Below are positions 1 through 64,000 of a stretch of DNA of 64,000 nt, one piece after another (positions within the stretch are counted from its first letter, which is position 1; the number at the start of each line of letters is the position of its first letter). Origin of the DNA: Candidatus Altimarinota bacterium. Lineage in GTDB: Bacteria > Patescibacteriota > Gracilibacteria > UBA1369 > 2-02-FULL-48-14. Both the position numbers and the translations under genes were made by a program. The stretch lies in assembly GCA_015485665.1 (NCBI GenBank), contig WFTC01000019.1, positions 83 to 64,082 on the forward strand, read 5' to 3'. Below the pieces are notes generated by a model. The model was not told the DNA's origin, ran no database searches, and saw only the letters and a program-made list of their open reading frames with translations.

Positions 1-1
1 T

Positions 2-895
2 GAATTATCCCCAGAAAATGCAGAACGACTAAGCACGCTCAACGGCCTACTGGCATTAGAAGAAAGCGAAGAAAATGCTCAGGTAATGAATGCAGAACTA
101 AGGGGTAGAAAAACTTGGGCAGAAAAAAGTGCAGCGCTTCGTGAAATGAAGGATAGAATTCAAAGAGCAATTCAAAGAGCAATTCAAAGAGCAATTCAAA
201 GAGCAATTCAAAGAGCAATTCAAAGAGCAATTCAAAGAGCAATTCTTCCCGCTGATGCTACCGCCGTCACTGCTTTGGAGTTAAGTACAAGTAAAGCTGT
301 ATCTGAAGCTGCTCAAGCTGAATTATCCCCAGAACATCAAAGAATTTTAGAGCTGCTTCTTGGTGAACGATATCAAGAAGGTCTTTATGCAGGTCGTTAC
401 ACCGCAGAAGAAGCTCCTAAGGCTAAAGTAGAAGCATGGCTAATGGCAGACACTACCCGTTTGGACGCAGCTGCTAAATGGGAAGCTCGCGGAGGAAAGC
501 CTATGTTTGTCGGAGAATTTGAAGGCGAATGGTGGCTAGCGGAATGTTCCGAAGAAGTTCCACCAGATATTCGAAACATTTGTTACGGACCTAATGGTGC
601 AAAACAGCAAGGCCTTTCAGAAGATAGAAATGCCTTAAGTCAGGCAGAAAATCTTGGAGGAAAATTGTTGCCCAAAGGGCTTGGAGATCGATTGGATGCA
701 GCAGGTTTGATCAAAAACCCTAATTCATGGGAATGGCGCATGCACCCTAATAACAGAGATTTAGAAATCGAAGGTTACTTTAAAGATGATGGTATAGCTT
801 GGTTTGCGGGCTATGGCAATGTGTTTTGGGGTGATCCGCTCCTTCACACTGATACTGGTGGGCTGCGCTGCTCGCTAAGTGGTTCAAAACTTTAA
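2..895 (+). CDS. DGR target protein, 5'-partial (reading frame open from the window start), with a C-terminal variable region
   Basis: The frame is open from nt 2 and the listed ORF is 86..895. The C-terminus GIAWFAGYGNVFWGDPLLHTDTGGLRCSL resembles C-type-lectin/DUF1566-like DGR variable-region ends. An 88-nt copy lies 300 nt downstream. The motif ELSPE occurs at nt 2 and again at nt 320. Confidence 0.7.
   Translation, partial: ELSPENAERLSTLNGLLALEESEENAQVMNAELRGRKTWAEKSAALREMKDRIQRAIQRAIQRAIQRAIQRAIQRAIQRAILPADATAVTALELSTSKAVSEAAQAELSPEHQRILELLLGERYQEGLYAGRYTAEEAPKAKVEAWLMADTTRLDAAAKWEARGGKPMFVGEFEGEWWLAECSEEVPPDIRNICYGPNGAKQQGLSEDRNALSQAENLGGKLLPKGLGDRLDAAGLIKNPNSWEWRMHPNNRDLEIEGYFKDDGIAWFAGYGNVFWGDPLLHTDTGGLRCSLSGSKL
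157..245 (+). repeat. Perfect 12-bp tandem repeat AATTCAAAGAGC x7 plus a partial unit, in frame, encoding (IQRA)7
   Basis: Read directly from the sequence. Units start at 157, 169, 181, 193, 205, 217 and 229. Confidence 0.95.
791..878 (+). repeat. DGR variable region (VR) at the 3' end of the target gene
   Basis: It aligns without gaps to 1174..1261. The last 22 nt (GGTGGGCTGCGCTGCTCGCTAA) are identical in both copies, as an IMH-like segment would be. Mismatches cluster in the first 66 nt. Confidence 0.65.
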
Positions 896-935
896 TCCTT
901 GGACCTTTTTCTTCTTTTTTCTTTATCTTTCCCAG

Positions 936-951
936 CCCCGCGTTAGCGGGG
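936..951 (+). terminator. GC hairpin CCCCGC-GTTA-GCGGGG followed by ATTTCGTTTT; target-gene terminator and/or a VR-flanking hairpin
   Basis: A 6-bp GC stem with a 4-nt loop and a T-rich tail, 41 nt after the stop codon and 58 nt after the VR end. Confidence 0.45.
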
Positions 952-1173
952 ATTTCGTTTTGCACTCCAAGCGAGTATCATCTGCACATACGGTGAATAG
1001 TCACTTGCCTCGGTGTAAGCTACCGTAAAGTGCTCCTGCATCCAGGAAGGAGCATGACAAAGTAAAAACCACTTAGGTTTGAGTGAGATTCAGCCCTTCA
1101 TTGAGGCTGAAAAATAGTACCTCGTCGTTGCGACGACGGAAGAATATGGATGAATCTCATCAACAACAGCGCA

Positions 1174-1261
1174 GGTATGGCTTGGAATGCAGGCTATGGC
1201 AATGTGTATCATGATTATGCGATCCGTCGCACTCGTAGTGGTGGGCTGCGCTGCTCGCTAA
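1174..1261 (+). repeat. DGR template-repeat-like copy (TR)
   Basis: This is an 88-nt homolog of the VR. It is not embedded in a credible gene, since ORF 1150..1431 is mostly antisense to avd. Read in the VR frame it gives AWNAGYGNVYHDYAIRRTRSGGLRCSL. Confidence 0.6.
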
Positions 1262-1265
1262 AGGG

Positions 1266-1610
1266 TTACGTACTTTGGACCGATTTAAGCCAACCTCCGA
1301 GCATTCTTCCAATCTCGGAGGTTTTGGCTTGTAGTTGGAATACTAAAGTAGGGTTGACCAGCTTCAGTTCAAGAAGCAAACGACATTTCAATGTAATAAG
1401 CTCGAGAGTCGCACTGGCTTTAAGCAGATAACCTGCTTTCATCGGTTTCGGCGCATTTTTTGCCATGAGCAGTTGCTCAAGCATATCAAGTATCGAGTTT
1501 TCCAAAGAGAGTCCCAAGCCATACTTCCAACGCTTTGAAAGACCTTGGTTTGTCTCTATTATGACTTTGAAAAGCTCATAACTTTTATTGATGATGGGAA
1601 GTGAGGACAT
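1266..1610 (-). CDS. avd: Four-helix-bundle protein, Avd-like (DGR accessory variability determinant family)
   Basis: It carries the pattern IINKSYELFKVI...KYGLGLSLENSILDMLEQLL...EIGRMLGGWLKS, typical of Avd and 23S-IVS four-helix-bundle proteins. I placed the start at internal Met23 of ORF 1266..1676. Confidence 0.7.
   Translation of the reverse strand: MSSLPIINKSYELFKVIIETNQGLSKRWKYGLGLSLENSILDMLEQLLMAKNAPKPMKAGYLLKASATLELITLKCRLLLELKLVNPTLVFQLQAKTSEIGRMLGGWLKSVQST
1289..1328 (+). other. Extended hairpin 28 nt downstream of the TR (13-bp stem with a 2-nt bulge, 12-nt loop)
   Basis: GCCAACCTCCGAG (1289-1301) pairs with CTCGGAGGTTTTGGC (1314-1328). The hairpin lies inside the avd coding sequence on the opposite strand. 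Confidence 0.5.
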
Positions 1611-1983
1611 AGATTTTGGGTTAGGAAGTATATGGAAGGCGTGGTTTGAATTTCGTAAAGGAAAGAGGATGAGCATGGCAATGCACGAATTTCAGTACAA
1701 CCTTGAGGCAAACCTCATGGAGCTGCATCAAGACCTTGTGAATGGCACTTATAAGCACGGTGGTCCGTACAGGTCTTTTGTGGTCTGCGACAACAAACGG
1801 AGAGAGATTTCGGTTTCCTCGGTAAGAGATCGGGTGGTCCACTGCCTCCTCTACGACTACCTTGTCCCGATCTGGGATAAGACCTTCATTTACGACGCTT
1901 GGTCTTGCAGGAAAGGCAAAGGGGGGGGTTACAGGTTCAATAAAAATTCGCATGTGCCTACTACCTATGTATGTGGGTCATAG
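1588..1983 (+). pseudogene. DGR-type reverse transcriptase, N-terminal fragment only (truncated)
   Basis: WKAWFEFRKGKR...YKHGGPYRSFVVCDNKRREISVSSVRDRVVHCLLYDYLVPIWDKTFIYDAWSCRKGKG matches the RT N-terminal motifs (RDRVV, CRKGKG). No catalytic YxDD region follows. Similarity ends at a G8 run (1921-1928), and the ORF stops 20 nt before tRNA-Ser. Confidence 0.75.
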
Positions 1984-2002
1984 GGTTGTGTTGCGCACGT
2001 GA

Positions 2003-2092
2003 TGGCGGAGAGGGAGGGATTCGAACCCTCGAGACCCTTGCGAGTCTACCCGCTTTCCAAGCGAGCGCACTAGACCACTATGCGACCTCTCC
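2003..2092 (-). tRNA. tRNA-Ser (anticodon GGA), long variable arm, CCA encoded
   Basis: Reverse complement: GGAGAGGTCGCATAGTGGTCTAGTGCGCTCGCTTGGAAAGCGGGTAGACTCGCAAGGGTCTCGAGGGTTCGAATCCCTCCCTCTCCGCCA. Cloverleaf folded by hand. Confidence 0.9.
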
Positions 2093-2265
2093 ATCTTACC
2101 GTACTTTTGTATATGAAGTTGAGTATAAGTGCAACCAGATTACTTGCATTTTAGGTGTCAAATGGGAGTTTTAGATCTGAAGTCTATATCTAAAACCAAA
2201 AAAAGCCCCGGAAATTTTTGTGGAGCTCTTTTTGGTGCTTATTCTGTTGCTGAAACCAGTGTATT

Positions 2266-2517
2266 TTATTTTGTACTTTTCTTCAAGGCTTTCTTTGCAA
2301 GTTTGTGAATCTGTTCTTCAAACTTTTTTGGATTTTTTGCCATTGTGCGAAGAGCGCGTGCAGTCATTCGTATCTTAACAGATGTGCCTGTTTTTGGATC
2401 AAAAACACGCTTGCTAATCAAATTTGGCAAGAATCGCCTTTTTGTTCGCCGCTTTGAGTGTGAGACATTGTGTCCACTTCGCGGTCTTGCTCCTGTAAGT
2501 TGGCAAACTCGAGACAT
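2266..2517 (-). CDS. rpmB: 50S ribosomal protein L28
   Basis: MSRVCQLTGARPRSGHNVSHSKRRTKRRFLPNL is the canonical L28 N-terminus. Confidence 0.95.
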   Translation of the reverse strand: MSRVCQLTGARPRSGHNVSHSKRRTKRRFLPNLISKRVFDPKTGTSVKIRMTARALRTMAKNPKKFEEQIHKLAKKALKKSTK

Positions 2518-2597
2518 AATTTCTTTTCTAAATGCTGGGGCATTCTATGCCTTGAGTCCGGCTTTGTCAAAGTATTTTTTCAGGGTAGAATGTAAGC

Positions 2598-3224
2598 ATG
2601 TTTTTGTCTGTTTACTATCTTGCGGCATTGGTGCTAATTCTAACTGTGCATGAGGCAGCTCATGCTTGGATGGCTAATAGGCTCGGAGATCCAACAGCTG
2701 CAAGAGAGGGTAGATTGAGTTTAAACCCAATTAGACATTTAGATTTGCTTGGAACACTTATGCTTTTTGTTGCAGGTATAGGTTGGGGTAAGCCGGTGCC
2801 CGTTAATCCGAGGAATTTTAAAAAGCCAGCAAGAGATGAAGCTTTAACTGCTCTTGCCGGTCCTGTAGCAAATTTTTTAATGGCAATACTTGCCGCAATT
2901 CCTCTTTCTTATTCACCTGATTTTGGATTCTGGGGCTTATTGCAAGTTTTTAGCAATGCAATCATGGAGCTTAGTCTTGTGCTTTTCTTCTTCAATATGC
3001 TGCCCATCCCTCCCTTGGATGGTTCAAAATTTATGCTTGCATTTATTCCTTTTAGGTACAGAGCTTCTTATCATGCTTTTTTAAGAAGAAGCATGCCATA
3101 CTTCATTGTATTTGTAGTTGTAGATCTTTATATTTTTGGGCGAATGTGGGGTGGTTCAATCATTTGGACAGTAGTATCTACTGCAACTTTTTGGCTTAAA
3201 ACAGCTATTTTGCTTTTAATTTAA
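2598..3224 (+). CDS. Site-2 protease family (M50) membrane metalloprotease
   Basis: It has the HEAAHAW (HExxH) motif, LSLNPIRHLD, and multiple transmembrane segments. Confidence 0.8.
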   Translation: MFLSVYYLAALVLILTVHEAAHAWMANRLGDPTAAREGRLSLNPIRHLDLLGTLMLFVAGIGWGKPVPVNPRNFKKPARDEALTALAGPVANFLMAILAAIPLSYSPDFGFWGLLQVFSNAIMELSLVLFFFNMLPIPPLDGSKFMLAFIPFRYRASYHAFLRRSMPYFIVFVVVDLYIFGRMWGGSIIWTVVSTATFWLKTAILLLI

Positions 3225-3319
3225 TGATCATGACAGATTATAGTCGTTGATTGGAACATAATTGGAGCATTTTCATAGGTTGATTGTTTGACCATTTGGT
3301 TTGGAATACGTATCATCTG

Positions 3320-3560
3320 CCCTGCGAAGTCGACGATGTGCGTGAGACTCATCCTGGCGGAATTTCAGCCCCTTCGGGAGCTGACTGAGCAACCCTCAGC
3401 ATTATATCGCCCGAGGACACGGCACCGTGGTCTTTGTATAATTTCTCTAGCTTTTGCGGTTCGGATCTGAGTTTAGGTCCGTTCCGGCAAAAGCATGGTC
3501 GTTTCTTTGCCTTTGGTAATGCTGTGTATCGCGGCTAGTGGTAAGGCTTGACCAATAAAG
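3320..3560. ncRNA. Unclassified candidate structured RNA (GC-rich intergenic block)
   Basis: GC is about 50 percent, against AT-rich flanks. Stems seen: a UUCG-loop hairpin at 3366-3383, a hairpin at 3385-3399, and a roughly 17-bp composite stem at 3450-3494. No credible CDS is present. The strand is undetermined. Confidence 0.35.
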
Positions 3561-3596
3561 TGTTTCACTTTAACTTAACTTTCGTTGAAGTTTTTT

Positions 3597-3671
3597 GCCA
3601 TCATAGCTCAGTGGTAGAGCACCACCATGGTAAGGTGGGGGTCCTGGGTTCAAGTCCCGGTGATGGCTCCA
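3597..3671 (+). tRNA. tRNA-Thr (anticodon GGT), CCA encoded
   Basis: GCCATCATAGCTCAGTGGTAGAGCACCACCATGGTAAGGTGGGGGTCCTGGGTTCAAGTCCCGGTGATGGCTCCA, cloverleaf folded by hand. Confidence 0.9.
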
Positions 3672-3743
3672 GCTTTTCGGATATGAATCATAGCTGAATA
3701 TGCAGCAGTTCATATTTTGTCAATGTTGAATCAAAAATCCACC

Positions 3744-3775
3744 TTGACCGTCTTATCCGGAATTGTTATTAATAA
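3744..3775 (+). promoter_or_regulatory. Candidate promoter TTGACC-17-TATTAA overlapping a perfect 10-bp palindrome TTATTAATAA (Fur/PerR-box-like)
   Basis: The -35 element is at 3744-3749 and the -10 at 3767-3772. The palindrome is at 3766-3775, which is 3 nt upstream of the fur-family ATG. Confidence 0.35.
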
Positions 3776-3778
3776 GCT

Positions 3779-4192
3779 ATGAAAAAAATGCTTGTTCAAG
3801 GTCGGATTAATCACATGAAAGAAGTATGCAGAAAAGGTGGTTTGCGCGTAACCCCTCAAAAGCAAGAAATTTTCCGTGTTGTGGCTTCCACTACTTCTCA
3901 TCCCAGAGCTCAAGATATTTATGAAGATGTTAAAAAGAAATTTCCAAACATTTCTTTTGCAACGGTTTATGATAATTTGCGCAAATTTAAAGATTTGGGT
4001 CTTGTCAGTGAGATGAATTGTCCGGGATCTTGTCAGCGTTTTGATGCGAATATGACTAATCATCATCATATTATAGATAGGGAAACAGGACGTGTAATGG
4101 ACGTGGAATTGGATCAAGGGCAGAGCATACCCATTCCAAAATCCCTTAAAAATGAGTCTATTTCAGATATTCGGATTACTTATATTGTTTAA
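3779..4192 (+). CDS. Fur family transcriptional regulator (PerR-like by context)
   Basis: LRVTPQKQEIFRVVASTTSHPRAQDIYEDVKKKFPNISFATVYDNLRKFKDLGLV is a Fur-family winged helix, and an HHHI motif is present. Confidence 0.85.
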   Translation: MKKMLVQGRINHMKEVCRKGGLRVTPQKQEIFRVVASTTSHPRAQDIYEDVKKKFPNISFATVYDNLRKFKDLGLVSEMNCPGSCQRFDANMTNHHHIIDRETGRVMDVELDQGQSIPIPKSLKNESISDIRITYIV

Positions 4193-4203
4193 CCCACTTT
4201 ATT

Positions 4204-4647
4204 ATGAATAAAGATACAATTATCAGGCAGCTTGGTATACTTTTGGCAAGTAATTATACTTTGTACCTTAAAACACAGAATTTTCATTGGAACGTTAGAG
4301 GTCCTTTTTTTGGAACCTTGCATCTTATGTTTGAAACTCAATACAATGAATTGGCGCTTGCCAATGATTTCATTGCAGAGCGTATTCGCAGCTTGGGAGC
4401 ACTTGCCCCCGGAACTTATAAAGAGTTTGCGGAACTGAGTTTCATAAAAGAGCCTCAAGGAGATTTGAAGGCTGAAGACATGGTGAGAGTTTTATTGGAA
4501 GATCATGAAGCGATGATATCTTTTTCCAAAGAGCTTTTAAATCATGCTGCGGAAGTTGGAGATGAAGGCACTGTAGATCTTGTTTCTACAAGGATTGGAG
4601 AACAAGAAAAAACCGCATGGATGCTTAGAAGCTTCCTTGATAAATAG
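4204..4647 (+). CDS. dps: Dps family DNA-protection/ferritin-like protein
   Basis: LYLKTQNFHWNVRGPFFGTLHLMFETQYNEL is the canonical Dps signature. Confidence 0.9.
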   Translation: MNKDTIIRQLGILLASNYTLYLKTQNFHWNVRGPFFGTLHLMFETQYNELALANDFIAERIRSLGALAPGTYKEFAELSFIKEPQGDLKAEDMVRVLLEDHEAMISFSKELLNHAAEVGDEGTVDLVSTRIGEQEKTAWMLRSFLDK

Positions 4648-4672
4648 TTTATTATTTTTAACCCCATATTTT

Positions 4673-5233
4673 ATGAATTGTCATAGCAATGACGACTTAC
4701 AGCCCGTGCTTGCCATAGGGCATGAAGCTCCTTCTTTCACTGCTCCCGCATATGTGGAAGGCAGTGTAGATGCAAAGATTTCCCTGGAAGATTTCAGAGG
4801 GAAATGGGTGCTTCTTTTTTTCTATCCACTTGATTTCACCTTTGTGTGTCCTACTGAACTTTATGAGTTGAGTGACATGCAGGAAGAATTTGAAAATGCT
4901 AATTGTCAAATTATAGGTGCTTCTGTAGATTCCGTTTTTTCACATCAAGCTTGGGCCCAAAATGATGAAAAGGTAGGGAAAATAAAATTCCCTATAATTT
5001 CTGATTTAAATCATGAAATTTCCTTCAATTACGGAGTATTGCATGAAGAAGGAATGAGTCTGCGTGGAGCTTTCATTATTGATCCGGATGGAGTTTTACA
5101 ATCCATGACTATCAATAACTTGAATGTAGGTAGAAATGCTAAAGAGCTTTTGAGGCTTGTTAAGGCATTTCAAACTGGAGATCTTTGTCCCGCAAGTTGG
5201 GATACAGGCAAAGAAACCCTTGGAAAGGCCTAA
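4673..5233 (+). CDS. 2-Cys peroxiredoxin (AhpC/TSA family)
   Basis: It contains FFYPLDFTFVCPTEL, with the peroxidatic Cys, and a C-terminal GDLCPASW. The start is at the internal ATG 4673, since the ORF upstream of it overlaps dps. Confidence 0.9.
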   Translation: MNCHSNDDLQPVLAIGHEAPSFTAPAYVEGSVDAKISLEDFRGKWVLLFFYPLDFTFVCPTELYELSDMQEEFENANCQIIGASVDSVFSHQAWAQNDEKVGKIKFPIISDLNHEISFNYGVLHEEGMSLRGAFIIDPDGVLQSMTINNLNVGRNAKELLRLVKAFQTGDLCPASWDTGKETLGKA

Positions 5234-5343
5234 GTTGATCCGTTTAACTTGAATTTGCAGAGCGACCGGTGTCCACTGAGGAGCCGGTTGCTTTGGTGAT
5301 GCAGCCAAATATGCTTGCGTCTTCTGAGTTTATTTTGGAATTA

Positions 5344-6441
5344 TCAAGATAAGGGAAGGTAAATTTTAAAGCAGGAGCCTTTATCAGGTTTATTTATAGC
5401 TTTTATTTTACCTCCATGGGCTTCTATTATTTCTTTTGCAAGGGTTAGTCCAATACCAAGCCCACCTGTTTTTCTTGATCTGGAACGACAGCTGCGATAA
5501 AAGCGGTCAAAAATATGCGGCAGATCTTCTTTGGGAATGCCGGGACCTTCGTCTGCAATGCATATAAGCAACTTATTTCTTTTTTCTTTCAATAGAATGT
5601 TTATTTTAGCATTTGCCGGAGAAAATCTAATTGCGTTATTGATTATGTTTTGCAGTACTTGAATCATACGGTCACGATCAAGCATTAAATGATATTTGAC
5701 CGTATGAGCTATGAAATTAACTTTCAGGTTTTTTTCTTTGAGCTGGGGTTTCATTTGCGTGATTACTTTTTTTACTAAATTGTTTAGGTTGATACTGCTT
5801 GGATGAATTGCAAAATTTGGATTTTGTACTTGAGAAAGTTCGCGAACTTCCGTGACCATTGCATTTAATCGTGCTGCCTCTTCTTGAATTAACTCAAGAG
5901 TTTCTACTCTTTTGTTTCCTTTAATTATTCCGTCACTTATGGCTTCAAGATAGCCCGTTATGTTTGTGAGCGGAGTTGCAAGTTCATGGATCATCGTTGT
6001 TATGAGCTCTTGTTGTAAACGTTGATTTTTTTCCAAGGATGCTGCCATGGTATTGAGAGCTTCACTCAATTCCCCTAATTCATCCCTGAAATGTACATTG
6101 ACACGACGTTTGTAGTTACCTTTTGAGATTGATTTAGTTGCACTTATGACTTCTTTGATTGGGCGGGTGAAAAGTACAGATAAAAATAAGCTTACAATTA
6201 AGGCAATTATGCCTGCAACTATTGTTGTGTAGATAAGAGAGCTTTGCAGCGTACTTAAAAAAAGCTTTACACCGGGTATATTAAATGGAGATGAATCGCC
6301 ATGCATGCCATCAAAACTACGCATGAATTTATTGAAGTGATTATTTAAAATATAGCTTGTTGTCCATCCAACCAAAGTAAGACTTACAAAAATAATACCC
6401 ACATAACTGAAAAATAATTTGAGTCTGATTGGAATATTCAT
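5344..6441 (-). CDS. Sensor histidine kinase (two TM segments, HAMP, HisKA, HATPase_c)
   Basis: The H-box is IHELATPLTNI, the G-box is GGLGIGLTLAKEI, and a HAMP-like linker follows TM2. Confidence 0.85.
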   Translation of the reverse strand: MNIPIRLKLFFSYVGIIFVSLTLVGWTTSYILNNHFNKFMRSFDGMHGDSSPFNIPGVKLFLSTLQSSLIYTTIVAGIIALIVSLFLSVLFTRPIKEVISATKSISKGNYKRRVNVHFRDELGELSEALNTMAASLEKNQRLQQELITTMIHELATPLTNITGYLEAISDGIIKGNKRVETLELIQEEAARLNAMVTEVRELSQVQNPNFAIHPSSINLNNLVKKVITQMKPQLKEKNLKVNFIAHTVKYHLMLDRDRMIQVLQNIINNAIRFSPANAKINILLKEKRNKLLICIADEGPGIPKEDLPHIFDRFYRSCRSRSRKTGGLGIGLTLAKEIIEAHGGKIKAINKPDKGSCFKIYLPLS

Positions 6442-7121
6442 AAGTCTTTAAATTTATAACCTACGCCGAAAACGGAAATCAGAAAACGCGGCTTTTTAGC
6501 TGGATCTTTTAGTTTTTTTCTTAAATTTTTAATATGTGCATCAATAGTTCTATCATAAACCATTGCTTTTGAGTCATAGAGAGATTCCATAATCTGCTCT
6601 CTGGAAAATACACGTCCGGGATGAGATGCCAAAAGATATAGCAACTTAAATTCCAACCCTGATAATCTTATGGATTTTCCATTTAGTTGCACGAGCATTT
6701 TTTCAGGATATAGTTTAAGAGGGCCACGTTCAATTTTTTCTGAGATTTGATCTTCCTGCATGTGGCTGCGGCGCAATACTGCTTTTATTCTTGCAATGAC
6801 TTCTTTGGGGCTGAAAGGTTTGGTGATGTAATCATCAGCGCCAAATTCCAAGCCCAGTATTCTTTCAATTTCATCTGACTTTGCACTTAAAATAAGAATA
6901 GGAAATGAATGGCTTTGTCTAATTTCTTTCAAAACGTCCAAACCTTCCATTTCCGGCAGCATACGATCCAATAAAACAAGATCAGGCTTTATTTGTTTTG
7001 CAAGTTCCAAACCTTCTTTGCCGGATTCACTGTGAAGAACACGATAATTTTCTTGTTCGCAGTAAAGTTTAAGCAGGTTTGCAATTTTGGTGTCATCTTC
7101 AATGATTAATATGGTTGTCAT
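6438..7121 (-). CDS. OmpR/PhoB-family response regulator
   Basis: It has a receiver domain (ILIIEDD...DLVLLD...) and a winged-helix C-terminus (VFGVGYKF). It overlaps the kinase gene by 4 nt. Confidence 0.9.
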   Translation of the reverse strand: MTTILIIEDDTKIANLLKLYCEQENYRVLHSESGKEGLELAKQIKPDLVLLDRMLPEMEGLDVLKEIRQSHSFPILILSAKSDEIERILGLEFGADDYITKPFSPKEVIARIKAVLRRSHMQEDQISEKIERGPLKLYPEKMLVQLNGKSIRLSGLEFKLLYLLASHPGRVFSREQIMESLYDSKAMVYDRTIDAHIKNLRKKLKDPAKKPRFLISVFGVGYKFKDL

Positions 7122-7163
7122 GCTTTTATTATAATGTAATTTCTTCCTAAGAATAAGGAAAAG

Positions 7164-7186
7164 AGGGGTCCGCTTCAGAGACCCCT
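7164..7186 (-). terminator. Hairpin AGGGGTC/GACCCCT with a T-rich tail on the minus strand
   Basis: A 7-bp GC-rich stem with a 9-nt loop, followed on the minus strand by CTTTTCCTTATTCTT. It lies downstream of the 7223..7558 gene. Confidence 0.4.
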
Positions 7187-7222
7187 CCGGTGTTCACGCC
7201 TGTGAATGATCCTATCCTAAGT

Positions 7223-7558
7223 TTATTGCTCGGAATGAGGCGCTTGCTTGCCATGGTGTCCTTTGAGACCCTGATTATTTGCTCTTTCTTGAATCATCTT
7301 TACAATTTCTGGGTCTTCGCTGGTTATCTCAATTTGCACCCCATTTTCAAGATCTGTAACTTGGCGATCTATTTCTTCAAAGGGCATCATCATATCAAAA
7401 GGCATCATCATATTTTGATGCATTTCCATATCTTGGCTTTCTTCATCTCCTCCCATAGCGTCTGCAGATACACCTTGAGTAGCCAGACCTGCTCCAAAGC
7501 CTACCACGCCTATGGTTAGAGCTAACAGTCCTGTGCTGAGTGTTTTATTCTTAATCAT
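7223..7558 (-). CDS. Small secreted Met/His-rich protein (possible metal-binding)
   Basis: A signal/TM segment LSTGLLALTIGVVGFGAGLA is followed by MEMHQNMMMPFDMMMPF. I moved the start to internal Met23. Confidence 0.5.
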   Translation of the reverse strand: MIKNKTLSTGLLALTIGVVGFGAGLATQGVSADAMGGDEESQDMEMHQNMMMPFDMMMPFEEIDRQVTDLENGVQIEITSEDPEIVKMIQERANNQGLKGHHGKQAPHSEQ

Positions 7559-7770
7559 TGTTTGAGTGGTTATTGTTAATTTAGGAATCGGATCATCGAC
7601 CGTGGCGTGTGCCTTAATCCGCAAAGATTATCTTCCGTAGATGTGATGTAAGAATGAAAAAGATGTGAAAAATCCGTGAAATTCTATAAATCTCCTAAAT
7701 TTACCTTGAATTTTAGTCTTGGCATTGCTTGCTTAAAAAGAGTAAGTTAGCAGAGAATATATTAGTTTTT

Positions 7771-8463
7771 ATGTCAAAAAGACTTGTTGAAATTGATGCA
7801 CTCCGCGGACTTGCTGTTTTTCTTATGGCTGTGTATCACTTTGCTTTTGATGGATGGTTTATGGGGCTTTGGGATTTGGATTTGAATAATTGGCCTATGT
7901 ATACACTTGGTATGTTTGTAAGATTTGTATTTTTGGGATTGGTTGGAGTGAGTATAGTACTTTCATCCAGAGATTTTGGAGCACAAGTAAAACGTGGTGC
8001 ATATATTTTTGCTTTGGGTATGATTTTGACTATTGGTACGGCAATTATAACTCCGGGTTATACGATTTGGTTTGGCATTTTACACATGATAGGAGTTAGC
8101 ATACCAATTGTAAGTCTTTTCAAAGGAAGACCGCGACTTGCTTTATTTACTGCTCTATTTATTTGGCTTTCCAAATTCTTTATTCAAGGCAAGACTATAA
8201 ACAGCTCCGCTTTGCTTTGGCTTGGAATAAAATATCCAGGGTTTGCAAGTTTGGATTATTTTCCTCTTATTCCTTGGCTTACTGTTCCTCTTGTTGGAAT
8301 TGCCGTTGGACATTATTTATATGGAAAACGCCAAGCTACAAAATTGAAAGTTTTAGCGAAAATCCCCGGACTTACATGGCTTGGACGTCATGCTCTTTTG
8401 GTATATATGATTCATCAGCCGGCAATATTGAGTTTTCTTTATTTGTGGACAAAGATTTTTTAA
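7771..8463 (+). CDS. DUF1624 (heparan-alpha-glucosaminide N-acetyltransferase-like) membrane protein
   Basis: The N-terminal EIDALRGLAVFLMAVYHFAFD motif is present, and the protein is polytopic. The start is at ATG 7771. Confidence 0.6.
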   Translation: MSKRLVEIDALRGLAVFLMAVYHFAFDGWFMGLWDLDLNNWPMYTLGMFVRFVFLGLVGVSIVLSSRDFGAQVKRGAYIFALGMILTIGTAIITPGYTIWFGILHMIGVSIPIVSLFKGRPRLALFTALFIWLSKFFIQGKTINSSALLWLGIKYPGFASLDYFPLIPWLTVPLVGIAVGHYLYGKRQATKLKVLAKIPGLTWLGRHALLVYMIHQPAILSFLYLWTKIF

Positions 8464-8513
8464 GAGTACAAGCACTTGGATTGCAAGTGGAGCTGGTGTA
8501 ATTTGTTGTCGTT

Positions 8514-8960
8514 ATGAAAGCGGTTAAAATCATATATGGAAGTTGTGGGGGAAACACGGAGCTCGTGTGCCTTAAAGTTGCGGATTTGATTCAAGATGCG
8601 GGATATAAAGTCTCCCTTTTGAATGCCAAAATTCAAGTTCCCGATGTTTTTAAAGGAGAAGAGGCACTTATATTGGCGAGTCCAACTTACGGCGTTGGTG
8701 AACTTGAAACTTTTATGGCAAGCCTTTTAAAGGCTGCCGGCGATATGACTTTCGTAGGTAGGCTTTGCGCTGTAATTGCTTTGGGTGATGAAAGGTATCA
8801 TCCGGATTATTACATGGAATCCATGCGCATTTTGGCGCATTGGCTTAAGCAGCGTGGGGCGACTTTTGCGACAGGACCGCTCATGGTTGGTAAGCATCCT
8901 CTTTCTTATTTGGAAACTGCGGTACCTGCGTGGACTGATCGTTTTTTACAAGCACTTTAG
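8514..8960 (+). CDS. Flavodoxin-like protein
   Basis: KIIYGSCGGNTELVCLKVADL matches an FMN phosphate-binding loop, and the size (148 aa) fits. It sits directly upstream of the OFOR genes. Confidence 0.6.
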   Translation: MKAVKIIYGSCGGNTELVCLKVADLIQDAGYKVSLLNAKIQVPDVFKGEEALILASPTYGVGELETFMASLLKAAGDMTFVGRLCAVIALGDERYHPDYYMESMRILAHWLKQRGATFATGPLMVGKHPLSYLETAVPAWTDRFLQAL

Positions 8961-8963
8961 TAT

Positions 8964-10685
8964 ATGAAAAGACTTTGCATTAAAATTGTTGGAGCAAGCG
9001 GAACAGGTCTTTTGAGTACCGGAGATATACTCACGAGAGCTCTGGCAAGTCTAGGCTTTAATCTTGTTTCTGATAGAGAATTCCCTTCCTTAATTAAAGG
9101 TGGACACTCAGTTTACACTCTTAATGTGAGTGAAGATTCAATTTATTCATTGTCTAGACAAGCAGATATTATTGTGGCTTTGGATAAAGAAGGAATGGAG
9201 GTGTATAAAGATCATTTAAAAGATGGTGGTATTTTATTGCACGCCTATGAGCGTTTTGGTGGAATTAAAGATTTGATTGAAGAATTTCAATCTCGTAATG
9301 TTAATGTTATAAGTGTGCCTGGACGAAAAACACTTCAGGAGATTGGAGCTAATCATTTAATGGTGAATGTTTTATTGATTGCCATGCTTTGGAAAGTTTT
9401 GGATTATGATTATGAATATGTGGAGGCTGCAATTAAAGAAAAATTTTCATCCAAGCCAAAACTGCTTGAGATAGATTTGATTGTTTTGAAAAAGGGTTGG
9501 GATCTGGCAGATAAGAAACTTGATTTTTCAAAACCCAAAAAGCCGTCTGCAAGACGCTTCATTAACGGTAATCGTGCAATTACACTTGGAGCAATTCATG
9601 CCGGATGCAGGGCTTATTATGCTTATCCAATGAGTCCGTCAAGCAGTATTTTGACATACATGGCGGAACTGGCTTCAAAAACAGGCATGCTTGTTAAGCA
9701 GGCGGAAGATGAAATTACTGCGGCTCAGCTGACAATAGGCTCAATGTATATGGGTGCCCGTGCCATGACAGCCACTTCAGGTGGTGGGTTTGATTTAATG
9801 ACGGAATCTCTTTCGCTTGTCGGAATGATTGAAGTACCTTTTGTTTGCGTTATTGCACAGCGTCCCGGTCCGGCAACAGGTTTGCCTACTTGGACCGGAC
9901 AAGGTGATTTTCATTTGGCGAAATATGCGGGACATGGAGAATATGCTCGTTTGGTGATTGGAGTTAGTAATGCTCAAGATGCTTTTGATCTTATTCAGCA
10001 TGCTTTTAATTATGCCGAACTTTATCAAATACCCGTTATTGTTTTGACAGACAAACAAATTGCGGAAAGTTTATGGACAATAGAGGACTTTCAAGAAAAA
10101 GCGATTCCTATTGAGCGTGGGCTGGTAAGTGGAGAGGGGCTTGTTTCATCGGATAGGTATAAAATTACAAATAACGGAGTGTCTAAACGGTGGATTCCGG
10201 GTGATGGTCCGGCTTATTATTTTGCAAATGGAGATGAGCACTTGGAAGACGGCAGTTTAACTGAAGATGCAGAGCCGGCAAAAGCCATGATTGCCAAGCG
10301 AATAAGGAAAAAGGAAAGCTTGTTGCAAGCGATTGAAGAGCCTGTGATTTATGGAGAAGAGATTGCAGATATTTCTTTTCTTGGATGGGGGAGCAGCTTG
10401 AATGTGATGCTTGATGTGATTGCTGATTTTGCCGAGCGTGGAGTGAAGGTGAATTATTTGCATTATCGTTATTTATTTCCACTTAAAAAGGGTAAATTGA
10501 ATAATTTTTTCACAAAAAATAAATCCGTTCATTTGATTGAAGGAAATTATACCGGACAGTTCGGACAAGACATTGAGGCGTGTGGACATGAATTTGCCGG
10601 AAAGCTTTTAAAGTGGAACGGAAGAGCTTTTTTTATTGAAGATGTGATTGAATACATAGATCAAAATTTAAATAAAAACTTATGA
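8964..10685 (+). CDS. 2-oxoacid:ferredoxin oxidoreductase, fused gamma-alpha subunit
   Basis: The N-terminus is a gamma-like domain (IKIVGASGTGLLSTGD), followed by an alpha domain (AYPMSPSS, TSGGGFDLM). Confidence 0.85.
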   Translation: MKRLCIKIVGASGTGLLSTGDILTRALASLGFNLVSDREFPSLIKGGHSVYTLNVSEDSIYSLSRQADIIVALDKEGMEVYKDHLKDGGILLHAYERFGGIKDLIEEFQSRNVNVISVPGRKTLQEIGANHLMVNVLLIAMLWKVLDYDYEYVEAAIKEKFSSKPKLLEIDLIVLKKGWDLADKKLDFSKPKKPSARRFINGNRAITLGAIHAGCRAYYAYPMSPSSSILTYMAELASKTGMLVKQAEDEITAAQLTIGSMYMGARAMTATSGGGFDLMTESLSLVGMIEVPFVCVIAQRPGPATGLPTWTGQGDFHLAKYAGHGEYARLVIGVSNAQDAFDLIQHAFNYAELYQIPVIVLTDKQIAESLWTIEDFQEKAIPIERGLVSGEGLVSSDRYKITNNGVSKRWIPGDGPAYYFANGDEHLEDGSLTEDAEPAKAMIAKRIRKKESLLQAIEEPVIYGEEIADISFLGWGSSLNVMLDVIADFAERGVKVNYLHYRYLFPLKKGKLNNFFTKNKSVHLIEGNYTGQFGQDIEACGHEFAGKLLKWNGRAFFIEDVIEYIDQNLNKNL

Positions 10686-11569
10686 ACCTTCCACTTTTGA
10701 ATAATCTTTCAATTTACGAAGAAAGAGTCCGATCTCTTCAGACGAATAATGTGCTGACATGGTGCAGCGGATGTGGAAATTATGGAATTTTGAATGCTGT
10801 AACGCACGCCATGGCACTTGAAAACATAGGCGTTGAAGATGCAATTCTTTGTTTTGATGTTGGTTGTAACGGAAATGCTTCGCACAATATTCAAGCTTAC
10901 ACAATTCATGGGCTACATGGACGGGTTTTAAGTTTGGCAGCTGGAATTAAGATTGCCGATCCAACAAAAACGATTATCGCATTCGGTGGGGATGGCGCCA
11001 CTTTTAGTGAAGGAGTAAATCATTTCGTTCATTCTGTACGAAACAATTTTCCAATTGTATTTATATTTCATAACAATGAGAATTACGGTCTTACAACAGG
11101 GCAGCCTTCAGCTACCACTCCATGCGGTGCAAAAATGAACGCAGCTCCGGATGGGGTAAGCACGCAGCCAATCAATCCTTTGCAATTTGCTCTTAGTCTC
11201 AATCCAAGTTTCGTTGCAAGAACTTACTCTGGTAATGCACAGCACATGACAGCCACTATACAAAAAGGTATGCAGCATAAAGGCTTTGCTTTTATAGAAG
11301 TGTTGCAGGCTTGCCCAACTTACAACAAAGAAACGCCGGATGAATGGTACGCAGCTCATGTAAAAGACATAGTTGAGCATCCGAATTATGATAACCGTGA
11401 CATTTGGGACGCCAGACGTATTGTGGAGGATTTAAATGACACTTTTTATATCGGAGTTTTATATCAAAATACTGACTTACCGGATTTTCTTTCAGTGCAA
11501 CTTAGCAGAGAGGGGAAACTTCGTTTGGTGGATGAAGTGGAGCATGTTAGCATAAATAATTTTTATTGA
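10682..11569 (+). CDS. 2-oxoacid:ferredoxin oxidoreductase, beta (TPP-binding) subunit
   Basis: It contains WCSGCGNYGI and GGDGATFSEG...NNENYGLTTGQ. It overlaps the alpha gene by 4 nt. Confidence 0.85.
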   Translation: MNLPLLNNLSIYEERVRSLQTNNVLTWCSGCGNYGILNAVTHAMALENIGVEDAILCFDVGCNGNASHNIQAYTIHGLHGRVLSLAAGIKIADPTKTIIAFGGDGATFSEGVNHFVHSVRNNFPIVFIFHNNENYGLTTGQPSATTPCGAKMNAAPDGVSTQPINPLQFALSLNPSFVARTYSGNAQHMTATIQKGMQHKGFAFIEVLQACPTYNKETPDEWYAAHVKDIVEHPNYDNRDIWDARRIVEDLNDTFYIGVLYQNTDLPDFLSVQLSREGKLRLVDEVEHVSINNFY

Positions 11570-11630
11570 AATTTTTGATAGCGAACTATGGTCTTCAGAG
11601 CTTTTTTGTGTTAGATTGTCGCCGACTTAA

Positions 11631-13301
11631 ATGAACACTATGAAACGATCTTTTCCACTTCCGCTTGCTTTCTTGCTGGCTGCTTCTTTGTTGTTAAATG
11701 CTTGTTCCAGTCAAGTAGACTTGGGGAAGCAGGTCAGTAATGAAGGTTTAATACCTGAAGCTTTCATTCCGGCGGATACCGGTCTTTTCTTCTCATATTC
11801 TTTGCGTGATGATAATCAATATGAGGCTGTGCAAGTCTTGGAGGAAAAGTTGGGTGAGGACATTGAAATTTCAGACCTTTTCACTCAGCAATTAGATGCT
11901 AGGTATGAAATGGACGGTGTGAGCTACATTGAAGATATTCTTCCAGCACTTGGTGAGCGTTTCAGGGCTTTTTCTGCTTCCAGAGAAGGTAGAGAAAATG
12001 CGGATGTTTTTACTGTGCTTACTCTTGAAAATCCTGATAAAATGAGAGATGTGTTTGATGCTTTGATTGAGCAGTCTTTTATTGAGGAAAAAAAGCTGAG
12101 CAATAATGATGCTTATGTAAATGAAGAAAATGACTTTTACGCTTCAATTTATAAAGATTTACTTTTCATTGCGAATAAGCCAGAGGCTTTGGTTGAGATG
12201 ATTGGCATTAAAGAAAAAGATAGTTTGTGGGAGAATGAAACTTTTAAAAGTCTGATGGAAGATGTGGGATCAGATTATTTGTTTTTCGGTGGCATTTTCC
12301 CATCAATGATTCAGGAAGATATTGATTTGCCTGCCGGTTTGGGGCTTGGCAGTATTTCAGAGCTGATTGACAGACAGTTTCTTGTTCTTCGTGCTGAAGA
12401 AGAAGGACTGCGTTTTGATGCTTATGTCATAGCTGATGAAGATGCAGCTAGAGAAGCTGATGTTTCTTTTGATGTTATACCAAGAGAAGATGCTTATTTA
12501 ATGCGAAATGTGCCTGCCGGCGGATTAATGGCATATTTTGAATCTTACGGATTGCAGCAAAGTTTTGCAGAGGCGAATGCCGTTGGTGGAAATGCTGCCA
12601 ATATGGAGCAATTTACGAGCTTTATTCAAAATTATTTCGGAATGGATTTTCAAGATGAAATTTTAAGTTTCATGGATAAAGGCTTTCTTTTTGCAATTCA
12701 TAAAAATGCTAAAGGTGTTGCGCCCGGATTCAGTATTATGTTTGATGCTTCTTCAAATACCGATTTGGCGGATGAATTTTTGAATAAATTAGATGGACAG
12801 TTAGCATCTTTACAATTGCTCTTTGAGCAGAGTTTGCCGGGAGCGATAGTAAAGAGCGATGTTGAAATTATGGGATCAACTCTTGCCAAGATTAAAGTTG
12901 ATATGAATGCGATTTCAGAAAATGAAAATTATGATTCTTTGCCACAAATGCTTAAAGATAGTGAAATTCAATTAATCTATGGCATGGTGGATGACATGAT
13001 GCTTATAAGTACGGCAAGCATATGGGAAGAAGAAAGTGATCTTAGTGTTTATGACAGTGAGCTTTATCAAATGTTAAATGGGAAATTGGAAGATGTAGAT
13101 CAAGGACTCTTTTTAGTAGACACGCAAAGTATATCTGATTTCTTTGCTTCTCTTAGAGCTTTACGTGATCAGTTGGGGCTTGATAACAGTGAAATCATTT
13201 TGACTGCAGAGGATATTCTTCAAGGATTTAAAGGGTTTATAGCCTCAGGCAAAACTGAGACTTATGAGTCTCATATTGCAGGCTATCTCATGATTGATTA
13301 A
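11631..13301 (+). CDS. Hypothetical lipoprotein
   Basis: It has a signal peptide with lipobox LLNAC. The protein is acidic (556 aa), and I recognise no domain. Confidence 0.55.
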   Translation: MNTMKRSFPLPLAFLLAASLLLNACSSQVDLGKQVSNEGLIPEAFIPADTGLFFSYSLRDDNQYEAVQVLEEKLGEDIEISDLFTQQLDARYEMDGVSYIEDILPALGERFRAFSASREGRENADVFTVLTLENPDKMRDVFDALIEQSFIEEKKLSNNDAYVNEENDFYASIYKDLLFIANKPEALVEMIGIKEKDSLWENETFKSLMEDVGSDYLFFGGIFPSMIQEDIDLPAGLGLGSISELIDRQFLVLRAEEEGLRFDAYVIADEDAAREADVSFDVIPREDAYLMRNVPAGGLMAYFESYGLQQSFAEANAVGGNAANMEQFTSFIQNYFGMDFQDEILSFMDKGFLFAIHKNAKGVAPGFSIMFDASSNTDLADEFLNKLDGQLASLQLLFEQSLPGAIVKSDVEIMGSTLAKIKVDMNAISENENYDSLPQMLKDSEIQLIYGMVDDMMLISTASIWEEESDLSVYDSELYQMLNGKLEDVDQGLFLVDTQSISDFFASLRALRDQLGLDNSEIILTAEDILQGFKGFIASGKTETYESHIAGYLMID

Positions 13302-14291
13302 ATGCACCAAACTTTAATTGCTGTTCTGAGTTATAAAGATCTTCACTATCTTAGGCACAGCTTGAAGGTAGTGGAGTCTTTGCGAAAGAATTTGCCTGCG
13401 GATGTGGTGCTTTTGGATGCGGCACATGATGATGAGTTGCGTAGTTTTATCAAAAAAAAATATCCAAAATTTAATTATTTACGCCATCAAGATGGGAATA
13501 TAGGATATGCTAAAGCATATAATGAAATGTTGCGCTTAAATCCCGGTCATGATTTTTGTTTGATTTATACCAGTGATGTTATTTTGGATGAACAATGTGT
13601 TAAAACTTATTTGGAACGTATGCAAGCAGATCCAAGCCTTATGATGTGTGCAGGTAAAATGCATTATTGGGATTTTAAAAATAACAAGAAAACCAAGATT
13701 ATTGATACCCTTGGAATTATGGCGCAAAAGCGACATCATTTTTATGAATTGGGAAGCGGTGAAGAAGATAAAGGTCAATATGATGGTGATTTAGAATGTA
13801 TTTTTGGCATAAGCGGAGCTGCTTTTTTATTTAGAACGCAGATCTGTTTTGATCTTTATAAAAAAGCTCATCAAATATTTGATGAGCGTATGTGGATGTA
13901 TAAAGAAGATATTGACTTGGCATACAGGATGAGGTGGCTTGGTGCCAAAATTCGTATTTTTCCCGAGGTTTGGGGCTGGCATTCACGAACAATGTCCAAT
14001 TGCTTTGGTCATGGCATAGCGGATTTGCTTGCCGCAGACCGTAATAAACCGGATTATGGCAGAAAACATTCTTATAAGAATCATATTTTAATGTTAAAAA
14101 ATCATTTAAGCTTTAGTCTGGGTTTAGGACTTATATTGCAAGTTTTTCTCTATGAAACTATGAAAGGAATTTTTATTTTCTTGCGTCATCCAAAAGTGTT
14201 TTTTGCAGGCATGAGAACCTTGCTTTTTGTTCCGGCAAGGCGTAGTGATAAAAAAGCCTCTCCGAACAAGATTCGTAACTTTTTCTTTTAA
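13302..14291 (+). CDS. Glycosyltransferase family 2
   Basis: The N-terminal GT-A fold pattern is present (VLSYKD...LLDAAHDD...YAKAYNEM, then DVILD and a YKEDIDL-like ED motif). Confidence 0.7.
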   Translation: MHQTLIAVLSYKDLHYLRHSLKVVESLRKNLPADVVLLDAAHDDELRSFIKKKYPKFNYLRHQDGNIGYAKAYNEMLRLNPGHDFCLIYTSDVILDEQCVKTYLERMQADPSLMMCAGKMHYWDFKNNKKTKIIDTLGIMAQKRHHFYELGSGEEDKGQYDGDLECIFGISGAAFLFRTQICFDLYKKAHQIFDERMWMYKEDIDLAYRMRWLGAKIRIFPEVWGWHSRTMSNCFGHGIADLLAADRNKPDYGRKHSYKNHILMLKNHLSFSLGLGLILQVFLYETMKGIFIFLRHPKVFFAGMRTLLFVPARRSDKKASPNKIRNFFF

Positions 14292-15106
14292 TGGAATTGT
14301 CTATTGTTATTTTGCATCATGGTAATCCAAATGTAGCTTCTGGAACATTGCGGGCTCTAAGCGCTGCGATTTTGCCTGAACAAACTGAGGTTTTCCTTGT
14401 AAATAATGGAGAAAAGGGAATGAATGATGTAATTGATTTTGATGCGAATGGAAAATTCGACCTATATCCTATTGAAATAGCAAACAAAGGCTATCCTCAT
14501 GGCAATAACCATGCTTTGAAAATGTGCAAAGGAAAATATTTATGTATTTTGACAGACGTTGAAGTGGAGAGAGATACATTTCCCATACTTTTGGATTATT
14601 TGAATAAAAATCCGCATGTTGGCATTGCTGCTCCTCGTTTGCTATACCCCAGAGGTGTGATTCAAGATAATTTTAGAGTATTTCCTCGTTGGTATGATTT
14701 AATAATTAAGCGAACAGTATTGAGGCGATTCTTTAAATCAAGAATGCGTTTGTATTTAATGTGGGATAAAGATCCATATGTTTCCGAAGCTGTGGATTGG
14801 CTTACGGGAGCAATGCAGGTTTTCAGGCGTGAATGTTGGGAGAAAATCGGACCGAAAGATGAGAGGTATTTTTTATTTATGTCTGATGTGGATATTTGTC
14901 GTTCCGCTTGGGAATGTGGCTTTGAAGTGCATTTTGTGGGAGAGGCTCAAGCCAAGCACGGTGAATCTAGGTTGTCAGGGGGAAGTGTTGCGGATTTTTT
15001 CAAAAAAAAGGCTGTGCGAATTCATATTACTGATGCTCTGAAATATTTTTTGAAGTACTCTTGTAAAGATTTACCGGAGAAAGCTCCAAGCCGCAATAAT
15101 CATTAG
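14291..15106 (+). CDS. Glycosyltransferase family 2
   Basis: It contains LSIVILHHGN...VNNGE...GYPHGNNHAL and MSDVDICRS. The start overlaps the upstream stop. Confidence 0.7.
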   Translation: MELSIVILHHGNPNVASGTLRALSAAILPEQTEVFLVNNGEKGMNDVIDFDANGKFDLYPIEIANKGYPHGNNHALKMCKGKYLCILTDVEVERDTFPILLDYLNKNPHVGIAAPRLLYPRGVIQDNFRVFPRWYDLIIKRTVLRRFFKSRMRLYLMWDKDPYVSEAVDWLTGAMQVFRRECWEKIGPKDERYFLFMSDVDICRSAWECGFEVHFVGEAQAKHGESRLSGGSVADFFKKKAVRIHITDALKYFLKYSCKDLPEKAPSRNNH

Positions 15107-15160
15107 TCAAAGCGCATCAGTTGCAAAAATTTTTAGCCTTGGATACAATGCCTTGGCTTT

Positions 15161-15234
15161 AGGGCCATCGTATAGTGGTAGTACAGGGGTCTCCAAAACC
15201 TCTAGCGCGGGTTCGATTCCTGCTGGCCCTGCCA
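15161..15234 (+). tRNA. tRNA-Trp (anticodon CCA), CCA encoded
   Basis: AGGGCCATCGTATAGTGGTAGTACAGGGGTCTCCAAAACCTCTAGCGCGGGTTCGATTCCTGCTGGCCCTGCCA, cloverleaf folded by hand. Confidence 0.9.
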
Positions 15235-15257
15235 TTTCTTTTAATATGGTCTTCAAT

Positions 15258-15671
15258 CTAAACCTTAAAAGGGTTGTAGCTAAAGAAAAACATCCACCAT
15301 TTTTTAGGGTTTGACCAAGAATTACGGATTTGTTCATTTATTTTTGCCATGTCTTCACCTTCTGTCAAGATGATGAATTCTTCGTCTGGAATTATAATTA
15401 CTTGTTCTCCTGGATTTATAAGTCCCAAATTCGTTTTTGCAACTTTCTCAATATATTCTTGAGATGTGTAATATTGAAAATCCTCAAGTTTTTTCCGGTT
15501 TTCTTTACGTAACTCTTCATTTCTGGATTCAAATTCGGCAATATGTTGTTCTATTTGGTAGTTGTCGTAAATTGATACTGTCAGGCTATAAAGCATGTAT
15601 ACAACCAGTAGGCAGCCAACAATCAATACAACACGCATGGCTCCAAATTCTTCTACATTGTAGCGGTTCAT
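15258..15671 (-). CDS. Septum formation initiator family protein (FtsB/DivIC-like)
   Basis: A single N-terminal TM segment is followed by a coiled coil (IEQHIAEFESRNEELRKENRKKLED) and then YIEKVAKTNLGLINPGE. Confidence 0.6.
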   Translation of the reverse strand: MNRYNVEEFGAMRVVLIVGCLLVVYMLYSLTVSIYDNYQIEQHIAEFESRNEELRKENRKKLEDFQYYTSQEYIEKVAKTNLGLINPGEQVIIIPDEEFIILTEGEDMAKINEQIRNSWSNPKKWWMFFFSYNPFKV

Positions 15672-15711
15672 GTTTTCTTGCTAAAATCACGTAGCTATAT
15701 AATACGGATTC

Positions 15712-16929
15712 ATGTCGGTTTTCAAAGAGATAAATCATATACATTGCATTGGCATAGGTGGAATTGGTTTGAGCGCCTTGGCTCGCTTTTTTTTAAGTGA
15801 AGGAAAGATAGTGAGCGGTTCGGATTTACATGATAGTCGTATTATTCAGGAGTTAATTAAAGAAGGAGCGGCGGTTCAAATTGGGCATGGAGTATTGCCA
15901 GAAAATGTTCAAGCTGTAGTGTATAGTGAAGCTATTTCTAAAGATAATCCAGAGAGGCTTGAAGCTTCTGGGTTACTTTGCATGAATTATTTTGATGCTT
16001 TGGGTGAAATTTCCAAAGCTTATACGGTTTTGGCTGTGGCTGGTAGTCACGGTAAAACAACAAGTACAGCTATGTTGGGTTTTTTATTGCAAGAGTATGG
16101 TTTGGATCCCACTGTTTTGCTTGGCAGTACTGTTCCTCAGTTTGGAAATAAGAATTTTCGTAAAGGACAAAGTAAATACTTGGTTCTTGAAGCTTGTGAG
16201 TATAGGCGTAATTTTCTATCTTTACATCCGGATATTCTTGGCATCACAAATATTGAATTTGAGCATCCAGATTACTTTAAAGATGAAGCGGATTATAAAA
16301 GGGCTTTTAAAGAGCTGGAGGCTCAATCAGGAAGAGTGGTTAAGCTCATGGAGTACAAAGGCATATTGAAAATTCCGGGGGAACATAACATGCAAAATGC
16401 GGCTTTGGCGGCATCTATGGCACATGCTATTGGGATTGAAGACTTTTCTCCGCTTGAGCGCTTTGAAGGAACGGAGCGGCGTTTCCAATATAGAGGAAAT
16501 TGGAAGGGTGCACATGTGATTGACGATTATGCTCATCATCCCACAGAAATTCAAGTTACGATTGAAACTGCACGCCATGAGCATCCTAAAAAAAGGATCA
16601 TAGCTGTATTTCAAGCTCACCAACACAGCAGAACACGTGTTTTTTTGGATGAATTTATCAAAGCTTTAAGTCTTGCAGATATGGTTATTATTCCGAATAT
16701 TTATGCTACAAGAGATTCCGCTGAAGATAAATCCGCTATTTCCTCTGAAGATTTTGCCAATGCACTTAGTTCCGCCAGTATTGAAGTTGCATACACCGCT
16801 TCATTGTCTGATACTACAGTCTTTCTTGATCAAAACCTCAGTGAAGAAGATCTTTTATTGGTTATGGGAGCCGGAGATGTTAATAAGATTTTACCTAAGT
16901 CAATGACAGTTCATGCTAAAATGGGGTGA
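15712..16929 (+). CDS. murC: UDP-N-acetylmuramate--L-alanine ligase
   Basis: It contains HCIGIGGIGLSALARFF, VAGSHGKTTSTAML and DDYAHHPTEI. Confidence 0.9.
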   Translation: MSVFKEINHIHCIGIGGIGLSALARFFLSEGKIVSGSDLHDSRIIQELIKEGAAVQIGHGVLPENVQAVVYSEAISKDNPERLEASGLLCMNYFDALGEISKAYTVLAVAGSHGKTTSTAMLGFLLQEYGLDPTVLLGSTVPQFGNKNFRKGQSKYLVLEACEYRRNFLSLHPDILGITNIEFEHPDYFKDEADYKRAFKELEAQSGRVVKLMEYKGILKIPGEHNMQNAALAASMAHAIGIEDFSPLERFEGTERRFQYRGNWKGAHVIDDYAHHPTEIQVTIETARHEHPKKRIIAVFQAHQHSRTRVFLDEFIKALSLADMVIIPNIYATRDSAEDKSAISSEDFANALSSASIEVAYTASLSDTTVFLDQNLSEEDLLLVMGAGDVNKILPKSMTVHAKMG

Positions 16930-16999
16930 GTGATGGGATTTGAACCCACGGCCTCCAGGGCCACAACCTAGCGCTCTAACCAACTGAGCTACACCCACC
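16922..16999 (-). tRNA. tRNA-His (anticodon GTG) with encoded G-1 and CCA
   Basis: Reverse complement: G-GTGGGTGTAGCTCAGTTGGTTAGAGCGCTAGGTTGTGGCCCTGGAGGCCGTGGGTTCAAATCCCATCACTCACCCCA. Its 3' end overlaps the murC stop by 8 nt on the opposite strand. Confidence 0.9.
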
Positions 17000-17069
17000 A
17001 CGTCTTTTAGCGGATGGATTGTAGGATTTTTTCTTTAAAAGAGCAACCTAAAGTGATATTCTTTTACTG

Positions 17070-17507
17070 ATGAATAAGACTCTTAAACATTATATTTTAC
17101 TGGTGACTCTCAATGTTTTTGTTTTGCCTATTACTTTGTATTTAGTGTTTATGCATTACAAGCCTGAAGCCAGTGAATTTTGCACTTTGGGAGATCGTTT
17201 TAATTGCGATATTGTAAATAAAAGCATTTATGCTGATTTTTTGGGCATGCCGGTAGCGATTTTAGGTGTAATTACTTATTTTTTGCTTCTTATTTTTGCA
17301 ATTCGCGGCAAATATAAAGAACAGAAAAAATTATTGCCTTATGTTTTGATTTTTGTATTTTTAGGATTTCTTTTCTCATTGAGATTGACATATATTGAAG
17401 CTTTCGTGCTGCGCACATGGTGTTTGCTTTGTGTAATTCAACAATTTGTGATTTTATTTGAATTAATAGTACTTATTCATCTTTGGAATATAACTCAAAA
17501 ATCATGA
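17070..17507 (+). CDS. Vitamin K epoxide reductase (VKOR) family membrane protein
   Basis: Cysteine pairs are present (CTLGDRFNCD and a CLLC motif), with four TM segments. Confidence 0.75.
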   Translation: MNKTLKHYILLVTLNVFVLPITLYLVFMHYKPEASEFCTLGDRFNCDIVNKSIYADFLGMPVAILGVITYFLLLIFAIRGKYKEQKKLLPYVLIFVFLGFLFSLRLTYIEAFVLRTWCLLCVIQQFVILFELIVLIHLWNITQKS

Positions 17508-17893
17508 AAAAACTCTTCGCACTTCTTTTAATTACACCTTTGGGATTAAGTGCCTGTGGTGAGCAGCGTGATACTGCATTAGATGCTTTTGCAATGTGCC
17601 TTGATGAGGCTGGAGCGGAATTTTATGGCGCATATTGGTGCCCTAATTGTCAAAGGCAGGAAGAGTTGTTTGGCCCTTCCATGGATTATATAAATTATAT
17701 TGAATGTGCGGAAGGGCCTGCAGATTCACAATATGAAAAATGTCTTTTGGAAGGGATTGAAGCTTATCCAACTTGGCGCTTTGATAATGGAAATGAACTT
17801 GTGGGGTATCAAGGCTTGGAAGCCCTTTCCAAAGCTTCAGCTTGCGCTTTGCCGGGGAAAGAGAGTGTAATGCTTCAGCCAAACACTAAATAA
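17504..17893 (+). CDS. Thioredoxin-like lipoprotein (VKOR partner domain)
   Basis: It has lipobox LSAC and a YWCPNCQRQ (CxxC) motif. The start ATG 17504 overlaps the VKOR stop (ATGA). Confidence 0.7.
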   Translation: MKKLFALLLITPLGLSACGEQRDTALDAFAMCLDEAGAEFYGAYWCPNCQRQEELFGPSMDYINYIECAEGPADSQYEKCLLEGIEAYPTWRFDNGNELVGYQGLEALSKASACALPGKESVMLQPNTK

Positions 17894-17903
17894 ACTCTAA
17901 AAG

Positions 17904-17941
17904 TCCCCCTAGGGTCAGTTAAGGGTGACCCTGATGGGGGA
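17904..17941 (+). other. 13-bp interrupted hairpin immediately after the thioredoxin-like gene
   Basis: TCCCCC.AGGGTCA (17904-17917) pairs with TGACCCT...GGGGGA (17926-17941). No clear U-tail follows. Confidence 0.35.
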
Positions 17942-18234
17942 AGGTATTGAGTGGGGAATAATCACGCAGAAGCCTAAGTATCCCTCCCAACGCACCTGTA
18001 TGACCAAAATCGTACAGGAAAGGTAGTATAACCTTTTATTGGTATGAAGTCAAGATAAGTTTATCTTGAAAGTGCTAATTATTCATTTGATCCTCAGGAG
18101 ATTGTCATTAGATTTGGCTGAGTAATAAAGTTTTTTCCTTCTTTTATAAAATCCCGTTTATGTTGGGTTTTATATTATCCAAGATTTATAGGATTGATTT
18201 ATGCCGCAATTGTAAATCCAAAACCCAGAATAGC

Positions 18235-18263
18235 TTGACAAATTGGAAGTTATTTTATAAATA
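18235..18263 (+). promoter_or_regulatory. Candidate sigma70-like promoter TTGACA-17-TAAATA (or 15-TATAAA)
   Basis: Exact TTGACA at 18235-18240, about 40 nt upstream of ORF 18304. Confidence 0.35.
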
Positions 18264-18303
18264 AAAAGACTTAACATTGGATTTTGTTTGTCATTCATAA
18301 AAT

Positions 18304-18777
18304 ATGAGACTTGAAAGAGTTAATCTAAAAGGTGCGGATGTGATGCCGAGTCAGGTTTATGTCGCTACTTTGGCTGATTGTATTTGTAATACTTTTGATG
18401 ATAAAGAAGACATGAAGAGATTTTACATAGAGATTTTAAATCAAAACTTGCCGGATGATTATCTTATGTATTTGTATTTGAGGATGTTGAATATTGGAAT
18501 TGCAGATTTTCAGATGTTAATCATTCTTCTTGAGAATAATTATTCCGCTGTGCAGCTTTATCGTAAAATGGCATACTTTAAGTTTACTGCTCAAAAAGTA
18601 ATGTATGACTTTGAAAGCAGTGATTCTGTTTGTCTCTGTAAAGAGGATAATGGTTATAAAAGTGATATTATTGGATTTTTTGATCAAGAGATGCAAATTT
18701 TGCTAACTATGATCAGGAAATTGGCAACCTGCATTGCCATTCAGGAAGAGATACAGATGACGGTCTTCAATATTTGA
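18304..18777 (+). CDS. Hypothetical protein (orphan)
   Basis: The ORF is 157 aa with no motif I recognise. A long AT-rich intergenic region and a promoter-like element precede it. Confidence 0.4.
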   Translation: MRLERVNLKGADVMPSQVYVATLADCICNTFDDKEDMKRFYIEILNQNLPDDYLMYLYLRMLNIGIADFQMLIILLENNYSAVQLYRKMAYFKFTAQKVMYDFESSDSVCLCKEDNGYKSDIIGFFDQEMQILLTMIRKLATCIAIQEEIQMTVFNI

Positions 18778-18808
18778 AGTAAAATAAAGATGCTTTAATC
18801 TTTTTCTT

Positions 18809-19873
18809 ATGTATAAACGTTTTTGGCTTATTATGGCGTTGTTTTTGTTTGCTCTTTTTGCTCTGAATTCATTCAGAACAGATACAGATGATGATACTTC
18901 TTTGCCTGAAGCTGCGCTTAATGAAGATGGATTGCGTGTTTGGAACAGTGCTTTGGCTTATAAAGCACTGACTCTTTATTCCAAACCATCAGGTGAAGGA
19001 GAAGATGGTGAGGTATATTTGATTGATATTGAAGGGAATAAAGTTCATAGTTGGGATGCGCAATTGACAGGAGATGTAAAAGTTGCACTTTTTGAGGATA
19101 GCACTTTGCTGTTGGCAAGGAATTTGGAAGATGGAGCAATAATTCAAGAATTGGATTGGGATGGGAATGTAATTTGGGATTGGAGTAATTCTGCCTTTCA
19201 TCATGATATGGCAAAAATGCCAAATGGAAATTATTTACTTCCTTTGATTGAATTGAGTGAGGATAATAAAGCATGGAATGATTCCATAGCTCAAATTGAT
19301 TATAAAAGTAAAGAAGTACTTTGGAAATGGCGTTTCACCAAAGAAGAAGCTCATATAAATAGTGTGGAATATATTGAATTTCAGGGTGATCCATCCATGC
19401 TTTTAAGTTCAAAAGATATGCGATCCGTATTTATTGTGAATTTGGAATCAGGTGAAATTGTGTGGGAATTTTCAGAGGGTTTGGTTCTGCCGGAGGATAT
19501 ATTCCCATTAAAAAATGGAAATGTTCTGATTGTTAATAATGTAAATCAAAACAGTGCGGAAATTTTGGAAATAAATCCAAATATAAATGAAATTGTATGG
19601 CGATATGGATTGCCTGCGAAAGACAAGGTTTATGTTGTTGGGGTTCAAGCTTTACTAAATGGAGATGTGTTTATAAGCGAAGTGGATGGTACTCTTCTTG
19701 AAGTTAATCAATTAGGTGAAGTGGTATGGGAGTATGGAGCAGATTCAAAAGGAAAAGCTTATCGTTACGGACCTTTGGATGTGAAATGGCGTGCTGATTT
19801 TATTGCGGATATGGAATGGGAAAGTTTTTTAAATCCTTTGCCACCTCTTAATTTTGGAGATCCGGGACCTTAA
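18809..19873 (+). CDS. Secreted/anchored beta-propeller-like protein (arylsulfotransferase ASST-like repeats)
   Basis: An N-terminal hydrophobic anchor is followed by repeated NG-x-hydrophobic blades (NGNYLLP, NGNVLIVNN, NGDVFISE) and VVWEY/IVWEF/VIWDW motifs. Confidence 0.45.
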   Translation: MYKRFWLIMALFLFALFALNSFRTDTDDDTSLPEAALNEDGLRVWNSALAYKALTLYSKPSGEGEDGEVYLIDIEGNKVHSWDAQLTGDVKVALFEDSTLLLARNLEDGAIIQELDWDGNVIWDWSNSAFHHDMAKMPNGNYLLPLIELSEDNKAWNDSIAQIDYKSKEVLWKWRFTKEEAHINSVEYIEFQGDPSMLLSSKDMRSVFIVNLESGEIVWEFSEGLVLPEDIFPLKNGNVLIVNNVNQNSAEILEINPNINEIVWRYGLPAKDKVYVVGVQALLNGDVFISEVDGTLLEVNQLGEVVWEYGADSKGKAYRYGPLDVKWRADFIADMEWESFLNPLPPLNFGDPGP

Positions 19874-22146
19874 ATTTTATCCGGAGGCACATTGTAATAG
19901 TCAAAAAGAAAACCGGCTATTTCTTTGAAAATGGGACCTGCTGTACTTGCGCCCCATTCAACTGTGCGTGGACGGTCTATCTTTACAACTACCAAAAATT
20001 GTGGGTCTTCAACTGGACCATAACCTACAAAAGATGCGATTGTGGTTCCTGGACCGGATAGGGCTTGTCCCCATTTGTATGTTTGAGCTGTTCCTGATTT
20101 ACCGGCAAAATAATGTTTGTCCAATTTAAGAGATAGATAAGATTCCGAAGTTGCTGTTAGCATTGCGGTTATCATGTCTGCTGATTCTTCTTTCAGAACT
20201 TGACGTACAACTTCTGGTTCAAAGTTTTCAATACTTCCGTCTGCATAGCTGATTTTACTTACAATATAAGGTCGCATCATGGTGCCTTTATTTGCAAGGG
20301 CTGTGTAGGCTTGTGCCAATTGAATAGGCGTGACTGCAATACCTTGACCGAAAGCTTTGGTAACCAGTTCCGATTCAGTCCAGCTGTCGTAGTAGGACAA
20401 TGCTCCTATTACTTCATCATCCAAACCCATATCTGTACGGTTTGTAAAACCGAAGGCCTTTAAATAGGAGTAATATAATGCTGCACCCAATTTTCTTGCT
20501 ACAAATACCATACCTACATTGTTTGATTTTTCTAAAACTTGAGTCATTGTTTGAATGCCTAGATGTTTTTTGTCAAAGTTGTCTATTTCAAAATCGTATT
20601 CACCTGTATTGGCATTGTAGTCAACTTTTACAGGTCCATCATCTAAGAACGTTGTATTTGGAGTTACTTCTCCGGAATCCAATGCTGCGCTCATTGCAAT
20701 TGGTTTGAAAATTGAACCCGGTTCATAGATTTCTTGAATCATTTTATTTTTGTACACTTCAGGTCCAACTTCATTTTCATAGGCATAGTAAACACCGGGT
20801 TCTTCTTCATTTAAGAAAAGCTCTATTCTTACAGCCGGATCGATCTGTTTATAAAACCAATATCTTGGGTTGTCCGTATCTTCACCCGTCACATAAAGCT
20901 TGTCTTTTTCATCTTCCGGAATTTCAAATTTAACCAAATTGAACACTTCTCCGTAGCTGTTTGGATTGAATCCGGGGTATTGAGCCATTGCTAAAATTGC
21001 ACCGGTTTGAGGATTCATTACAATGACTTGACCACTATCGGCATTATAACTTTCAACACCTGCAGACAGTGCTTTTTCCACTTGAAGTTGTATTGCCCTG
21101 TCTAAAGTCAGCGTTATATTCGCTCCGTTTACAGCATCTTCAATTACTGATTCTCCAACTGTAATTTGATTTCCGTAAGCATCAATTTGAGAGGTAAAAA
21201 TTCCGTCTTTACCTTGAAGATATTTGTCATAACTACCTTCAATTCCATATTGTCCATATCCTGCGGAATTGACATATCCCAAAACTTGAGAGGCAAGCTC
21301 TTGTTCCGGATAGAATCTGAAATATTCTTCTTGCAGTCTGATTCCAATAAACATCGGTTCTTCAAGCTTACGATCTTCTTCTAAAATACTTTCAATTTCA
21401 TTTGAAATTTCAGGGTCTAATTTACGTTTTAAAATAACATAACGATTTTTCCCCAATAAAATACGCTCCAAATCTCCTGCATTTACGTCAAAAACATCTG
21501 CAAGTTTTGAAGCAGCTCTTGCTTTGTCCTGAATTTTATTTGGGTATGCGTATAAATTTCCATTTTCAGAAAGTTCAAATCCTGTCATTGAAAAGGATTT
21601 AATAGCTTTTTGAGCTTCCGTATCTAAATCTTCTGCGATTAAAATAATATCGCGCGTTCTTTTAGCCAGAGTAGACTCTAAATTTTCTTCAAAGGATGAA
21701 AATAAAGTTTCTTCATCAGGCATCTTCAATGCGTCTAAAGCTTCTTCACGTAAGGCTTCATTTTCAATTTGCATCAAGCTTTCCAATTCATCTTCATAGC
21801 GTTGTCTAGCTAATTCTTCTTCTATTTCAGGATCAAAAAGAAAGGGAGCCAATGTTTCCGCTACAAGCTGGGGATCTTCAATTAAAGTCGGATCTGCATA
21901 AATCATGTTCAAAGTTGTATTTGTTGCAAGTTTGTATTCTTCACCTGAGTGATAATCCTGAATTAGAATTTCTCCCCTTCTTGCCGGTAAGGTTGTATAG
22001 CCTTGCTGTTCTGTTTGAGCTATTTGCGTGTAGTAAGAATGGCGTATTACTTGCAGCCAAAAAAGCCGTGCTATTATTATCCCGGGAATCAGGAATAATA
22101 ATAGAAATATAAGATGAAAACGTGATAGGCCTTTGTTTCTTTGCAT
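19870..22146 (-). CDS. Penicillin-binding protein 2 / FtsI-type transpeptidase
   Basis: The SxxK (GSIFKP), SxN (KSNNVG) and KSG (GKSGTA) motifs are present, along with an N-terminal TM anchor. Confidence 0.9.
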   Translation of the reverse strand: MQRNKGLSRFHLIFLLLFLIPGIIIARLFWLQVIRHSYYTQIAQTEQQGYTTLPARRGEILIQDYHSGEEYKLATNTTLNMIYADPTLIEDPQLVAETLAPFLFDPEIEEELARQRYEDELESLMQIENEALREEALDALKMPDEETLFSSFEENLESTLAKRTRDIILIAEDLDTEAQKAIKSFSMTGFELSENGNLYAYPNKIQDKARAASKLADVFDVNAGDLERILLGKNRYVILKRKLDPEISNEIESILEEDRKLEEPMFIGIRLQEEYFRFYPEQELASQVLGYVNSAGYGQYGIEGSYDKYLQGKDGIFTSQIDAYGNQITVGESVIEDAVNGANITLTLDRAIQLQVEKALSAGVESYNADSGQVIVMNPQTGAILAMAQYPGFNPNSYGEVFNLVKFEIPEDEKDKLYVTGEDTDNPRYWFYKQIDPAVRIELFLNEEEPGVYYAYENEVGPEVYKNKMIQEIYEPGSIFKPIAMSAALDSGEVTPNTTFLDDGPVKVDYNANTGEYDFEIDNFDKKHLGIQTMTQVLEKSNNVGMVFVARKLGAALYYSYLKAFGFTNRTDMGLDDEVIGALSYYDSWTESELVTKAFGQGIAVTPIQLAQAYTALANKGTMMRPYIVSKISYADGSIENFEPEVVRQVLKEESADMITAMLTATSESYLSLKLDKHYFAGKSGTAQTYKWGQALSGPGTTIASFVGYGPVEDPQFLVVVKIDRPRTVEWGASTAGPIFKEIAGFLFDYYNVPPDKI

Positions 22147-22210
22147 AGCTGGACTCCCATTCTAGCTTCTGCTAAGCTCCCCGCACAATCTTATTTCCTA
22201 TTAAACAGAT

Positions 22211-23482
22211 ATGCATCGTAAAACAACTCTTACAAGCGGTCTTCGTGTCCTGACAGATACTCTTGAAGGAGTGAAATCGGTTACGGCTTTGGTTCTGGTT
22301 AAGGCTGGATCCCGCTTTGAAGATAAGGAAATCAATGGAATCTCTCACTTTTTGGAGCACATGTTCTTTAAAGGGGCGGAGCGTTTTAAAAATGCAAAAG
22401 AAGTGTCTGGAGCTATAGATGCGGTAGGCGGTGAGTTTAATGCTTTTACCGGGAAAGAATATGCCGGTTATTATGTGAAAGTGGTTTCCAAACATACGGA
22501 GTTGGCGCTTGACGTTTTGTCGGATATGATGCTGAACGCACGTTTTGATCAAGAAGAGATTGAGAAAGAGAGGGGTGTAATTTTAGAAGAATTCAACATG
22601 TATCAAGACACGCCAATGTATCAAGTTGCTTGGAATTTTGAGCGTGCAATCTTTGGAGATCAGCCTTTAGGTTGGGATGAAATTGGAGAAAAAGATGTTA
22701 TCAGAAATTTGCAGCGTGAAGATTTTGTCAAATATAAAGAGGCGTTGTATACGCCCGGACAAATGGTTTTGGTGCTGTCAGGTGATATTGAGCATGAAAA
22801 AGCAGTTTTGATGGCGGAAAAATATTTTCCAATGGAATTTTGTGAGGCGAGCAGAGATAAGCTTCCTTTCAATGAGTTTGCAAGCGGAGTTGAGCGTCTC
22901 AATTTACAATCCAAAAAAACGGAACAAGCTCATTTGGTGTGTGGATATCCCGGTCTTTCCAAACAAGATGAAGATCATTATGTGTTAAAAGTCTTAACTG
23001 CAATTTTGGGAGGTAATATGAGTTCACGTATGTTTCTCTCAGTTAGAGAGGCAAAAGGTTTGGCTTATTATATTTCCACTTCAACAGAGGATTATATGGA
23101 TGTTGGAACTCTTTACACAAGAGCAGGTGTAGATATCAACAGGATTGATGATGCGATTCGTGCAATTGTGGAAGAATATGAAAAAATGCGATTTGTTGAT
23201 GTGCCAGCAGATGAGTTAAAAAAGGGGAAAGAATATCTTAAAGGGAAATTGGCTCTTACTTTGGAAGATCCACAGAATGTAGCGATTATGTTGGCACGTC
23301 AGGAATTGCTTTATGACAAAATAGAAACTTATACCGATATCTGCAGAGCGATTGACGATGTATGTGTTGAGGATATTAAACGTGTTGCAAGCCGGATTAT
23401 AAACCCTGATAAATTGCATTTGTCCGTAATTGGTCCTTATGAGGATAAACGGTCTTTTGAGAAGATTTTGCAGGGGGAGTGA
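22211..23482 (+). CDS. M16 family (pitrilysin-like) zinc peptidase
   Basis: It has the inverted zinc motif HFLEHMFFKG (HxxEH) and the typical 420-aa size. Confidence 0.85.
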   Translation: MHRKTTLTSGLRVLTDTLEGVKSVTALVLVKAGSRFEDKEINGISHFLEHMFFKGAERFKNAKEVSGAIDAVGGEFNAFTGKEYAGYYVKVVSKHTELALDVLSDMMLNARFDQEEIEKERGVILEEFNMYQDTPMYQVAWNFERAIFGDQPLGWDEIGEKDVIRNLQREDFVKYKEALYTPGQMVLVLSGDIEHEKAVLMAEKYFPMEFCEASRDKLPFNEFASGVERLNLQSKKTEQAHLVCGYPGLSKQDEDHYVLKVLTAILGGNMSSRMFLSVREAKGLAYYISTSTEDYMDVGTLYTRAGVDINRIDDAIRAIVEEYEKMRFVDVPADELKKGKEYLKGKLALTLEDPQNVAIMLARQELLYDKIETYTDICRAIDDVCVEDIKRVASRIINPDKLHLSVIGPYEDKRSFEKILQGE

Positions 23483-23545
23483 GATCTTTACTTTTATTGA
23501 AGCCTCTGGCAAGGTGTGTGCGTTTTTTCATTTAATTTAAAAAAT

Positions 23546-24028
23546 ATGGCAATGCAACGCACACTTGTTCTTCTAAAGCCCGATGCGGTTCAAAGGGGGC
23601 TTATTGGAGAAATTACAGGACGTTTTGAACGCAAAGGATTAAAACTGATAGGACTTAAAATGATGACACTCAGTGAAGCTCTTTTGCGAGAACATTATGC
23701 GCATATTGCAGATAAGCCTTTTTTCCCCGGCGTGGCAAGCTTCATGAAAAGTTCTCCGGTTGTAGCTATGTGTTGGGAGGGTTATAAAGCTATTGATGCA
23801 GTCAGGCTGATTACAGGTATTACAAATGCTCGTGAAGCTGATGCCGGTACAATTCGCGGAGACCTTGCCATGAGTATTTCTTGTAATGTTATTCATGCTT
23901 CCGATTCAGAAGAAACAGCGTTGAAAGAGGTGCCGCGCTTTTTTAAAGCAGATGAGCTGTATCATTACTCAAAAAGTGAATGGGAGCATGTTTATAATGA
24001 AGAAGAACTTGAAGAAATGGGGGTTTAG
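23546..24028 (+). CDS. ndk: Nucleoside-diphosphate kinase
   Basis: It contains QRTLVLLKPDAVQRGLIGEI, TIRGDLA and NVIHASDS. The start is at ATG 23546. Confidence 0.95.
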   Translation: MAMQRTLVLLKPDAVQRGLIGEITGRFERKGLKLIGLKMMTLSEALLREHYAHIADKPFFPGVASFMKSSPVVAMCWEGYKAIDAVRLITGITNAREADAGTIRGDLAMSISCNVIHASDSEETALKEVPRFFKADELYHYSKSEWEHVYNEEELEEMGV

Positions 24029-24549
24029 GCTGCATTCTCTTTCATATCTTGCAATAATACTTGTATAGCTTTGTGGCATTCTTCTCTGCTTGAATTGACC
24101 CTCTTTGGAAGGATATCTAACAAAAATTTTTTTAGTTGATCTGTTAATCTTTTCAGTTCTGAAATGGAAGGATTTGTATCATTTGTATCATTCGGTCTGC
24201 TTGATAAATAATCAGCGTTTCCTATTATTACGCAAAGTGTATTTTTTATGTCTGCACAAAGTTTTTTAGCTTCATCTTCAATATTATTTTCTCTTGAGAG
24301 ATTATTGAGTATTTCAATCAATTTATTTAAGCTTGCAAATAAGTCATCTAAGCTTGCAAATAAGTCATTTAAACTGTCACGTGAGCCATTTGTATAAATT
24401 ATAGCTATTTCAGCTCTGGTTTTATTTTCACTTATTTTTTTTATTAGCTCTAAGATTTTTTGTAAGCTTGTCTGCTTATTCTCACGGGCATCAATTTCAG
24501 TGTCGTTAGCAGTATTGCAGATTGGGGTACTTTCTCTTTCCGTTTCCAT
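24025..24549 (-). CDS. Hypothetical helical protein with short internal duplications
   Basis: The ORF is 174 aa with no signal peptide and no domain I recognise. It contains DDLFASL x2 and NDT x2. Confidence 0.45.
   Translation of the reverse strand: METERESTPICNTANDTEIDARENKQTSLQKILELIKKISENKTRAEIAIIYTNGSRDSLNDLFASLDDLFASLNKLIEILNNLSRENNIEDEAKKLCADIKNTLCVIIGNADYLSSRPNDTNDTNPSISELKRLTDQLKKFLLDILPKRVNSSREECHKAIQVLLQDMKENAA
24328..24369. repeat. 21-bp tandem duplication (20/21 identical) inside ORF 24025..24549
   Basis: TAAGCTTGCAAATAAGTCATC followed by TAAGCTTGCAAATAAGTCATT. Confidence 0.9.
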
Positions 24550-24603
24550 GGCTTATTGTGTTAAATTAAGATAGGTCTTTTCTATACAACATTTTGATAT
24601 TTC

Positions 24604-26082
24604 ATGCAAGACTTTTGTATTTATGAAGCCTTTCGCACTTATCATGGTAAAGTTGCTTTACTGGATGAGCATAAGCTGCGATGGGAAAATTCTTTAAAGA
24701 AGATAGAATGGACCGGATCTTTTCCGGATCTTGTTGAACAAGCACAAGAAGCTCTTTGTCATCCAAGGGTAAAGGGGGGCTTTTGTGATGTAAAAATAAG
24801 AGTTGAGGCGGGAGCGGGCGGATTTTTACATTCCGATTTTGAATTTATACCAAGATATGAAGGAAGTTTTTTGCATCCTCTATGGAAAATAAAAAAGGTG
24901 AGAGGTGCAAGAGAAAATCCAAATATTAAAAGCACAAAAACACAGTTTCAGAGTTATTGGCGCAAAAGAGCTAAGAAGGAGGGATATGATGAGATTTTGA
25001 TGATTGATGAAGGAGGACAAGTCAGAGAAGGTGGAATAAGCAATGTTTTTTTTGAGAAAAAAGGTGTTTTGATAACTCCATCTCATGGCATGTTGCCCGG
25101 AATTGCTCGTCAGCTTGTTTTAAAGGCTGCTGCACATTTGAATATTCCAACTGAAGTTCGTTTTGTTCATGAAAGTGAATTGCGGGAAATGGATGGCATG
25201 TTTATGACAAATTCAATTAAAGGCATTATACCTGTAGGTAATGTGACGGATATGATGAAAGATCTTGCCGACTTTTGTTCTTCTTTTATTAATCAAAGAA
25301 TTGCACAAGTTTCAGAAACCAAATTTATGGGTATTGTTAATATAACGCCAGATAGTTTTTCAGATGGAGGAGAGTTTTTTTGGATGCACGATAAAAACAA
25401 ATTGCATCATTTGTTGGAGACTGTGCAATTCATGATTGAATCTGGAGCTGATGTGATTGATGTTGGAGGTGAGTCTACCGGCCCGGGGAGCTCTTGTGTT
25501 TCTTTGGATGAAGAGCTTTTAAGAGTCATACCTTCCATTCAGATGATTCATAGGCATTTTCCTGAGATTATGATCTCCGTAGATACTTGGAAATCAGAAG
25601 TTGCAAAAGAAGCTTTAAAAGTAGGTGCCAGCATGATTAATGATGTGACAGGCGGACGTGGCGATCCGAAAATTTTTGAAGTTGCGGCAGCTCATGATGC
25701 ACACATGATAATTATGTATTCAAAGGACAATACACCTCGCACTTCCACTGATTTAGTTGAATATGAAGATGTTATGGCAAGTATTAAGGATTTTTTAAGT
25801 GTACAAATTGCTAAAGCACGCAAGCTTGGCGTGAGAAAAATAATTATAGACCCTGGAATGGGTGCATTTATAAGCGCCATTCCACGTTACAGCTATGAAG
25901 TAATGGATAGAGTTGAAGAGTTGAAAACTTTTGGTCTTCCAATTTTGTTGGGCGTATCTAAAAAAAGTTGTTTGGGAGAAGATAGTTTCGGTGGAACTTT
26001 GGCAAGCACTTTATGGCTTAGGGGTAGGGTTGATTATTTGCGCGTGCATGATGTGCTTGAGAATGCTACTGTTAGCGCATGA
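24604..26082 (+). CDS. folP: Fusion: class IV aminotransferase-like (aminodeoxychorismate lyase, PabC-like) N-domain plus dihydropteroate synthase
   Basis: The N-terminal half has ISNVFFEKKGVLITPSHGMLPGIARQ (fold type IV). The C-terminal half has GIVNITPDSFSDGG, DVGGEST and INDVTGG (DHPS). Confidence 0.8.
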   Translation: MQDFCIYEAFRTYHGKVALLDEHKLRWENSLKKIEWTGSFPDLVEQAQEALCHPRVKGGFCDVKIRVEAGAGGFLHSDFEFIPRYEGSFLHPLWKIKKVRGARENPNIKSTKTQFQSYWRKRAKKEGYDEILMIDEGGQVREGGISNVFFEKKGVLITPSHGMLPGIARQLVLKAAAHLNIPTEVRFVHESELREMDGMFMTNSIKGIIPVGNVTDMMKDLADFCSSFINQRIAQVSETKFMGIVNITPDSFSDGGEFFWMHDKNKLHHLLETVQFMIESGADVIDVGGESTGPGSSCVSLDEELLRVIPSIQMIHRHFPEIMISVDTWKSEVAKEALKVGASMINDVTGGRGDPKIFEVAAAHDAHMIIMYSKDNTPRTSTDLVEYEDVMASIKDFLSVQIAKARKLGVRKIIIDPGMGAFISAIPRYSYEVMDRVEELKTFGLPILLGVSKKSCLGEDSFGGTLASTLWLRGRVDYLRVHDVLENATVSA

Positions 26083-26519
26083 TGCGACTTACACGATCAT
26101 TTTCTTTTGAAGCGGCTCATTTCCTCACAAAATACCACGGTAAATGTGAACATCTGCATGGGCATACCTACAAGTTGTGGATAACTATTGAGGGAGAAAT
26201 TCAAGAAAACGGTATGATTTTGGACCATGGATTTTTAAAAAAAATAGTAAATGAACGTATTATTGATAAATTTGATCATCGTTGTTTGAATGACTTTTTC
26301 GTTAATCCCAGCGTGGAGATTGTTGCCAAATATATTTGGGATGATCTTGTGAATTTGCCCGATTTGCTTAAGTCTGAAGCAAATGATCCAAATATGCCTA
26401 AAGATTTGAAGCGACTTTTAAATGGAGAGGATTATGTTAAAGAATTGAATGATAAAGTACGTTTATTTGAAGTTAAATTGGCGGAAACAGAGCATGCATT
26501 TGTGGTTTATCATGGTTAA
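26079..26519 (+). CDS. 6-pyruvoyl-tetrahydropterin synthase / QueD family protein
   Basis: It contains FSFEAAHFL...GKCEHLHGHTYKL (the CxxxHGH motif). It overlaps the folP stop. Confidence 0.85.
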   Translation: MMRLTRSFSFEAAHFLTKYHGKCEHLHGHTYKLWITIEGEIQENGMILDHGFLKKIVNERIIDKFDHRCLNDFFVNPSVEIVAKYIWDDLVNLPDLLKSEANDPNMPKDLKRLLNGEDYVKELNDKVRLFEVKLAETEHAFVVYHG

Positions 26520-26552
26520 TGCTATTATTTTGACATAATTAAGGTTTTTGTA

Positions 26553-27134
26553 ATGCAACGCACTTTTACTTTATTTTTATCATCTGTAGTGTTTTTGGCT
26601 GGTTGCACATCTTTTGTGAATGATATTCGTAATGAGTTTGGAAGTGATGATGATTTCATCACCAAGTCGCTTTGGTTGGATGATTTTAAAGATGTTTGCT
26701 CCGGAGTGCCTTACGCTGAAGGTTCTGAATATACCGATGAGCAGGGTATGCATCCTATTGCTGTGTTTGATAGAGATTCAAAGACCGATTCTTATGTTAA
26801 TAGAAAAGGCTACCTGCCTGATGCTTGGGAATCCACTTTTGCAAATCCCGAGCTTACTGAACTTGTTGTATGCTTGACGGCTGAACCTCAAGAGCTTGTT
26901 GACAGTTGTGAATATGATACTGACGGGACCGTATACACTTTGAATACTTATAATACGAATTATAATGCGGAACTTTATAGTGCCACTACAGGTGAGTTAG
27001 TTGATTCAACGATCTTGGCGGTTGAAGCGAAAGAATGTCCAATGATATGGTATTTCTACGGAATAGATGATAATTATTACCCAGAGTACAATCAAGTATT
27101 AACAGATTGGGTTAAGCCTTATGTTCAGAAATAA
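26553..27134 (+). CDS. Hypothetical lipoprotein
   Basis: It has a signal peptide with lipobox LAGC and no domain I recognise. Confidence 0.5.
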   Translation: MQRTFTLFLSSVVFLAGCTSFVNDIRNEFGSDDDFITKSLWLDDFKDVCSGVPYAEGSEYTDEQGMHPIAVFDRDSKTDSYVNRKGYLPDAWESTFANPELTELVVCLTAEPQELVDSCEYDTDGTVYTLNTYNTNYNAELYSATTGELVDSTILAVEAKECPMIWYFYGIDDNYYPEYNQVLTDWVKPYVQK

Positions 27135-27137
27135 TTC

Positions 27138-27605
27138 ATGGCGATTTATTTAGGTTTAGGTACGAATTTGGGGGATCGTGAGATGAATTTAATCAAGGCT
27201 AGAGATCTCTTGATGAAGCATGCTGTGCTTGTGGTTGGTCAATCTGAAATTAGAGAAACAAAGCCACTTGGAGGTTTGGACCAGCCATTGTATTTAAATC
27301 AGGTGGTGGAAGTGCAGACTGATTTGGAGCCTTTACATCTTCTTTTGGCTTGTAAGTTGGTTGAAAAAGAGATGGGGCGAGAGTCTGTCCAGCTTCCTGA
27401 CATTTCTAAAGTTGCAAATCTTAGCTTCGGACGTCCACCATGTTGTACTCCATCCGAATGGAAATCACGTATTATTGATATTGATATTTTGATTTATCAC
27501 CAAGTAAGCATGCAAAGTCCGCAACTTATATTGCCGCATCCGGGTAATAAAGAGCGTGATTTTGTATTGGCTGGCATTAGAGACTTGGATCCAAGCTTTA
27601 AATAG
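27138..27605 (+). CDS. folK: 2-amino-4-hydroxy-6-hydroxymethyldihydropteridine diphosphokinase (HPPK)
   Basis: It contains IYLGLGTNLGDRE, RIIDIDIL and ILPHPGNKERDFVL. Confidence 0.85.
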   Translation: MAIYLGLGTNLGDREMNLIKARDLLMKHAVLVVGQSEIRETKPLGGLDQPLYLNQVVEVQTDLEPLHLLLACKLVEKEMGRESVQLPDISKVANLSFGRPPCCTPSEWKSRIIDIDILIYHQVSMQSPQLILPHPGNKERDFVLAGIRDLDPSFK

Positions 27606-27619
27606 CTTACATTACATTT

Positions 27620-28372
27620 GTGAATGAAAGACAAAAAGCATTGAGGCTTAAAGCATTGGAAATCATACGCTCTCTCGGGAAGGGGCATAGCGGGCGTGTG
27701 CTTTCTGCAATAGACTTGATTGAAGGTCTTTATTTTGGCAGAGAAAATGGGCGTAATATTTTTTATTATGATGCAGATAAGCCTCAATGGACGGAGAGAG
27801 ATTTATTTGTATTGTCAAAGTGGGAAGCTCTACCTGCACTTTATGCTGTTTTATCTTATGCCGGATATAAACTTCCGGAAAATTTATCTTATTTTCCTGA
27901 TAGAAAGACTCCTGGAATTGAGGTAACCTTGAATAAGTCTGCTTACGGAATCTGCGTTGCTCTGGGCATGGCCAAAGCAGTTCAAATAGGTAGATTGAAT
28001 AGACATGTGTTTTGTCTTGCCGCCGATTATGAGTTTGATTTTGGTAAAGCTTGGGAAGTGGTGCAAGTGGCTGCTCAAGAGAAATTGGACAGGCTGTGTA
28101 TTATTCTTGATGCAAACCGTTTTGGTGATGCACGCATTCAAGAAAAATTTGAAGCCTTTGGATGGCGTGTCATTAAGCTGCGGGATGCTCATGATCATGA
28201 TGAGATTGTATATGCTTATATGCGAGCTCGTCTTACGCTGCGTAAGCCCACATTGATTTGGGCTTCAACAAAAAAATCAGCCGGTATTCCATTTGCAGAG
28301 CGGAAGCCTGAATATGATGACGTTTTATTTTCAGATACTGAAATGGAAGAAATTAAAAAAATCCTTATATGA
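27620..28372 (+). CDS. Transketolase N-terminal-subunit homolog, with catalytic motifs degenerate
   Basis: It is collinear with split-transketolase N subunits (GHSGRVLSAIDL, LPALYAVL, FGWRVI). However, GDG is replaced by ADY and SKGH by SKWE. The start codon is GTG. Confidence 0.65.
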   Translation: MNERQKALRLKALEIIRSLGKGHSGRVLSAIDLIEGLYFGRENGRNIFYYDADKPQWTERDLFVLSKWEALPALYAVLSYAGYKLPENLSYFPDRKTPGIEVTLNKSAYGICVALGMAKAVQIGRLNRHVFCLAADYEFDFGKAWEVVQVAAQEKLDRLCIILDANRFGDARIQEKFEAFGWRVIKLRDAHDHDEIVYAYMRARLTLRKPTLIWASTKKSAGIPFAERKPEYDDVLFSDTEMEEIKKILI

Positions 28373-28728
28373 ATGCATTTGTAAATTTAGATTTTATTCT
28401 CAGCAAGTTGGCTTTGAAATTTAAGCAACTTGTACTTATTGATACAAATTTCCCAAGTCCGCTTTTGCCAAATTTTGTATCTCTTTATCCACATAGATAT
28501 TTATTCATGCCTTGTCATGATGCTATTGTTTTGGAAACTGCAGCAGGTATTGCAAGCTTGGGTAATTTACCTTTGGTGATAGGTGCAAATGTAGACATTG
28601 TAGACATAGCTGATCCAACTCTTAACATTAAAATCCTTCAGCACGACAAATCATGTGATTTGGCTTCTTTTGAAAAAGCATTGTATTGTTTCGGTGCCGG
28701 AGTGGTATTGCTTCCAAAAGAGGAATAA
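28369..28728 (+). CDS. Remnant of the transketolase C-terminal (pyrimidine-binding) subunit, 119 aa
   Basis: LVLIDTNF...RYLFMPCHDAIVLETAAGIASLGNLPLV parallels DADL...RFFNMGIAEQNMVGVAAGLA. Complete homologs are about 310 aa. Confidence 0.45.
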   Translation: MNAFVNLDFILSKLALKFKQLVLIDTNFPSPLLPNFVSLYPHRYLFMPCHDAIVLETAAGIASLGNLPLVIGANVDIVDIADPTLNIKILQHDKSCDLASFEKALYCFGAGVVLLPKEE

Positions 28729-28758
28729 CGTAAATTTAAGTCAGTTAAAACAGAATTC

Positions 28759-29703
28759 ATGGTAAGATTTAAAAATTTGCGCATTTATTCTGGAACTTCA
28801 CATCCAAGCTTGGCTGCAGATGTGGCACGTTATCTTCAGGTGCCTTTGTCCAAGATGGAAATTTCACGCTTTGCTTGCGGTGAGATTTATGCAAAGCCTA
28901 CAGATTCCGTAAGAGGAGCTGATATTTTTCTTGTGCAAACATGTACACATAGCGTCAATGAAGATTTAATGGAGCTTTTTATCATGATTGATGCACTCAA
29001 GCGCTCATTCGCAGGTAAGATTCATGTGATTATGCCACATTTTGGTTATGCACGTCAGGATAGAGTTGCAACGCCGCGTGAACCCATTTCAGCAAAAGTG
29101 GTGGCTAATTTGATTTCAGCTGCCGGTGCGGATCATGTGATTATGGTGCAAGTGCATAGTGATCAAGCGCAAGGATTTTTCCCTTATCCGGTTGATAATC
29201 TTCATACGCGTAAACTTTTTGCTGATTATCTGAAGAAGAAAAAATTTAAAGATGCCGTTGTTGTTGCTCCTGACGCAGGTGCAGCTAAAGATGCAAACAA
29301 GTTAGCCAGAGAGCTTGGTGTGCCTCTTGCCGTGCTTACAAAAGAAAGACCGGAATTTAATGTTGCTGAAGTTACAGCTGTTATCGGTCAGGTCAAAGAT
29401 AAAACGTGTATTCTAACCGATGATATGATTGATACCGCCGGTAGTGTATGTGCAGCTCATAAAGCTTTGATTGATCAAGGTGCTTTACCTGATATTTATC
29501 TTACTGCCACTCATGCAGTCTTTTCAGGACCGGCAATTGAACGTTTGAAAGCTACAGGATTTAAAGAGGTAATTGTAAGCGATTCCATTCCTATGAATAA
29601 AGAGCATGAATTTAAAGGACTTAAAATTTTATCAGTTGCTCCCATGCTGGCTAGAGTGATCCGTAGTGTTCACGATAATAAGTCTGTTACAGAAGCACTT
29701 TAA
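28759..29703 (+). CDS. prs: Ribose-phosphate pyrophosphokinase
   Basis: It contains YARQDRV, VVVAPDAGAAKDA and ILTDDMIDTAGS. Confidence 0.95.
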   Translation: MVRFKNLRIYSGTSHPSLAADVARYLQVPLSKMEISRFACGEIYAKPTDSVRGADIFLVQTCTHSVNEDLMELFIMIDALKRSFAGKIHVIMPHFGYARQDRVATPREPISAKVVANLISAAGADHVIMVQVHSDQAQGFFPYPVDNLHTRKLFADYLKKKKFKDAVVVAPDAGAAKDANKLARELGVPLAVLTKERPEFNVAEVTAVIGQVKDKTCILTDDMIDTAGSVCAAHKALIDQGALPDIYLTATHAVFSGPAIERLKATGFKEVIVSDSIPMNKEHEFKGLKILSVAPMLARVIRSVHDNKSVTEAL

Positions 29704-29713
29704 CCCAAAAATT

Positions 29714-30157
29714 ATGGATATTTATTTAGGAAGTGATCATGCCGGTGTACTCTTGAAGAAGAAAGTGCTTTCTCATCTGAGAGAATCCGGACATAAAGCT
29801 ATTGATCTTGGCGTCTTTGATGAAGTCAATAAGGTTGATTATCCGGATATTGCAAGGGAAGTTGGGGAGAAGGTTTTGGAGAATAATGGGTCCAGAGGTG
29901 TGCTTGTGTGTGGAACCGGCATAGGCATGAGTATTGCCGCAAATAAAATGAAAGGTATTCGTGCCGCTTGTGTGCATGATGTTACTACCGCTGAAATGGC
30001 TGCCAAGCATAACAATGCAAACATAATTACTTTTGGAGAGCGTGTTCTTGGTGAACAAGTTGCGCGGGATATGATTGATGTGTGGCTAAAAACTCCTTTT
30101 GAAGGGGGACGACACGAAGATAGATTGAATAAAATTTCCAATATTGAAAATGATTAA
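29714..30157 (+). CDS. rpiB: Ribose-5-phosphate isomerase B
   Basis: It contains IYLGSDHAG and LVCGTGIGMSIAANK. The start is at ATG 29714. Confidence 0.9.
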   Translation: MDIYLGSDHAGVLLKKKVLSHLRESGHKAIDLGVFDEVNKVDYPDIAREVGEKVLENNGSRGVLVCGTGIGMSIAANKMKGIRAACVHDVTTAEMAAKHNNANIITFGERVLGEQVARDMIDVWLKTPFEGGRHEDRLNKISNIEND

Positions 30158-30773
30158 AATAGCACCTTCAATTTTATCTGCCGATTTCGGATGCCTCAAT
30201 GAAGAGATAGCCACGGTTGAGCCTTTTTCGGATTTGATTACGGTAGATGTTATGGATGGAATTTTTGTTCCGAATATAACGGTTGGCATGGGAGTTGTGA
30301 GAGATCTGAAAACTTCTTTGCCGATTGAATGCCATTTGATGATTGTGGAGCCTTGGAAATATGTTGAGCAATTTTTGGATGCCGGTGCGGATATTGTATC
30401 TGTTCATTTTGAGGCAACTGGAGAAAAAACAGCGCAAACCCTTCAAATGATTAGAGAAAAAGGTGGGCGCAGTTCTCTTGCCATTAAACCTGCTACATCT
30501 ATTGATGAAATTCTTCCATTTCTGCCACTGATGGACTTTTGTGTGGTTATGAGCGTTGAGCCCGGATTTGGCGGGCAAAGTTTTTTGCCTTCTGCTCTGC
30601 CAAAAATTCGTAAATTAAGAGAACAAAAGCCGGAACTTGAAATTATTGTTGATGGAGGTATAAATTCAGAAACAGCCCCTCAAGCAATTAAGGCAGGTGC
30701 CGATATTTTGGTCTCAGGTTCTTATATTTTTAAAGCGGAAGATAGAGGCGCTGCAATTGCATCTCTACGATGA
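30144..30773 (+). CDS. rpe: Ribulose-phosphate 3-epimerase
   Basis: It contains IAPSILSADF, VDVMDGIFVPN, MSVEPGFGGQSF and VDGGIN. Confidence 0.9.
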   Translation: MKMIKIAPSILSADFGCLNEEIATVEPFSDLITVDVMDGIFVPNITVGMGVVRDLKTSLPIECHLMIVEPWKYVEQFLDAGADIVSVHFEATGEKTAQTLQMIREKGGRSSLAIKPATSIDEILPFLPLMDFCVVMSVEPGFGGQSFLPSALPKIRKLREQKPELEIIVDGGINSETAPQAIKAGADILVSGSYIFKAEDRGAAIASLR

Positions 30774-31328
30774 TCAGTCATGTTGCTTTACAGAGTAAAT
30801 ACATGAATAGCCTTTTGCTGATTTAAGTTTTTTATAATTTCCGAAAAGCATTTTGAGTTCTTTTTTAATGTACTCTTTTAGACCTGCAATGCTTACAATA
30901 TAAAGCTTTCCTCCGGTGTTTAAATAGCTGAGAGAGTCTTCAAGCATTTTTCTAAGCATTTCTTTACCGACTTTTGCCGGTATGTTAGATGCAATTAAAT
31001 CAAAACGAACATCATCCGGAACATGGCTAAACCCATTGCTGAGGTATACTTTGACATTATCCAGGTTATTTAATGTGGCATTACGTTGACTGAAATCTAC
31101 GGCTACGAAGTCTTTGTCTACCATATGCACAATTTTTGCTTCTTTTGCTAATGTAAGTCCAATAGCTCCATATCCGCACCCAAGATCAAGTACGAGAGCA
31201 TCATGAGGAAGGGTAATTTGTTTTAAAAGTTGCTGAGTTCCTTCATCTATTTTTTTCGGACTGAAAAGTCCCCATGTAGTGTTGAAGCTCATTTTATGTC
31301 CTTGCAGTCTTGCGTCAATACTTGGCAT
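30774..31328 (-). CDS. Class I SAM-dependent methyltransferase (RsmC/RsmD-like small-domain type)
   Basis: It contains VLDLGCGYGAIGLTLA and the NIPAKVG motif. Confidence 0.7.
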   Translation of the reverse strand: MPSIDARLQGHKMSFNTTWGLFSPKKIDEGTQQLLKQITLPHDALVLDLGCGYGAIGLTLAKEAKIVHMVDKDFVAVDFSQRNATLNNLDNVKVYLSNGFSHVPDDVRFDLIASNIPAKVGKEMLRKMLEDSLSYLNTGGKLYIVSIAGLKEYIKKELKMLFGNYKKLKSAKGYSCIYSVKQHD

Positions 31329-31353
31329 GGGTGCATTTTAATCTGAAAGTATA

Positions 31354-31920
31354 TTATTTGTGAAGGGCATACTTTTTTCTATGTTTGTGTATGTAATAAA
31401 GACCGCTTACTATTGCAATTATCATAATTACAATAAACCAAGGATTTTTTAAAGCACCACCGCTGCCTATGTATGCAAGTGAAAAAGCCGTTCCACTGTT
31501 TCCAATGATTGTAATTGCTAAGAAAGTGCTCTTTTTAAGTTTGGATAATCCAAGTATATAAGCAAGGCTATCACTTGGTGTGAAAGGTATAAAGCACAGA
31601 GTTGCATATAGTAAAACACTGCTTTCATTTTGGATGAGATAGTCGTATTTCCCAAGATTCTTTTTAGAGAGCAGTTTTTCAACCAATTTGCGTCCAAAAT
31701 TTTGAGCAATTATGAAAGAGATAAATGTTCCTATTATTTTACAAAGCCAATTTATAAGTCCTCCAATGAATGTGCCATATATGAAGCCAGTACTCATTCC
31801 AAGAAGTGAGAAGTTTAGAGGGGTGATGATTACGGATATTATGCCCCAAAGTATATAAATCAGGATTCCAAAAATTCCGAAATTTTGCATGAAATTCAGT
31901 ATTTCTTCTTGGCTTGGCAT
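31354..31920 (-). CDS. TVP38/TMEM64 (DedA-related) family membrane protein
   Basis: The protein is polytopic with a FIPFTPSDSLAYILG-type motif. Confidence 0.65.
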   Translation of the reverse strand: MPSQEEILNFMQNFGIFGILIYILWGIISVIITPLNFSLLGMSTGFIYGTFIGGLINWLCKIIGTFISFIIAQNFGRKLVEKLLSKKNLGKYDYLIQNESSVLLYATLCFIPFTPSDSLAYILGLSKLKKSTFLAITIIGNSGTAFSLAYIGSGGALKNPWFIVIMIIAIVSGLYYIHKHRKKYALHK

Positions 31921-31981
31921 GATGGTGAGAATTGTAAGCCTTTAAAACATAAAAAGCCTTAAACTTTCAAGGCCACATTTA

Positions 31982-32536
31982 TTATACAGTATTAAGTATG
32001 GCACAGCAGCCAGATGCCATTCTAGCGATTTCATTTTGATGCTTTTCTATCATGCATCTTGCCTCTCTATTGAGAACATCGCTTGCCACACTATTTACCT
32101 GTTGCGTAAATGCTGTATCAAAGTTTATTTTAAATAATTGATAAGCTGCCTTTATTCTTTCCGCATCCATTAGGTACCTTTCCCATTGCTTACGGTGATA
32201 ATCTATGTTAAATCGGCTTTCTAACAGATTTGCAGGCGTTCGTGGTGGGAGCCCCTTTTCAGCAAGTTGTTCTGCACGTTCACGCACTGCTACACTTGCT
32301 TGTTTATTTACAATTATTGTTAAGTATGGGAAGTCATTCAATACACCTAGTATTACTATTTTTACTGCTCTATCGATATTGTCTGGATTTCTAGTGTATT
32401 TGCTCGTGAAATCACGATCACACCATTTCCCTGCAAGTCTTTCACCATCTTTATTGCTTTTATTACTAGGATTCCTACGAAATTGTTCCGTTAATGTGTC
32501 GAAAGGTTGTCCATCTACAAGTGTAATTCCAAACAT
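31982..32536 (-). CDS. Hypothetical protein (orphan)
   Basis: The ORF is 184 aa, soluble, and has locally elevated GC. I recognise no domain. The plus-strand ORF 32205..32558 looks like an antisense artefact. Confidence 0.45.
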   Translation of the reverse strand: MFGITLVDGQPFDTLTEQFRRNPSNKSNKDGERLAGKWCDRDFTSKYTRNPDNIDRAVKIVILGVLNDFPYLTIIVNKQASVAVRERAEQLAEKGLPPRTPANLLESRFNIDYHRKQWERYLMDAERIKAAYQLFKINFDTAFTQQVNSVASDVLNREARCMIEKHQNEIARMASGCCAILNTV

Positions 32537-32636
32537 AATATGTATTTTTTGGATCTAGGATTGAATATATGCACGAATAATAACATAAAATAATTATGCG
32601 TCAAAATAATTCTCTATCTACAATATGTGTAATGCG

Positions 32637-32663
32637 TTGACAATAGGGGTGGGGGTATATAAA
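32637..32663 (+). promoter_or_regulatory. Candidate promoter TTGACA-15-TATAAA with a G4-T-G5 tract in the spacer (possible CsoR-family operator half-site)
   Basis: TTGACAATAGGGGTGGGGGTATATAAA lies 26 nt upstream of the GTG start of the CsoR-like gene. Confidence 0.35.
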
Positions 32664-32688
32664 GTTAGAGTGCTTTAATTCATCTTCC

Positions 32689-32952
32689 GTGGATAAGAAA
32701 AATCTCATTCATCGTCTAAGTCGCATTCAGGGTCAGGTGGATGCAATTAAAAAATCACTTGCAGAGCCCGGGTTTGACAAAAATGAATGTCTTGCGAATC
32801 TACAGCTTTTAAAAGCCGTAATTAACGGATTGAAAAAATTCGGTGCGGCTTATATGTCTCAAGCGGTAGGCGATTGTATTGATAAAGATATATCAAAATC
32901 GGAATTGGAGGGCTTGATGCAATTGGCAATTGATACCGGTTTTGATATTTAA
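32689..32952 (+). CDS. CsoR/RcnR/CstR-family metal- or persulfide-sensing repressor (DUF156)
   Basis: It contains RLSRIQGQVDAIKKSL, C-x-LQLLKAV and GDC, and is 87 aa long. Confidence 0.8.
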   Translation: MDKKNLIHRLSRIQGQVDAIKKSLAEPGFDKNECLANLQLLKAVINGLKKFGAAYMSQAVGDCIDKDISKSELEGLMQLAIDTGFDI

Positions 32953-32980
32953 AACTTTTTATTCTGTAAATTTTATTTTT

Positions 32981-33499
32981 ATGTCTCATAGCATTTCAGT
33001 ACGTGAACTTAAAAAAATTCTTGATACGGATAAGCCTGCAAATACTATTTTGATTGATGTGCGTACGGCTCCCGAACATAAAGCCACTCATATTAAAGGT
33101 GCAGTAAATATTCCTTTGAATGAATTGGAGGCAAGAAAGGCGGAACTTGAAAAATATGATACAATATTTCTTCATTGTCGCAGTGGGGGCAGGAGCCGGA
33201 GCGCTTGCAATGTGCTTTCTGATATTAAATCCAATATTGTGAATGTTGAAGGAGGTATTTTGGAATGGCAATCTGAAGGTTTTGCAGTTGAAAAGGGTAA
33301 AAGTTTTTATCTTCCTCTTATTCAGCAGGTACATATTTTGGCAGGTGCTTTGGTAAGTTTAGGAGCTATTTTGGCATTGACCATCAATCCGCAATGGGTG
33401 ATTCTTTCACTTTTTATAGGATTGGGTCTTGTTTTTGCCGGTATTACCGGTTGGTGTGGTATGGCTAAGATGCTCGAACTAATGCCATGGAATAAATAA
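32981..33499 (+). CDS. Rhodanese domain fused to a DUF2892 (YgaP-like) membrane domain
   Basis: The active-site loop is HCRSGGRS. The C-terminus has two TM helices with GWCGM. The start is at ATG 32981. Confidence 0.8.
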   Translation: MSHSISVRELKKILDTDKPANTILIDVRTAPEHKATHIKGAVNIPLNELEARKAELEKYDTIFLHCRSGGRSRSACNVLSDIKSNIVNVEGGILEWQSEGFAVEKGKSFYLPLIQQVHILAGALVSLGAILALTINPQWVILSLFIGLGLVFAGITGWCGMAKMLELMPWNK

Positions 33500-33526
33500 A
33501 GTATTTTTTAAATTAACCTTTTTTAT

Positions 33527-34408
33527 ATGAAAAAAAAATTAAATGGCAGCCCGGTTGTATATTCATTTTTTGATTACGCCACAAATACGGTGAGTCATGT
33601 TGTTGTTGATGAGTCTACAGGTAAAGTTGCGATTGTTGACAGTGTTATGGATTATGAGCCCAATTCCGCACATATTTCCTTTGAATCCGCTGATCGCATT
33701 ATTAAATTTATTCAAGAAAATAATTGGGAACTTCAATGGATTATTGAAACTCATGCTCATGCCGATCATTTATCAGCTGCTCCTTATATTCAGAAGAAAT
33801 TAGGGGGAACTTTCGCTATAAGCGAGCATATTACAATTGTACAAAATGTATTTGCAAAGATTTTTAATTTGGGAGAGGATTTTGATACTAAAGCCGGTCA
33901 ATTTGATAAGTTGTTTAAAGATGGTGAATCTTTTAAATTGGGCTCCATTGAAGCTTATGTGATTCATACCCCCGGTCATACCCCTGCGGATATGACCTAT
34001 GTTATAGGTGATGCAGCTTTTGTTGGAGATACTTTGTTCATGCCTGATTTTGGCACCGCTCGTTGTGATTTTCCCGGTGGTAGCGCAGAAACTTTGTATG
34101 AATCCATTCAGAAGATTTTTGCTTTACCGGATTCCACAAGACTGTTTATGTGTCATGATTATCTCCCCGAAGGAAGGGAAGAGTATTGTTGGGAATCAAG
34201 CGTTAAAGATGAAAAAGAGCGTAATATTCATGTTGGAGGTTCTAATGATAAAGCCGATTTTGTAAAAATGAGAACGGAGCGAGACGCAAAACTCACCATG
34301 CCAAGATTGATTCTTCCAGCTATTCAGGTGAATATACGAGGTGGACATTTGCCGCCTGAGGAAGATAATGGGGTTTCTTATTTGAAAATACCTGTCAATA
34401 AACTATAA
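33527..34408 (+). CDS. MBL-fold metallo-hydrolase, persulfide dioxygenase-like
   Basis: It contains [16 protein letters not shown] and FVGDTLF. Its genomic context is a rhodanese gene and a CsoR-family repressor gene. Confidence 0.75.
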
Positions 34409-34425
34409 AACTGTAAATTCCAAAA

Positions 34426-34502
34426 TGGTGATCCCGACAGGATTTGAACCTGTGACCTTTGGTTCCGCAAACCAACGCTCTATCCAACTGAGCTACGGGA
34501 TC
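34426..34502 (-). tRNA. tRNA-Arg (anticodon GCG), CCA encoded
   Basis: Reverse complement: GATCCCGTAGCTCAGTTGGATAGAGCGTTGGTTTGCGGAACCAAAGGTCACAGGTTCAAATCCTGTCGGGATCACCA. The anticodon loop is TTGCGGA. Confidence 0.85.
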
Positions 34503-34574
34503 ATTAATTGTGGGCATTGTAGGCAAAAATGATTTATTATGCAAGAGAGTGCAACATCAGTGTCTTACACCTTT

Positions 34575-35117
34575 ATGAAAAAAAACACAAAAAAAACTTT
34601 ATTTACATTGCTTGGACTTACTGTGTTTTTTTTGGCAATAGCTTTGTTTTTTGAGCCGCAATTCAGATGGGCGGGTGATGTTATTTTAGCACGTTTCGGT
34701 TTGCGAGGACTGATGGGGGCTATTGTTATTTTGGATTATTTTTTACAGCCTTTCCCTCCGGATATTCTTGTTTACAGTTATGTTTTGTCTGAAGGAAATA
34801 TTGCTCTTGTTGCAGCTTTAGCTGGTGCTGCCAGTGTATTTGCAGGAGTTTTGGGTTATATTACAGGTTGGTTTTTAGAGCATGAAGGTGCTGTGAAATT
34901 CATTAAGGCTCATCATTATCGTCAAGCTCAAGAATTATTTGAAAATTATGGCTTTTGGGCTGTGCTCATAGGCGCACTTACTCCTGTTCCTTTTAATGTG
35001 ATTTGTTGGTCTGCCGGCGTTTTCAAAATGCCTTTTAGATACTTCTTGTTCAGTGCCGTTGTAACGCGTGGTCCAAGATTCTTTTTAGTGGCTTTGATTG
35101 CTTTGGTGGCTAGTTGA
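34575..35117 (+). CDS. DedA/YqaA-type (VTT domain) membrane protein
   Basis: The protein is polytopic with the motifs FLQPFPPDILV and LTPVPFNV. I chose the start at ATG 34575. Confidence 0.6.
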   Translation: MKKNTKKTLFTLLGLTVFFLAIALFFEPQFRWAGDVILARFGLRGLMGAIVILDYFLQPFPPDILVYSYVLSEGNIALVAALAGAASVFAGVLGYITGWFLEHEGAVKFIKAHHYRQAQELFENYGFWAVLIGALTPVPFNVICWSAGVFKMPFRYFLFSAVVTRGPRFFLVALIALVAS

Positions 35118-35910
35118 TTAAATCTCCACCGTGATCTTTAATTACCTTAATCAAGTCATGGTGCAGTGTGCCATTACTGGCTAAAACACGTCCGTTTTTT
35201 GGGCTTAGCAATGCACCGTTCATATCTGTCATTATTCCCCCTGCTTCTTCTAAAATAATTTTTGCAGCTGCAATATCCCATGGTTTTAATTTGTAGTGAA
35301 AAAATGCATCTAAGCGACCGGCGGCAATGTAGGCTCCTTCCAAGGCGGATGAGCCAAGCCTACGTACTCCACGGCAAGTTGAGTGCATATCATAGGCTAT
35401 TTTATGAGTCATTTTTCTGACCGGATCTTTTCTGTCGTAAGGATAGCCGTAGCTAAAGAGCATTTTTTGTATATGGGAGGTTTTAGATACTTGCAATTTT
35501 CTTTTTCCACAAAAAGCTCCATGACCTTGTTTCGCCCAGAAAACTTCTCCAAGTGCCGGAGCTTCCACAACGCCGATTATCGGTATTCCTTTATGAATAA
35601 TGGCGATAGAGACGCAGTAATATGGAAGTCCATGTGCAAAATTTACAGTTCCGTCAATTGGATCCACAATCCATTTATATTCTGATTTCGGATCTCCTAT
35701 TGAACCTGATTCTTCCGTTAATATGGCATGGTCTGGAAAATTGTCTTTGATTGTTTTTAATATAAGCCTTTCGCATGCTTTGTCAGCTTCCGTAACAATG
35801 TCCACACCTCCTTTTGATTCCACTTTGAATCCGTTTTCTTGATATTCCAGTGCTAACTTTCCTGCATCATGTGCAAGTTTTTTGGCAATTTGCAGTAGGT
35901 GTAATGGCAT
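35110..35910 (-). CDS. Inositol monophosphatase family protein
   Basis: It contains WIVDPIDGTVNF and KPWDIAAA. Confidence 0.85.
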   Translation of the reverse strand: MPLHLLQIAKKLAHDAGKLALEYQENGFKVESKGGVDIVTEADKACERLILKTIKDNFPDHAILTEESGSIGDPKSEYKWIVDPIDGTVNFAHGLPYYCVSIAIIHKGIPIIGVVEAPALGEVFWAKQGHGAFCGKRKLQVSKTSHIQKMLFSYGYPYDRKDPVRKMTHKIAYDMHSTCRGVRRLGSSALEGAYIAAGRLDAFFHYKLKPWDIAAAKIILEEAGGIMTDMNGALLSPKNGRVLASNGTLHHDLIKVIKDHGGDLIN

Positions 35911-35960
35911 TTTTTAAATTAACTTGAGTGAACTATAGCATATTTTTTTGCAGAGATAGC

Positions 35961-35988
35961 TTGACAAAATTAATAAATCTTATAAAAT
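35961..35988 (+). promoter_or_regulatory. Candidate promoter TTGACA-16-TAAAAT upstream of uvrB
   Basis: Exact TTGACA is at 35961-35966 and the -10 element at 35983-35988. This implies a leader of about 200 nt. Confidence 0.35.
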
Positions 35989-36194
35989 ACGAATAATGCT
36001 TTTATTTCAATTGATCATAACGGTTCTTTTGAAGCCTGATGTCCTTAAGAAGGTAGACAGTAGACGTTTATCTACTGTGATTGGTCTTGCACGTAGACAC
36101 AGGTCTTTGCGATGAAGACATCGATCTTTTCATAAGTCTCTTGATTGACGCCAGCTCTCTTGCTAACTTTGATCGGCTATAAAGCTTTTTCAGT

Positions 36195-38168
36195 ATGCAA
36201 GATAGACTATTTCAGATGAAATCTGGGATGACTCCCAAAGGTGATCAGCCCGCTGCAATTGCGGCTTTAGTTAAAGGGATTAAGGAGGGTAAGCGCTTTC
36301 AAACTTTGCTTGGTGCCACAGGGACCGGTAAGACTTTTACAATGGCGAATGTGATTGAAGCGCTTCAGAGACCGGCACTTATTTTGGCTCATAATAAAAC
36401 CTTGGCAGCACAGATTTGCAGTGAACTTAAAGAGATGTTTCCGGATAATGCAGTTAATTATTTTGTATCTTATTACGATTACTATCAGCCGGAAGCTTAT
36501 ATCGCTCACAGCGATACATATATTGAAAAAGATGCACAAATCAACGATGAGATTGATAAATACAGGCATAAAGCCACGGCAGACCTGTTGACACGTAGAG
36601 ATACCATCATTGTGGCATCTGTATCTTGCATTTATGGTCTCGGTTCTCCGAAAGAATATCTGGACCTTAGGGTCACTCTTAGCATTGGTGAAGAAGTAAA
36701 GCGAGATGAATTACTTAGAACTCTAACTGATTTGCAATATGAACGATCTCGTGCGGATTTTAAACAAGGACAATTTCATGTGCTGGGTGATGTGGTGGAA
36801 ATTTTTCCACCTGGAGGAGATACAGCTTTGCGCTTGGAATTTTGGGGAGATGAAATTGAAGCAATTACTGAAATAGAACCTTTTACAGGTGAGATTCATG
36901 GTAAAACGGCGGAAGTGACAATTTTCCCAGCGAAACATAATGTAACGACTGAAGAAAAAATCAAAAAAGCTGTTGTACTTATTCAAGAGGAGTTGGATGA
37001 GCGTTATAATGAACTTAAACAGCTTGGAAAGCATTTGGAGGCGGAGCGTTTAAAGACTCGTACGGAGTATGATATGGAGATACTTCAAGAAACCGGTTAT
37101 GTGAGTGGAATAGAAAATTATGTTCGTTACTTTGGAGGTAGCGGTCCGGGAGGCAAGCCGCCAACGCTCATGGATTTTTTTCCTGAGGACTTTCTTCTTA
37201 TGATTGATGAGTCTCATATTACAATTCCGCAAATTGGCGCCATGCATAACGGGAACTTATCAAGAAAGCAAAATTTGGTGGAGCATGGTTTTCGTTTACC
37301 TTCGGCTTATGATAATCGGCCACTTAGATTTGAAGAGTTTGAAGATTATATGAAAAGCACAGTTTTTGTTTCTGCAACACCCGGTAAATATGAATCGGAA
37401 CATGAAGAAGCGGTAATTGAGCAAATCATCAGGCCAACGGGACTTTTGGATCCGGAGGTGCAGGTACGTCCAAAAGATGGACAAATGGATGATTTGCTGG
37501 AAGAAATTCGTATGCGTACAGAAAAAGAAGAACGAGTTTTGGTAACAACATTGACAAAGCGCAGTGCTGAAGATCTTACAGAATATCTTACCGATGCGGG
37601 GGTGGCTGTAAGGTATCTGCATTCGGACATTGATACATTGGAGAGGATTGAAATTTTAAGGGATTTGCGGCTTGGAAAATTTGATGTGCTGGTAGGAATC
37701 AATCTTTTACGTGAAGGTTTGGATCTTCCAGAGGTGTCTTTGGTTGCAATTTTAGATGCTGATAAGCAAGGCTTTTTGCGCAGTACCACAGCATTGATTC
37801 AAACTATTGGAAGGGCTGCAAGAAATGCTCAAGGTTTTGTAATCATGTATGCAAATCAGATTACGGATGCAATGCGAGAAGCTATGGATGAAACTGACAG
37901 ACGTCGTAAAATTCAAAAAGATTATAATGAAAAGCATGGAATTACTCCGCAAAGCATTAAGAAAGCTGTGAAAGATATAGAGATGAAAAGGAAAGAAAGT
38001 GAAAAAAAGCAAGTTCGCAGGTTTGATGTGAAGAAAGTTCCAAAAGAAGAGTTGTTCCGTTTGATTGAACATCTTGAAGTTGAAATGGATATGGCTGCGC
38101 AAAATATGCAATTTGAAAAAGCTGCTGAACTTCGTGATGAAATTGAGGAGCTAAAAAAAAGACTTTGA
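36195..38168 (+). CDS. uvrB: Excinuclease ABC subunit B
   Basis: It contains [29 protein letters not shown] and the C-terminal UVR motif [11 protein letters not shown]. Confidence 0.97.
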
Positions 38169-38285
38169 ATTTCATAAAAAAGCTTCAAAAGCTTTAAAAT
38201 CAAAGCGGTTTTTTATCTCTTGCTTTTTTTTTATATATCCCTAAAATGTCCGCGCAATTTTGGAAACACTTAAAAGTTTAAAAAT

Positions 38286-38561
38286 ATGGCTGAGAGCAGG
38301 AAAAATATTGAAGATAAGAAGACAGAGGCCCTTCTTGACACATGGGCGAGTAGCAGAATTGCTGTTTTTGGTCAGGTTTCAATTATGGTTGTCTTTGGTA
38401 TGACTCTGTTTGCCGGAGTTGGTTATTTACTTGATCAGAAATTCGGCAGCTTCCCTGGCTTCTTCATTGCCGGTTTGGTAATTGCTTTTCCAAGTATTCA
38501 ATTTCTTATTTATAAGAAGATAAAGGCTTATTCTTTGGATAAAACAACTAATCTTAAATAA
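38286..38561 (+). CDS. Small membrane protein, AtpI/AtpZ-like by position
   Basis: Two TM helices, 91 aa, immediately upstream of atpB. Confidence 0.45.
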   Translation: MAESRKNIEDKKTEALLDTWASSRIAVFGQVSIMVVFGMTLFAGVGYLLDQKFGSFPGFFIAGLVIAFPSIQFLIYKKIKAYSLDKTTNLK

Positions 38562-38563
38562 TC

Positions 38564-39349
38564 ATGGCAAGTCTTCCCGATATCAGTTTACCGTCCTCTC
38601 CAATATTTGAAATTGGTGCTCTGACTGTTACAAATTCCATGGTTGCGGCTTTTGCAAGTATGTTAATTATTATTGTTTTTGCATTTTGGGTTCGGCGAGG
38701 TGCAACTTTGTTTCCCACTCGTTCTCAGATGATTGCAGAGATGCTTATGGAGTTTATGCTTGAAAAAATGCAGGTTATTTTCGGTTCAGAAAAGGAAGCG
38801 CGCCGCTTTTTCCCTTTGATTTTTACCATTTTCATATTTTTAATGTTTGCAAATCAGTTCACGCTTATTCCTTTTGTGCAAAGTGTGGTTATTGAAGGAA
38901 AGCCTCTTTTTAGAACTGCAACATCAGATTACAGTTTGCCAATAGCCTTGGGTCTTTTGCTTGTGATTTTGTCTCATTTGGTAGCTCTGACTAGATCTCC
39001 ACTTAGACATATTTCCAATTTTATTAAGCTTGATGTCTTTTTCAAAATTCGCTCTTTTAAGGACATACCTCAAGCCTTAATGGATTTTTTCTTGGGACTT
39101 TTAGATATAATAGGAGAGCTTGCAAAGTTGGTTTCCATTTCTACCCGTCTATTCGGTAATATGTTTGCAGGAGAAGTTGTTGTTGGAATAGTTGCTGGAC
39201 TTATGTTCGCAACGCAATTTGTTGTACCCATTCCTTTCATAGCGCTCAGTATTTTATCCGGTTTTGTGCAAGCTTTCGTATTTGCACTGCTGGGTACAAT
39301 TTATATTGCATCAGCTGTGCAAGGAGTGGAGTCTTCACCCAAAACCTAA
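38564..39349 (+). CDS. atpB: F0F1 ATP synthase subunit a
   Basis: The protein is polytopic with the conserved RLFGNMFAGE motif. Confidence 0.9.
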   Translation: MASLPDISLPSSPIFEIGALTVTNSMVAAFASMLIIIVFAFWVRRGATLFPTRSQMIAEMLMEFMLEKMQVIFGSEKEARRFFPLIFTIFIFLMFANQFTLIPFVQSVVIEGKPLFRTATSDYSLPIALGLLLVILSHLVALTRSPLRHISNFIKLDVFFKIRSFKDIPQALMDFFLGLLDIIGELAKLVSISTRLFGNMFAGEVVVGIVAGLMFATQFVVPIPFIALSILSGFVQAFVFALLGTIYIASAVQGVESSPKT

Positions 39350-39390
39350 TTTTTTAAAATCCATTTTATATTCTTTAAACCCCTAAATAT

Positions 39391-39621
39391 ATGGATGTAG
39401 AAGCTGCAAGATTAATCGCCGCCGGATTTTGTATGGCCATTGGCGCAATAGGTTCCGGTCTTGGTGAAGGATTCATTGGAGGTAAAGCTCTTGAAGCTAT
39501 GGCTCGGAATCCTCAAATGAGTGATAAACTCTTTACAAACATGATAGTTGCGATCGCTTTGGCTGAATCTACAGCGATTTACTCCTTGGTGGTCTCATTG
39601 ATCATACTCTTCGTAATATAA
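39391..39621 (+). CDS. atpE: F0F1 ATP synthase subunit c
   Basis: A 76-aa hairpin protein with GLGEG, ARNP and the carboxylate-bearing AESTAIY segment. Confidence 0.9.
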   Translation: MDVEAARLIAAGFCMAIGAIGSGLGEGFIGGKALEAMARNPQMSDKLFTNMIVAIALAESTAIYSLVVSLIILFVI

Positions 39622-39632
39622 TTTTCTCCTTT

Positions 39633-40130
39633 ATGGATCAACTTTCAAGATTAGGCATTGAGCTAGGAAGCGTCTTCTTTTACTTGGTGAGTACCGGAGT
39701 TTTGCTTGCTATTCTCACACATTATTTTTATGCGCCTCTTATGAAGATTGTAGATGAGCGTCGTGAGAAAATTGCCGGCAGTATTGAAGAGTCCAATAGG
39801 TTGCGCCTTGAGTTTGAAAAAACTTTACAGCAAGCCAAGGAAGACAGAGATGCTTCTGAAGAGCGATTGCGTGCCGAGCTTGCCGGCCTCAAGAAATTTA
39901 CAGAAGAGGAGAGGGCAAAACTCATTGCTGAAATGGAAGAGGCTCGTGCTCGTATGCTTCAAGAAGCGCAAGAAGAGATCAATCAAAAGAAGAAAGACCT
40001 GCTTAAAGATGCCGAAAAAGAGGTCATGTCACTTATGAGCAAGATCATTTTAGAGATTGTTCAAAATAAAGTACCTGAAACTCTTATTAATCAGAGCATT
40101 CAGGACGCTTGGAAACAATATTCCCAATAA
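39633..40130 (+). CDS. atpF: F0F1 ATP synthase subunit b
   Basis: It has an N-terminal TM segment, PLMKIVDERREKI, and a long charged helix. Confidence 0.85.
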   Translation: MDQLSRLGIELGSVFFYLVSTGVLLAILTHYFYAPLMKIVDERREKIAGSIEESNRLRLEFEKTLQQAKEDRDASEERLRAELAGLKKFTEEERAKLIAEMEEARARMLQEAQEEINQKKKDLLKDAEKEVMSLMSKIILEIVQNKVPETLINQSIQDAWKQYSQ

Positions 40131-40133
40131 AAT

Positions 40134-40811
40134 ATGATTAATTATTTTCTTACAGCATTGATTCATGCCATTGTGGCTTTTCTTGCAAAACATACGGATT
40201 TTTTTGATGGAAATGTGAATGCTCGTGAGAAGACTTTGGAGAGTTTGCGAGTGCCGGCAGCTTTTAAACATTATTTAAGTCATCGCAGCATGGAAGATTT
40301 TATGAGCGATCTTTCTTTGACTTTATCTTATATAAAAAGCTCAAAAACAGCTGAGATTGAAGCTAACGCCTTTTTCAAGGCGGTTTTGGAATTTTTTACG
40401 GGAGTTTTTGCCGATAAGCTGGATAAACTCAATGCTGACTTCTATTCTTTCAAAGAAAAAGATAGGTGGAGAGTGGTGTCTGAGCTTATAAAAGGAGAAA
40501 GTCATTTAGCGGAAAGTCTTCGCTTATTGCTTATGAATTATACTTATCAAGATTTGTCCGCAGAATTAATAAATCTTGGACAAAGAGTTGTAAATGCAGC
40601 TTATGTAGTTGTGCAAAGTCCTCGTGAAATTACTCCCAAGCTAAAGCAAGAAATAAGGCATTCTTTGTTGAAAGAACAGCCTCTTGCTTTTCCAGTTTTC
40701 CAAATCAATAAAAAGCTTATTGGCGGACTCCGTATCTTTAAGAACGGTCAGGTTCATGATCATTCTTGGGTTGCCAGAGTTCAATCTTTTATTTCCCTAA
40801 ATTCCGTCTAA
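40134..40811 (+). CDS. atpH: F0F1 ATP synthase subunit delta (divergent, long)
   Basis: It sits between atpF and atpA. The C-terminus (INKKLIGGLRIFKNGQVHDHSWVARV) resembles the OSCP/delta end. Confidence 0.7.
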   Translation: MINYFLTALIHAIVAFLAKHTDFFDGNVNAREKTLESLRVPAAFKHYLSHRSMEDFMSDLSLTLSYIKSSKTAEIEANAFFKAVLEFFTGVFADKLDKLNADFYSFKEKDRWRVVSELIKGESHLAESLRLLLMNYTYQDLSAELINLGQRVVNAAYVVVQSPREITPKLKQEIRHSLLKEQPLAFPVFQINKKLIGGLRIFKNGQVHDHSWVARVQSFISLNSV

Positions 40812-40815
40812 TTTT

Positions 40816-42324
40816 ATGGCAGAAGAAACACTTAAAAACTTTCTGTCTTCCGTGGAAGCTGCTCTGAGCGAAGTCAAGCAAGCTTCGGTAGCTTCGGGAG
40901 GTAGACAAGGGGTCATTCAATCCTATAAGGATGGAGTGATCAAAATTCAAGGTCTTTCAGGACTGAAGATGAATGAAGTTGTCAGTATTGAGGGTGTTAA
41001 TGCAAGCGCTCTCGTTATGAATCTTGAGCAAGATGCTGCTTATGCACTTGTTTTGCAGGCAAGCACGGAAATTCGTGAAGGTCTTTTCGTTAAAGCCACG
41101 GGTCAATTTTTATCTATTCCTGTTGGAGAAGCTATAATGGGACGTGTTGTTGATCCACTTGGAGCTACTCTTGATGGAAAAGGTGAGTACAAGTCTGATG
41201 TACCTATGCCTCATGAATCTACGGCACCGGGAGTAATGGATCGCAAATCTGTACATGAGCCTTTACAGACTGGAATTGTCGCAATTGATAGCCTTGTGCC
41301 GATTGGACGTGGACAGCGTGAACTTATTATCGGTGATCGCCAAACCGGAAAGACAACCGTGGCTATTGATACGATTTTGAATCAGGCTGATCAAGATATG
41401 ATTTGTGTGTATGTTGCAGTGGCTCAACGTGAGTCTAAAACTGCTCAAGTGGTACAGAAACTGAAAGATGCGGGTGCAATGAAATATACCGTTGTGGTTT
41501 CAGCTCCAGCTGCGGGATCTGCAGTGATGCAATATCTTGCTCCTTATGCAGGTTGCGCAATTGCAGAATATTTTATGAATAAAGGTAAGCATGTTTTGGT
41601 TGTTTATGATGATCTTTCAAAACATGCCGTTGCTTATCGTGAAATGTCGCTTTTGCTTCGTCGTCCACCGGGGCGTGAGGCTTATCCGGGTGATGTGTTT
41701 TATTTACATAGCCGTTTGCTTGAACGTGCTGCAAAACTTAGTGATGAAAAAGGAGGTGGATCAATTACCGCACTTCCAATTATTGAAACTCAAGCCAATG
41801 ATGTTTCGGCTTATATTCCAACTAATGTTATTTCAATTACAGATGGGCAGATTTTTCTTCAGTCAGACCTGTTTAATAGAGGCGTTAGACCTGCGATCAA
41901 TGTGGGTATTTCAGTATCACGTGTGGGAGGATCAGCTCAAACAAAGATTGTAAAAAAGGTATCCGGTACTGTTAAACTTGATTTGGCTCAGTATTATGAA
42001 CTTGAAGCTTTTTCTCAATTTGCTTCTGAATTGGATGAAGCTACCAAATCCAAACTGACGCGCGGACGGCGTGTTGTTGAGGCTTTGAAGCAAAAGCAAA
42101 ACAATCCATATTCTCTTTGGAAAGAAGTTATTGTTTTGTTTGCTGCAACAAAAGGCTATTTTGACTCGCTTGAAGCTAATGAAGTTGGCGAAAAGATTGA
42201 ATCTTTGTTCGCTCTTGTTCAGACAGGTCATAAGGAACTGATTGACGCAATTCAACAGGAAAAGAAACTTACCCCAGGAATAGAAGGTTCCATGAAAGAA
42301 ATTTTAGATAACTTTTTTGCCTAA
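40816..42324 (+). CDS. atpA: F0F1 ATP synthase subunit alpha
   Basis: It contains GDRQTGKT, DDLSKHAVAYREMSLLLRRPPGREAYPGDVFYLHSRLLER. Confidence 0.97.
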   Translation: MAEETLKNFLSSVEAALSEVKQASVASGGRQGVIQSYKDGVIKIQGLSGLKMNEVVSIEGVNASALVMNLEQDAAYALVLQASTEIREGLFVKATGQFLSIPVGEAIMGRVVDPLGATLDGKGEYKSDVPMPHESTAPGVMDRKSVHEPLQTGIVAIDSLVPIGRGQRELIIGDRQTGKTTVAIDTILNQADQDMICVYVAVAQRESKTAQVVQKLKDAGAMKYTVVVSAPAAGSAVMQYLAPYAGCAIAEYFMNKGKHVLVVYDDLSKHAVAYREMSLLLRRPPGREAYPGDVFYLHSRLLERAAKLSDEKGGGSITALPIIETQANDVSAYIPTNVISITDGQIFLQSDLFNRGVRPAINVGISVSRVGGSAQTKIVKKVSGTVKLDLAQYYELEAFSQFASELDEATKSKLTRGRRVVEALKQKQNNPYSLWKEVIVLFAATKGYFDSLEANEVGEKIESLFALVQTGHKELIDAIQQEKKLTPGIEGSMKEILDNFFA

Positions 42325-43232
42325 TGTCAGGAAATCTACTTGAAATCAAGAAACAGATTGCCGGAGTGAAAAACACTCGGAAAATCACCAAAGCCATGCA
42401 ATTGGTGGCTGCAAGTAAAATGCAACGTTTTCAAACAAGAGCGCTATCCGCAAGATCTTTTGTATGGGAACTTCTGAAAGTTTTGGATAGAAATAATGAC
42501 TCTTCCTTTACAAGTATTTATACTGAAAAAAGAAAAAAAGGTAAAACTCTTTTTGTTCTTTATACTTCAGACAAGGGTTTATGTGGACCTTTAAATACGA
42601 AATTGATTCAGGCTCTTTTCCGCAGCGATAAATGGAAAAATACGCCGGAAGATCAGCGTATTTTGATGACGATAGGAAAAAAAGCTCAAGATTATGCGCT
42701 TAACAATAAAATTGATATTGCTGAGCAATTTACCGGACTGCCGGAAAAATTATCTACTATTGATGTTTTGAAAATAATAGATAAGATCCTGTCTTATTGG
42801 ACAGACGGCATTGTTAAAGAGGTTATTTTCATAGCTCCTCATTATAAAAATTCATTTACTTTTTATCCGGTTATGAAGCCATTTCTTCCTTTTTCAGATG
42901 ACACTCTTGAAGCCGTGCTTGGACATTTGGATAAAGAAGAAGTGCCGGAATTTATCCAAGACGATAATAAATTTATGATTTTTGCGCCATCTCAGGGGCA
43001 AGTGCTGACTAGACTTTATGAACAAATTATTCAGGCTATGTTTCTACAATCTTTTTTAGAGCTTAAAGCTTCTGAATATTCAAGTCGTATGATTGCAATG
43101 CAAAATGCAACGGATTCTGCAGATCGTATGATTAAGGATCTTACCAGGGTGTTTAATTCTATTCGTCAGGCTAAAATAACACAAGAAATTGCGGAACTTA
43201 TGGGAGCAAGCATGGCTCTTGAAGAAGATTAA
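42324..43232 (+). CDS. atpG: F0F1 ATP synthase subunit gamma
   Basis: It contains IKKQIAGVKNTRKITKAMQLVAASKM and the C-terminal RQAKITQEIAEL. Confidence 0.95.
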   Translation: MSGNLLEIKKQIAGVKNTRKITKAMQLVAASKMQRFQTRALSARSFVWELLKVLDRNNDSSFTSIYTEKRKKGKTLFVLYTSDKGLCGPLNTKLIQALFRSDKWKNTPEDQRILMTIGKKAQDYALNNKIDIAEQFTGLPEKLSTIDVLKIIDKILSYWTDGIVKEVIFIAPHYKNSFTFYPVMKPFLPFSDDTLEAVLGHLDKEEVPEFIQDDNKFMIFAPSQGQVLTRLYEQIIQAMFLQSFLELKASEYSSRMIAMQNATDSADRMIKDLTRVFNSIRQAKITQEIAELMGASMALEED

Positions 43233-44701
<1,469 letters not shown>

Positions 44702-44702
<1 letters not shown>

Positions 44703-45127
44703 TGTCTCAAAATAATACATTTGAATTTGTCATTTTTACTCCGGAAGGAAGTGTTATCAAGTCTAGTGTGGAATCTGTCTCTTTGACGCTTGAAGGAGGG
44801 GATATACAATGTCTTCCAAACCACGCTTCTCTTACGGGAAGCGTGGAGTTCAGTCCCGTTATTTTAAAAATGAAGGAAGGTAGTGAGACTTACATGGTAA
44901 GAAATGGTATTTTCCTTTTTGACAATAAAAGTAATAGAGCTTCATTACTTGTTTTATCTTCTGAAAAGAAATCTGAAATGAGCTTGGAAACTGTAAAAGA
45001 ATATCATGATTTTATTGTTGAAAGACTGAAAAAAGGAGATGATTTAAGTGACTTTCAGATTAAATACTTGGAAGGTGAGAAAGTTGCAGTTGAAAAACAA
45101 CTTGAGATTGTTGGCAGCTTAGAATAG
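44702..45127 (+). CDS. atpC: F0F1 ATP synthase subunit epsilon
   Basis: It is the last gene of the operon and 141 aa long, with a beta-sandwich N-terminus and a helical C-terminus. Confidence 0.85.
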
Positions 45128-47374
45128 GTTTTGCGCTCTGGGATCAAGCATTAAAATCCTTTTGTTTTTCCTGTCATTGCCAAGGAATGCATTTATATTT
45201 CTGGCATGTCTGAGTTTTGCTGCGGGCAGTGAAAATTCTTTGTAAATATTTTTGTAATGTCTACTTCTTGCTTTTTGAATTGGAGAGTCTGGATGAGAAA
45301 ATGGCAGTTTATGCACAGCCATCATTTGTAATTTAATATCTTCGCTCAGTAGCTTTTTAAGCATGGCTTCATTGCCGACAAAAATATTCTTACCATCTGT
45401 TTTTTCAGACATTTTTACAATTTTGCCCAAACCTCCACTCATGTTTTGTACAAATAATTTTCGTCCAGATTCTAAGACTTTTTCCGTGAATTTATAGAAA
45501 AATTGTTTTGCAACAGTCATGGAATTAACCAGTACAATTATATTGCCTGCATTAGGCATTTCTTTTGCAATTTCATGAATGCAATATGGAATATTTCCAG
45601 GGTCACTTGGATGAGGCATTGCTTTTTTTGGATATATTATAGGTATGGATGTTTTGTATTCATCGGTTATGTACTTGAAAGAGCTGTTTAGATTGAGTTC
45701 TTTACGAATGAAGGCAAAGTCATCATCCATGTTTGCATTGCGAGCAAAAAGGTGTAAGGCTGAATTTGTATTCCATATTCGCTCTTTAAAAATTTGAGCT
45801 GTATTTTGAGGGAAAGAATGTATTAAGGGCATGCCATCTTGACTTTTTGCTAGCCAAAGCAAAGGTCCTTGGACACTCATAATTTTATGTAAAAACTTAA
45901 TTTGTTTTTCAAATGCATCAAGTGTGGGTCCTTGGTTTAAATTATTTCCAAGTGCGGCTACTGCGGATTGAATGGATGCAGCCGCTTTCATAACGCGATT
46001 CCATTCAGGTGTATTTCTATGATGTCCTTCAATTATTATGGGGTGGCGAGGATCATTGGATCCTTCATAACGTTGCAGTTCCATACCAATGAAACCGTAA
46101 AAAATTGAAAGTTTTGCAGCGATGTGATTCAGAATTTCTTCTGATTTGGGATTTTCTTGCTTTAATCTTCGTATATCACTTAAAAAACTGTTTTCACTAA
46201 GTCGTATATGCCAAGTTTTTTGCAATTCACTGACCAGTGCTTCCGTTTCTCCTAAAACAATGTGATTTCTTTGAGATATCAGCGGATTTTTACGACTGCG
46301 ATCTTTTAGAAAATAATGATGATCTATGGCTATGATTTTTTTATTCATCGCTTTATTTAAAGCTTTTTTATAAAAAGATCTTGGCATTCCTTCTTGTCCG
46401 CAAACATGAAACCAATCTTCTTTTTCATCTTTAACAAGGCGAAGTGTTGATTTTGAGCCATCAATCGTAGTATTTGCCCATAGTGATAATTTTATTCCAA
46501 GTAAACTTTGCTTTTGGGTCAATTTTTCTTTTTGCAGATATAAAGCAAGACGATCTTCATCTAAATAGTTGTTTGGATGTTTTAAAATGCCTAGGTTCGG
46601 ATGTGGCGGTAAAAGATTTACATCAGGTACAGAAAGCAATACACTTCCTTCAAGATTAAGACTGTAGTTAATTAAATCTTGATAAGTAATTTTTGCATTT
46701 TCCATTAAAAAAGGAGGCTCTGTTCGTTTTATATTTATGCCCACAGTATTTGAAATAGATTTTTTTCTTTCACTTGGATATATGCGCTTTCCACCGATTT
46801 CCTCCAAAATGGAGAGTATTATAGCTGCCCAATTCCAATCACTTTTTTGTAAAATAGTTTTTATTACTTCTTTCTCACGATTTGATAGTGCGCGAATATG
46901 ATCACTAAGCCTCCAAAAAAGCTCAATATTGGCTTTTACATCGTCCAGAGCCCTATGTGCATTTGGCTGTTGTAAACCTAATTTTTCAACCAATACCTCC
47001 AAGCTGTAACTTGCTTCATTGTGGAGTAAGCTTTGAGTGAGTTGACAAGTGTCCAATGCTAAATTCTCAAGATGCAGACCGTTTTCACGTAGAAAATTTA
47101 TATCAAAAAATATAAAATGCCCCATAATAGGATGATTTCCGCATTTTTCTTTAATAATGCCAAGTATTTCATTAATTGCAGGTGCTTTTGAGACCATTTC
47201 ATCATTTATTCCAGTGAGTCGTTTTGTAAATTCAGGTATTGGAATTGGCGGTTTTATGAGCGAACTCCATTCTTCCAATATTTTTTCATGGTCAAAATGC
47301 ACAATAGCCACTTCAATCAAATGGTCTTTTTTCGGATTTAAGCCGGTGCTTTCAACATCAAGACAAATGAACAT
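45119..47374 (-). CDS. DnaQ-like 3'-5' exonuclease fused to a DinG-like helicase-fold domain lacking ATPase motifs
   Basis: Exo motifs are present: I (CLDVESTG), II (HFIFFDINFL) and III (HRALDDV). The C-terminus resembles DinG (HKLPFSHPDSPI...ILMLDPR). No GxGKS/T or DEAH motif is present. Confidence 0.7.
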   Translation of the reverse strand: MFICLDVESTGLNPKKDHLIEVAIVHFDHEKILEEWSSLIKPPIPIPEFTKRLTGINDEMVSKAPAINEILGIIKEKCGNHPIMGHFIFFDINFLRENGLHLENLALDTCQLTQSLLHNEASYSLEVLVEKLGLQQPNAHRALDDVKANIELFWRLSDHIRALSNREKEVIKTILQKSDWNWAAIILSILEEIGGKRIYPSERKKSISNTVGINIKRTEPPFLMENAKITYQDLINYSLNLEGSVLLSVPDVNLLPPHPNLGILKHPNNYLDEDRLALYLQKEKLTQKQSLLGIKLSLWANTTIDGSKSTLRLVKDEKEDWFHVCGQEGMPRSFYKKALNKAMNKKIIAIDHHYFLKDRSRKNPLISQRNHIVLGETEALVSELQKTWHIRLSENSFLSDIRRLKQENPKSEEILNHIAAKLSIFYGFIGMELQRYEGSNDPRHPIIIEGHHRNTPEWNRVMKAAASIQSAVAALGNNLNQGPTLDAFEKQIKFLHKIMSVQGPLLWLAKSQDGMPLIHSFPQNTAQIFKERIWNTNSALHLFARNANMDDDFAFIRKELNLNSSFKYITDEYKTSIPIIYPKKAMPHPSDPGNIPYCIHEIAKEMPNAGNIIVLVNSMTVAKQFFYKFTEKVLESGRKLFVQNMSGGLGKIVKMSEKTDGKNIFVGNEAMLKKLLSEDIKLQMMAVHKLPFSHPDSPIQKARSRHYKNIYKEFSLPAAKLRHARNINAFLGNDRKNKRILMLDPRAQNLF

Positions 47375-47389
47375 CTTCTTGAGTATACA

Positions 47390-48481
47390 CTAAAGTAAGG
47401 CAATAAATTCATCAAAAAGATAATCAGTGTCTGTAGGTCCGGGGCATGCTTCAGGATGAAATTGAACGCTGAAGTGAGGTTTGGATTTATGGCGCAGACC
47501 TTCCACGCTGCCATCATTCGCATTTTCAAACCAGACTGCCCAGTCTTTTGGCAGCTTCTTTGGATCCACAGCATAACCGTGATTTTGAGAAGTTATATAA
47601 CAGCGTCCAGTGCGTAGGTCTATACAAGCTTGATTTTGCCCTCTATGACCATATGGCAGTTTGTAAGTTTTTGCACCTACCGCTCGTCCCATTATTTGAT
47701 TCCCCAAACAAATTCCAAAAACAGGTTTAGTTTGATTCAAAGCTTCCCGCATAATATTTACAGTTTCATCTAAAGTTTTAGGGTCTCCAGGTCCGTTTGC
47801 AAAGAAATATCCGTCAAATTTCATGTTATTGCTTTTTTCGTAATCAAAAGGAGATTGATTCCAAGGGAAAACTGTAATTTTCACACCCCTCTTTAAAAAA
47901 CTTCGCAATATGTTTGTTTTAATTCCTGTATCCAAAATTGCTATATGTTTTTCACCATCACCATAACTTTGCACATCTTTACAGCTCACTTTCGCAACAA
48001 GATTTTCTGTATTCGGATCATAAAAATTAGTATCCGGTTTATGATTTGCATCATGAATTTTTCCCAGCATACTTCCTTCATCACGAAGTTTTTGTGTGAG
48101 TGCACGCGTATCTATCCCAGTAATGCCAGGAATATTGTATTCCTTTAGCCAGTCCGCCAAACTTTTGTTGGCGTTCCAGTGTGAATAAATTTCACTGTAA
48201 TCTTCAACTATCAGTCCTTTAATATGAATGCGTAAACTTTCAAACCATTTGCTAAGATTGTATTCATCCAGTTTTTCAAAAGGCACACCATAATTACCAA
48301 CCAGTGGATATGTGAGCACCAAAATTTGGTCTTTAAAAGAAGGATCCGTAAGGCTTTCAGGATAACCAACCATTCCTGTTGTAAACACCACTTCTCCTTC
48401 AGATTCAATAAAAGCTCCAAAAGATTTGCCGGTCAAGCTGCTTCCGTCTTGAAGTGTCAATGTGATTGATTGTTTCTTCAT
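47390..48481 (-). CDS. carA: Carbamoyl-phosphate synthase small (glutaminase) subunit
   Basis: It contains FTTGMVGYPESLTDPSF, GICLGNQ and FHPEA. Confidence 0.9.
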   Translation of the reverse strand: MKKQSITLTLQDGSSLTGKSFGAFIESEGEVVFTTGMVGYPESLTDPSFKDQILVLTYPLVGNYGVPFEKLDEYNLSKWFESLRIHIKGLIVEDYSEIYSHWNANKSLADWLKEYNIPGITGIDTRALTQKLRDEGSMLGKIHDANHKPDTNFYDPNTENLVAKVSCKDVQSYGDGEKHIAILDTGIKTNILRSFLKRGVKITVFPWNQSPFDYEKSNNMKFDGYFFANGPGDPKTLDETVNIMREALNQTKPVFGICLGNQIMGRAVGAKTYKLPYGHRGQNQACIDLRTGRCYITSQNHGYAVDPKKLPKDWAVWFENANDGSVEGLRHKSKPHFSVQFHPEACPGPTDTDYLFDEFIALL

Positions 48482-48537
48482 TTGTTCAGCACTTTAGCGA
48501 ATTGCGGCAAGTTTTTCAACATGCTATTATCTCGCCA

Positions 48538-49455
48538 ATGAAACATCTTCTTTCTTCTAAAGATTTGACTCGCGAAGAGATTGAGCGCTTCATAGACAGA
48601 GCGGAGACTTTTTTACCAATTGTGCGTGAAAAGCGATCTTTGGACTTGGCTAAAGGAAAAATTTTAGCAACACTTTTCTTTGAGCCTTCCACACGTACAC
48701 GTTTTTCATTTGAAACAGCAATGCTTCGTTTGGGAGGTTCTGTTATATCAAACGCAATGATGAAAGAAACTTCTTCCAGCAAGAAAGGAGAAACTTTGTA
48801 TGATAGTGGTAAAACAATTTCCACCTATGTGAATATAATTGCAATGCGGCATCCACAGCCTGGTTCCGTTGCCGAACTGTCAAGGGGGAGTGAAGTTCCG
48901 GTTATAAATGGAGGCGATGGACCTGCTGATCATCCCACTCAAGGGCTTTTGGATCTATTGACAATCAAGGAGCATGTGGGGCGGCTTGAAGATTTTACTT
49001 TTGTAGGTCTTGGTGATATGAAATACAGTCGGGTAGTGCATGCGGATGTAAATTTACTTTCCAAATTCCATTCAATTCGTTTTATTTTTGTTACACCTCC
49101 TGAACTTGCCATGCCTTCCGAATATATTGAAGTTTTGCAGGCTGCAGGTCATAGCGTGGAGCAACATTCCGATATGTTAAAAGCTTTGAAAGAAGCTGAC
49201 GTACTGGTTCAAACTCGTGTGCAAGAAGAGCGCTTTCCTTCACGTGAAGAATATTTTAAGTACAAAGGTCTTTACGTTATTGGGGAAGAAGAAATAAAGC
49301 TTATGAAAAAAACATCTGCCTTGTTGCATCCGCTTCCACGTGTTGATGAAATTTTACCGCAAGTGGATTGCGATCCGCGCGCAAAATATTTCATACAAGC
49401 TCAAAATGGAGTTGCCATGCGTATGGCTATTATTTCAGAATTACTTGCTTTATGA
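48538..49455 (+). CDS. pyrB: Aspartate carbamoyltransferase catalytic subunit
   Basis: It contains FFEPSTRTRFSFE, HPTQ and HPLPR. The start is at ATG 48538. Confidence 0.92.
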   Translation: MKHLLSSKDLTREEIERFIDRAETFLPIVREKRSLDLAKGKILATLFFEPSTRTRFSFETAMLRLGGSVISNAMMKETSSSKKGETLYDSGKTISTYVNIIAMRHPQPGSVAELSRGSEVPVINGGDGPADHPTQGLLDLLTIKEHVGRLEDFTFVGLGDMKYSRVVHADVNLLSKFHSIRFIFVTPPELAMPSEYIEVLQAAGHSVEQHSDMLKALKEADVLVQTRVQEERFPSREEYFKYKGLYVIGEEEIKLMKKTSALLHPLPRVDEILPQVDCDPRAKYFIQAQNGVAMRMAIISELLAL

Positions 49456-50747
49456 AATTGATTTTTAGAAATGTAAAGGTTGTGCGTGTTGATGGAGTAA
49501 ATGAAGAGGATATTTTTGTGCAAGGGGGTATTATTACCGGACCTTTTGATTTTGCCGATAAAGAAATAGATGGACGAGGAAAATTTTTATTACCTGGAGT
49601 GATTGATCCTCATGTACATTTTCGTGAGCCGGGTGCAGCTCATAAGGAAACTTGGGAAAGCGGTAGTGCTGCCGCCGCCATGGGTGGTGTTACTACTGTT
49701 TTGGATATGCCAAACAATGAACCTCCAATTATTTCAAGTGCAGCTCTGGAAGCGAAGCGTACTCATGTAAAAGGTAGAAGTTATGTGAATTATGGTTTCC
49801 ATTTTGGAGCTGCTGGCATTGGTAATATAGAGGAAATTGAAAAGGTGCAGAATGTTCCTGCAATTAAAATATATATGGGCAGTTCTACCGGAAATCTTTT
49901 GGTAGATAAAGCCATACAATGGGAAAAAGTTTTTGAAGTATGCAAAGAAAAAAACATTCCTGTTATAGTACATGCTGAGAATGAAGCACGCATTCAAAAG
50001 CGTAGTAAGATTTTTTTAGAGGAATCACATGTGCAAGTTCATTCTAAAATTCGTGATTGTGAATGCGCTAAAATTGCCATTTGTGAAGCTCTTTCTCTTC
50101 AGGAGAAGATAGGTAATAAATTACACATTGCTCATATGAGTTGCAAAGCGGAATTGGAAGAATTGCAGGCAAGGCAGAATCCTCTTTTGACTTGTGAAGT
50201 TGCACCTCATCATTTGTATTTCACAGTTGATGATATGAAAGACGGCTTTTTAAAGATGAATCCTCCTTTGCGTCAGGAGTCAGACTTAATTGCTTTATGG
50301 GAAGCCTTGCGAGGTGGCAGTATAAATTGTATCGCAACAGATCATGCACCTCATACCAAAGAAGAAAAATCAAAAGGGCTTGCATCTCCTTCAGGTGTGC
50401 CTGGGGTTGAGTTCAGTTTGCCTCTCATGCTTAATGAAGTATCTCAGAATATGTTAGATCTTAGTGATGTTGTAAGATTGATGGCTGCAGAGCCTGCAAG
50501 AATTTTTTCTTTGAAATCTAAAGGTGGGATTGAAGAGTTTATGGATGCGGATTTGGTATTGGTTGATATGGAAATGGAAAAGTGTATAAAAGAATTGGAT
50601 ATTTTTTCTGCTTGTGCTTGGTCACCTTATGTAGGATATACTTTGAAAGGTTGGCCCATAATGACTGTTGTAAAAGGCAATATTGTGATGGAAAATGGAA
50701 AGCTGACTGGTGAAAAGAAGGGGGAAGAGGTAATTGTTGATATTTAA
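49452..50747 (+). CDS. pyrC: Dihydroorotase
   Basis: It contains DPHVHFREPG and ATDHAPH. The start ATG 49452 overlaps the pyrB stop (ATGA). Confidence 0.9.
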   Translation: MKLIFRNVKVVRVDGVNEEDIFVQGGIITGPFDFADKEIDGRGKFLLPGVIDPHVHFREPGAAHKETWESGSAAAAMGGVTTVLDMPNNEPPIISSAALEAKRTHVKGRSYVNYGFHFGAAGIGNIEEIEKVQNVPAIKIYMGSSTGNLLVDKAIQWEKVFEVCKEKNIPVIVHAENEARIQKRSKIFLEESHVQVHSKIRDCECAKIAICEALSLQEKIGNKLHIAHMSCKAELEELQARQNPLLTCEVAPHHLYFTVDDMKDGFLKMNPPLRQESDLIALWEALRGGSINCIATDHAPHTKEEKSKGLASPSGVPGVEFSLPLMLNEVSQNMLDLSDVVRLMAAEPARIFSLKSKGGIEEFMDADLVLVDMEMEKCIKELDIFSACAWSPYVGYTLKGWPIMTVVKGNIVMENGKLTGEKKGEEVIVDI

Positions 50748-50767
50748 CTCTTTAAATTTTTATAGAT

Positions 50768-51412
50768 ATGAATACGGCAAAAAATATTGCCGAAGCTCTG
50801 CTTGATTATGAAGCAGTAAAAATTTCCTTGGATCCTTTGTTTACATGGACCAGTGGCATTAAATCACCGGTTTATTGTGATATGCGATCTATAACTTCAA
50901 ATGTAGATTTACGCCGTCGTATTATTAATGTCTTCATTGATATCCTTGAAGGTGATGATGTGGATGTTATTGCAGGTACTTCAACAGCGGGTATTTCGTG
51001 GGCAGCATGGCTTGCTGAAGCTTTGAATAAACCAATGGTCTATGTGCGTAAACGAGCAAAAGGTCATGGCACTAAAAAGAGGGTGGAGGGTCGTATGGAT
51101 AAAGCTCAATCTGTAGTACTTATTGAAGATCTTATTTCCATGGGTGGCAGTAGTGCTGCAAGTGTTAGGGCTTTGCAAGAAGACTGTGATGCAAATGTTG
51201 TAAAAGTGCTGGCAATAAATACTTATGGAATGAAAGAAGCTGATAAAATTTTTAAAGAATTTGATGTACCATTGCAAACAGTAACATCTTTTTCCACAAT
51301 TATTGATGTAGCTGTTCAGAGGGGAGATATAAATAAAGAGCAAGCATATATACTGCGTGAGTTCTCAATGGATCCTACAAGGTGGGCACAAAAACTTTCT
51401 CTTTTAAATTAG
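50768..51412 (+). CDS. pyrE: Orotate phosphoribosyltransferase
   Basis: It has the PRPP-binding loop VVLIEDLISMGGS, and FTWTSGIKSPVYCD. Confidence 0.85.
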   Translation: MNTAKNIAEALLDYEAVKISLDPLFTWTSGIKSPVYCDMRSITSNVDLRRRIINVFIDILEGDDVDVIAGTSTAGISWAAWLAEALNKPMVYVRKRAKGHGTKKRVEGRMDKAQSVVLIEDLISMGGSSAASVRALQEDCDANVVKVLAINTYGMKEADKIFKEFDVPLQTVTSFSTIIDVAVQRGDINKEQAYILREFSMDPTRWAQKLSLLN

Positions 51413-51433
51413 ACATTTAAAAATTTTTAAAAA

Positions 51434-52351
51434 ATGAATAAAAATTTTGCCGATAGGTTGGTAGATGCTATACGAATGAAAAATTCTGTGCTTTGCGTTG
51501 GTTTGGATCCTTGCATGGATCGTATTCCAAGAAGTATTGTAAGAGAGCATGTGAAAGAATTGAAAGATGACTATCAATTTGAGGCGGAATCTTTTTTGAA
51601 TTTCAGTAAAGGAATTATTGATGCAGTAAAGGATATTGCAGTTATGGTTAAGCCTCAAGCTGCTTTTTTTGAGCAATTTGGATGGATGGGAATGAGGGCT
51701 TTGGAGCATGTTTGCACCTATGCTCAAGAGCAGGGGCTTTTAGTGCTATTGGATGCCAAGCGAGGTGATATAGGTAGCACTGCTCAAGCTTATGCCACTG
51801 CTTATCTTTCAGATGTATATCCGGTAGATGCCATTACCGTTAATGCATATCTTGGGCGAGACGGTATAATGCCTTTTTTGGATGAATGTGGAAGGCACGG
51901 TAAAGGCATTTTCATTTTAGTTAAAACATCAAATCCCTCTTCAGGAGATCTTCAAGATAGGATTACGCAAGAAGAAGAAATGAGCATTGCGGAGTTAATG
52001 GGTCATTTTGTTGGAACATGGGGTTTTGATCATATTGGGAAAGAAAATTATTCTTCTGTAGGTGCTGTTGTAGCTGCAACTTATCCGAAAGAAGCTGCTA
52101 AGCTTCGTGAAATTATGCCAAATATATTTTTCCTTGCACCTGGATATGGAGCGCAAGGTGGTAATGCGGGTACTGTTGCATCATGTTTTGATGATGAGGG
52201 TTTGGGCTGTATTGTTAGTAGTTCAAGAGCAATTATTTATGCCTATGAAAAAGTGGAAGGTCCTGAAGATGGCTCTCATTATGCTCAAGCTACCAGAGAA
52301 GCCGCTATTGCAATGAGAGATGCACTCAATCAGGTAAGAAAGGCTTCATAA
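51434..52351 (+). CDS. pyrF: Orotidine-5'-phosphate decarboxylase (long, type 2)
   Basis: It contains LCVGLDP, LDAKRGDIGST and PGYGAQGG. Confidence 0.85.
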   Translation: MNKNFADRLVDAIRMKNSVLCVGLDPCMDRIPRSIVREHVKELKDDYQFEAESFLNFSKGIIDAVKDIAVMVKPQAAFFEQFGWMGMRALEHVCTYAQEQGLLVLLDAKRGDIGSTAQAYATAYLSDVYPVDAITVNAYLGRDGIMPFLDECGRHGKGIFILVKTSNPSSGDLQDRITQEEEMSIAELMGHFVGTWGFDHIGKENYSSVGAVVAATYPKEAAKLREIMPNIFFLAPGYGAQGGNAGTVASCFDDEGLGCIVSSSRAIIYAYEKVEGPEDGSHYAQATREAAIAMRDALNQVRKAS

Positions 52352-53112
52352 ATGAGTCCCCATTCTTCAATACTCAGAGCTTCCGCTCTGATGTCTTTGT
52401 TGATTCCCAATTTTGTCAGTCTTTCTTTTATTTCATTTGCCTGCAAATTTAAAACATTAGATAAATTTTTGCTCAATTTCTTCCGTTTTTGAGCAAAACT
52501 GACTTTAAAAAGCCAAAACAGTTTTTTTAAATCCACATCTAATTTCGCCTTTTCATTAACATTAATTTTAATTACGGCTGAGTCAACTTTAGGACGTGGA
52601 TTAAAAGCTCTTTTTTCTACGCTACAGATCCATTTTGGCTCTCCAAACATATGTACTTGCAAAGATAATAAGCTATGTTTAGCTTTTTTTGCCATGATTT
52701 TCTGCGCTACTTCTTTTTGAAGCATGAATATTATTGACTTTGGAGGATTTCCATCTAAAAATTGCTCAAATAAATAGTGTCTTAGAAGAGGTGAGGTAAT
52801 GTAGTACGGAATGTTTGCCACAATTTTATAAGTAGTGGATGGTGGTTTATAGCTAAGTGCATCAATATGTAGCAGGTGAAAATTTTTGCGTCCGGAGTAA
52901 CGTTTCTTTAAAAAAGATATTAATCTTTCATCCAATTCCAAGGCGGTTACTTGTGCAGCCTTATCTAGCAATTTGTCGGTTAGAGCACCTTTCCCTGGAC
53001 CTATTTCAAGTACATGATCATTGGGAAGCAAACTTGCAGCTTCAATAATATGCAGTAATGTATTTTCATCCTCAAGAAAATTTTGCCCCAAAGATTTCTT
53101 TGCTTGTATCAT
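52330..53112 (-). CDS. rsmA: 16S rRNA (adenine1518/1519-N6)-dimethyltransferase
   Basis: It contains KKSLGQNFL, EIGPGKGALT and ANIPYYITSP. Confidence 0.9.
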   Translation of the reverse strand: MIQAKKSLGQNFLEDENTLLHIIEAASLLPNDHVLEIGPGKGALTDKLLDKAAQVTALELDERLISFLKKRYSGRKNFHLLHIDALSYKPPSTTYKIVANIPYYITSPLLRHYLFEQFLDGNPPKSIIFMLQKEVAQKIMAKKAKHSLLSLQVHMFGEPKWICSVEKRAFNPRPKVDSAVIKINVNEKAKLDVDLKKLFWLFKVSFAQKRKKLSKNLSNVLNLQANEIKERLTKLGINKDIRAEALSIEEWGLIYEAFLT

Positions 53113-53411
53113 ATTATCAGATTAGCATGATTTCTACTCTTCTTTGAGGCATATTTGTTGTCTGAATTTAAGTATGATAAATCAACATCATCAGGAAGCT
53201 TTAATAATTTTCTTTGCTCTTTGTGGCCACTTATTATTGAGATTTTATCTTTATGAGTCATAAGTTTTTTTGATAAAAAATCAATTAACTCTTTATTGGC
53301 ACGACCTTTCTCGGGTGCTGATTTTAGCCTGAATTTATAAGTTTCATCTTCCATCATCTCTACAAATTCAGTAACTCTAGACTTTGGAATGACTTTGACT
53401 TGAATATACAT
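53109..53411 (-). CDS. DUF167 (YggU) family protein
   Basis: It contains VKVIPKSR...APEKGRANKELIDFLSK and is 100 aa long. Confidence 0.7.
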   Translation of the reverse strand: MYIQVKVIPKSRVTEFVEMMEDETYKFRLKSAPEKGRANKELIDFLSKKLMTHKDKISIISGHKEQRKLLKLPDDVDLSYLNSDNKYASKKSRNHANLII

Positions 53412-53420
53412 TTTTATTTC

Positions 53421-56048
53421 TTATACATATTCTGATTGAGTTTTGGTTTTTTTCCACATTTCCAATATAGATATAGAAATCATACAAATGCCGAGTATCC
53501 ACATCCAATCAATTGCTTTTAAAGGGCGAGTTTCTAAAATATCTTGCATAAAAGGTGAATAAATTACAAATATTTGTAGTATTACTGTTGCGACTGTTCC
53601 AAAAAGCATCAATTTGTTTTTAAAGAAGTTACTAAAAAAATGACTGTGTTCGTATCTCACTACAAATACGAGTAATAACTCATAAATTACCGTGAAAGTC
53701 ATTATTATTGTTCTTGTATGTTCTATGCTTTGATAACCTAAGTATCTGAAATAAAGCAGAAGGGAAGCAGTAGTGGATACTATTCCGGCAAGAATACTGA
53801 AGCTTAAAAGATCTTTCCAAATGCTTTTTTTGCCGTCACGAGGTTTTAGTTTCATTATGTTTTTTTGAGGAACATCTATGCCAAGTGCGATTCCCGGTAG
53901 AGCATCTGTAAGCAAATTAATCCATAAAATTTGCAAAGGAATGAAGGGTAAAGGTGTACCAAGTAAAAACACAATGCTAATAAATAGCATTTCATCAAAA
54001 TTTCCACTTAATGAATAACGTACAAATTTTTTAATATTTCTGTAAATAACCCTGCCTTTTTCAACTGCTTTTACAATTGTGGCAAAATTATCGTCTGTAA
54101 GTATCATGTTCCCCGCTTCTTTTGCTACATCAGTTCCCGTAATTCCCATAGTAATACCAATATCTGCACGCTTTAAAGCCGGTGCATCATTCACTCCATC
54201 TCCCGTCATAGCTACAATATGTCCTTTTTCTTGTAAAGCTTTGAGTATTTTTACTTTATGTTTTGGATTGACTCGTGCATAAATTTTTACTTTATCCACT
54301 ATTTTTCTTAGATTTGTAATCGACATTTTTTCAAGTTCAAAACCGCTGATGATTTTATCTCCTTCATTATAAAGACCTATTAACTTGCCTATGGCTTTTG
54401 CTGTTAATACATGATCTCCGGTTATCATGATCACATCAATATGAGCTTGATGACACTTTTCAATAGCATATTTAATTTCTCTGCGTGGAGGATCAATCAT
54501 TCCAACCAAACCTACAAAAATAAGATTTTTTTCTTCAGGTTCAGCATTTTTCTTCAAAGGTTTGTATGCCATGGCTAAGACCCGATGAGCTTCATTTGCC
54601 CATTCTTCATTCACTTTCATGATGTTGCTTTTCATTTTCTTTGTAAGTTTGTATATTTTGCCGTGATAAAGTGCATGGCTGCATTTTTCAATTAATACTT
54701 CCGGAGCTCCTTTTGTTAGCAAAGTATTGTTATTGATTGTGGACATAAGTTTTCTTTCCGAATCAAAAATATATTCTTTACTGCGTGGTTCTTTTGCAGC
54801 CAATACTTGTGGATCAACGCCTCCTTTATAAGCCAATGTGAGTAAACAAGCTTCTGTAGGATCACCCAACGCTTTGTAACAATCATTTTCTTTTACAAGT
54901 GCGGAATTGTTGCAAAGTCCTGCAATTTTCAGAAGCATATTTAATGCCTGTGATGCTTCACCTTCAATTTCACCTTTTGGTGAATAACCAAGTCCGCTTA
55001 CTTTGCGAGTAACTTCATCAATCCAAATGACTTGCACTGTCATCTGATTCTGCGTGAGAGTTCCTGTTTTGTCAGTACAAATTACATCTGTGCTTCCAAG
55101 AGTTTCAGCAGATGAGAGCGTTCTTATGATTGCATTCTCAGAGGCCATTTTTTGAACTCCTATGGCAAGAGTAAGAGTGATTACTGCAGGTAATCCTTCA
55201 GGAATTACGCTTACTGCAAGACTTATGCTGAGCATAAACATTTCAATAATATCTCTTCCCATTAAGACTGCTGATAAGAAGAGCAAAGTTATGGCAAACA
55301 ATATTATTCCAGCCAATATTTTACTGAGTTGATTTAATTGTTTCTGTAAAGGTGTAAGCTCATTTTTTTCTTTTTGAACCATGCTTGCTATTTTTCCGAA
55401 TTCGGTTTGCATACCAATATCAGTTACCACCGCTTTTCCATGACCTTGACTTATTACACTACCCATAAAAACCATATTACCAAGGTCTCCAATGCTTTTA
55501 TATTCTTTAATTGGAAGCGTATGTTTTTCACTTGCAAGACTTTCTCCTGTAAGAGCTGATTCTATACATTTCAGCTGCATGGCTTCAATCAAGCGAGCAT
55601 CAGCCGGTATGCGGGCACCTTCTTTGAGAATAATTATATCGCCGGGCACCAATTCACTTGCCTCTATTTGACTTATTTTGCCTTCTCTTACAACGAGTGC
55701 ATTTACTGTAAGCATTTTTTTAAGGGCAGCCACCGCTTTTTCTGCGCGGAATTCTTGAATGAATCCCATTATTGCAATAATAAAAACAATTATGCCTATG
55801 GCAGCTGCATCTATTATTTCGTCAAATTTGTAACTTACAATCATGGCAATCAATAAAATGACGACCATAATATTTTTGAATTGTCTAAAAAAAATATGAG
55901 ATATCTTTACTTTATTTGCATCCGTTATGCGGTTATAACCGTATATACCCCGTCTTTGTTTTACTTCTTTATTTGAAAGACCCTGCTCGTTTGTTTTGAG
56001 TTGGTATAATAGAGTTTTAATATCTTGAGCGTGGTATTTGATCATCAA
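53421..56048 (-). CDS. Cation-transporting P-type ATPase (type II, Ca2+/Mg2+-like)
   Basis: It contains ICTDKTGTLT, MITGDH, TGDGVNDAPALKRADIG and PEGLP. Confidence 0.92.
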   Translation of the reverse strand: MMIKYHAQDIKTLLYQLKTNEQGLSNKEVKQRRGIYGYNRITDANKVKISHIFFRQFKNIMVVILLIAMIVSYKFDEIIDAAAIGIIVFIIAIMGFIQEFRAEKAVAALKKMLTVNALVVREGKISQIEASELVPGDIIILKEGARIPADARLIEAMQLKCIESALTGESLASEKHTLPIKEYKSIGDLGNMVFMGSVISQGHGKAVVTDIGMQTEFGKIASMVQKEKNELTPLQKQLNQLSKILAGIILFAITLLFLSAVLMGRDIIEMFMLSISLAVSVIPEGLPAVITLTLAIGVQKMASENAIIRTLSSAETLGSTDVICTDKTGTLTQNQMTVQVIWIDEVTRKVSGLGYSPKGEIEGEASQALNMLLKIAGLCNNSALVKENDCYKALGDPTEACLLTLAYKGGVDPQVLAAKEPRSKEYIFDSERKLMSTINNNTLLTKGAPEVLIEKCSHALYHGKIYKLTKKMKSNIMKVNEEWANEAHRVLAMAYKPLKKNAEPEEKNLIFVGLVGMIDPPRREIKYAIEKCHQAHIDVIMITGDHVLTAKAIGKLIGLYNEGDKIISGFELEKMSITNLRKIVDKVKIYARVNPKHKVKILKALQEKGHIVAMTGDGVNDAPALKRADIGITMGITGTDVAKEAGNMILTDDNFATIVKAVEKGRVIYRNIKKFVRYSLSGNFDEMLFISIVFLLGTPLPFIPLQILWINLLTDALPGIALGIDVPQKNIMKLKPRDGKKSIWKDLLSFSILAGIVSTTASLLLYFRYLGYQSIEHTRTIIMTFTVIYELLLVFVVRYEHSHFFSNFFKNKLMLFGTVATVILQIFVIYSPFMQDILETRPLKAIDWMWILGICMISISILEMWKKTKTQSEYV

Positions 56049-56050
56049 AG

Positions 56051-56695
56051 TTATTGTAGATGATCTTTACGCCATTTTTCAATTGCGGCATGATTTCCGC
56101 TTAAAAGCACATCAGGCACTTTCATGCCACGAAAATCTGCCGGCTTGGTATAATGCGGGTGTTCCTTTTTGCCATCAAAGGCGGAGCTGAATGAGTCGTG
56201 ATGTATGCTTTTTTCATCTCCCAATACCCCAGGTAGCAATCTTACTATTGCATCCACCACTACCAAAGCCGCCAGTTCTCCTCCCGTTAAAACATAATCG
56301 CCAATAGAAATTTCTTCATCTACCAAAGCTTCGCGTACTCTGTAATCAATTCCTTCATAACGCCCACATAAAAATATTAAATTAGTGGATTTTGCAAGTG
56401 ATGCAGCTTTTGCTTGTTTAAAAACTTTTCCTTGCGGCGTCAAATAAATTACCGGACCTTTATTAAATGTTTTAAGCTGTTCAATTGCATCAAAAATAGG
56501 TTGGCAAGTCATGAGCATACCTGCTCCTCCACCATATGGGGTGTCATCCACTTTTTTATGTTTATCAAGACTATAATCACGAATATCATGCACATGAATT
56601 TCCACAGCTTTTGAATCCAGAGCCCGCTTTAAAATTGATTCTCCAAAGTAGGGTAGAAGCAAAGATGGAAATAAAGTGAGTATATCTACTCGCAT
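56051..56695 (-). CDS. trmD: tRNA (guanine37-N1)-methyltransferase
   Basis: It contains [24 protein letters not shown] and [11 protein letters not shown]. Confidence 0.92.
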
Positions 56696-56706
56696 GAAAG
56701 GCGTAA

Positions 56707-57120
56707 TTAACGCTTTGAGAACTGTTCGGCACGACGAGCTTTGTGCAGACCGGGCTTCTTGCGTTCTTTTTTCCTGCTGTCTCTCGTTAAGTAGCCTTCA
56801 GGTTTTAGCTTTTGTCTGTGATTTGAATCAGCTTCCATAAGCGCTTTTGCAATACCATGTCTGCATGCTTCAGCTTGCCCTTGCATTCCGCCTCCTTCAA
56901 CTTTAATGGATACATCATATTTGCCTTTTTGCCCTGTCAATTCAAGAGGTGCAATCATAACATTAACCATGTCCAAAGTGGGGAAGTAAGTTGAAGCTTC
57001 TTTTCCGTTTACAATCATGCGACCGTTACCCTTATAAAGGCGTACACGAGCAACGGCGCGTTTTCGCTTTCCGTTAGCGTAGAAATAAGTTCCTGAGAAA
57101 GTGGTTGCTTTATCGCTCAT
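56707..57120 (-). CDS. rpsI: 30S ribosomal protein S9
   Basis: [12 protein letters not shown]...GGG..GQA, with a C-terminal [18 protein letters not shown]. Confidence 0.95.
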
Positions 57121-57128
57121 AATTCAAA

Positions 57129-57563
57129 TTAAAGTGATAGTTGCTTAGGGTTTTGTCCCGCATGAGGATGATCTGATTCAGCGTATATGTGAAGCTTTCC
57201 AAGAATATGTTTTTTAAGACGGTTTCTTGGGATCATACCGGATATTGCCTTTTCTAAAATACGTTCAGGGTATGTTTCACGCATTTTTTTTGCACTGACG
57301 GCTTTCAATGCGCCTGGATACCCACTGTGAGAATAATAAATTTTATTGCTTTCTTTGTTTCCGGTTAGGACAATATGTTTTGCATTTATTATAATAAGAT
57401 TATCTCCACAGTCTACGGAAGGATGCCAGCAGGCTTTGTTTTTTCCACGCAATGTGTCTGCTGCAAGTGTCGCAAGTTTTCCAAGCACCATACCTTTCGC
57501 ATCTATCAGATACCACTGACGAGAGGCTTTTATGTCTGCGAGTTTTGGATGAGTCGTTGTCAT
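57129..57563 (-). CDS. rplM: 50S ribosomal protein L13
   Basis: It contains WYLIDAKGMVLGKLAT and YYSHSGYPG. Confidence 0.95.
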   Translation of the reverse strand: MTTTHPKLADIKASRQWYLIDAKGMVLGKLATLAADTLRGKNKACWHPSVDCGDNLIIINAKHIVLTGNKESNKIYYSHSGYPGALKAVSAKKMRETYPERILEKAISGMIPRNRLKKHILGKLHIYAESDHPHAGQNPKQLSL

Positions 57564-57579
57564 TTTTTATGCAAAGTAT

Positions 57580-57933
57580 TTATACGAGTTGAATTTGTAC
57601 CATTTCAGCTGCATCACCGCTGCGATAGCCAACTTTTATGATTCTAGTATAACCTCCAGATCTTTCTTTGTATCTTTCTTTCAGAACTTCAAGCAATTTG
57701 CGACTTGCATTTTCATCAAGTACAACTTTTCCAATTTGACGAATGGCATTTTGAGTATCTTTCATTTTGGCTTTTGTTATCAGTTGCTCAACAATCGGCT
57801 GAACCATTTTTGCTTTAGCTCTGGTTGTTTTTACACTTTCGTGCAGGATTATTGAAGTTGCAAGGTTCCTAAGCATAAGCTTTAGGTGATCCCGCTGCAT
57901 ATTCAGTGATTTTCGTTTCTTTTGATGTCTCAT
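57580..57933 (-). CDS. rplQ: 50S ribosomal protein L17
   Basis: It contains MRHQKKRKSLNM..HLKLMLRNL and GGYTRI. Confidence 0.95.
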   Translation of the reverse strand: MRHQKKRKSLNMQRDHLKLMLRNLATSIILHESVKTTRAKAKMVQPIVEQLITKAKMKDTQNAIRQIGKVVLDENASRKLLEVLKERYKERSGGYTRIIKVGYRSGDAAEMVQIQLV

Positions 57934-57983
57934 GATTTAAATGAAAGGAGCCAGACTATAAATAAAAGAGTGTTTTAAGTCAA

Positions 57984-58958
57984 TTATTCTTCTTCGGAAA
58001 GTGCTAAACCTCGTTTTTCAAGAGCGTCTGCCACTTCTGTTAAAGCTTTTTTACCGAAACCTCGCAGATTGGAGAGTTTGGATTCATTACATTTTACCAA
58101 TTGTTCAATTGATCCTATATCACCGTTTATCAAAGAATTTAAAGTGCGTGGAGAAAGGCCAAGAATTTCAATAGGAGTGTAAGATTCTTGTTTTGGCTTG
58201 GCATTTTCCTCCTCAGCTTTTGCTTTCGCGGCAATTTTTTCAAAATCACTGAGGAATTCCGGTTCAACTTGCTTGTCTTCTCTATTGAAAATATTGAAGT
58301 ATGACTCCAATACACTTGCAGCAAATTTCATTGCCTCCTCCGGAGTTAGGGAGCCGTTCGTTTTAATTTCAAGATTTAACTTGTCAAGGTTTGTACGTTT
58401 TCCAACACGTGTATTTTCAACTGTATAGTGTATGCGAGCGAGAGGAGAAAAAACAGAATCCACTTGAATCAGACCAGCTTCTATCTTTTCACCTATTACG
58501 GAAGCACGATAACCCACATTCTTTTCAACGATAATTTCCATTTCCAAAGATCCTCCTTTCTCTATTTTAGTAATATAAAGTTCAGGATTATGGATTGTAA
58601 CACCACCCGGAGTTTCAATATCTTTAGCTGTAACTATACCGCTTTTTTTTGCAGACAGCTTCAAACTCAAACTTTCATTTGAATCTATGCTGAGAGCCAA
58701 CTGCTTTAAATTTAGAATGATATCAAGGACACTGTCTGTTACTCCTTTGAGAGTTGTGTATTCATGGGTTACACCTTTGATTTTTACACCGGTAACAGCG
58801 GCTCCAGGTAAGGAAGAGAGCAGCACTCTACGCAAAGCGTTTCCGAGTGTTGTTCCATATCCTTGAGGAAGAGGACTGATGGTAAATATGGCGTGAAAGT
58901 CACCCATTGACTTTTCAGTGATCTTAGGTAGACCAATTTCTTCCTGAATAATATGCAT
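57984..58958 (-). CDS. rpoA: DNA-directed RNA polymerase subunit alpha
   Basis: It contains GTTLGNALRRVLLSSLPGAA and the C-terminal domain LGLSPRTLNSL. Confidence 0.95.
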   Translation of the reverse strand: MHIIQEEIGLPKITEKSMGDFHAIFTISPLPQGYGTTLGNALRRVLLSSLPGAAVTGVKIKGVTHEYTTLKGVTDSVLDIILNLKQLALSIDSNESLSLKLSAKKSGIVTAKDIETPGGVTIHNPELYITKIEKGGSLEMEIIVEKNVGYRASVIGEKIEAGLIQVDSVFSPLARIHYTVENTRVGKRTNLDKLNLEIKTNGSLTPEEAMKFAASVLESYFNIFNREDKQVEPEFLSDFEKIAAKAKAEEENAKPKQESYTPIEILGLSPRTLNSLINGDIGSIEQLVKCNESKLSNLRGFGKKALTEVADALEKRGLALSEEE

Positions 58959-58976
58959 AGGGAAGGCGTTATGGGA

Positions 58977-59591
58977 TTACTTAGAGTAGTACTCAATAAT
59001 GAGGCTCGTTTGTATAAGTTGATCAAGGTCCTCTTGCTCAGGCAAGGAGGCTACATCAAACTTAAGTGCTTTTCTATCAACTTTGAGCCAACGAGCGTGA
59101 TCAAAGTCTTTTTTCTCGTTCACATGAGCGAAGAGAGGGCTTGCTTTTGATTTGGCTCTTACTTCGGCTACGTCTCCTTCGCGGATTTGAATGGATGGAA
59201 TGCTTACTCTGCGTCCGTTTAGCATGATAAGTCCGTGACTAACCATTTGACGAGCTTGAGCACGTGTTTTAGCAAGACCTGCACGATAAACGGCGTTATC
59301 CAATCGTCTTTCAAGAAGTTTCAACAATGCTATACCTGTAGCTTCTTCTTTCGCAGCAGCCTTCTTATAGTAGTTTCTAAGCTGACGTTCTGTAATACCA
59401 AACATAAAACGCAGTTTTTGCTTCTCTAAAAGTTGCTTTTTATATTCAGACATCTTACCGCGACGACCCTGCCCGTGCACTCCGGGTGGATGTGGACGCC
59501 GATTCAGAAGCTTGTCCATCTTCTCATTTCCGAAGATATTTACTCCGAATCGCCTTACCAATCGTCCTTTTGCTCCAGTGTATCGAGACAT
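58977..59591 (-). CDS. rpsD: 30S ribosomal protein S4
   Basis: It contains MSRYTGAKGRLVRRFG and LERRLDNAVYRAGLA. Confidence 0.95.
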   Translation of the reverse strand: MSRYTGAKGRLVRRFGVNIFGNEKMDKLLNRRPHPPGVHGQGRRGKMSEYKKQLLEKQKLRFMFGITERQLRNYYKKAAAKEEATGIALLKLLERRLDNAVYRAGLAKTRAQARQMVSHGLIMLNGRRVSIPSIQIREGDVAEVRAKSKASPLFAHVNEKKDFDHARWLKVDRKALKFDVASLPEQEDLDQLIQTSLIIEYYSK

Positions 59592-59608
59592 AAATTAAAT
59601 TATTTTTA

Positions 59609-60022
59609 TTAAACGCGACGTGTACGTGGTTTACGACATCCATTATGGGGGATGGGGGTCGTATCCGTAATACGTCCTATATGAATTCCTTGAGAAATGA
59701 GTCCTCGTAAAGCTTGTTCACGCCCTACACCGACTCCTTTTATAAAGACATCCGCTTTCTCAAAACCGAAAGATCTTGCTTTTTCAGCGGCATTTTCAGC
59801 AGCCATTTGAGCGGCATAAGGTGTTGACTTCTTGGAACCTTTAAATCCACAAGCTCCGGAAGTTGACCAAGCAATGGTTTTTCCATTTTCATCCGTGATA
59901 GTTACAATCGTATTATTGAACCCTGCGTTAATATAGACACGTCCGGAAAGTACGGTTTTTTTCTTATTTCTACGCACTGTCTTTACAGTTGTTTCAGTTT
60001 TTTTAGCTTTTGCATCAGCCAT
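59609..60022 (-). CDS. rpsK: 30S ribosomal protein S11
   Basis: It contains [27 protein letters not shown] and [11 protein letters not shown]. Confidence 0.95.
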
Positions 60023-60039
60023 ATTTGTTTATTAGTAGG

Positions 60040-60414
60040 TTACTTTGTAGCTTTTTTCTTGCCGGCAACTGCCATTTTCTTGCCGCGCTTGGTTCTTGCA
60101 TTGGTTTTTGTTCTTTGACCTCTAACCGGAAGCCTTCTTCTATGACGAAAGCCTCTATACGATCCTATGTCTTGCAAGCGCTTAATGTCCATCTGAACCT
60201 TCCTCCGCAAATCCCCCTCTGTAACTATTTTAGTCAATGCATCTCGCAACTTTGATAGATCGGCTTGCGTTAAATCCTTCACTCTGATATCCGGATTTAT
60301 GGATAGCTCTCTCAGTAGTGCTTTTGAGGTACTACGCCCCACACCGTAAATATAAGTGAGACCTATTTCCACACGTTTATCCGAAGGTAAGTTAACGCCA
60401 CACAGACGAGCCAT
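60040..60414 (-). CDS. rpsM: 30S ribosomal protein S13
   Basis: It contains [10 protein letters not shown] and [24 protein letters not shown]. Confidence 0.95.
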
Positions 60415-60429
60415 AAAATAAGAAATTAA

Positions 60430-60546
60430 TTAACCTTGTCTTTGTTTATGCCTAGGATTACTGGCACAAACAATGCGTACGACCCCACGGCGCCGAATTA
60501 CTCGGCACTTATCACACATTCTGCGGACTGAGGCACGTACTTTCAT
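60430..60546 (-). CDS. rpmJ: 50S ribosomal protein L36 (below the ORF-track length cut-off)
   Basis: My manual translation is [38 protein letters not shown]. It lies between infA and rpsM, as expected. Confidence 0.9.
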
Positions 60547-60861
60547 TTATTCATTTGAGTTATCAGCCTTTTCGACTCCGGACTCCTCTGCGACTTGACT
60601 TGCATCAGCTGTCATTTTAGGGCTGTAGCCTTTTTTATGACGGAATACAATGCGTCCCTTGTATAAATCGTAGGGAGTTAGCTCTACGGTAACCGCATCT
60701 CCCGGGATGATACGAATGTAATTGATTCGCATTTTTCCGGAGAGGTGACAAAGCACTTCGTGGTCCGTAGGATAATTCGTGTCGTCCAGGCGAACTCTGA
60801 ATGTTGCATTGGGAAGGCATTCTTCTACTATCCCCATAACCTGGATGACTTGTTTTGCCAT
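60547..60861 (-). CDS. infA: Translation initiation factor IF-1 with a C-terminal extension of about 30 aa
   Basis: S1-like core: [18 protein letters not shown]...[39 protein letters not shown]. The tail is [29 protein letters not shown]. Confidence 0.9.
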
Positions 60862-60888
60862 TAAGACTTGCTTATTAAAAGCAGGCGG

Positions 60889-60917
60889 ATTCTACATGTC
60901 AAATTTAACTTGTGCAA
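60889..60917 (-). promoter_or_regulatory. Candidate promoter TTGCAC-17-TAGAAT (minus strand) upstream of infA
   Basis: Reverse complement reads TTGCACAAGTTAAATTTGACATGTAGAAT. The -10 element ends about 27 nt before the infA ATG. Confidence 0.35.
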
Positions 60918-61307
60918 GGGAATTTTATTTTTTTATGCGATATGTGTGTGGTAAAGGATTTGCAATAGGAGTAAAAACCTTATTTAGAATGGAAATTCTT
61001 TGAATTTCACTCTAACCGTATTATAAATAAGTAGGTTGATTTTTTTGAATTCTTCTCCAAAAGTCATTTCCAAAATCAAAAGATTTCTGCCATTCAGTAT
61101 AAGAACTTCGCTACCAACTCAATGTGAAGGGCTCGTTAAAACTATTTCAATAACTCGCAAAGTTCCTGAAGCTAATATCATTGTAAGTGGTAGCTTTTCT
61201 AATTTAATGTTTGCTTTTTTCCGCATATTTTGAAAGACAAAATATCTTGAAGCTCGTCAAAAACTTTCCGAAGATTTTTTTTGTCATCGACGAAACCTAT
61301 TTTACAA

Positions 61308-62078
61308 TTACAATACCTTCTCTCCCTCTCGCAAAGTTAGTACTTCATATCCGGTTTCAGTTACAAGTACGCTGTGTTCATGTTGAATGGATAAGTCACC
61401 ATCACGAGTAACTATTGTCCAACCATCATCAAGGGTATCGTATTTCGGAGAGCCTGCAACAATGATAGGCTCAATTGCTATGACCATGCCCGGTATGAGT
61501 GCATTTCCTTTTCCTTTTTTGCCGTAATTTGGCACATGAGGTTCTTCGTGCAGTTGATATCCTATTCCATGTCCTGTTAGACTTGGCACTATTGAAAAGC
61601 CACTGCCTTTAACATATTTTTCAATAGCTGCGCCAATATCTCCAACTTTATTTCCCGCTTTTACTTCTTTAATTCCACACCAAAGGGCTTTTTTGCATGT
61701 GTTTACAAGTTTTTTAGCTTTGGGTGAAGTGTCTTCTCCAACAATTATGGCAACAGCTGAATCTGTATTTAGGTTTTTATATTTTACGCCGCAATCAATG
61801 GATAGTATATCACCATTTTCAAGCACTCTATCATTTGGTATTCCATGTACTATTTCATCATTTACAGAAATACATAAAATAGCCGGATAACCATGAAAAC
61901 CTTTGAATCCGGGTTTAACCATATAACCTTTGAAAAGCTGCTCGGCTTTTTTTTCAATATCAAGCGTAGTTATGCCGGGCTGAACATATAATTCAAGATC
62001 CTTTAAAATGGCAGCCAGAATTTTTCCACCTTCTCGCATTGCTTGAATTTCATCCGCATTTTTAATGTGTATGCCCAC
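61308..62078 (-). CDS. map: Type I methionine aminopeptidase
   Basis: It contains NDEIVHGIP, DCGVKY, GHGIG and IEP. Confidence 0.93.
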   Translation of the reverse strand: MGIHIKNADEIQAMREGGKILAAILKDLELYVQPGITTLDIEKKAEQLFKGYMVKPGFKGFHGYPAILCISVNDEIVHGIPNDRVLENGDILSIDCGVKYKNLNTDSAVAIIVGEDTSPKAKKLVNTCKKALWCGIKEVKAGNKVGDIGAAIEKYVKGSGFSIVPSLTGHGIGYQLHEEPHVPNYGKKGKGNALIPGMVIAIEPIIVAGSPKYDTLDDGWTIVTRDGDLSIQHEHSVLVTETGYEVLTLREGEKVL

Positions 62079-62080
62079 TT

Positions 62081-62707
62081 TTAATTTATTTTAGAGAGCA
62101 TTTCGTCCCTTACAGCTTCAATACTTTGTTCGCCGTTTATGCTTATTATTTTTCCTTTTGATTTGTAATCTTCAATTACAGGCATTGTTTTTTTAGTAAA
62201 GTTATTCAAACGTATACGAATTGCATTTGGTGTGTCATCACTACGACTGATAAGTTCGGAGTCGCAATCCTTACAGCGATTTTCTTTATAAGTAGCAGGG
62301 AAGACTGTTTTACATTTTGAACATATGCGTCTGTTTGTGAGTCTGCGTATGGCTTCTTCTTCACTGATTTCAATAAGTATAGCTGTGAAGTCCATTCCCT
62401 TTTTTTTCATTAATATATCAAAATTCTTTTGTTGCTCTTTGCTTCTTGGAATTCCGTCAAATAGTACGGATTTGCCTTCAGGAAGATTTGTTAAAAAATT
62501 CTCAATTATTTCCATTACAACTTCTATGGGAACCAAATTTCCGGATTCCATGATGGCTTTTACTTTATTTCCAAGTTCACTACCTTCTTCTGCTAAAGAT
62601 CTTAGTGCTTCACCGGTTTCAAAAACTTCCAAATTCAAATGCTCAGCAAGATATTTGCTTTGAGTGCCTTTACCGGATCCTTGCATTCCGAAAAGTATGT
62701 AGTTCAT
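62081..62707 (-). CDS. adk: Adenylate kinase (zinc-lid type)
   Basis: It has MNYILFGMQGSGKGTQ and the lid cysteines CSKC...CKDC. I chose the start at Met11 (62707). The ORF extends to 62737 and would then overlap secY. Confidence 0.9.
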   Translation of the reverse strand: MNYILFGMQGSGKGTQSKYLAEHLNLEVFETGEALRSLAEEGSELGNKVKAIMESGNLVPIEVVMEIIENFLTNLPEGKSVLFDGIPRSKEQQKNFDILMKKKGMDFTAILIEISEEEAIRRLTNRRICSKCKTVFPATYKENRCKDCDSELISRSDDTPNAIRIRLNNFTKKTMPVIEDYKSKGKIISINGEQSIEAVRDEMLSKIN

Positions 62708-62714
62708 TTTTTGA

Positions 62715-64000
62715 TTATCCTTTATAGAAACGCTCATAGTGATGAGCTAAAAGATGAGCGTTTATTCTACGAATAAGATCAAGTACAACTCCAACAATAA
62801 TTATTATTCCGGCTCCACTTACCATCATTTGAACAGAACCTACTCCAGTTGAGGTAAATATTTTTTGTAGAACTATGGGAAGAATCGCAATGATACCTAT
62901 CATACTTCCGCCAAACAGATTCATACGATTTGAAACCTTTGCCAAATATTCAGCTGTTTCTTTTCCTGGACGAATGCCTGGGACAAAACCTCCACGCTTT
63001 TGAATATTTTCCGCTACTTCTTCAGTATTGAAAGTTATGCTCACATAAAAGAATGTAAATCCTATAACCAATAAGAAGTAAACAATAATATAAAGCCAAC
63101 TGTTTGGTGCAAAGATAGAGCTCATGTCTTCACCAAGCTTTTGCACCCATTCAGAGTCGGCATAAGATAAGAATTGTCCGGCAATGGATGGGAAGGTTAC
63201 AAGTGATACAGCAAATATGATAGGTATCATACCAGCTTGATTGACTCTAATTGGCAGAAAACTTTGTTCCATTTTTGCTCTGCTGCGTCCTCCGTATGTT
63301 ACAGGAATTCGTCTTTGTCCCTCTGTAAATAAAACTACCACTAAAGTCAAAATCAAGGTAATTAAAAGTATTGCAACTATACCATAAATGCGTTCAGGTT
63401 CTGATTGAGCCAAGGCAAAAGTGGGACCTGCTATAGGAGGGACTGCAGCAAGTATGCTTGCAAATATCAAAATAGATATGCCATTCCCAATTCCTTTATC
63501 TGTAATTAATTCGCCAAGCCACATCAGTGCTATTGTCCCCGCACTTACGGTAAGCATGATTGGTAGCATAATTTTAGGATCGTAAATATCAGAAATAATT
63601 GGGACTTGTGCTTGTGCATTTATTAAAGCGATCATTCCGTAAGACTGAAGAAAGGCCATAGGTAAAGTGAGCCATCTTGTCCATCTGTTGATTTTGCGAC
63701 GACCTTCCTGTCCTTCTTTTGAAATTTCTTCTAATCTAGGAATTATTACAGTTAAGAGTTGAAATATGATGGAAGCGTTGATGTAAGGCGATAGCCCCAT
63801 CAATACAATTGAGAAGTTTTCAGCACTTCCTCCAGTTAAAAGACTGAATGCACCCAAAAGCTGATTTTGTTGAAATACATATGCCAAAGCTTCTTGATCT
63901 ACACTTGGAATGGTTATGTGAGTCATGAATCTGTAAACCACAATTATGAAAAGCGTGAAGAAAATTTTGTTTCTCAGCTCTTTTGAATTCCAGAGTTGTT
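62715..64000 (-). CDS. secY: Preprotein translocase subunit SecY, 5'-partial (continues past the window end)
   Basis: The frame stays open to nt 64000 (..QLWNSKELRNKIFFTLFIIVVYRFMTHITIPSVD). The protein is polytopic, with GGFVPGIRPGKET. Confidence 0.93.
   Translation of the reverse strand, partial: QLWNSKELRNKIFFTLFIIVVYRFMTHITIPSVDQEALAYVFQQNQLLGAFSLLTGGSAENFSIVLMGLSPYINASIIFQLLTVIIPRLEEISKEGQEGRRKINRWTRWLTLPMAFLQSYGMIALINAQAQVPIISDIYDPKIMLPIMLTVSAGTIALMWLGELITDKGIGNGISILIFASILAAVPPIAGPTFALAQSEPERIYGIVAILLITLILTLVVVLFTEGQRRIPVTYGGRSRAKMEQSFLPIRVNQAGMIPIIFAVSLVTFPSIAGQFLSYADSEWVQKLGEDMSSIFAPNSWLYIIVYFLLVIGFTFFYVSITFNTEEVAENIQKRGGFVPGIRPGKETAEYLAKVSNRMNLFGGSMIGIIAILPIVLQKIFTSTGVGSVQMMVSGAGIIIIVGVVLDLIRRINAHLLAHHYERFYKG

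Follow-up and report, generated by a model that had tools for sequence, protein, structure and literature searches.

The left end of the analysed stretch of DNA (64,000 nt in full, hereafter the window) raises the question of whether the block within its first 2,092 nt is a diversity-generating retroelement (DGR) and, if so, whether this element still diversifies its target gene. A sequence-only reading had described it as a DGR cassette with an unusual layout. Our analysis indicates that the block is probably the remnant of a chromosomal DGR of the CPR type, which was stopped by the overwriting of its template and by a deletion in its reverse transcriptase (RT) gene. The features on which this conclusion is based are listed in Table 1.

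Table 1. Features of the DGR-derived block and its right-hand neighbour in the window
Feature	Position (nt)	Strand	Remarks
Target gene	2-895	+	Open from the window start, 5' end beyond the window; stop codon TAA at 893-895
VR	791-878	+	C-terminus of the target gene; codons for the last ~35 residues
GC-rich VR 3' end, GGTGGGCTGCGCTGCTCGCTAA	856-877	+	Invariant; putatively IMH-like
GC-rich hairpin and T-run	936-961	+	40 nt past the target stop codon; intrinsic terminator (terminator scan)
-10-like hexamer TATCAT	976-981	+	~8 nt upstream of the leader RNA; read from the sequence
Structured leader RNA	989-1168	+	Directly 5' of TR; ~175 nt; intact
Corrupted TR	1174-1261	+	Adenine-depleted, VR-like copy in the TR position; position as in all relatives
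avd (114 aa)	1266-1610	-	Antisense between TR and RT; family matches; colinear with 17 relatives
RT remnant	1591-1983 (start 1591/1594)	+	Codons 1-110 to nt 1923, then 18 unrelated codons and a stop
G8 run	1921-1928	+	At the deletion junction; read from the sequence
tRNA-Ser(GGA)	2003-2092	-	Conserved right-hand neighbour of the cassette; ARAGORN and Rfam

TR, the antisense avd and the RT gene are all adjacent, ordered and oriented as in Architecture B3, TR-(avd)-RT, which accounts for 90% of CPR DGRs (Wu et al. 2018, PMC5758913). The same geometry is common to about 40 (>35) related loci, with the same spacing in every one examined, and the layout that had appeared unusual is an ordinary one in this lineage. 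The window also shares with CPR-type DGRs a target gene that lies upstream on the same strand and carries VR at its C-terminal end, as well as a chromosomal location, here in a Peribacteria/Peregrinibacteria-like genome. The nearest relatives of the RT are encoded by MAGs of Peribacteria, Gracilibacteria and Saccharibacteria, and the gene order to the right of the cassette (RT, tRNA-Ser(GGA), L28 and M50 protease) is the same in locus L009. Unlike these elements, the copy in the window is defective, with an RT that is cut after motif 2 and a TR that is depleted of adenines. Partial deletions were also found in three related loci (L039, L049 and L020), and three others (L034, L036 and L038) are orphan targets without a leader remnant. 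The use of alternative genetic code 25 was considered and rejected, because TGA ends 13 of the 43 long ORFs.

The target ORF, whose C-terminal end reads ...GIAWFAGYGNVFWGDPLLHTDTGGLRCSLSGSKL, has an extension of variable sequence on its N-terminal side and, at approximately nt 320-892, a DUF4256 domain. The ORF itself had been correctly recognized; as for its supposed lectin/DUF1566-like C-terminus, Pfam matched DUF4256 (PF14066; E=8.8e-6, 25.9 bits against a cutoff of 27) and not DUF1566 (PF07603). The same family matches the target homologs P0121-P0129, and a profile search yielded at least 8000 DUF4256 proteins, for which a literature search found nothing. An AF2 model of the target (pLDDT 85.7, pTM 0.85), in which the VR loop (residues 165-173) has a pLDDT below 50, had no Foldseek match with E<=0.001 in PDB or BFVD; the best PDB match was EgtB (E=0.62, TMq 0.29), and a poxvirus C-type-lectin-like protein appeared at E=6.9. 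No sequence relatives of the target were found in PDB. The hypervariable core of VR comprises 11 codons (824-856), and the same columns are hypervariable across the homologs P0121-P0127. As in other DGRs, the target gene carries VR in its 3' end and TR is non-coding.

The Avd-like and RT-like ORFs noted in the sequence-only reading were both matched by profiles of the expected families. The start of avd was placed at the ATG at 1610 by comparison with 17 relatives, whereas the mechanical ORF spans 1266-1676; an exact look-up of this 136-aa ORF returned no record. The avd and RT starts overlap head-to-head by approximately 20 nt. Avd matches NF033474 (DivGenRetAVD; E=1.2e-15, 57.6 bits, cutoff 80) and PF22296 (bAvd; E=1.8e-9, 38.5 bits, cutoff 40), in both cases over the whole profile although under the curated cutoffs. 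Two substitutions, Y15F and E88P (NET to NPT), occupy positions that are invariant in the relatives. Residues 1-110 of the RT stub are 81-95% identical to the RT N-termini of complete DGR cassettes and match TIGR04416 at positions 23-105 (E=3.6e-8). The stub retains motifs 1-2 (RDRVVH...SCRKGKG) but has none of the palm motifs, among them YGDD and the D of motif 3, and no catalytic motif. As the stub stops short of the palm domain, Pfam RVT_1 had no match on it.

Compared with syntenic relatives, approximately 630 nt that hold all of the catalytic motifs are absent from the RT interval of the window. In L009 and L008, a full RT is directly followed by tRNA-Ser, and intact RT relatives are 320-343 aa in length. 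Homology to the relatives breaks off at 1922/1923, where a G8 run is present in the window and G3 in the relatives. When the whole window was compared with a repaired full-length relative RT, residues 1-110 of the stub were the only part matched, and neither the missing part nor any other RT sequence was found in the 64 kb. The stub itself has barely decayed, with a single deviation (R84C) over 39 columns of >=95% conservation, a level also found among intact homologs. Together with the full avd ORF, this suggests either that the lesion is very recent or that parts of the element are still used.

The sequence-only reading was also right about a second copy of the VR segment that lies about 300 nt downstream and outside any credible gene. 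The 88 nt at 791-878 recur at an offset of 383, with 295 nt between the copies and 71 of 88 bases identical, and the similarity reaches 103 nt at 78% identity. The second copy occupies the TR position of all relatives, ends 324 nt before the RT start and lies outside any gene with family support, the overlying 93-aa ORF having no family match. The mismatch pattern, however, differs from that of the related loci. VR/TR pairs of the >35 related loci have 85-100% of their mismatches at TR adenines, whereas in the window TR adenines account for only 8 of the 19 mismatches in a 94-nt span, the others there being at seven G, two C and two T, and for 7 of the 17 within the 88 nt. The expectation of mismatches almost exclusively at TR adenines therefore fails. 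The earlier proposal of a DGR cassette consequently holds for the origin of the block, in which all four parts are represented, but not for a working cassette, since the RT has no catalytic motif and the mismatches are not adenine-specific. Furthermore, adenines make up 17 of the 94 TR positions (18%), as opposed to ~29% in 23 relatives, and only two AAY codons are left.

The history of this TR can be read from a comparison with L037, which has the same target subfamily and the same short-P3 leader as the window and an intact TR, with 13 of its 14 VR/TR mismatches at A. In codon positions 1 and 2 of the variable core, all 10 differences between the TRs of the window and L037, which belongs to a different organism (69% identical at the nt level across this region) and is used as a stand-in for the ancestral TR, fall on L037 adenines; the remaining differences are at third codon positions. 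The window TR is therefore itself an adenine-mutagenized copy, and this accounts for the failure of the VR/TR pair to show adenine specificity. Its 3' flank is still of the TR type (CTAAAGG, as in L037): VR and TR share a GC-rich 22-mer ending in CTAA, after which the next bases are GTGG in VR and AGGG in TR, similar to GGGG and AGGT, respectively, in L037, a candidate IMH/IMH* difference. A second, independent corrupted TR was found among the natural loci, in L056.

Directly 5' of TR lies a structured leader RNA. An alignment of 14 loci contained 51 base pairs, with 95.7% of the cells paired, and 27 pairs with compensatory changes, compared with 9.6±2.0 in shuffles and 5-8 in slid controls. 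The G-U pairs place the RNA on the + strand. When scored with a model built without it, the window gave 133.5 bits (E=4e-33), the only match in 64 kb. Six of the seven helices of the clade are present; inner helix 4 is absent, as it is in L037. None of the Rfam RT-associated motifs (RT-1 to RT-19, including RT-10 of BPP-1) matched window positions 1-2300 at E<=1, where the tRNA was the only Rfam match, and none matched positions 4100-5100 of the intact relative L003 at E<=10. The hexamer at 976-981, where relatives have TACAAT or TATAAT, was not called by a consensus promoter scan and is a putative promoter of the TR transcript, as read from its sequence and position. A GC-rich hairpin equivalent to that at 936-961 is present at the same place in all related loci. 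It may correspond to the GC-rich inverted repeat that other DGRs carry downstream of IMH, and would then have a role in homing, as deduced from Wu et al. 2018 (PMC5758913). Neither a leader RNA upstream of TR nor a DUF4256 target is mentioned in the CPR-DGR literature examined.

The DGR of Bordetella phage BPP-1 (mtd-avd-TR-brt) has the same basic components, namely a target with a C-terminal VR, TR, a four-helix Avd protein and RT, and also shares the GC-rich repeat end, the downstream GC hairpin and, with the relatives of the window, adenine-specific mutagenesis. The differences concern avd, which in BPP-1 is co-oriented and upstream of TR, and the target, which has a C-type-lectin fold in BPP-1 and belongs to DUF4256 in the window. 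In addition, the priming RNA of BPP-1 (Sp; Rfam RT-10, PMC5737381) is located 3' of TR, whereas the conserved structure in the window is 5' of TR. The antisense avd stretch that lies 3' of TR in the window was considered as a structured spacer similar to Sp and rejected, because it has no conserved fold (-3.3 kcal/mol, 3 compensatory pairs). Corruption of the BPP-1 TR was reportedly observed by Doulatov and colleagues in 2004 when IMH* was replaced by IMH. As in that experiment, the TR of the window has gained adenine-derived substitutions and lost its value as a master copy. Unlike it, the event was natural, occurred twice in the clade (the window and L056) and is accompanied by no visible IMH*-to-IMH change in the window.

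By analogy with the Bordetella phage, the intact element would have produced a + strand transcript with the structured leader and TR, which would have been bound by an RT-Avd complex and reverse-transcribed with random misincorporation opposite adenines. The resulting cDNA would have replaced the last ~30 codons of the DUF4256 protein gene, up to the GC-rich IMH-like boundary. In one of the two proposed lesions, a diversified copy overwrote TR. It may have come from homing of cDNA into TR or from a VR allele through conversion, the two routes being equally possible, and with it most of the adenines that could give rise to new diversity were lost. The present VR and TR would then both descend from an ancestral ...NQNNANNHNQN... 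template, each diversified independently of the other. In the other lesion, the ~630-nt deletion with the G8 run at its junction removed RT codons 111 to the end, including the three catalytic aspartates. Since the leader RNA, avd and the target gene all remain intact, the decay appears to be recent. It is most likely that the DGR no longer diversifies its target and that VR is now frozen.

The unusual mismatch pattern, which by itself would fail a DGR detector, might be taken to mean that no retroelement is involved, the repeat being a paralogous domain repeat of the usual kind and the short ORFs having arisen by chance. The probability of this is negligible. In position, the second copy coincides exactly with the TR of >35 cassettes, having a covarying leader RNA on one side and an Avd gene on the other; both RT and Avd show strong homology; and the repeat, in contrast to the common paralogous repeat that the sequence-only reading had kept in mind, occurs nowhere else in the window (76 of 101 matches, compared with 47 of 101 at the next best place). 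Another possibility is that the organism has an intact RT and that the truncation arose in the assembly, as an artefact of falsely joining sequence at the G-run. The junction is indeed a G8 homopolymer in a metagenome assembly, and poly-G is a trouble spot for some Illumina chemistries. Eight bases are, however, far short of the k-mers that assemblers use, the flanks align with syntenic relatives in the colinear pattern of a simple deletion, and the independently corrupted TR already marks a decaying element. The junction is also identical in a public scaffold, though this may derive from the same assembly. We therefore consider such an artefact very improbable.

A further alternative, unlikely but less remote than the artefact, is that the cassette is still a functional satellite, for which a second DGR elsewhere in the genome provides RT, and possibly Avd, in trans to act on the local leader-TR RNA. 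Leader RNA, avd and target are intact; two related MAGs each contain two cassettes (JAHIVE01 with L008 and L010, CAYLWB01 with L011 and L013); and adenine-specific VR/TR mismatches are also seen in leader-TR modules that have neither avd nor RT, namely L037 (13/14), L043 (13/16) and L055 (7/7). Moreover, the public scaffold, which is identical to the window, stops at window position 781, 10 nt before VR, and an assembly break of this kind may point to a population in which VR is heterogeneous; an exact-pattern metagenome scan gave 0 matches to other VR alleles of the window population. Against this explanation, 10 of the 17 mismatches in the 88-nt repeat are at non-A TR positions, so that the present TR cannot be the source of the present VR and no homing has been fixed since TR changed. 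The loss of AAY codons from TR, the Avd substitutions at otherwise invariant positions and the failure to find a second RT in the 64 kb also count against a satellite and favour a stopped element.

As a further DGR, this locus adds little, because CPR bacteria are already known to contain many DGRs with exactly this layout. It is valuable as a dated snapshot of DGR death, in which RT has gone but the target, avd and the leader RNA have been kept. The overwriting of a template by its own product was predicted from phage experiments and is found here twice in nature. Such relics will be missed by detectors that demand adenine-only mismatches and an intact RT, and a C-terminus that looks hypervariable may be frozen. 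The covariation-supported leader RNA upstream of TR also provides a lead for B3-type DGRs, in which the RNA that recruits RT-Avd is not yet defined.

A separate observation concerns the relatives only. In some of their RT genes the reading frame is broken at a simple-sequence tract, which in every case has exactly one repeat unit too few, and a phase-variable mutator would follow from such genes; a literature search for a phase-variable DGR RT found nothing. We tentatively raise the possibility, which we regard as doubtful, of a diversity generator of the CPR lineage that is switched on and off by hypermutable RT tracts and relies on a dedicated, undescribed leader RNA of ~200 nt 5' of TR, with the window as an end state of template self-mutagenesis and RT loss at a G-tract. 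A deletion joining the G-tract of KGKG to the G9 tract of site B was rejected for the window, because the sequence past the G8 run is unlike that past site B. The idea that all RTs of the clade are split into two ORFs, which arose from short homologs (120 of 120 among the matches listed were <=218 aa), was likewise discarded: this reflects retrieval bias, and 21 of the 27 loci from the DNA scan have single-frame RTs of the intact length. The tracts of the relatives sit at two hot spots. Those seen are G9/G10, C9, (AC)n and (CA)n, while (GA)n and (CT)n tracts were deduced from translated ORF ends.

The locus is a genuine but degenerate DGR of an already known type. The components proposed in the sequence-only reading were all recovered. 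The target ORF lies on the + strand, open from the window start to 895 (C-terminal end ...GIAWFAGYGNVFWGDPLLHTDTGGLRCSLSGSKL), and the 88-nt second copy of its end (791-878) is present at 1174-1261 (offset 383), with 71 of 88 bases identical; the similarity extends to 103 nt at 78%. The same reading had allowed that this might be a common domain repeat, and no third copy resembling it was found in the 64 kb. The antisense ORF described as Avd-like matches Avd models over their full length (NF033474, 1.2e-15; PF22296, 1.8e-9), both scores being slightly below the curated cutoffs. The + strand ORF thought to carry a DGR-type RT N-terminus (1591-1983) aligns with the N-terminal part of RT models (TIGR04416 positions 23-105, E=3.6e-8), and over 110 residues it shares 81-95% identity with RTs of Peribacteria, Gracilibacteria and other Patescibacteria. 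Two points required correction. The target end had been called DUF1566-like; Pfam assigns the protein to DUF4256. The order TR (+), avd (-), RT (+), regarded as unusual, is the norm for the lineage, because the cassette follows Architecture B3, TR-(avd)-RT, which is found in 90% of CPR DGRs and is almost absent elsewhere (Wu et al., PMC5758913).

Four routes led to related loci: proteins matched in the RT and target searches (L002-L006 and L034-L038), species-representative genomes scanned with the RT N-terminus (L007-L033), metagenomes scanned with a leader RNA motif (L039-L059), and a comparison of synteny with the window. Intact relatives share a single fixed order: a DUF4256 target (+) with a C-terminal VR, a GC-rich terminator hairpin, a conserved non-coding stretch of ~200 nt, TR (+), avd (-) adjoining TR, and RT (+). 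The VR lies 400-440 nt upstream of TR, and the TR end is separated from the RT start by 322-336 nt. In 23 relatives of the first locus sets, TR adenines take 85-100% of the VR/TR mismatches and make up 22-32% of TR; the second locus set gives the same picture. The RT and avd starts overlap head-to-head by ~20 nt in the relatives and likewise in the window (1591-1610), so that each promoter must sit within the other gene; across relatives, no other DNA of the cassette is as well conserved as this overlap (CTCATAACTTTTATTGATGATGG).

The window element is chromosomal. The neighbours at L009, a locus from the genome scan, match those of the window (RT, tRNA-Ser(GGA), L28 and M50 protease), and in several loci tRNA-Ser genes lie antisense just past the RT end or past a former cassette; across loci, these genes bear three anticodons (GGA, TGA and GCT). 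TGA serves as a stop codon in the window, and the genetic code is therefore standard. One end of ENA scaffold REYS20-1_SAMN12239307_METAG-scaffold_28 matches window 781-12517 exactly. This scaffold stops 10 nt ahead of the VR, and a break at such a place can signal VR heterogeneity in the population.

DUF4256 is a very large family, for which no solved structural relative was found. The target of the window is still intact, and its DUF4256 domain has a confident model (pLDDT 85.7), in which the VR is a low-confidence loop between strands. Foldseek gave no significant match with this model; the best PDB match, EgtB (E=0.62, non-significant), has an FGE/lectin-like domain, and we take it as a hint, not as evidence, that the target fold may be lectin-like. 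Among the nearest homologs of the target (P0121-P0127), the common scaffold is G[LI]AW-x-AG[YC]G-x-V-(11 variable residues)-GGLRCSL. The N-terminal extension of the window target contains a perfect 12-nt tandem repeat of ~7.5 copies (157-245), which encodes (QRAI)7, is missing in all homologs and could vary in length. A 19-nt direct repeat (1-19 and 319-337, 18/19 identical) encodes ELSPE(N/H), by which the extension echoes the motif of the first helix in the DUF4256 domain.

The window has lost the catalytic half of its RT, as well as its template adenines. When compared with the frame-repaired RT of L003 (344 aa), only residues 1-110 match (1591-1923), and the rest has no match anywhere else in the 64 kb. 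For all relatives, homology ends at 1922/1923, where the window has a G8 run (1921-1928) in place of their G3; the 74 nt from this run to the tRNA show a weak likeness to the RT-tRNA spacer of L009 and L007. Relative to L009, ~630 nt are missing, namely everything from motif 3 on, including DIKKFFD and YGDD. The stub deviates once (R84C) at 39 highly conserved columns, within the range of 0-3 seen in intact homologs; the deletion is therefore recent. The window avd, at 114 aa and colinear with 17 relatives, is still intact; it departs from them at two otherwise invariant positions (Y15F and E88P). At L009, avd is broken by a 22-nt tandem duplication (L009:2820-2845) that leaves an 87-aa ORF, and the VR/TR pair is clean despite this (25/26 mismatches at adenines).

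The window VR and TR differ at 19 of 94 nt, and only 8 of these mismatches hit TR adenines; adenines make up 17/94 (18%) of TR, and two AAY codons are left. L037, a locus among those of the nearest target homologs, keeps a leader RNA and an intact TR, which encodes W N A G Y G N V N Q N N A N N H N Q N G G L R C S L K and differs from its own VR at adenines in 13 of 14 mismatches. The aligned window TR reads ...Y H D Y A I R R T R S.... Within the core of 11 codons, the two TRs differ 10 times at codon positions 1-2, every time at an L037 adenine, which makes the window TR itself an outcome of adenine mutagenesis. Third positions account for nearly all of the remaining differences (4 in the core; 7/8 in the flanks). 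The VR and TR of the window each descend, by separate diversification, from an A-rich ancestor. The present TR is no template for the present VR, and no homing from it has been fixed, because 10 of the positions at which the VR differs from it in the 88-nt repeat are not adenines in TR. TR was corrupted either by homing of cDNA into it or by conversion from an allele of the VR; its 3' flank remains TR-type (CTAAAGG). A second, independent corrupted TR occurs at L056 (A content 12%; 4/12 mismatches at A).

By the BPP-1 paradigm, a + strand leader-TR transcript would recruit RT-Avd, cDNA would be made with misincorporation opposite adenines, and this cDNA would take the place of the VR up to the GC-rich boundary. 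The relatives display the adenine-specific outcome. We consider the window cassette most likely a relic that was inactivated recently and whose VR is frozen. Complementation in trans by a second cassette is unlikely: two cassettes occur in some MAGs, and leader-TR modules that lack an RT and show a clean adenine pattern are known (L037, L043 and L055), but the present VR is not derived from the present TR. Still less credible is that the RT truncation is a mis-join at the G-run. Decay in the clade takes a series of forms: partial deletions (L039, L049, L020 and L044), TR-only modules and orphan targets. The modules at L037:4332-4600, L043 and L055, whose mismatches are adenine-specific and which have neither avd nor RT downstream, either represent intermediates of decay or are satellites served in trans.

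The leader RNA and the tract-interrupted RTs of relatives are the leads worth pursuing. The leader, ~175-215 nt long, sits just 5' of TR in B3 DGRs of the Peribacteria type, whereas the structured RNA known from BPP-1 lies 3' of TR; no conserved fold was found 3' of TR, antisense to avd. The alignment of 14 loci (A1) contains seven helices with 51 pairs (95.7% of cells paired). Compensatory changes occur in 27 pairs, compared with 9.6±2.0 in column shuffles (0/500 reach 27) and 5-8 after a shift of the partners by 1-3 columns, and conserved G-U pairs set the strand as +. A covariance model (R1) built without the window scores the window leader at 133.5 bits (E=4e-33, the sole match in the 64 kb) and the L037 leader at 107.7 bits; both lack inner helix 4, and the window leader is still intact. 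The model found no remnant in the orphan target loci L034, L036 and L038, and only weak matches, correctly placed, in Saccharibacteria-type cassettes (E 0.1-0.2). Rfam gave no match, including the RT-associated motifs of Weinberg et al. A -10-like box upstream of the leader was not called by the promoter scan.

Features of the window and of related loci, the latter with positions in each locus
Feature	Locus	Position	Strand	Remark
Leader RNA	window	989-1168	+	between terminator and TR; alignment A1, model R1
G9 tract in RT	L002	5533-5541
G9 tract in RT	L003	5533-5541
G9 tract in RT	L008	3530-3538
G9 tract in RT	L020	3526-3534
G10 tract in RT	L010	3530-3539		G9 site, in frame
(AC)16 tract in RT	L005	5515-5546
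RT tract	L045			site A
RT tract	L057			site A
Corrupted TR	L056	1964-2031		as oriented for analysis; all differences from intact TR type at adenines
tRNA-Ser	window	2003-2092	antisense
tRNA-Ser	L009	4033-4122	antisense
tRNA-Ser	L008	3975-4064	antisense
tRNA-Ser	L014	4290-4379	antisense
tRNA-Ser	L034	5752-5843	antisense

Many RT genes of the clade hold simple-sequence tracts, at two sites, and short RT ORFs from the protein search often terminate there in THTHTH, RERERE, SLSLSL or glycine runs. G9 is present in four diverged lineages (L002, L003, L008 and L020, loci picked regardless of RT state), and the gene is split likewise by C9 (L057), (AC)16 (L005) and (CA)18 (L045). We found no earlier report of tract-interrupted DGR RT genes in the literature searched. 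Each of the seven broken RTs falls short of a full-length ORF by exactly one repeat unit; one added unit yields a 325-343-aa ORF in each except L020, which reaches just 289 aa because of a second lesion. The pattern resembles phase variation of the mutator, or its control by slippage. At L020 (2615-2998), the RT, which bears G9 plus a second frameshift, starts only ~180 nt after the leader, so TR and most of avd have been deleted.

Follow-up and report, generated by a model that had tools for sequence, protein, structure and literature searches.

In a normal DGR, reverse transcription of the template repeat (TR) RNA puts in random bases opposite A, and the VR is overwritten by the resulting cDNA; the TR itself does not change. 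Models of these elements take the template repeat as an invariant master copy. The direction of transfer is set by the IMH together with a downstream hairpin at the VR, the TR being distinguished only by its IMH* and by the absence of the repeat (PMC3240598, PMC5703328, PMC5758913). Architecture B3 accounts for 90% of the DGRs of the CPR, according to the text of Wu et al. (2018, PMC5758913). Differences other than A-to-N affect 23% of DGRs and reach 11 in a single target; they are frequent in the CPR and have been ascribed to RT infidelity or integration errors (PMC5758913). In the survey of Roux et al. (2021), the adenine bias fell below 75% in only 7 clusters (PMC8144416).

Here we describe a locus that is almost certainly a decayed member of this known system, a dead DGR of the CPR/Patescibacteria type, in which the copy standing in the place of the TR has lost adenines in an adenine-biased manner. 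It lies in the 64,000-nucleotide stretch of DNA analysed in this work (the window, C19:83-64082), whose start is 82 nt from the end of contig C19. The assembly comprises 860 kb in 23 contigs, is rated 100% complete and has a genome GC content of 37%; the host is a tiny genome of the Peribacteria type. The features of the locus, in window coordinates, are as follows.

2 to 895, plus strand: 3′ part of the DGR target gene (DUF4256-like), an open reading frame whose 5′ end is lost at the contig start
791 to 878, plus strand: VR, the final ~30 codons of the target; 856-878 is the invariant GC-rich block, or IMH start, common with the TR
936 to 951, plus strand: GC-rich hairpin CCCCGC-GTTA-GCGGGG, 3′ of the VR, read from the sequence
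990 to 1163, plus strand: conserved and structured leader in the target-to-TR interval, from homology and predicted fold
1174 to 1261, plus strand: repeat copy in the TR slot, adenine-depleted and with a VR-like core, with homologous flanks and the junction CTAAAGG
1269 to 1610, minus strand: intact avd, antisense to TR and RT, from profile matches
1289 to 1328, plus strand: long hairpin within the avd coding region, 28 nt past the TR, from predicted fold
1588 to 1922, plus strand: RT remnant of the N-terminal ~112 residues with the catalytic motifs deleted, from homology to the RTs of relatives
1921 to 2002, plus strand: G8 run and ~75 nt of unrelated filler, standing in for ~650 nt of RT
2003 to 2092, minus strand: tRNA-Ser(GGA), conserved on the right-hand side of the cassette

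The cassette runs in the order target-VR, hairpin, leader, TR slot, antisense avd, RT and tRNA-Ser, and its leader-TR-antisense avd-RT order is collinear with loci L005-L008 and L010 of related genomes, which are labelled Candidatus Peribacteria MAGs in the genome collection. TR, avd and RT follow the order and orientation typical of the CPR, and the locus matches architecture B3 as described in the text of Wu et al. (2018, PMC5758913). A direct repeat of 88-103 nt is present at 791 and 1174, the VR copy ending an open reading frame and the TR copy being non-coding. After the common 23-nt block the VR continues as ...CTAAGTGG and the TR as ...CTAAAGGG, a distinction that is kept in the related genomes G022 and G021; judged from the bases, these are the IMH and IMH* junctions, and the predicted GC-rich inverted repeat follows the VR only. 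An Avd homologue is encoded by a 114-aa minus-strand open reading frame, which matches Pfam bAvd with E=1e-9, under the curated cut-off, and NCBIfam DivGenRetAVD with E=7e-16 and 58.5 bits, below the cut-off of 80.

The cassette has no intact RT catalytic domain. The first ~112 residues of its RT are 89-92% identical to residues 1-112 of the 323-aa RTs of relatives, and in the alignment the homology to the RTs of L006 and L005 ends at 1921. In L006, from the same genus, a further ~650 nt of RT precede the same tRNA-Ser; the window has in their place a G8 run and ~75 nt of filler, directly after which the tRNA-Ser lies. No second match to the filler was found, either in the genome or among the loci compared. 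Searches of the genome with PF00078, with the RT fragment and by tblastn with a full-length RT of a relative found no other RT. As the reading frames of avd and of the RT stub remain open, the inactivation of the RT was probably recent. Poly-G runs lie exactly at the points of RT disruption in two independent genomes, G8 at the deletion junction here (1921-1928) and G9 at the RT frameshift or insertion in L005 (G008:C10; ~2035-2046).

A 46-nt block of the leader (990-1035) is conserved in the order, with 87-93% identity between DGR cassettes of many genera and families. Folding of 960-1345 gives a z-score of -3.6, and an Rfam search of the leader returned no matching family; judging from this conservation, the block probably has a function within the DGR RNA of the clade. 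The stretch 1264-1342, which is the 3′ end of avd and includes the 13-bp hairpin that follows the TR, has a DNA identity of 88-90% to cassettes of other families (G056, G004). This exceeds the identity of the surrounding coding sequence and suggests that the stretch also acts as an RNA element on the TR strand. The same stem as that of the VR hairpin, with other loops, lies 3′ of the VR in L110 and L112, and the hairpin at 936-951 would, from its sequence, be either a target-recognition or a terminator hairpin.

The target itself, which has the homologues P0001-P0004, is related to DUF4256. The Pfam profile scores 25.9 bits on the target open reading frame (cut-off 27), and PF14066 is present in target homologues of 55-68% identity. 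An AF2 model of the target has a mean pLDDT of 75, with confidence over the N-terminal ~130 residues and values below 50 in the VR segment; a Foldseek search of this model, weak in the VR segment, gave nothing with E<0.5 against the PDB. No mention of DUF4256 was found in the literature searched. Inside the target gene near the contig start, window positions 157-245 hold a perfect 12-nt x 7 tandem repeat, AATTCAAAGAGC, which encodes IQRA repeats and may have caused the contig break.

Aligned without gaps, the VR (791-878) and the downstream copy (1174-1261) differ at 17 positions, every one in the first 66 nt, which reproduces the count of the original prediction. Recounts of its other figures agree as well: in terms of the base in the downstream copy, 7 mismatches fall at A and 10 at non-A (six G, two C, two T), half of the copy's adenines are substituted (7/14), and 14 of the 17 mismatches hit codon positions 1 or 2 in the VR frame. 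Its identical block at the 3′ end exists and, at 23 nt (856-878), is one nucleotide longer than the 22 nt given. Global alignment with two sets of gap penalties returned the same ungapped alignment, so no corrected alignment restores adenine specificity. The repeat pair has E=4e-18 within the genome, far beyond chance, and a blastn-short search of the genome found these two copies only. With only 41% of the TR/VR mismatches at TR adenines, the pair lacks the adenine restriction of a DGR.

The downstream copy is a TR by position. Its leader flank upstream and its avd flank downstream are both homologous to the flanks of the canonical TR in G022:C60, with 78-82% identity, and its 3′ junction, CTAAAGG, is of the TR type, VRs having CTAAG(G/T)GG. 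By content, the copy resembles a VR. The orthologous TRs of G022:C60 and G021:C2, which belong to two other genera and serve DUF4256-type targets, are canonical and nearly identical to each other, reading ...TGG AAY GCS GGY TAT GGC AAT GTK AAT CAG AAC AAT GCS AAC AAT CAC AAT nnn AAT GG...; the matching codons of the copy in the window are TAT CAT GAT TAT GCG ATC CGT CGC ACT CGT AGT. In G021 all VR/TR differences inside the repeat are at A, and in G022 all but one, a T>C at a third codon position.

Against the sites on which both orthologous TRs agree, the TR-slot copy is changed at 9 of 23 A sites and at 4 of 46 other sites (Fisher p=0.004; binomial p=0.009). The nine lost adenines, in a genome of 37% GC, are replaced by T (three times), G (four) and C (two), and are confined to the 3′ half of the copy (0/5 versus 9/16, p=0.04), as expected for homing tracts initiated at the 3′ end. 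The polarity of these changes is based on the two orthologous TRs together with more distant TR modules: 11 distinct related TRs across the class carry AAC AAT CAC AAT GAT AAT, with 9-10 adenines per 21 nt, so the ancestral A-rich state does not depend on two TRs alone. The same block of 21 nt holds 3 adenines in the TR-slot copy and 3-6 in VRs.

These counts bear on the suggestion that both copies are VR-type sequences diversified from a TR elsewhere. The downstream copy is indeed VR-like (3 adenines against 9-10 in the 11 related TRs); however, both of its flanks place it in the TR slot, and the assembly holds no third copy. The third, A-rich copy for which the original prediction recommended a search, and a further RT, were sought across the genome assembly, and neither turned up. 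Pattern scans of metagenome, genome and viral contigs for a closer relative with an intact cassette gave the two known Peribacteria loci and chance matches. L080, L085 and L087, considered as TR candidates, have a TR-like 3′ end and were set aside, having no repeat partner. The idea that the IMH* of the window is more IMH-like than those of relatives was rejected, as 4/10 positions match in the window and in G022 alike.

The TR module GCN AAC AAT CAC AAT GAT AAT GG occurs in L007, L008, L011, L032, L056, L065, L115, L118, L119 and L124, and is common to DGRs across the class with differing downstream IMH blocks and targets. Its distribution among these sequences points to modular reuse or to strong conservation of the 3′ half of the template.

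Read against the two orthologous TRs, the 17 mismatches fall into the following classes, given with VR coordinates where sites are named.

A in both orthologous TRs and still A in the TR slot: 6 sites
A in both orthologous TRs, retained by the VR and changed in the TR slot: 1 site (846)
A in both orthologous TRs, with both copies changed to different bases: 3 sites (833, 843, 855)
Conserved non-A, changed in the VR: 2 sites (827, 836)
Conserved non-A, changed in the TR slot: 1 site (829)
Not polarisable: 4 sites (796, 808, 851, 852)

Ten of the 17 are thus at sites that are A in both orthologous TRs, three are at conserved non-A sites and four are not polarisable. Five more ancestral A sites (824, 830, 840, 842, 849) carry the same non-A base in VR and TR slot and are therefore invisible in a pairwise comparison. 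The VR of the closest target homologue (L110) has another base at four of these five, which suggests that the shared changes are lineage-specific. Set against the conserved TR of the orthologues, the VR is altered at 14/23 A sites and 5/46 other sites. Where an ancestral adenine has changed in both copies, 5 of the 8 sites carry an identical base, compared with one-third expected (p~0.09). This excess hints at stepwise erosion, in which the TR was partly eroded, the VR rewritten from it and the TR eroded again; otherwise, the identical outcomes would call for lineage-specific differences in the TR. The 3-5 non-A mismatches (796, 827, 829, 836 and possibly 851) need a second cause, either point mutation or RT error.

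Related cassettes serve as controls. In 16 of them, 85-100% of the mismatches lie at TR adenines, and these A-restricted controls include cassettes whose RT is frameshifted (L005, at the G9 run), broken (L011, L012) or cut to 29 residues (L023). No RT remains in the genomes of G022 and G021, where avd too is lost through a deletion directly after the TR, and their TRs are still A-rich. As the controls with damaged or missing RTs have remained A-rich, RT loss followed by drift does not by itself give the pattern in the window. RTs nearly identical to this one over the retained part are ordinary adenine mutators.

Decay has proceeded in parallel within the lineage of DGRs that target DUF4256, in L108 (G022:C60), L026/L106 (G021:C2), L110/L111, L019 (G024:C68) and L027 (G005). 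In G022 and G021 the deletion directly after the TR took the RT along with avd; in L110 the TR-avd-RT block is wholly deleted, so that the VR hairpin now adjoins the final ~15 RT codons; G024 has an internal RT deletion, and orphan VRs are left in G024 and G005. Comparable deletions of the cassette are common in independent assemblies.

On balance, we lean towards a reading in which the element itself mutagenised the adenines of its TR. An older A-rich template would have given rise to both present copies, VR and TR being two of its independently mutagenised descendants. At least once, mutagenised cDNA derived from the TR would have gone back into the DNA of the TR and not into the VR, a self-homing that may have occurred more than once, interleaved with normal homing. 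Copies mutagenised independently would by now disagree at positions that were once A and at which the TR no longer has one. The VR would not have been rewritten after the TR changed, as some of its mismatches to the present TR are at non-A sites. A later deletion of ~650 nt that removed the RT catalytic domain would then have frozen both copies. Adenines were lost from the TR slot and the RT was deleted; that the RT made the loss through cDNA integration, and that the events came in this order, is what we infer from the two copies and their relatives.

Four other accounts have to be weighed against self-mutagenesis. In neutral decay, TR and VR would have gathered point mutations after the loss of the RT, and the A bias would be a coincidence or a result of relaxed selection on AAY codons. 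The original prediction had likewise proposed an inactive element with drifting copies, and inactivity is borne out, the RT having ~112 residues left and the genome holding no other; this favours decay, as do the 3-5 non-A mismatches, which resemble ordinary substitutions. Drift, however, fits poorly, because the changes in the TR slot cluster on ancestral adenines (p=0.004-0.009) and because the RT-less G022 and G021 keep canonical TRs, and the broken-RT cassettes L005, L011, L012 and L023 A-rich ones. The lost adenines have given way to T, G and C, whereas drift in an AT-rich genome should gain A, not lose it; the 23-nt block at the 3′ end has no mismatch, and only one (796) of the four mismatches in the first 34 nt (796, 803, 804, 808) is at a non-A of the downstream copy. 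With avd and the RT stub still open, and inactivation hence recent, we consider neutral decay unlikely. An RT of relaxed specificity, mutagenising at G, C and T too, has in its favour the survey counts of non-A-to-N differences, which are frequent in the CPR and were taken to suggest lower fidelity (Wu et al. 2018, PMC5758913). Atypical RT specificity, also raised in the original prediction, is not supported: RTs that are 80-92% identical over the retained region belong to cassettes in which 85-100% of mismatches lie at A, and most of the seemingly non-A mismatches here coincide with an A of the orthologous TRs; clusters with weak adenine bias are, moreover, as few as seven (Roux et al. 2021, PMC8144416). 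Since 16 related DGRs, RT-less remnants included, keep A-restricted mismatches, both drift and an atypical RT explain the locus poorly, and we hold the latter to be extremely improbable.

A recombinational overwrite, by which a VR allele from another cell, or in two intragenomic steps, was gene-converted into the TR without cDNA, has more to be said for it: the core of the TR-slot copy is indistinguishable from a VR allele, identical VR/TR blocks of 16 and 23 nt flank this variable core, and sequence alone cannot separate import of a foreign VR allele from self-homing of cDNA. Yet these flanking identities are very short for a RecA-type exchange, and the tract would have to be ~50 nt, since bases peculiar to the TR persist at 1179, 1186-1187 and 1191; we find the overwrite doubtful, with a small but real chance of being right. 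Its simplest form, an intragenomic VR-to-TR conversion, is rejected on logic, since it predicts identical copies, or later differences at the remaining TR adenines only, and cannot leave 10 non-A mismatches. Finally, in a metagenome bin with many VR alleles, assembly could have threaded a VR variant into the TR position or created the RT deletion, or both. The 23-contig assembly, the position of the cassette 82 nt from a contig end and the G8 run at the RT junction are in keeping with such an artefact, but a switch needs shared k-mers on both sides, where the upstream shared block is just 16 nt; TR-specific bases are kept on both sides of the core, and similar deletions recur in independently assembled cassettes. 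An artefact is in our view very unlikely.

Self-mutagenesis of the TR may be framed more generally, as a DGR that corrupts its own template: IMH* protection would be leaky in this clade, each occasional write into the TR would irreversibly remove adenines in the manner of a ratchet, and the element would lose its value and decay. We give this broader picture about an even chance. The IMH and IMH* junctions in the clade differ by very few bases. Work by Doulatov and colleagues in 2004 reportedly found that the TR of phage BPP-1 becomes variable when its IMH* is replaced by the IMH. A search of the literature for self-mutagenesis or erosion of the TR found no explicit report. If the picture is true, wear of the template by its own mutagenesis would be a built-in failure mode that limits the lifespan of DGRs, and would be relevant to engineered DGR mutagenesis systems, which need a stable template. 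If it is general, many of the non-A-to-N differences in surveys, especially those in the CPR, would be footprints of template erosion and not of low RT fidelity. For the host genome the practical consequences are small: it carries a dead cassette and a target whose C terminus is frozen.

Among known systems, the locus stands closest to the DGRs of CPR/Patescibacteria (architecture B, subtype B3, PMC5758913; DGR clade 2, PMC8144416), with which it shares the order of target-VR, TR, avd and RT, an Avd homologue, a VR that ends the target gene and a GC-rich hairpin after the VR; at the N terminus, its RT has 80-92% identity with the full-length RTs found in Peribacteria relatives. It differs from them in that the catalytic two-thirds of the RT are deleted, the TR is adenine-depleted and 41% of mismatches lie at TR adenines. 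Unlike the CPR DGRs compared (Wu et al. 2018; Roux et al. 2021), its target is DUF4256-like, and the model of it, weak in the VR segment, gave no PDB match that would show a C-type-lectin (or Ig) fold. The sister Peribacteria remnants (G022:C60, G021:C2, L110) likewise have an orthologous DUF4256-like target, a VR, the hairpin, the leader and a lost RT, but such TRs as they have are still A-rich and the mismatches in the VR fall at A, with the single T>C exception in G022; L110 further differs from the window in the deletion of its whole TR-avd-RT block, with the hairpin fused to the 3′ end of the RT. With the DGR of Bordetella phage BPP-1 (mtd-avd-TR-brt), the mechanistic prototype, the locus shares adenine mutagenesis from TR to VR, an AAY-rich ancestral template, an invariant GC-rich block with an IMH-like 3′ junction, and a hairpin downstream of the VR that with the IMH sets the direction of transfer (PMC3240598, PMC5703328). 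In contrast to BPP-1, avd is antisense here, and a conserved leader lies upstream of the TR instead of a TR-RT spacer. Above all, whereas the TR of BPP-1 is protected by IMH* and by the absence of the hairpin, the TR in the window appears to have been a recipient.
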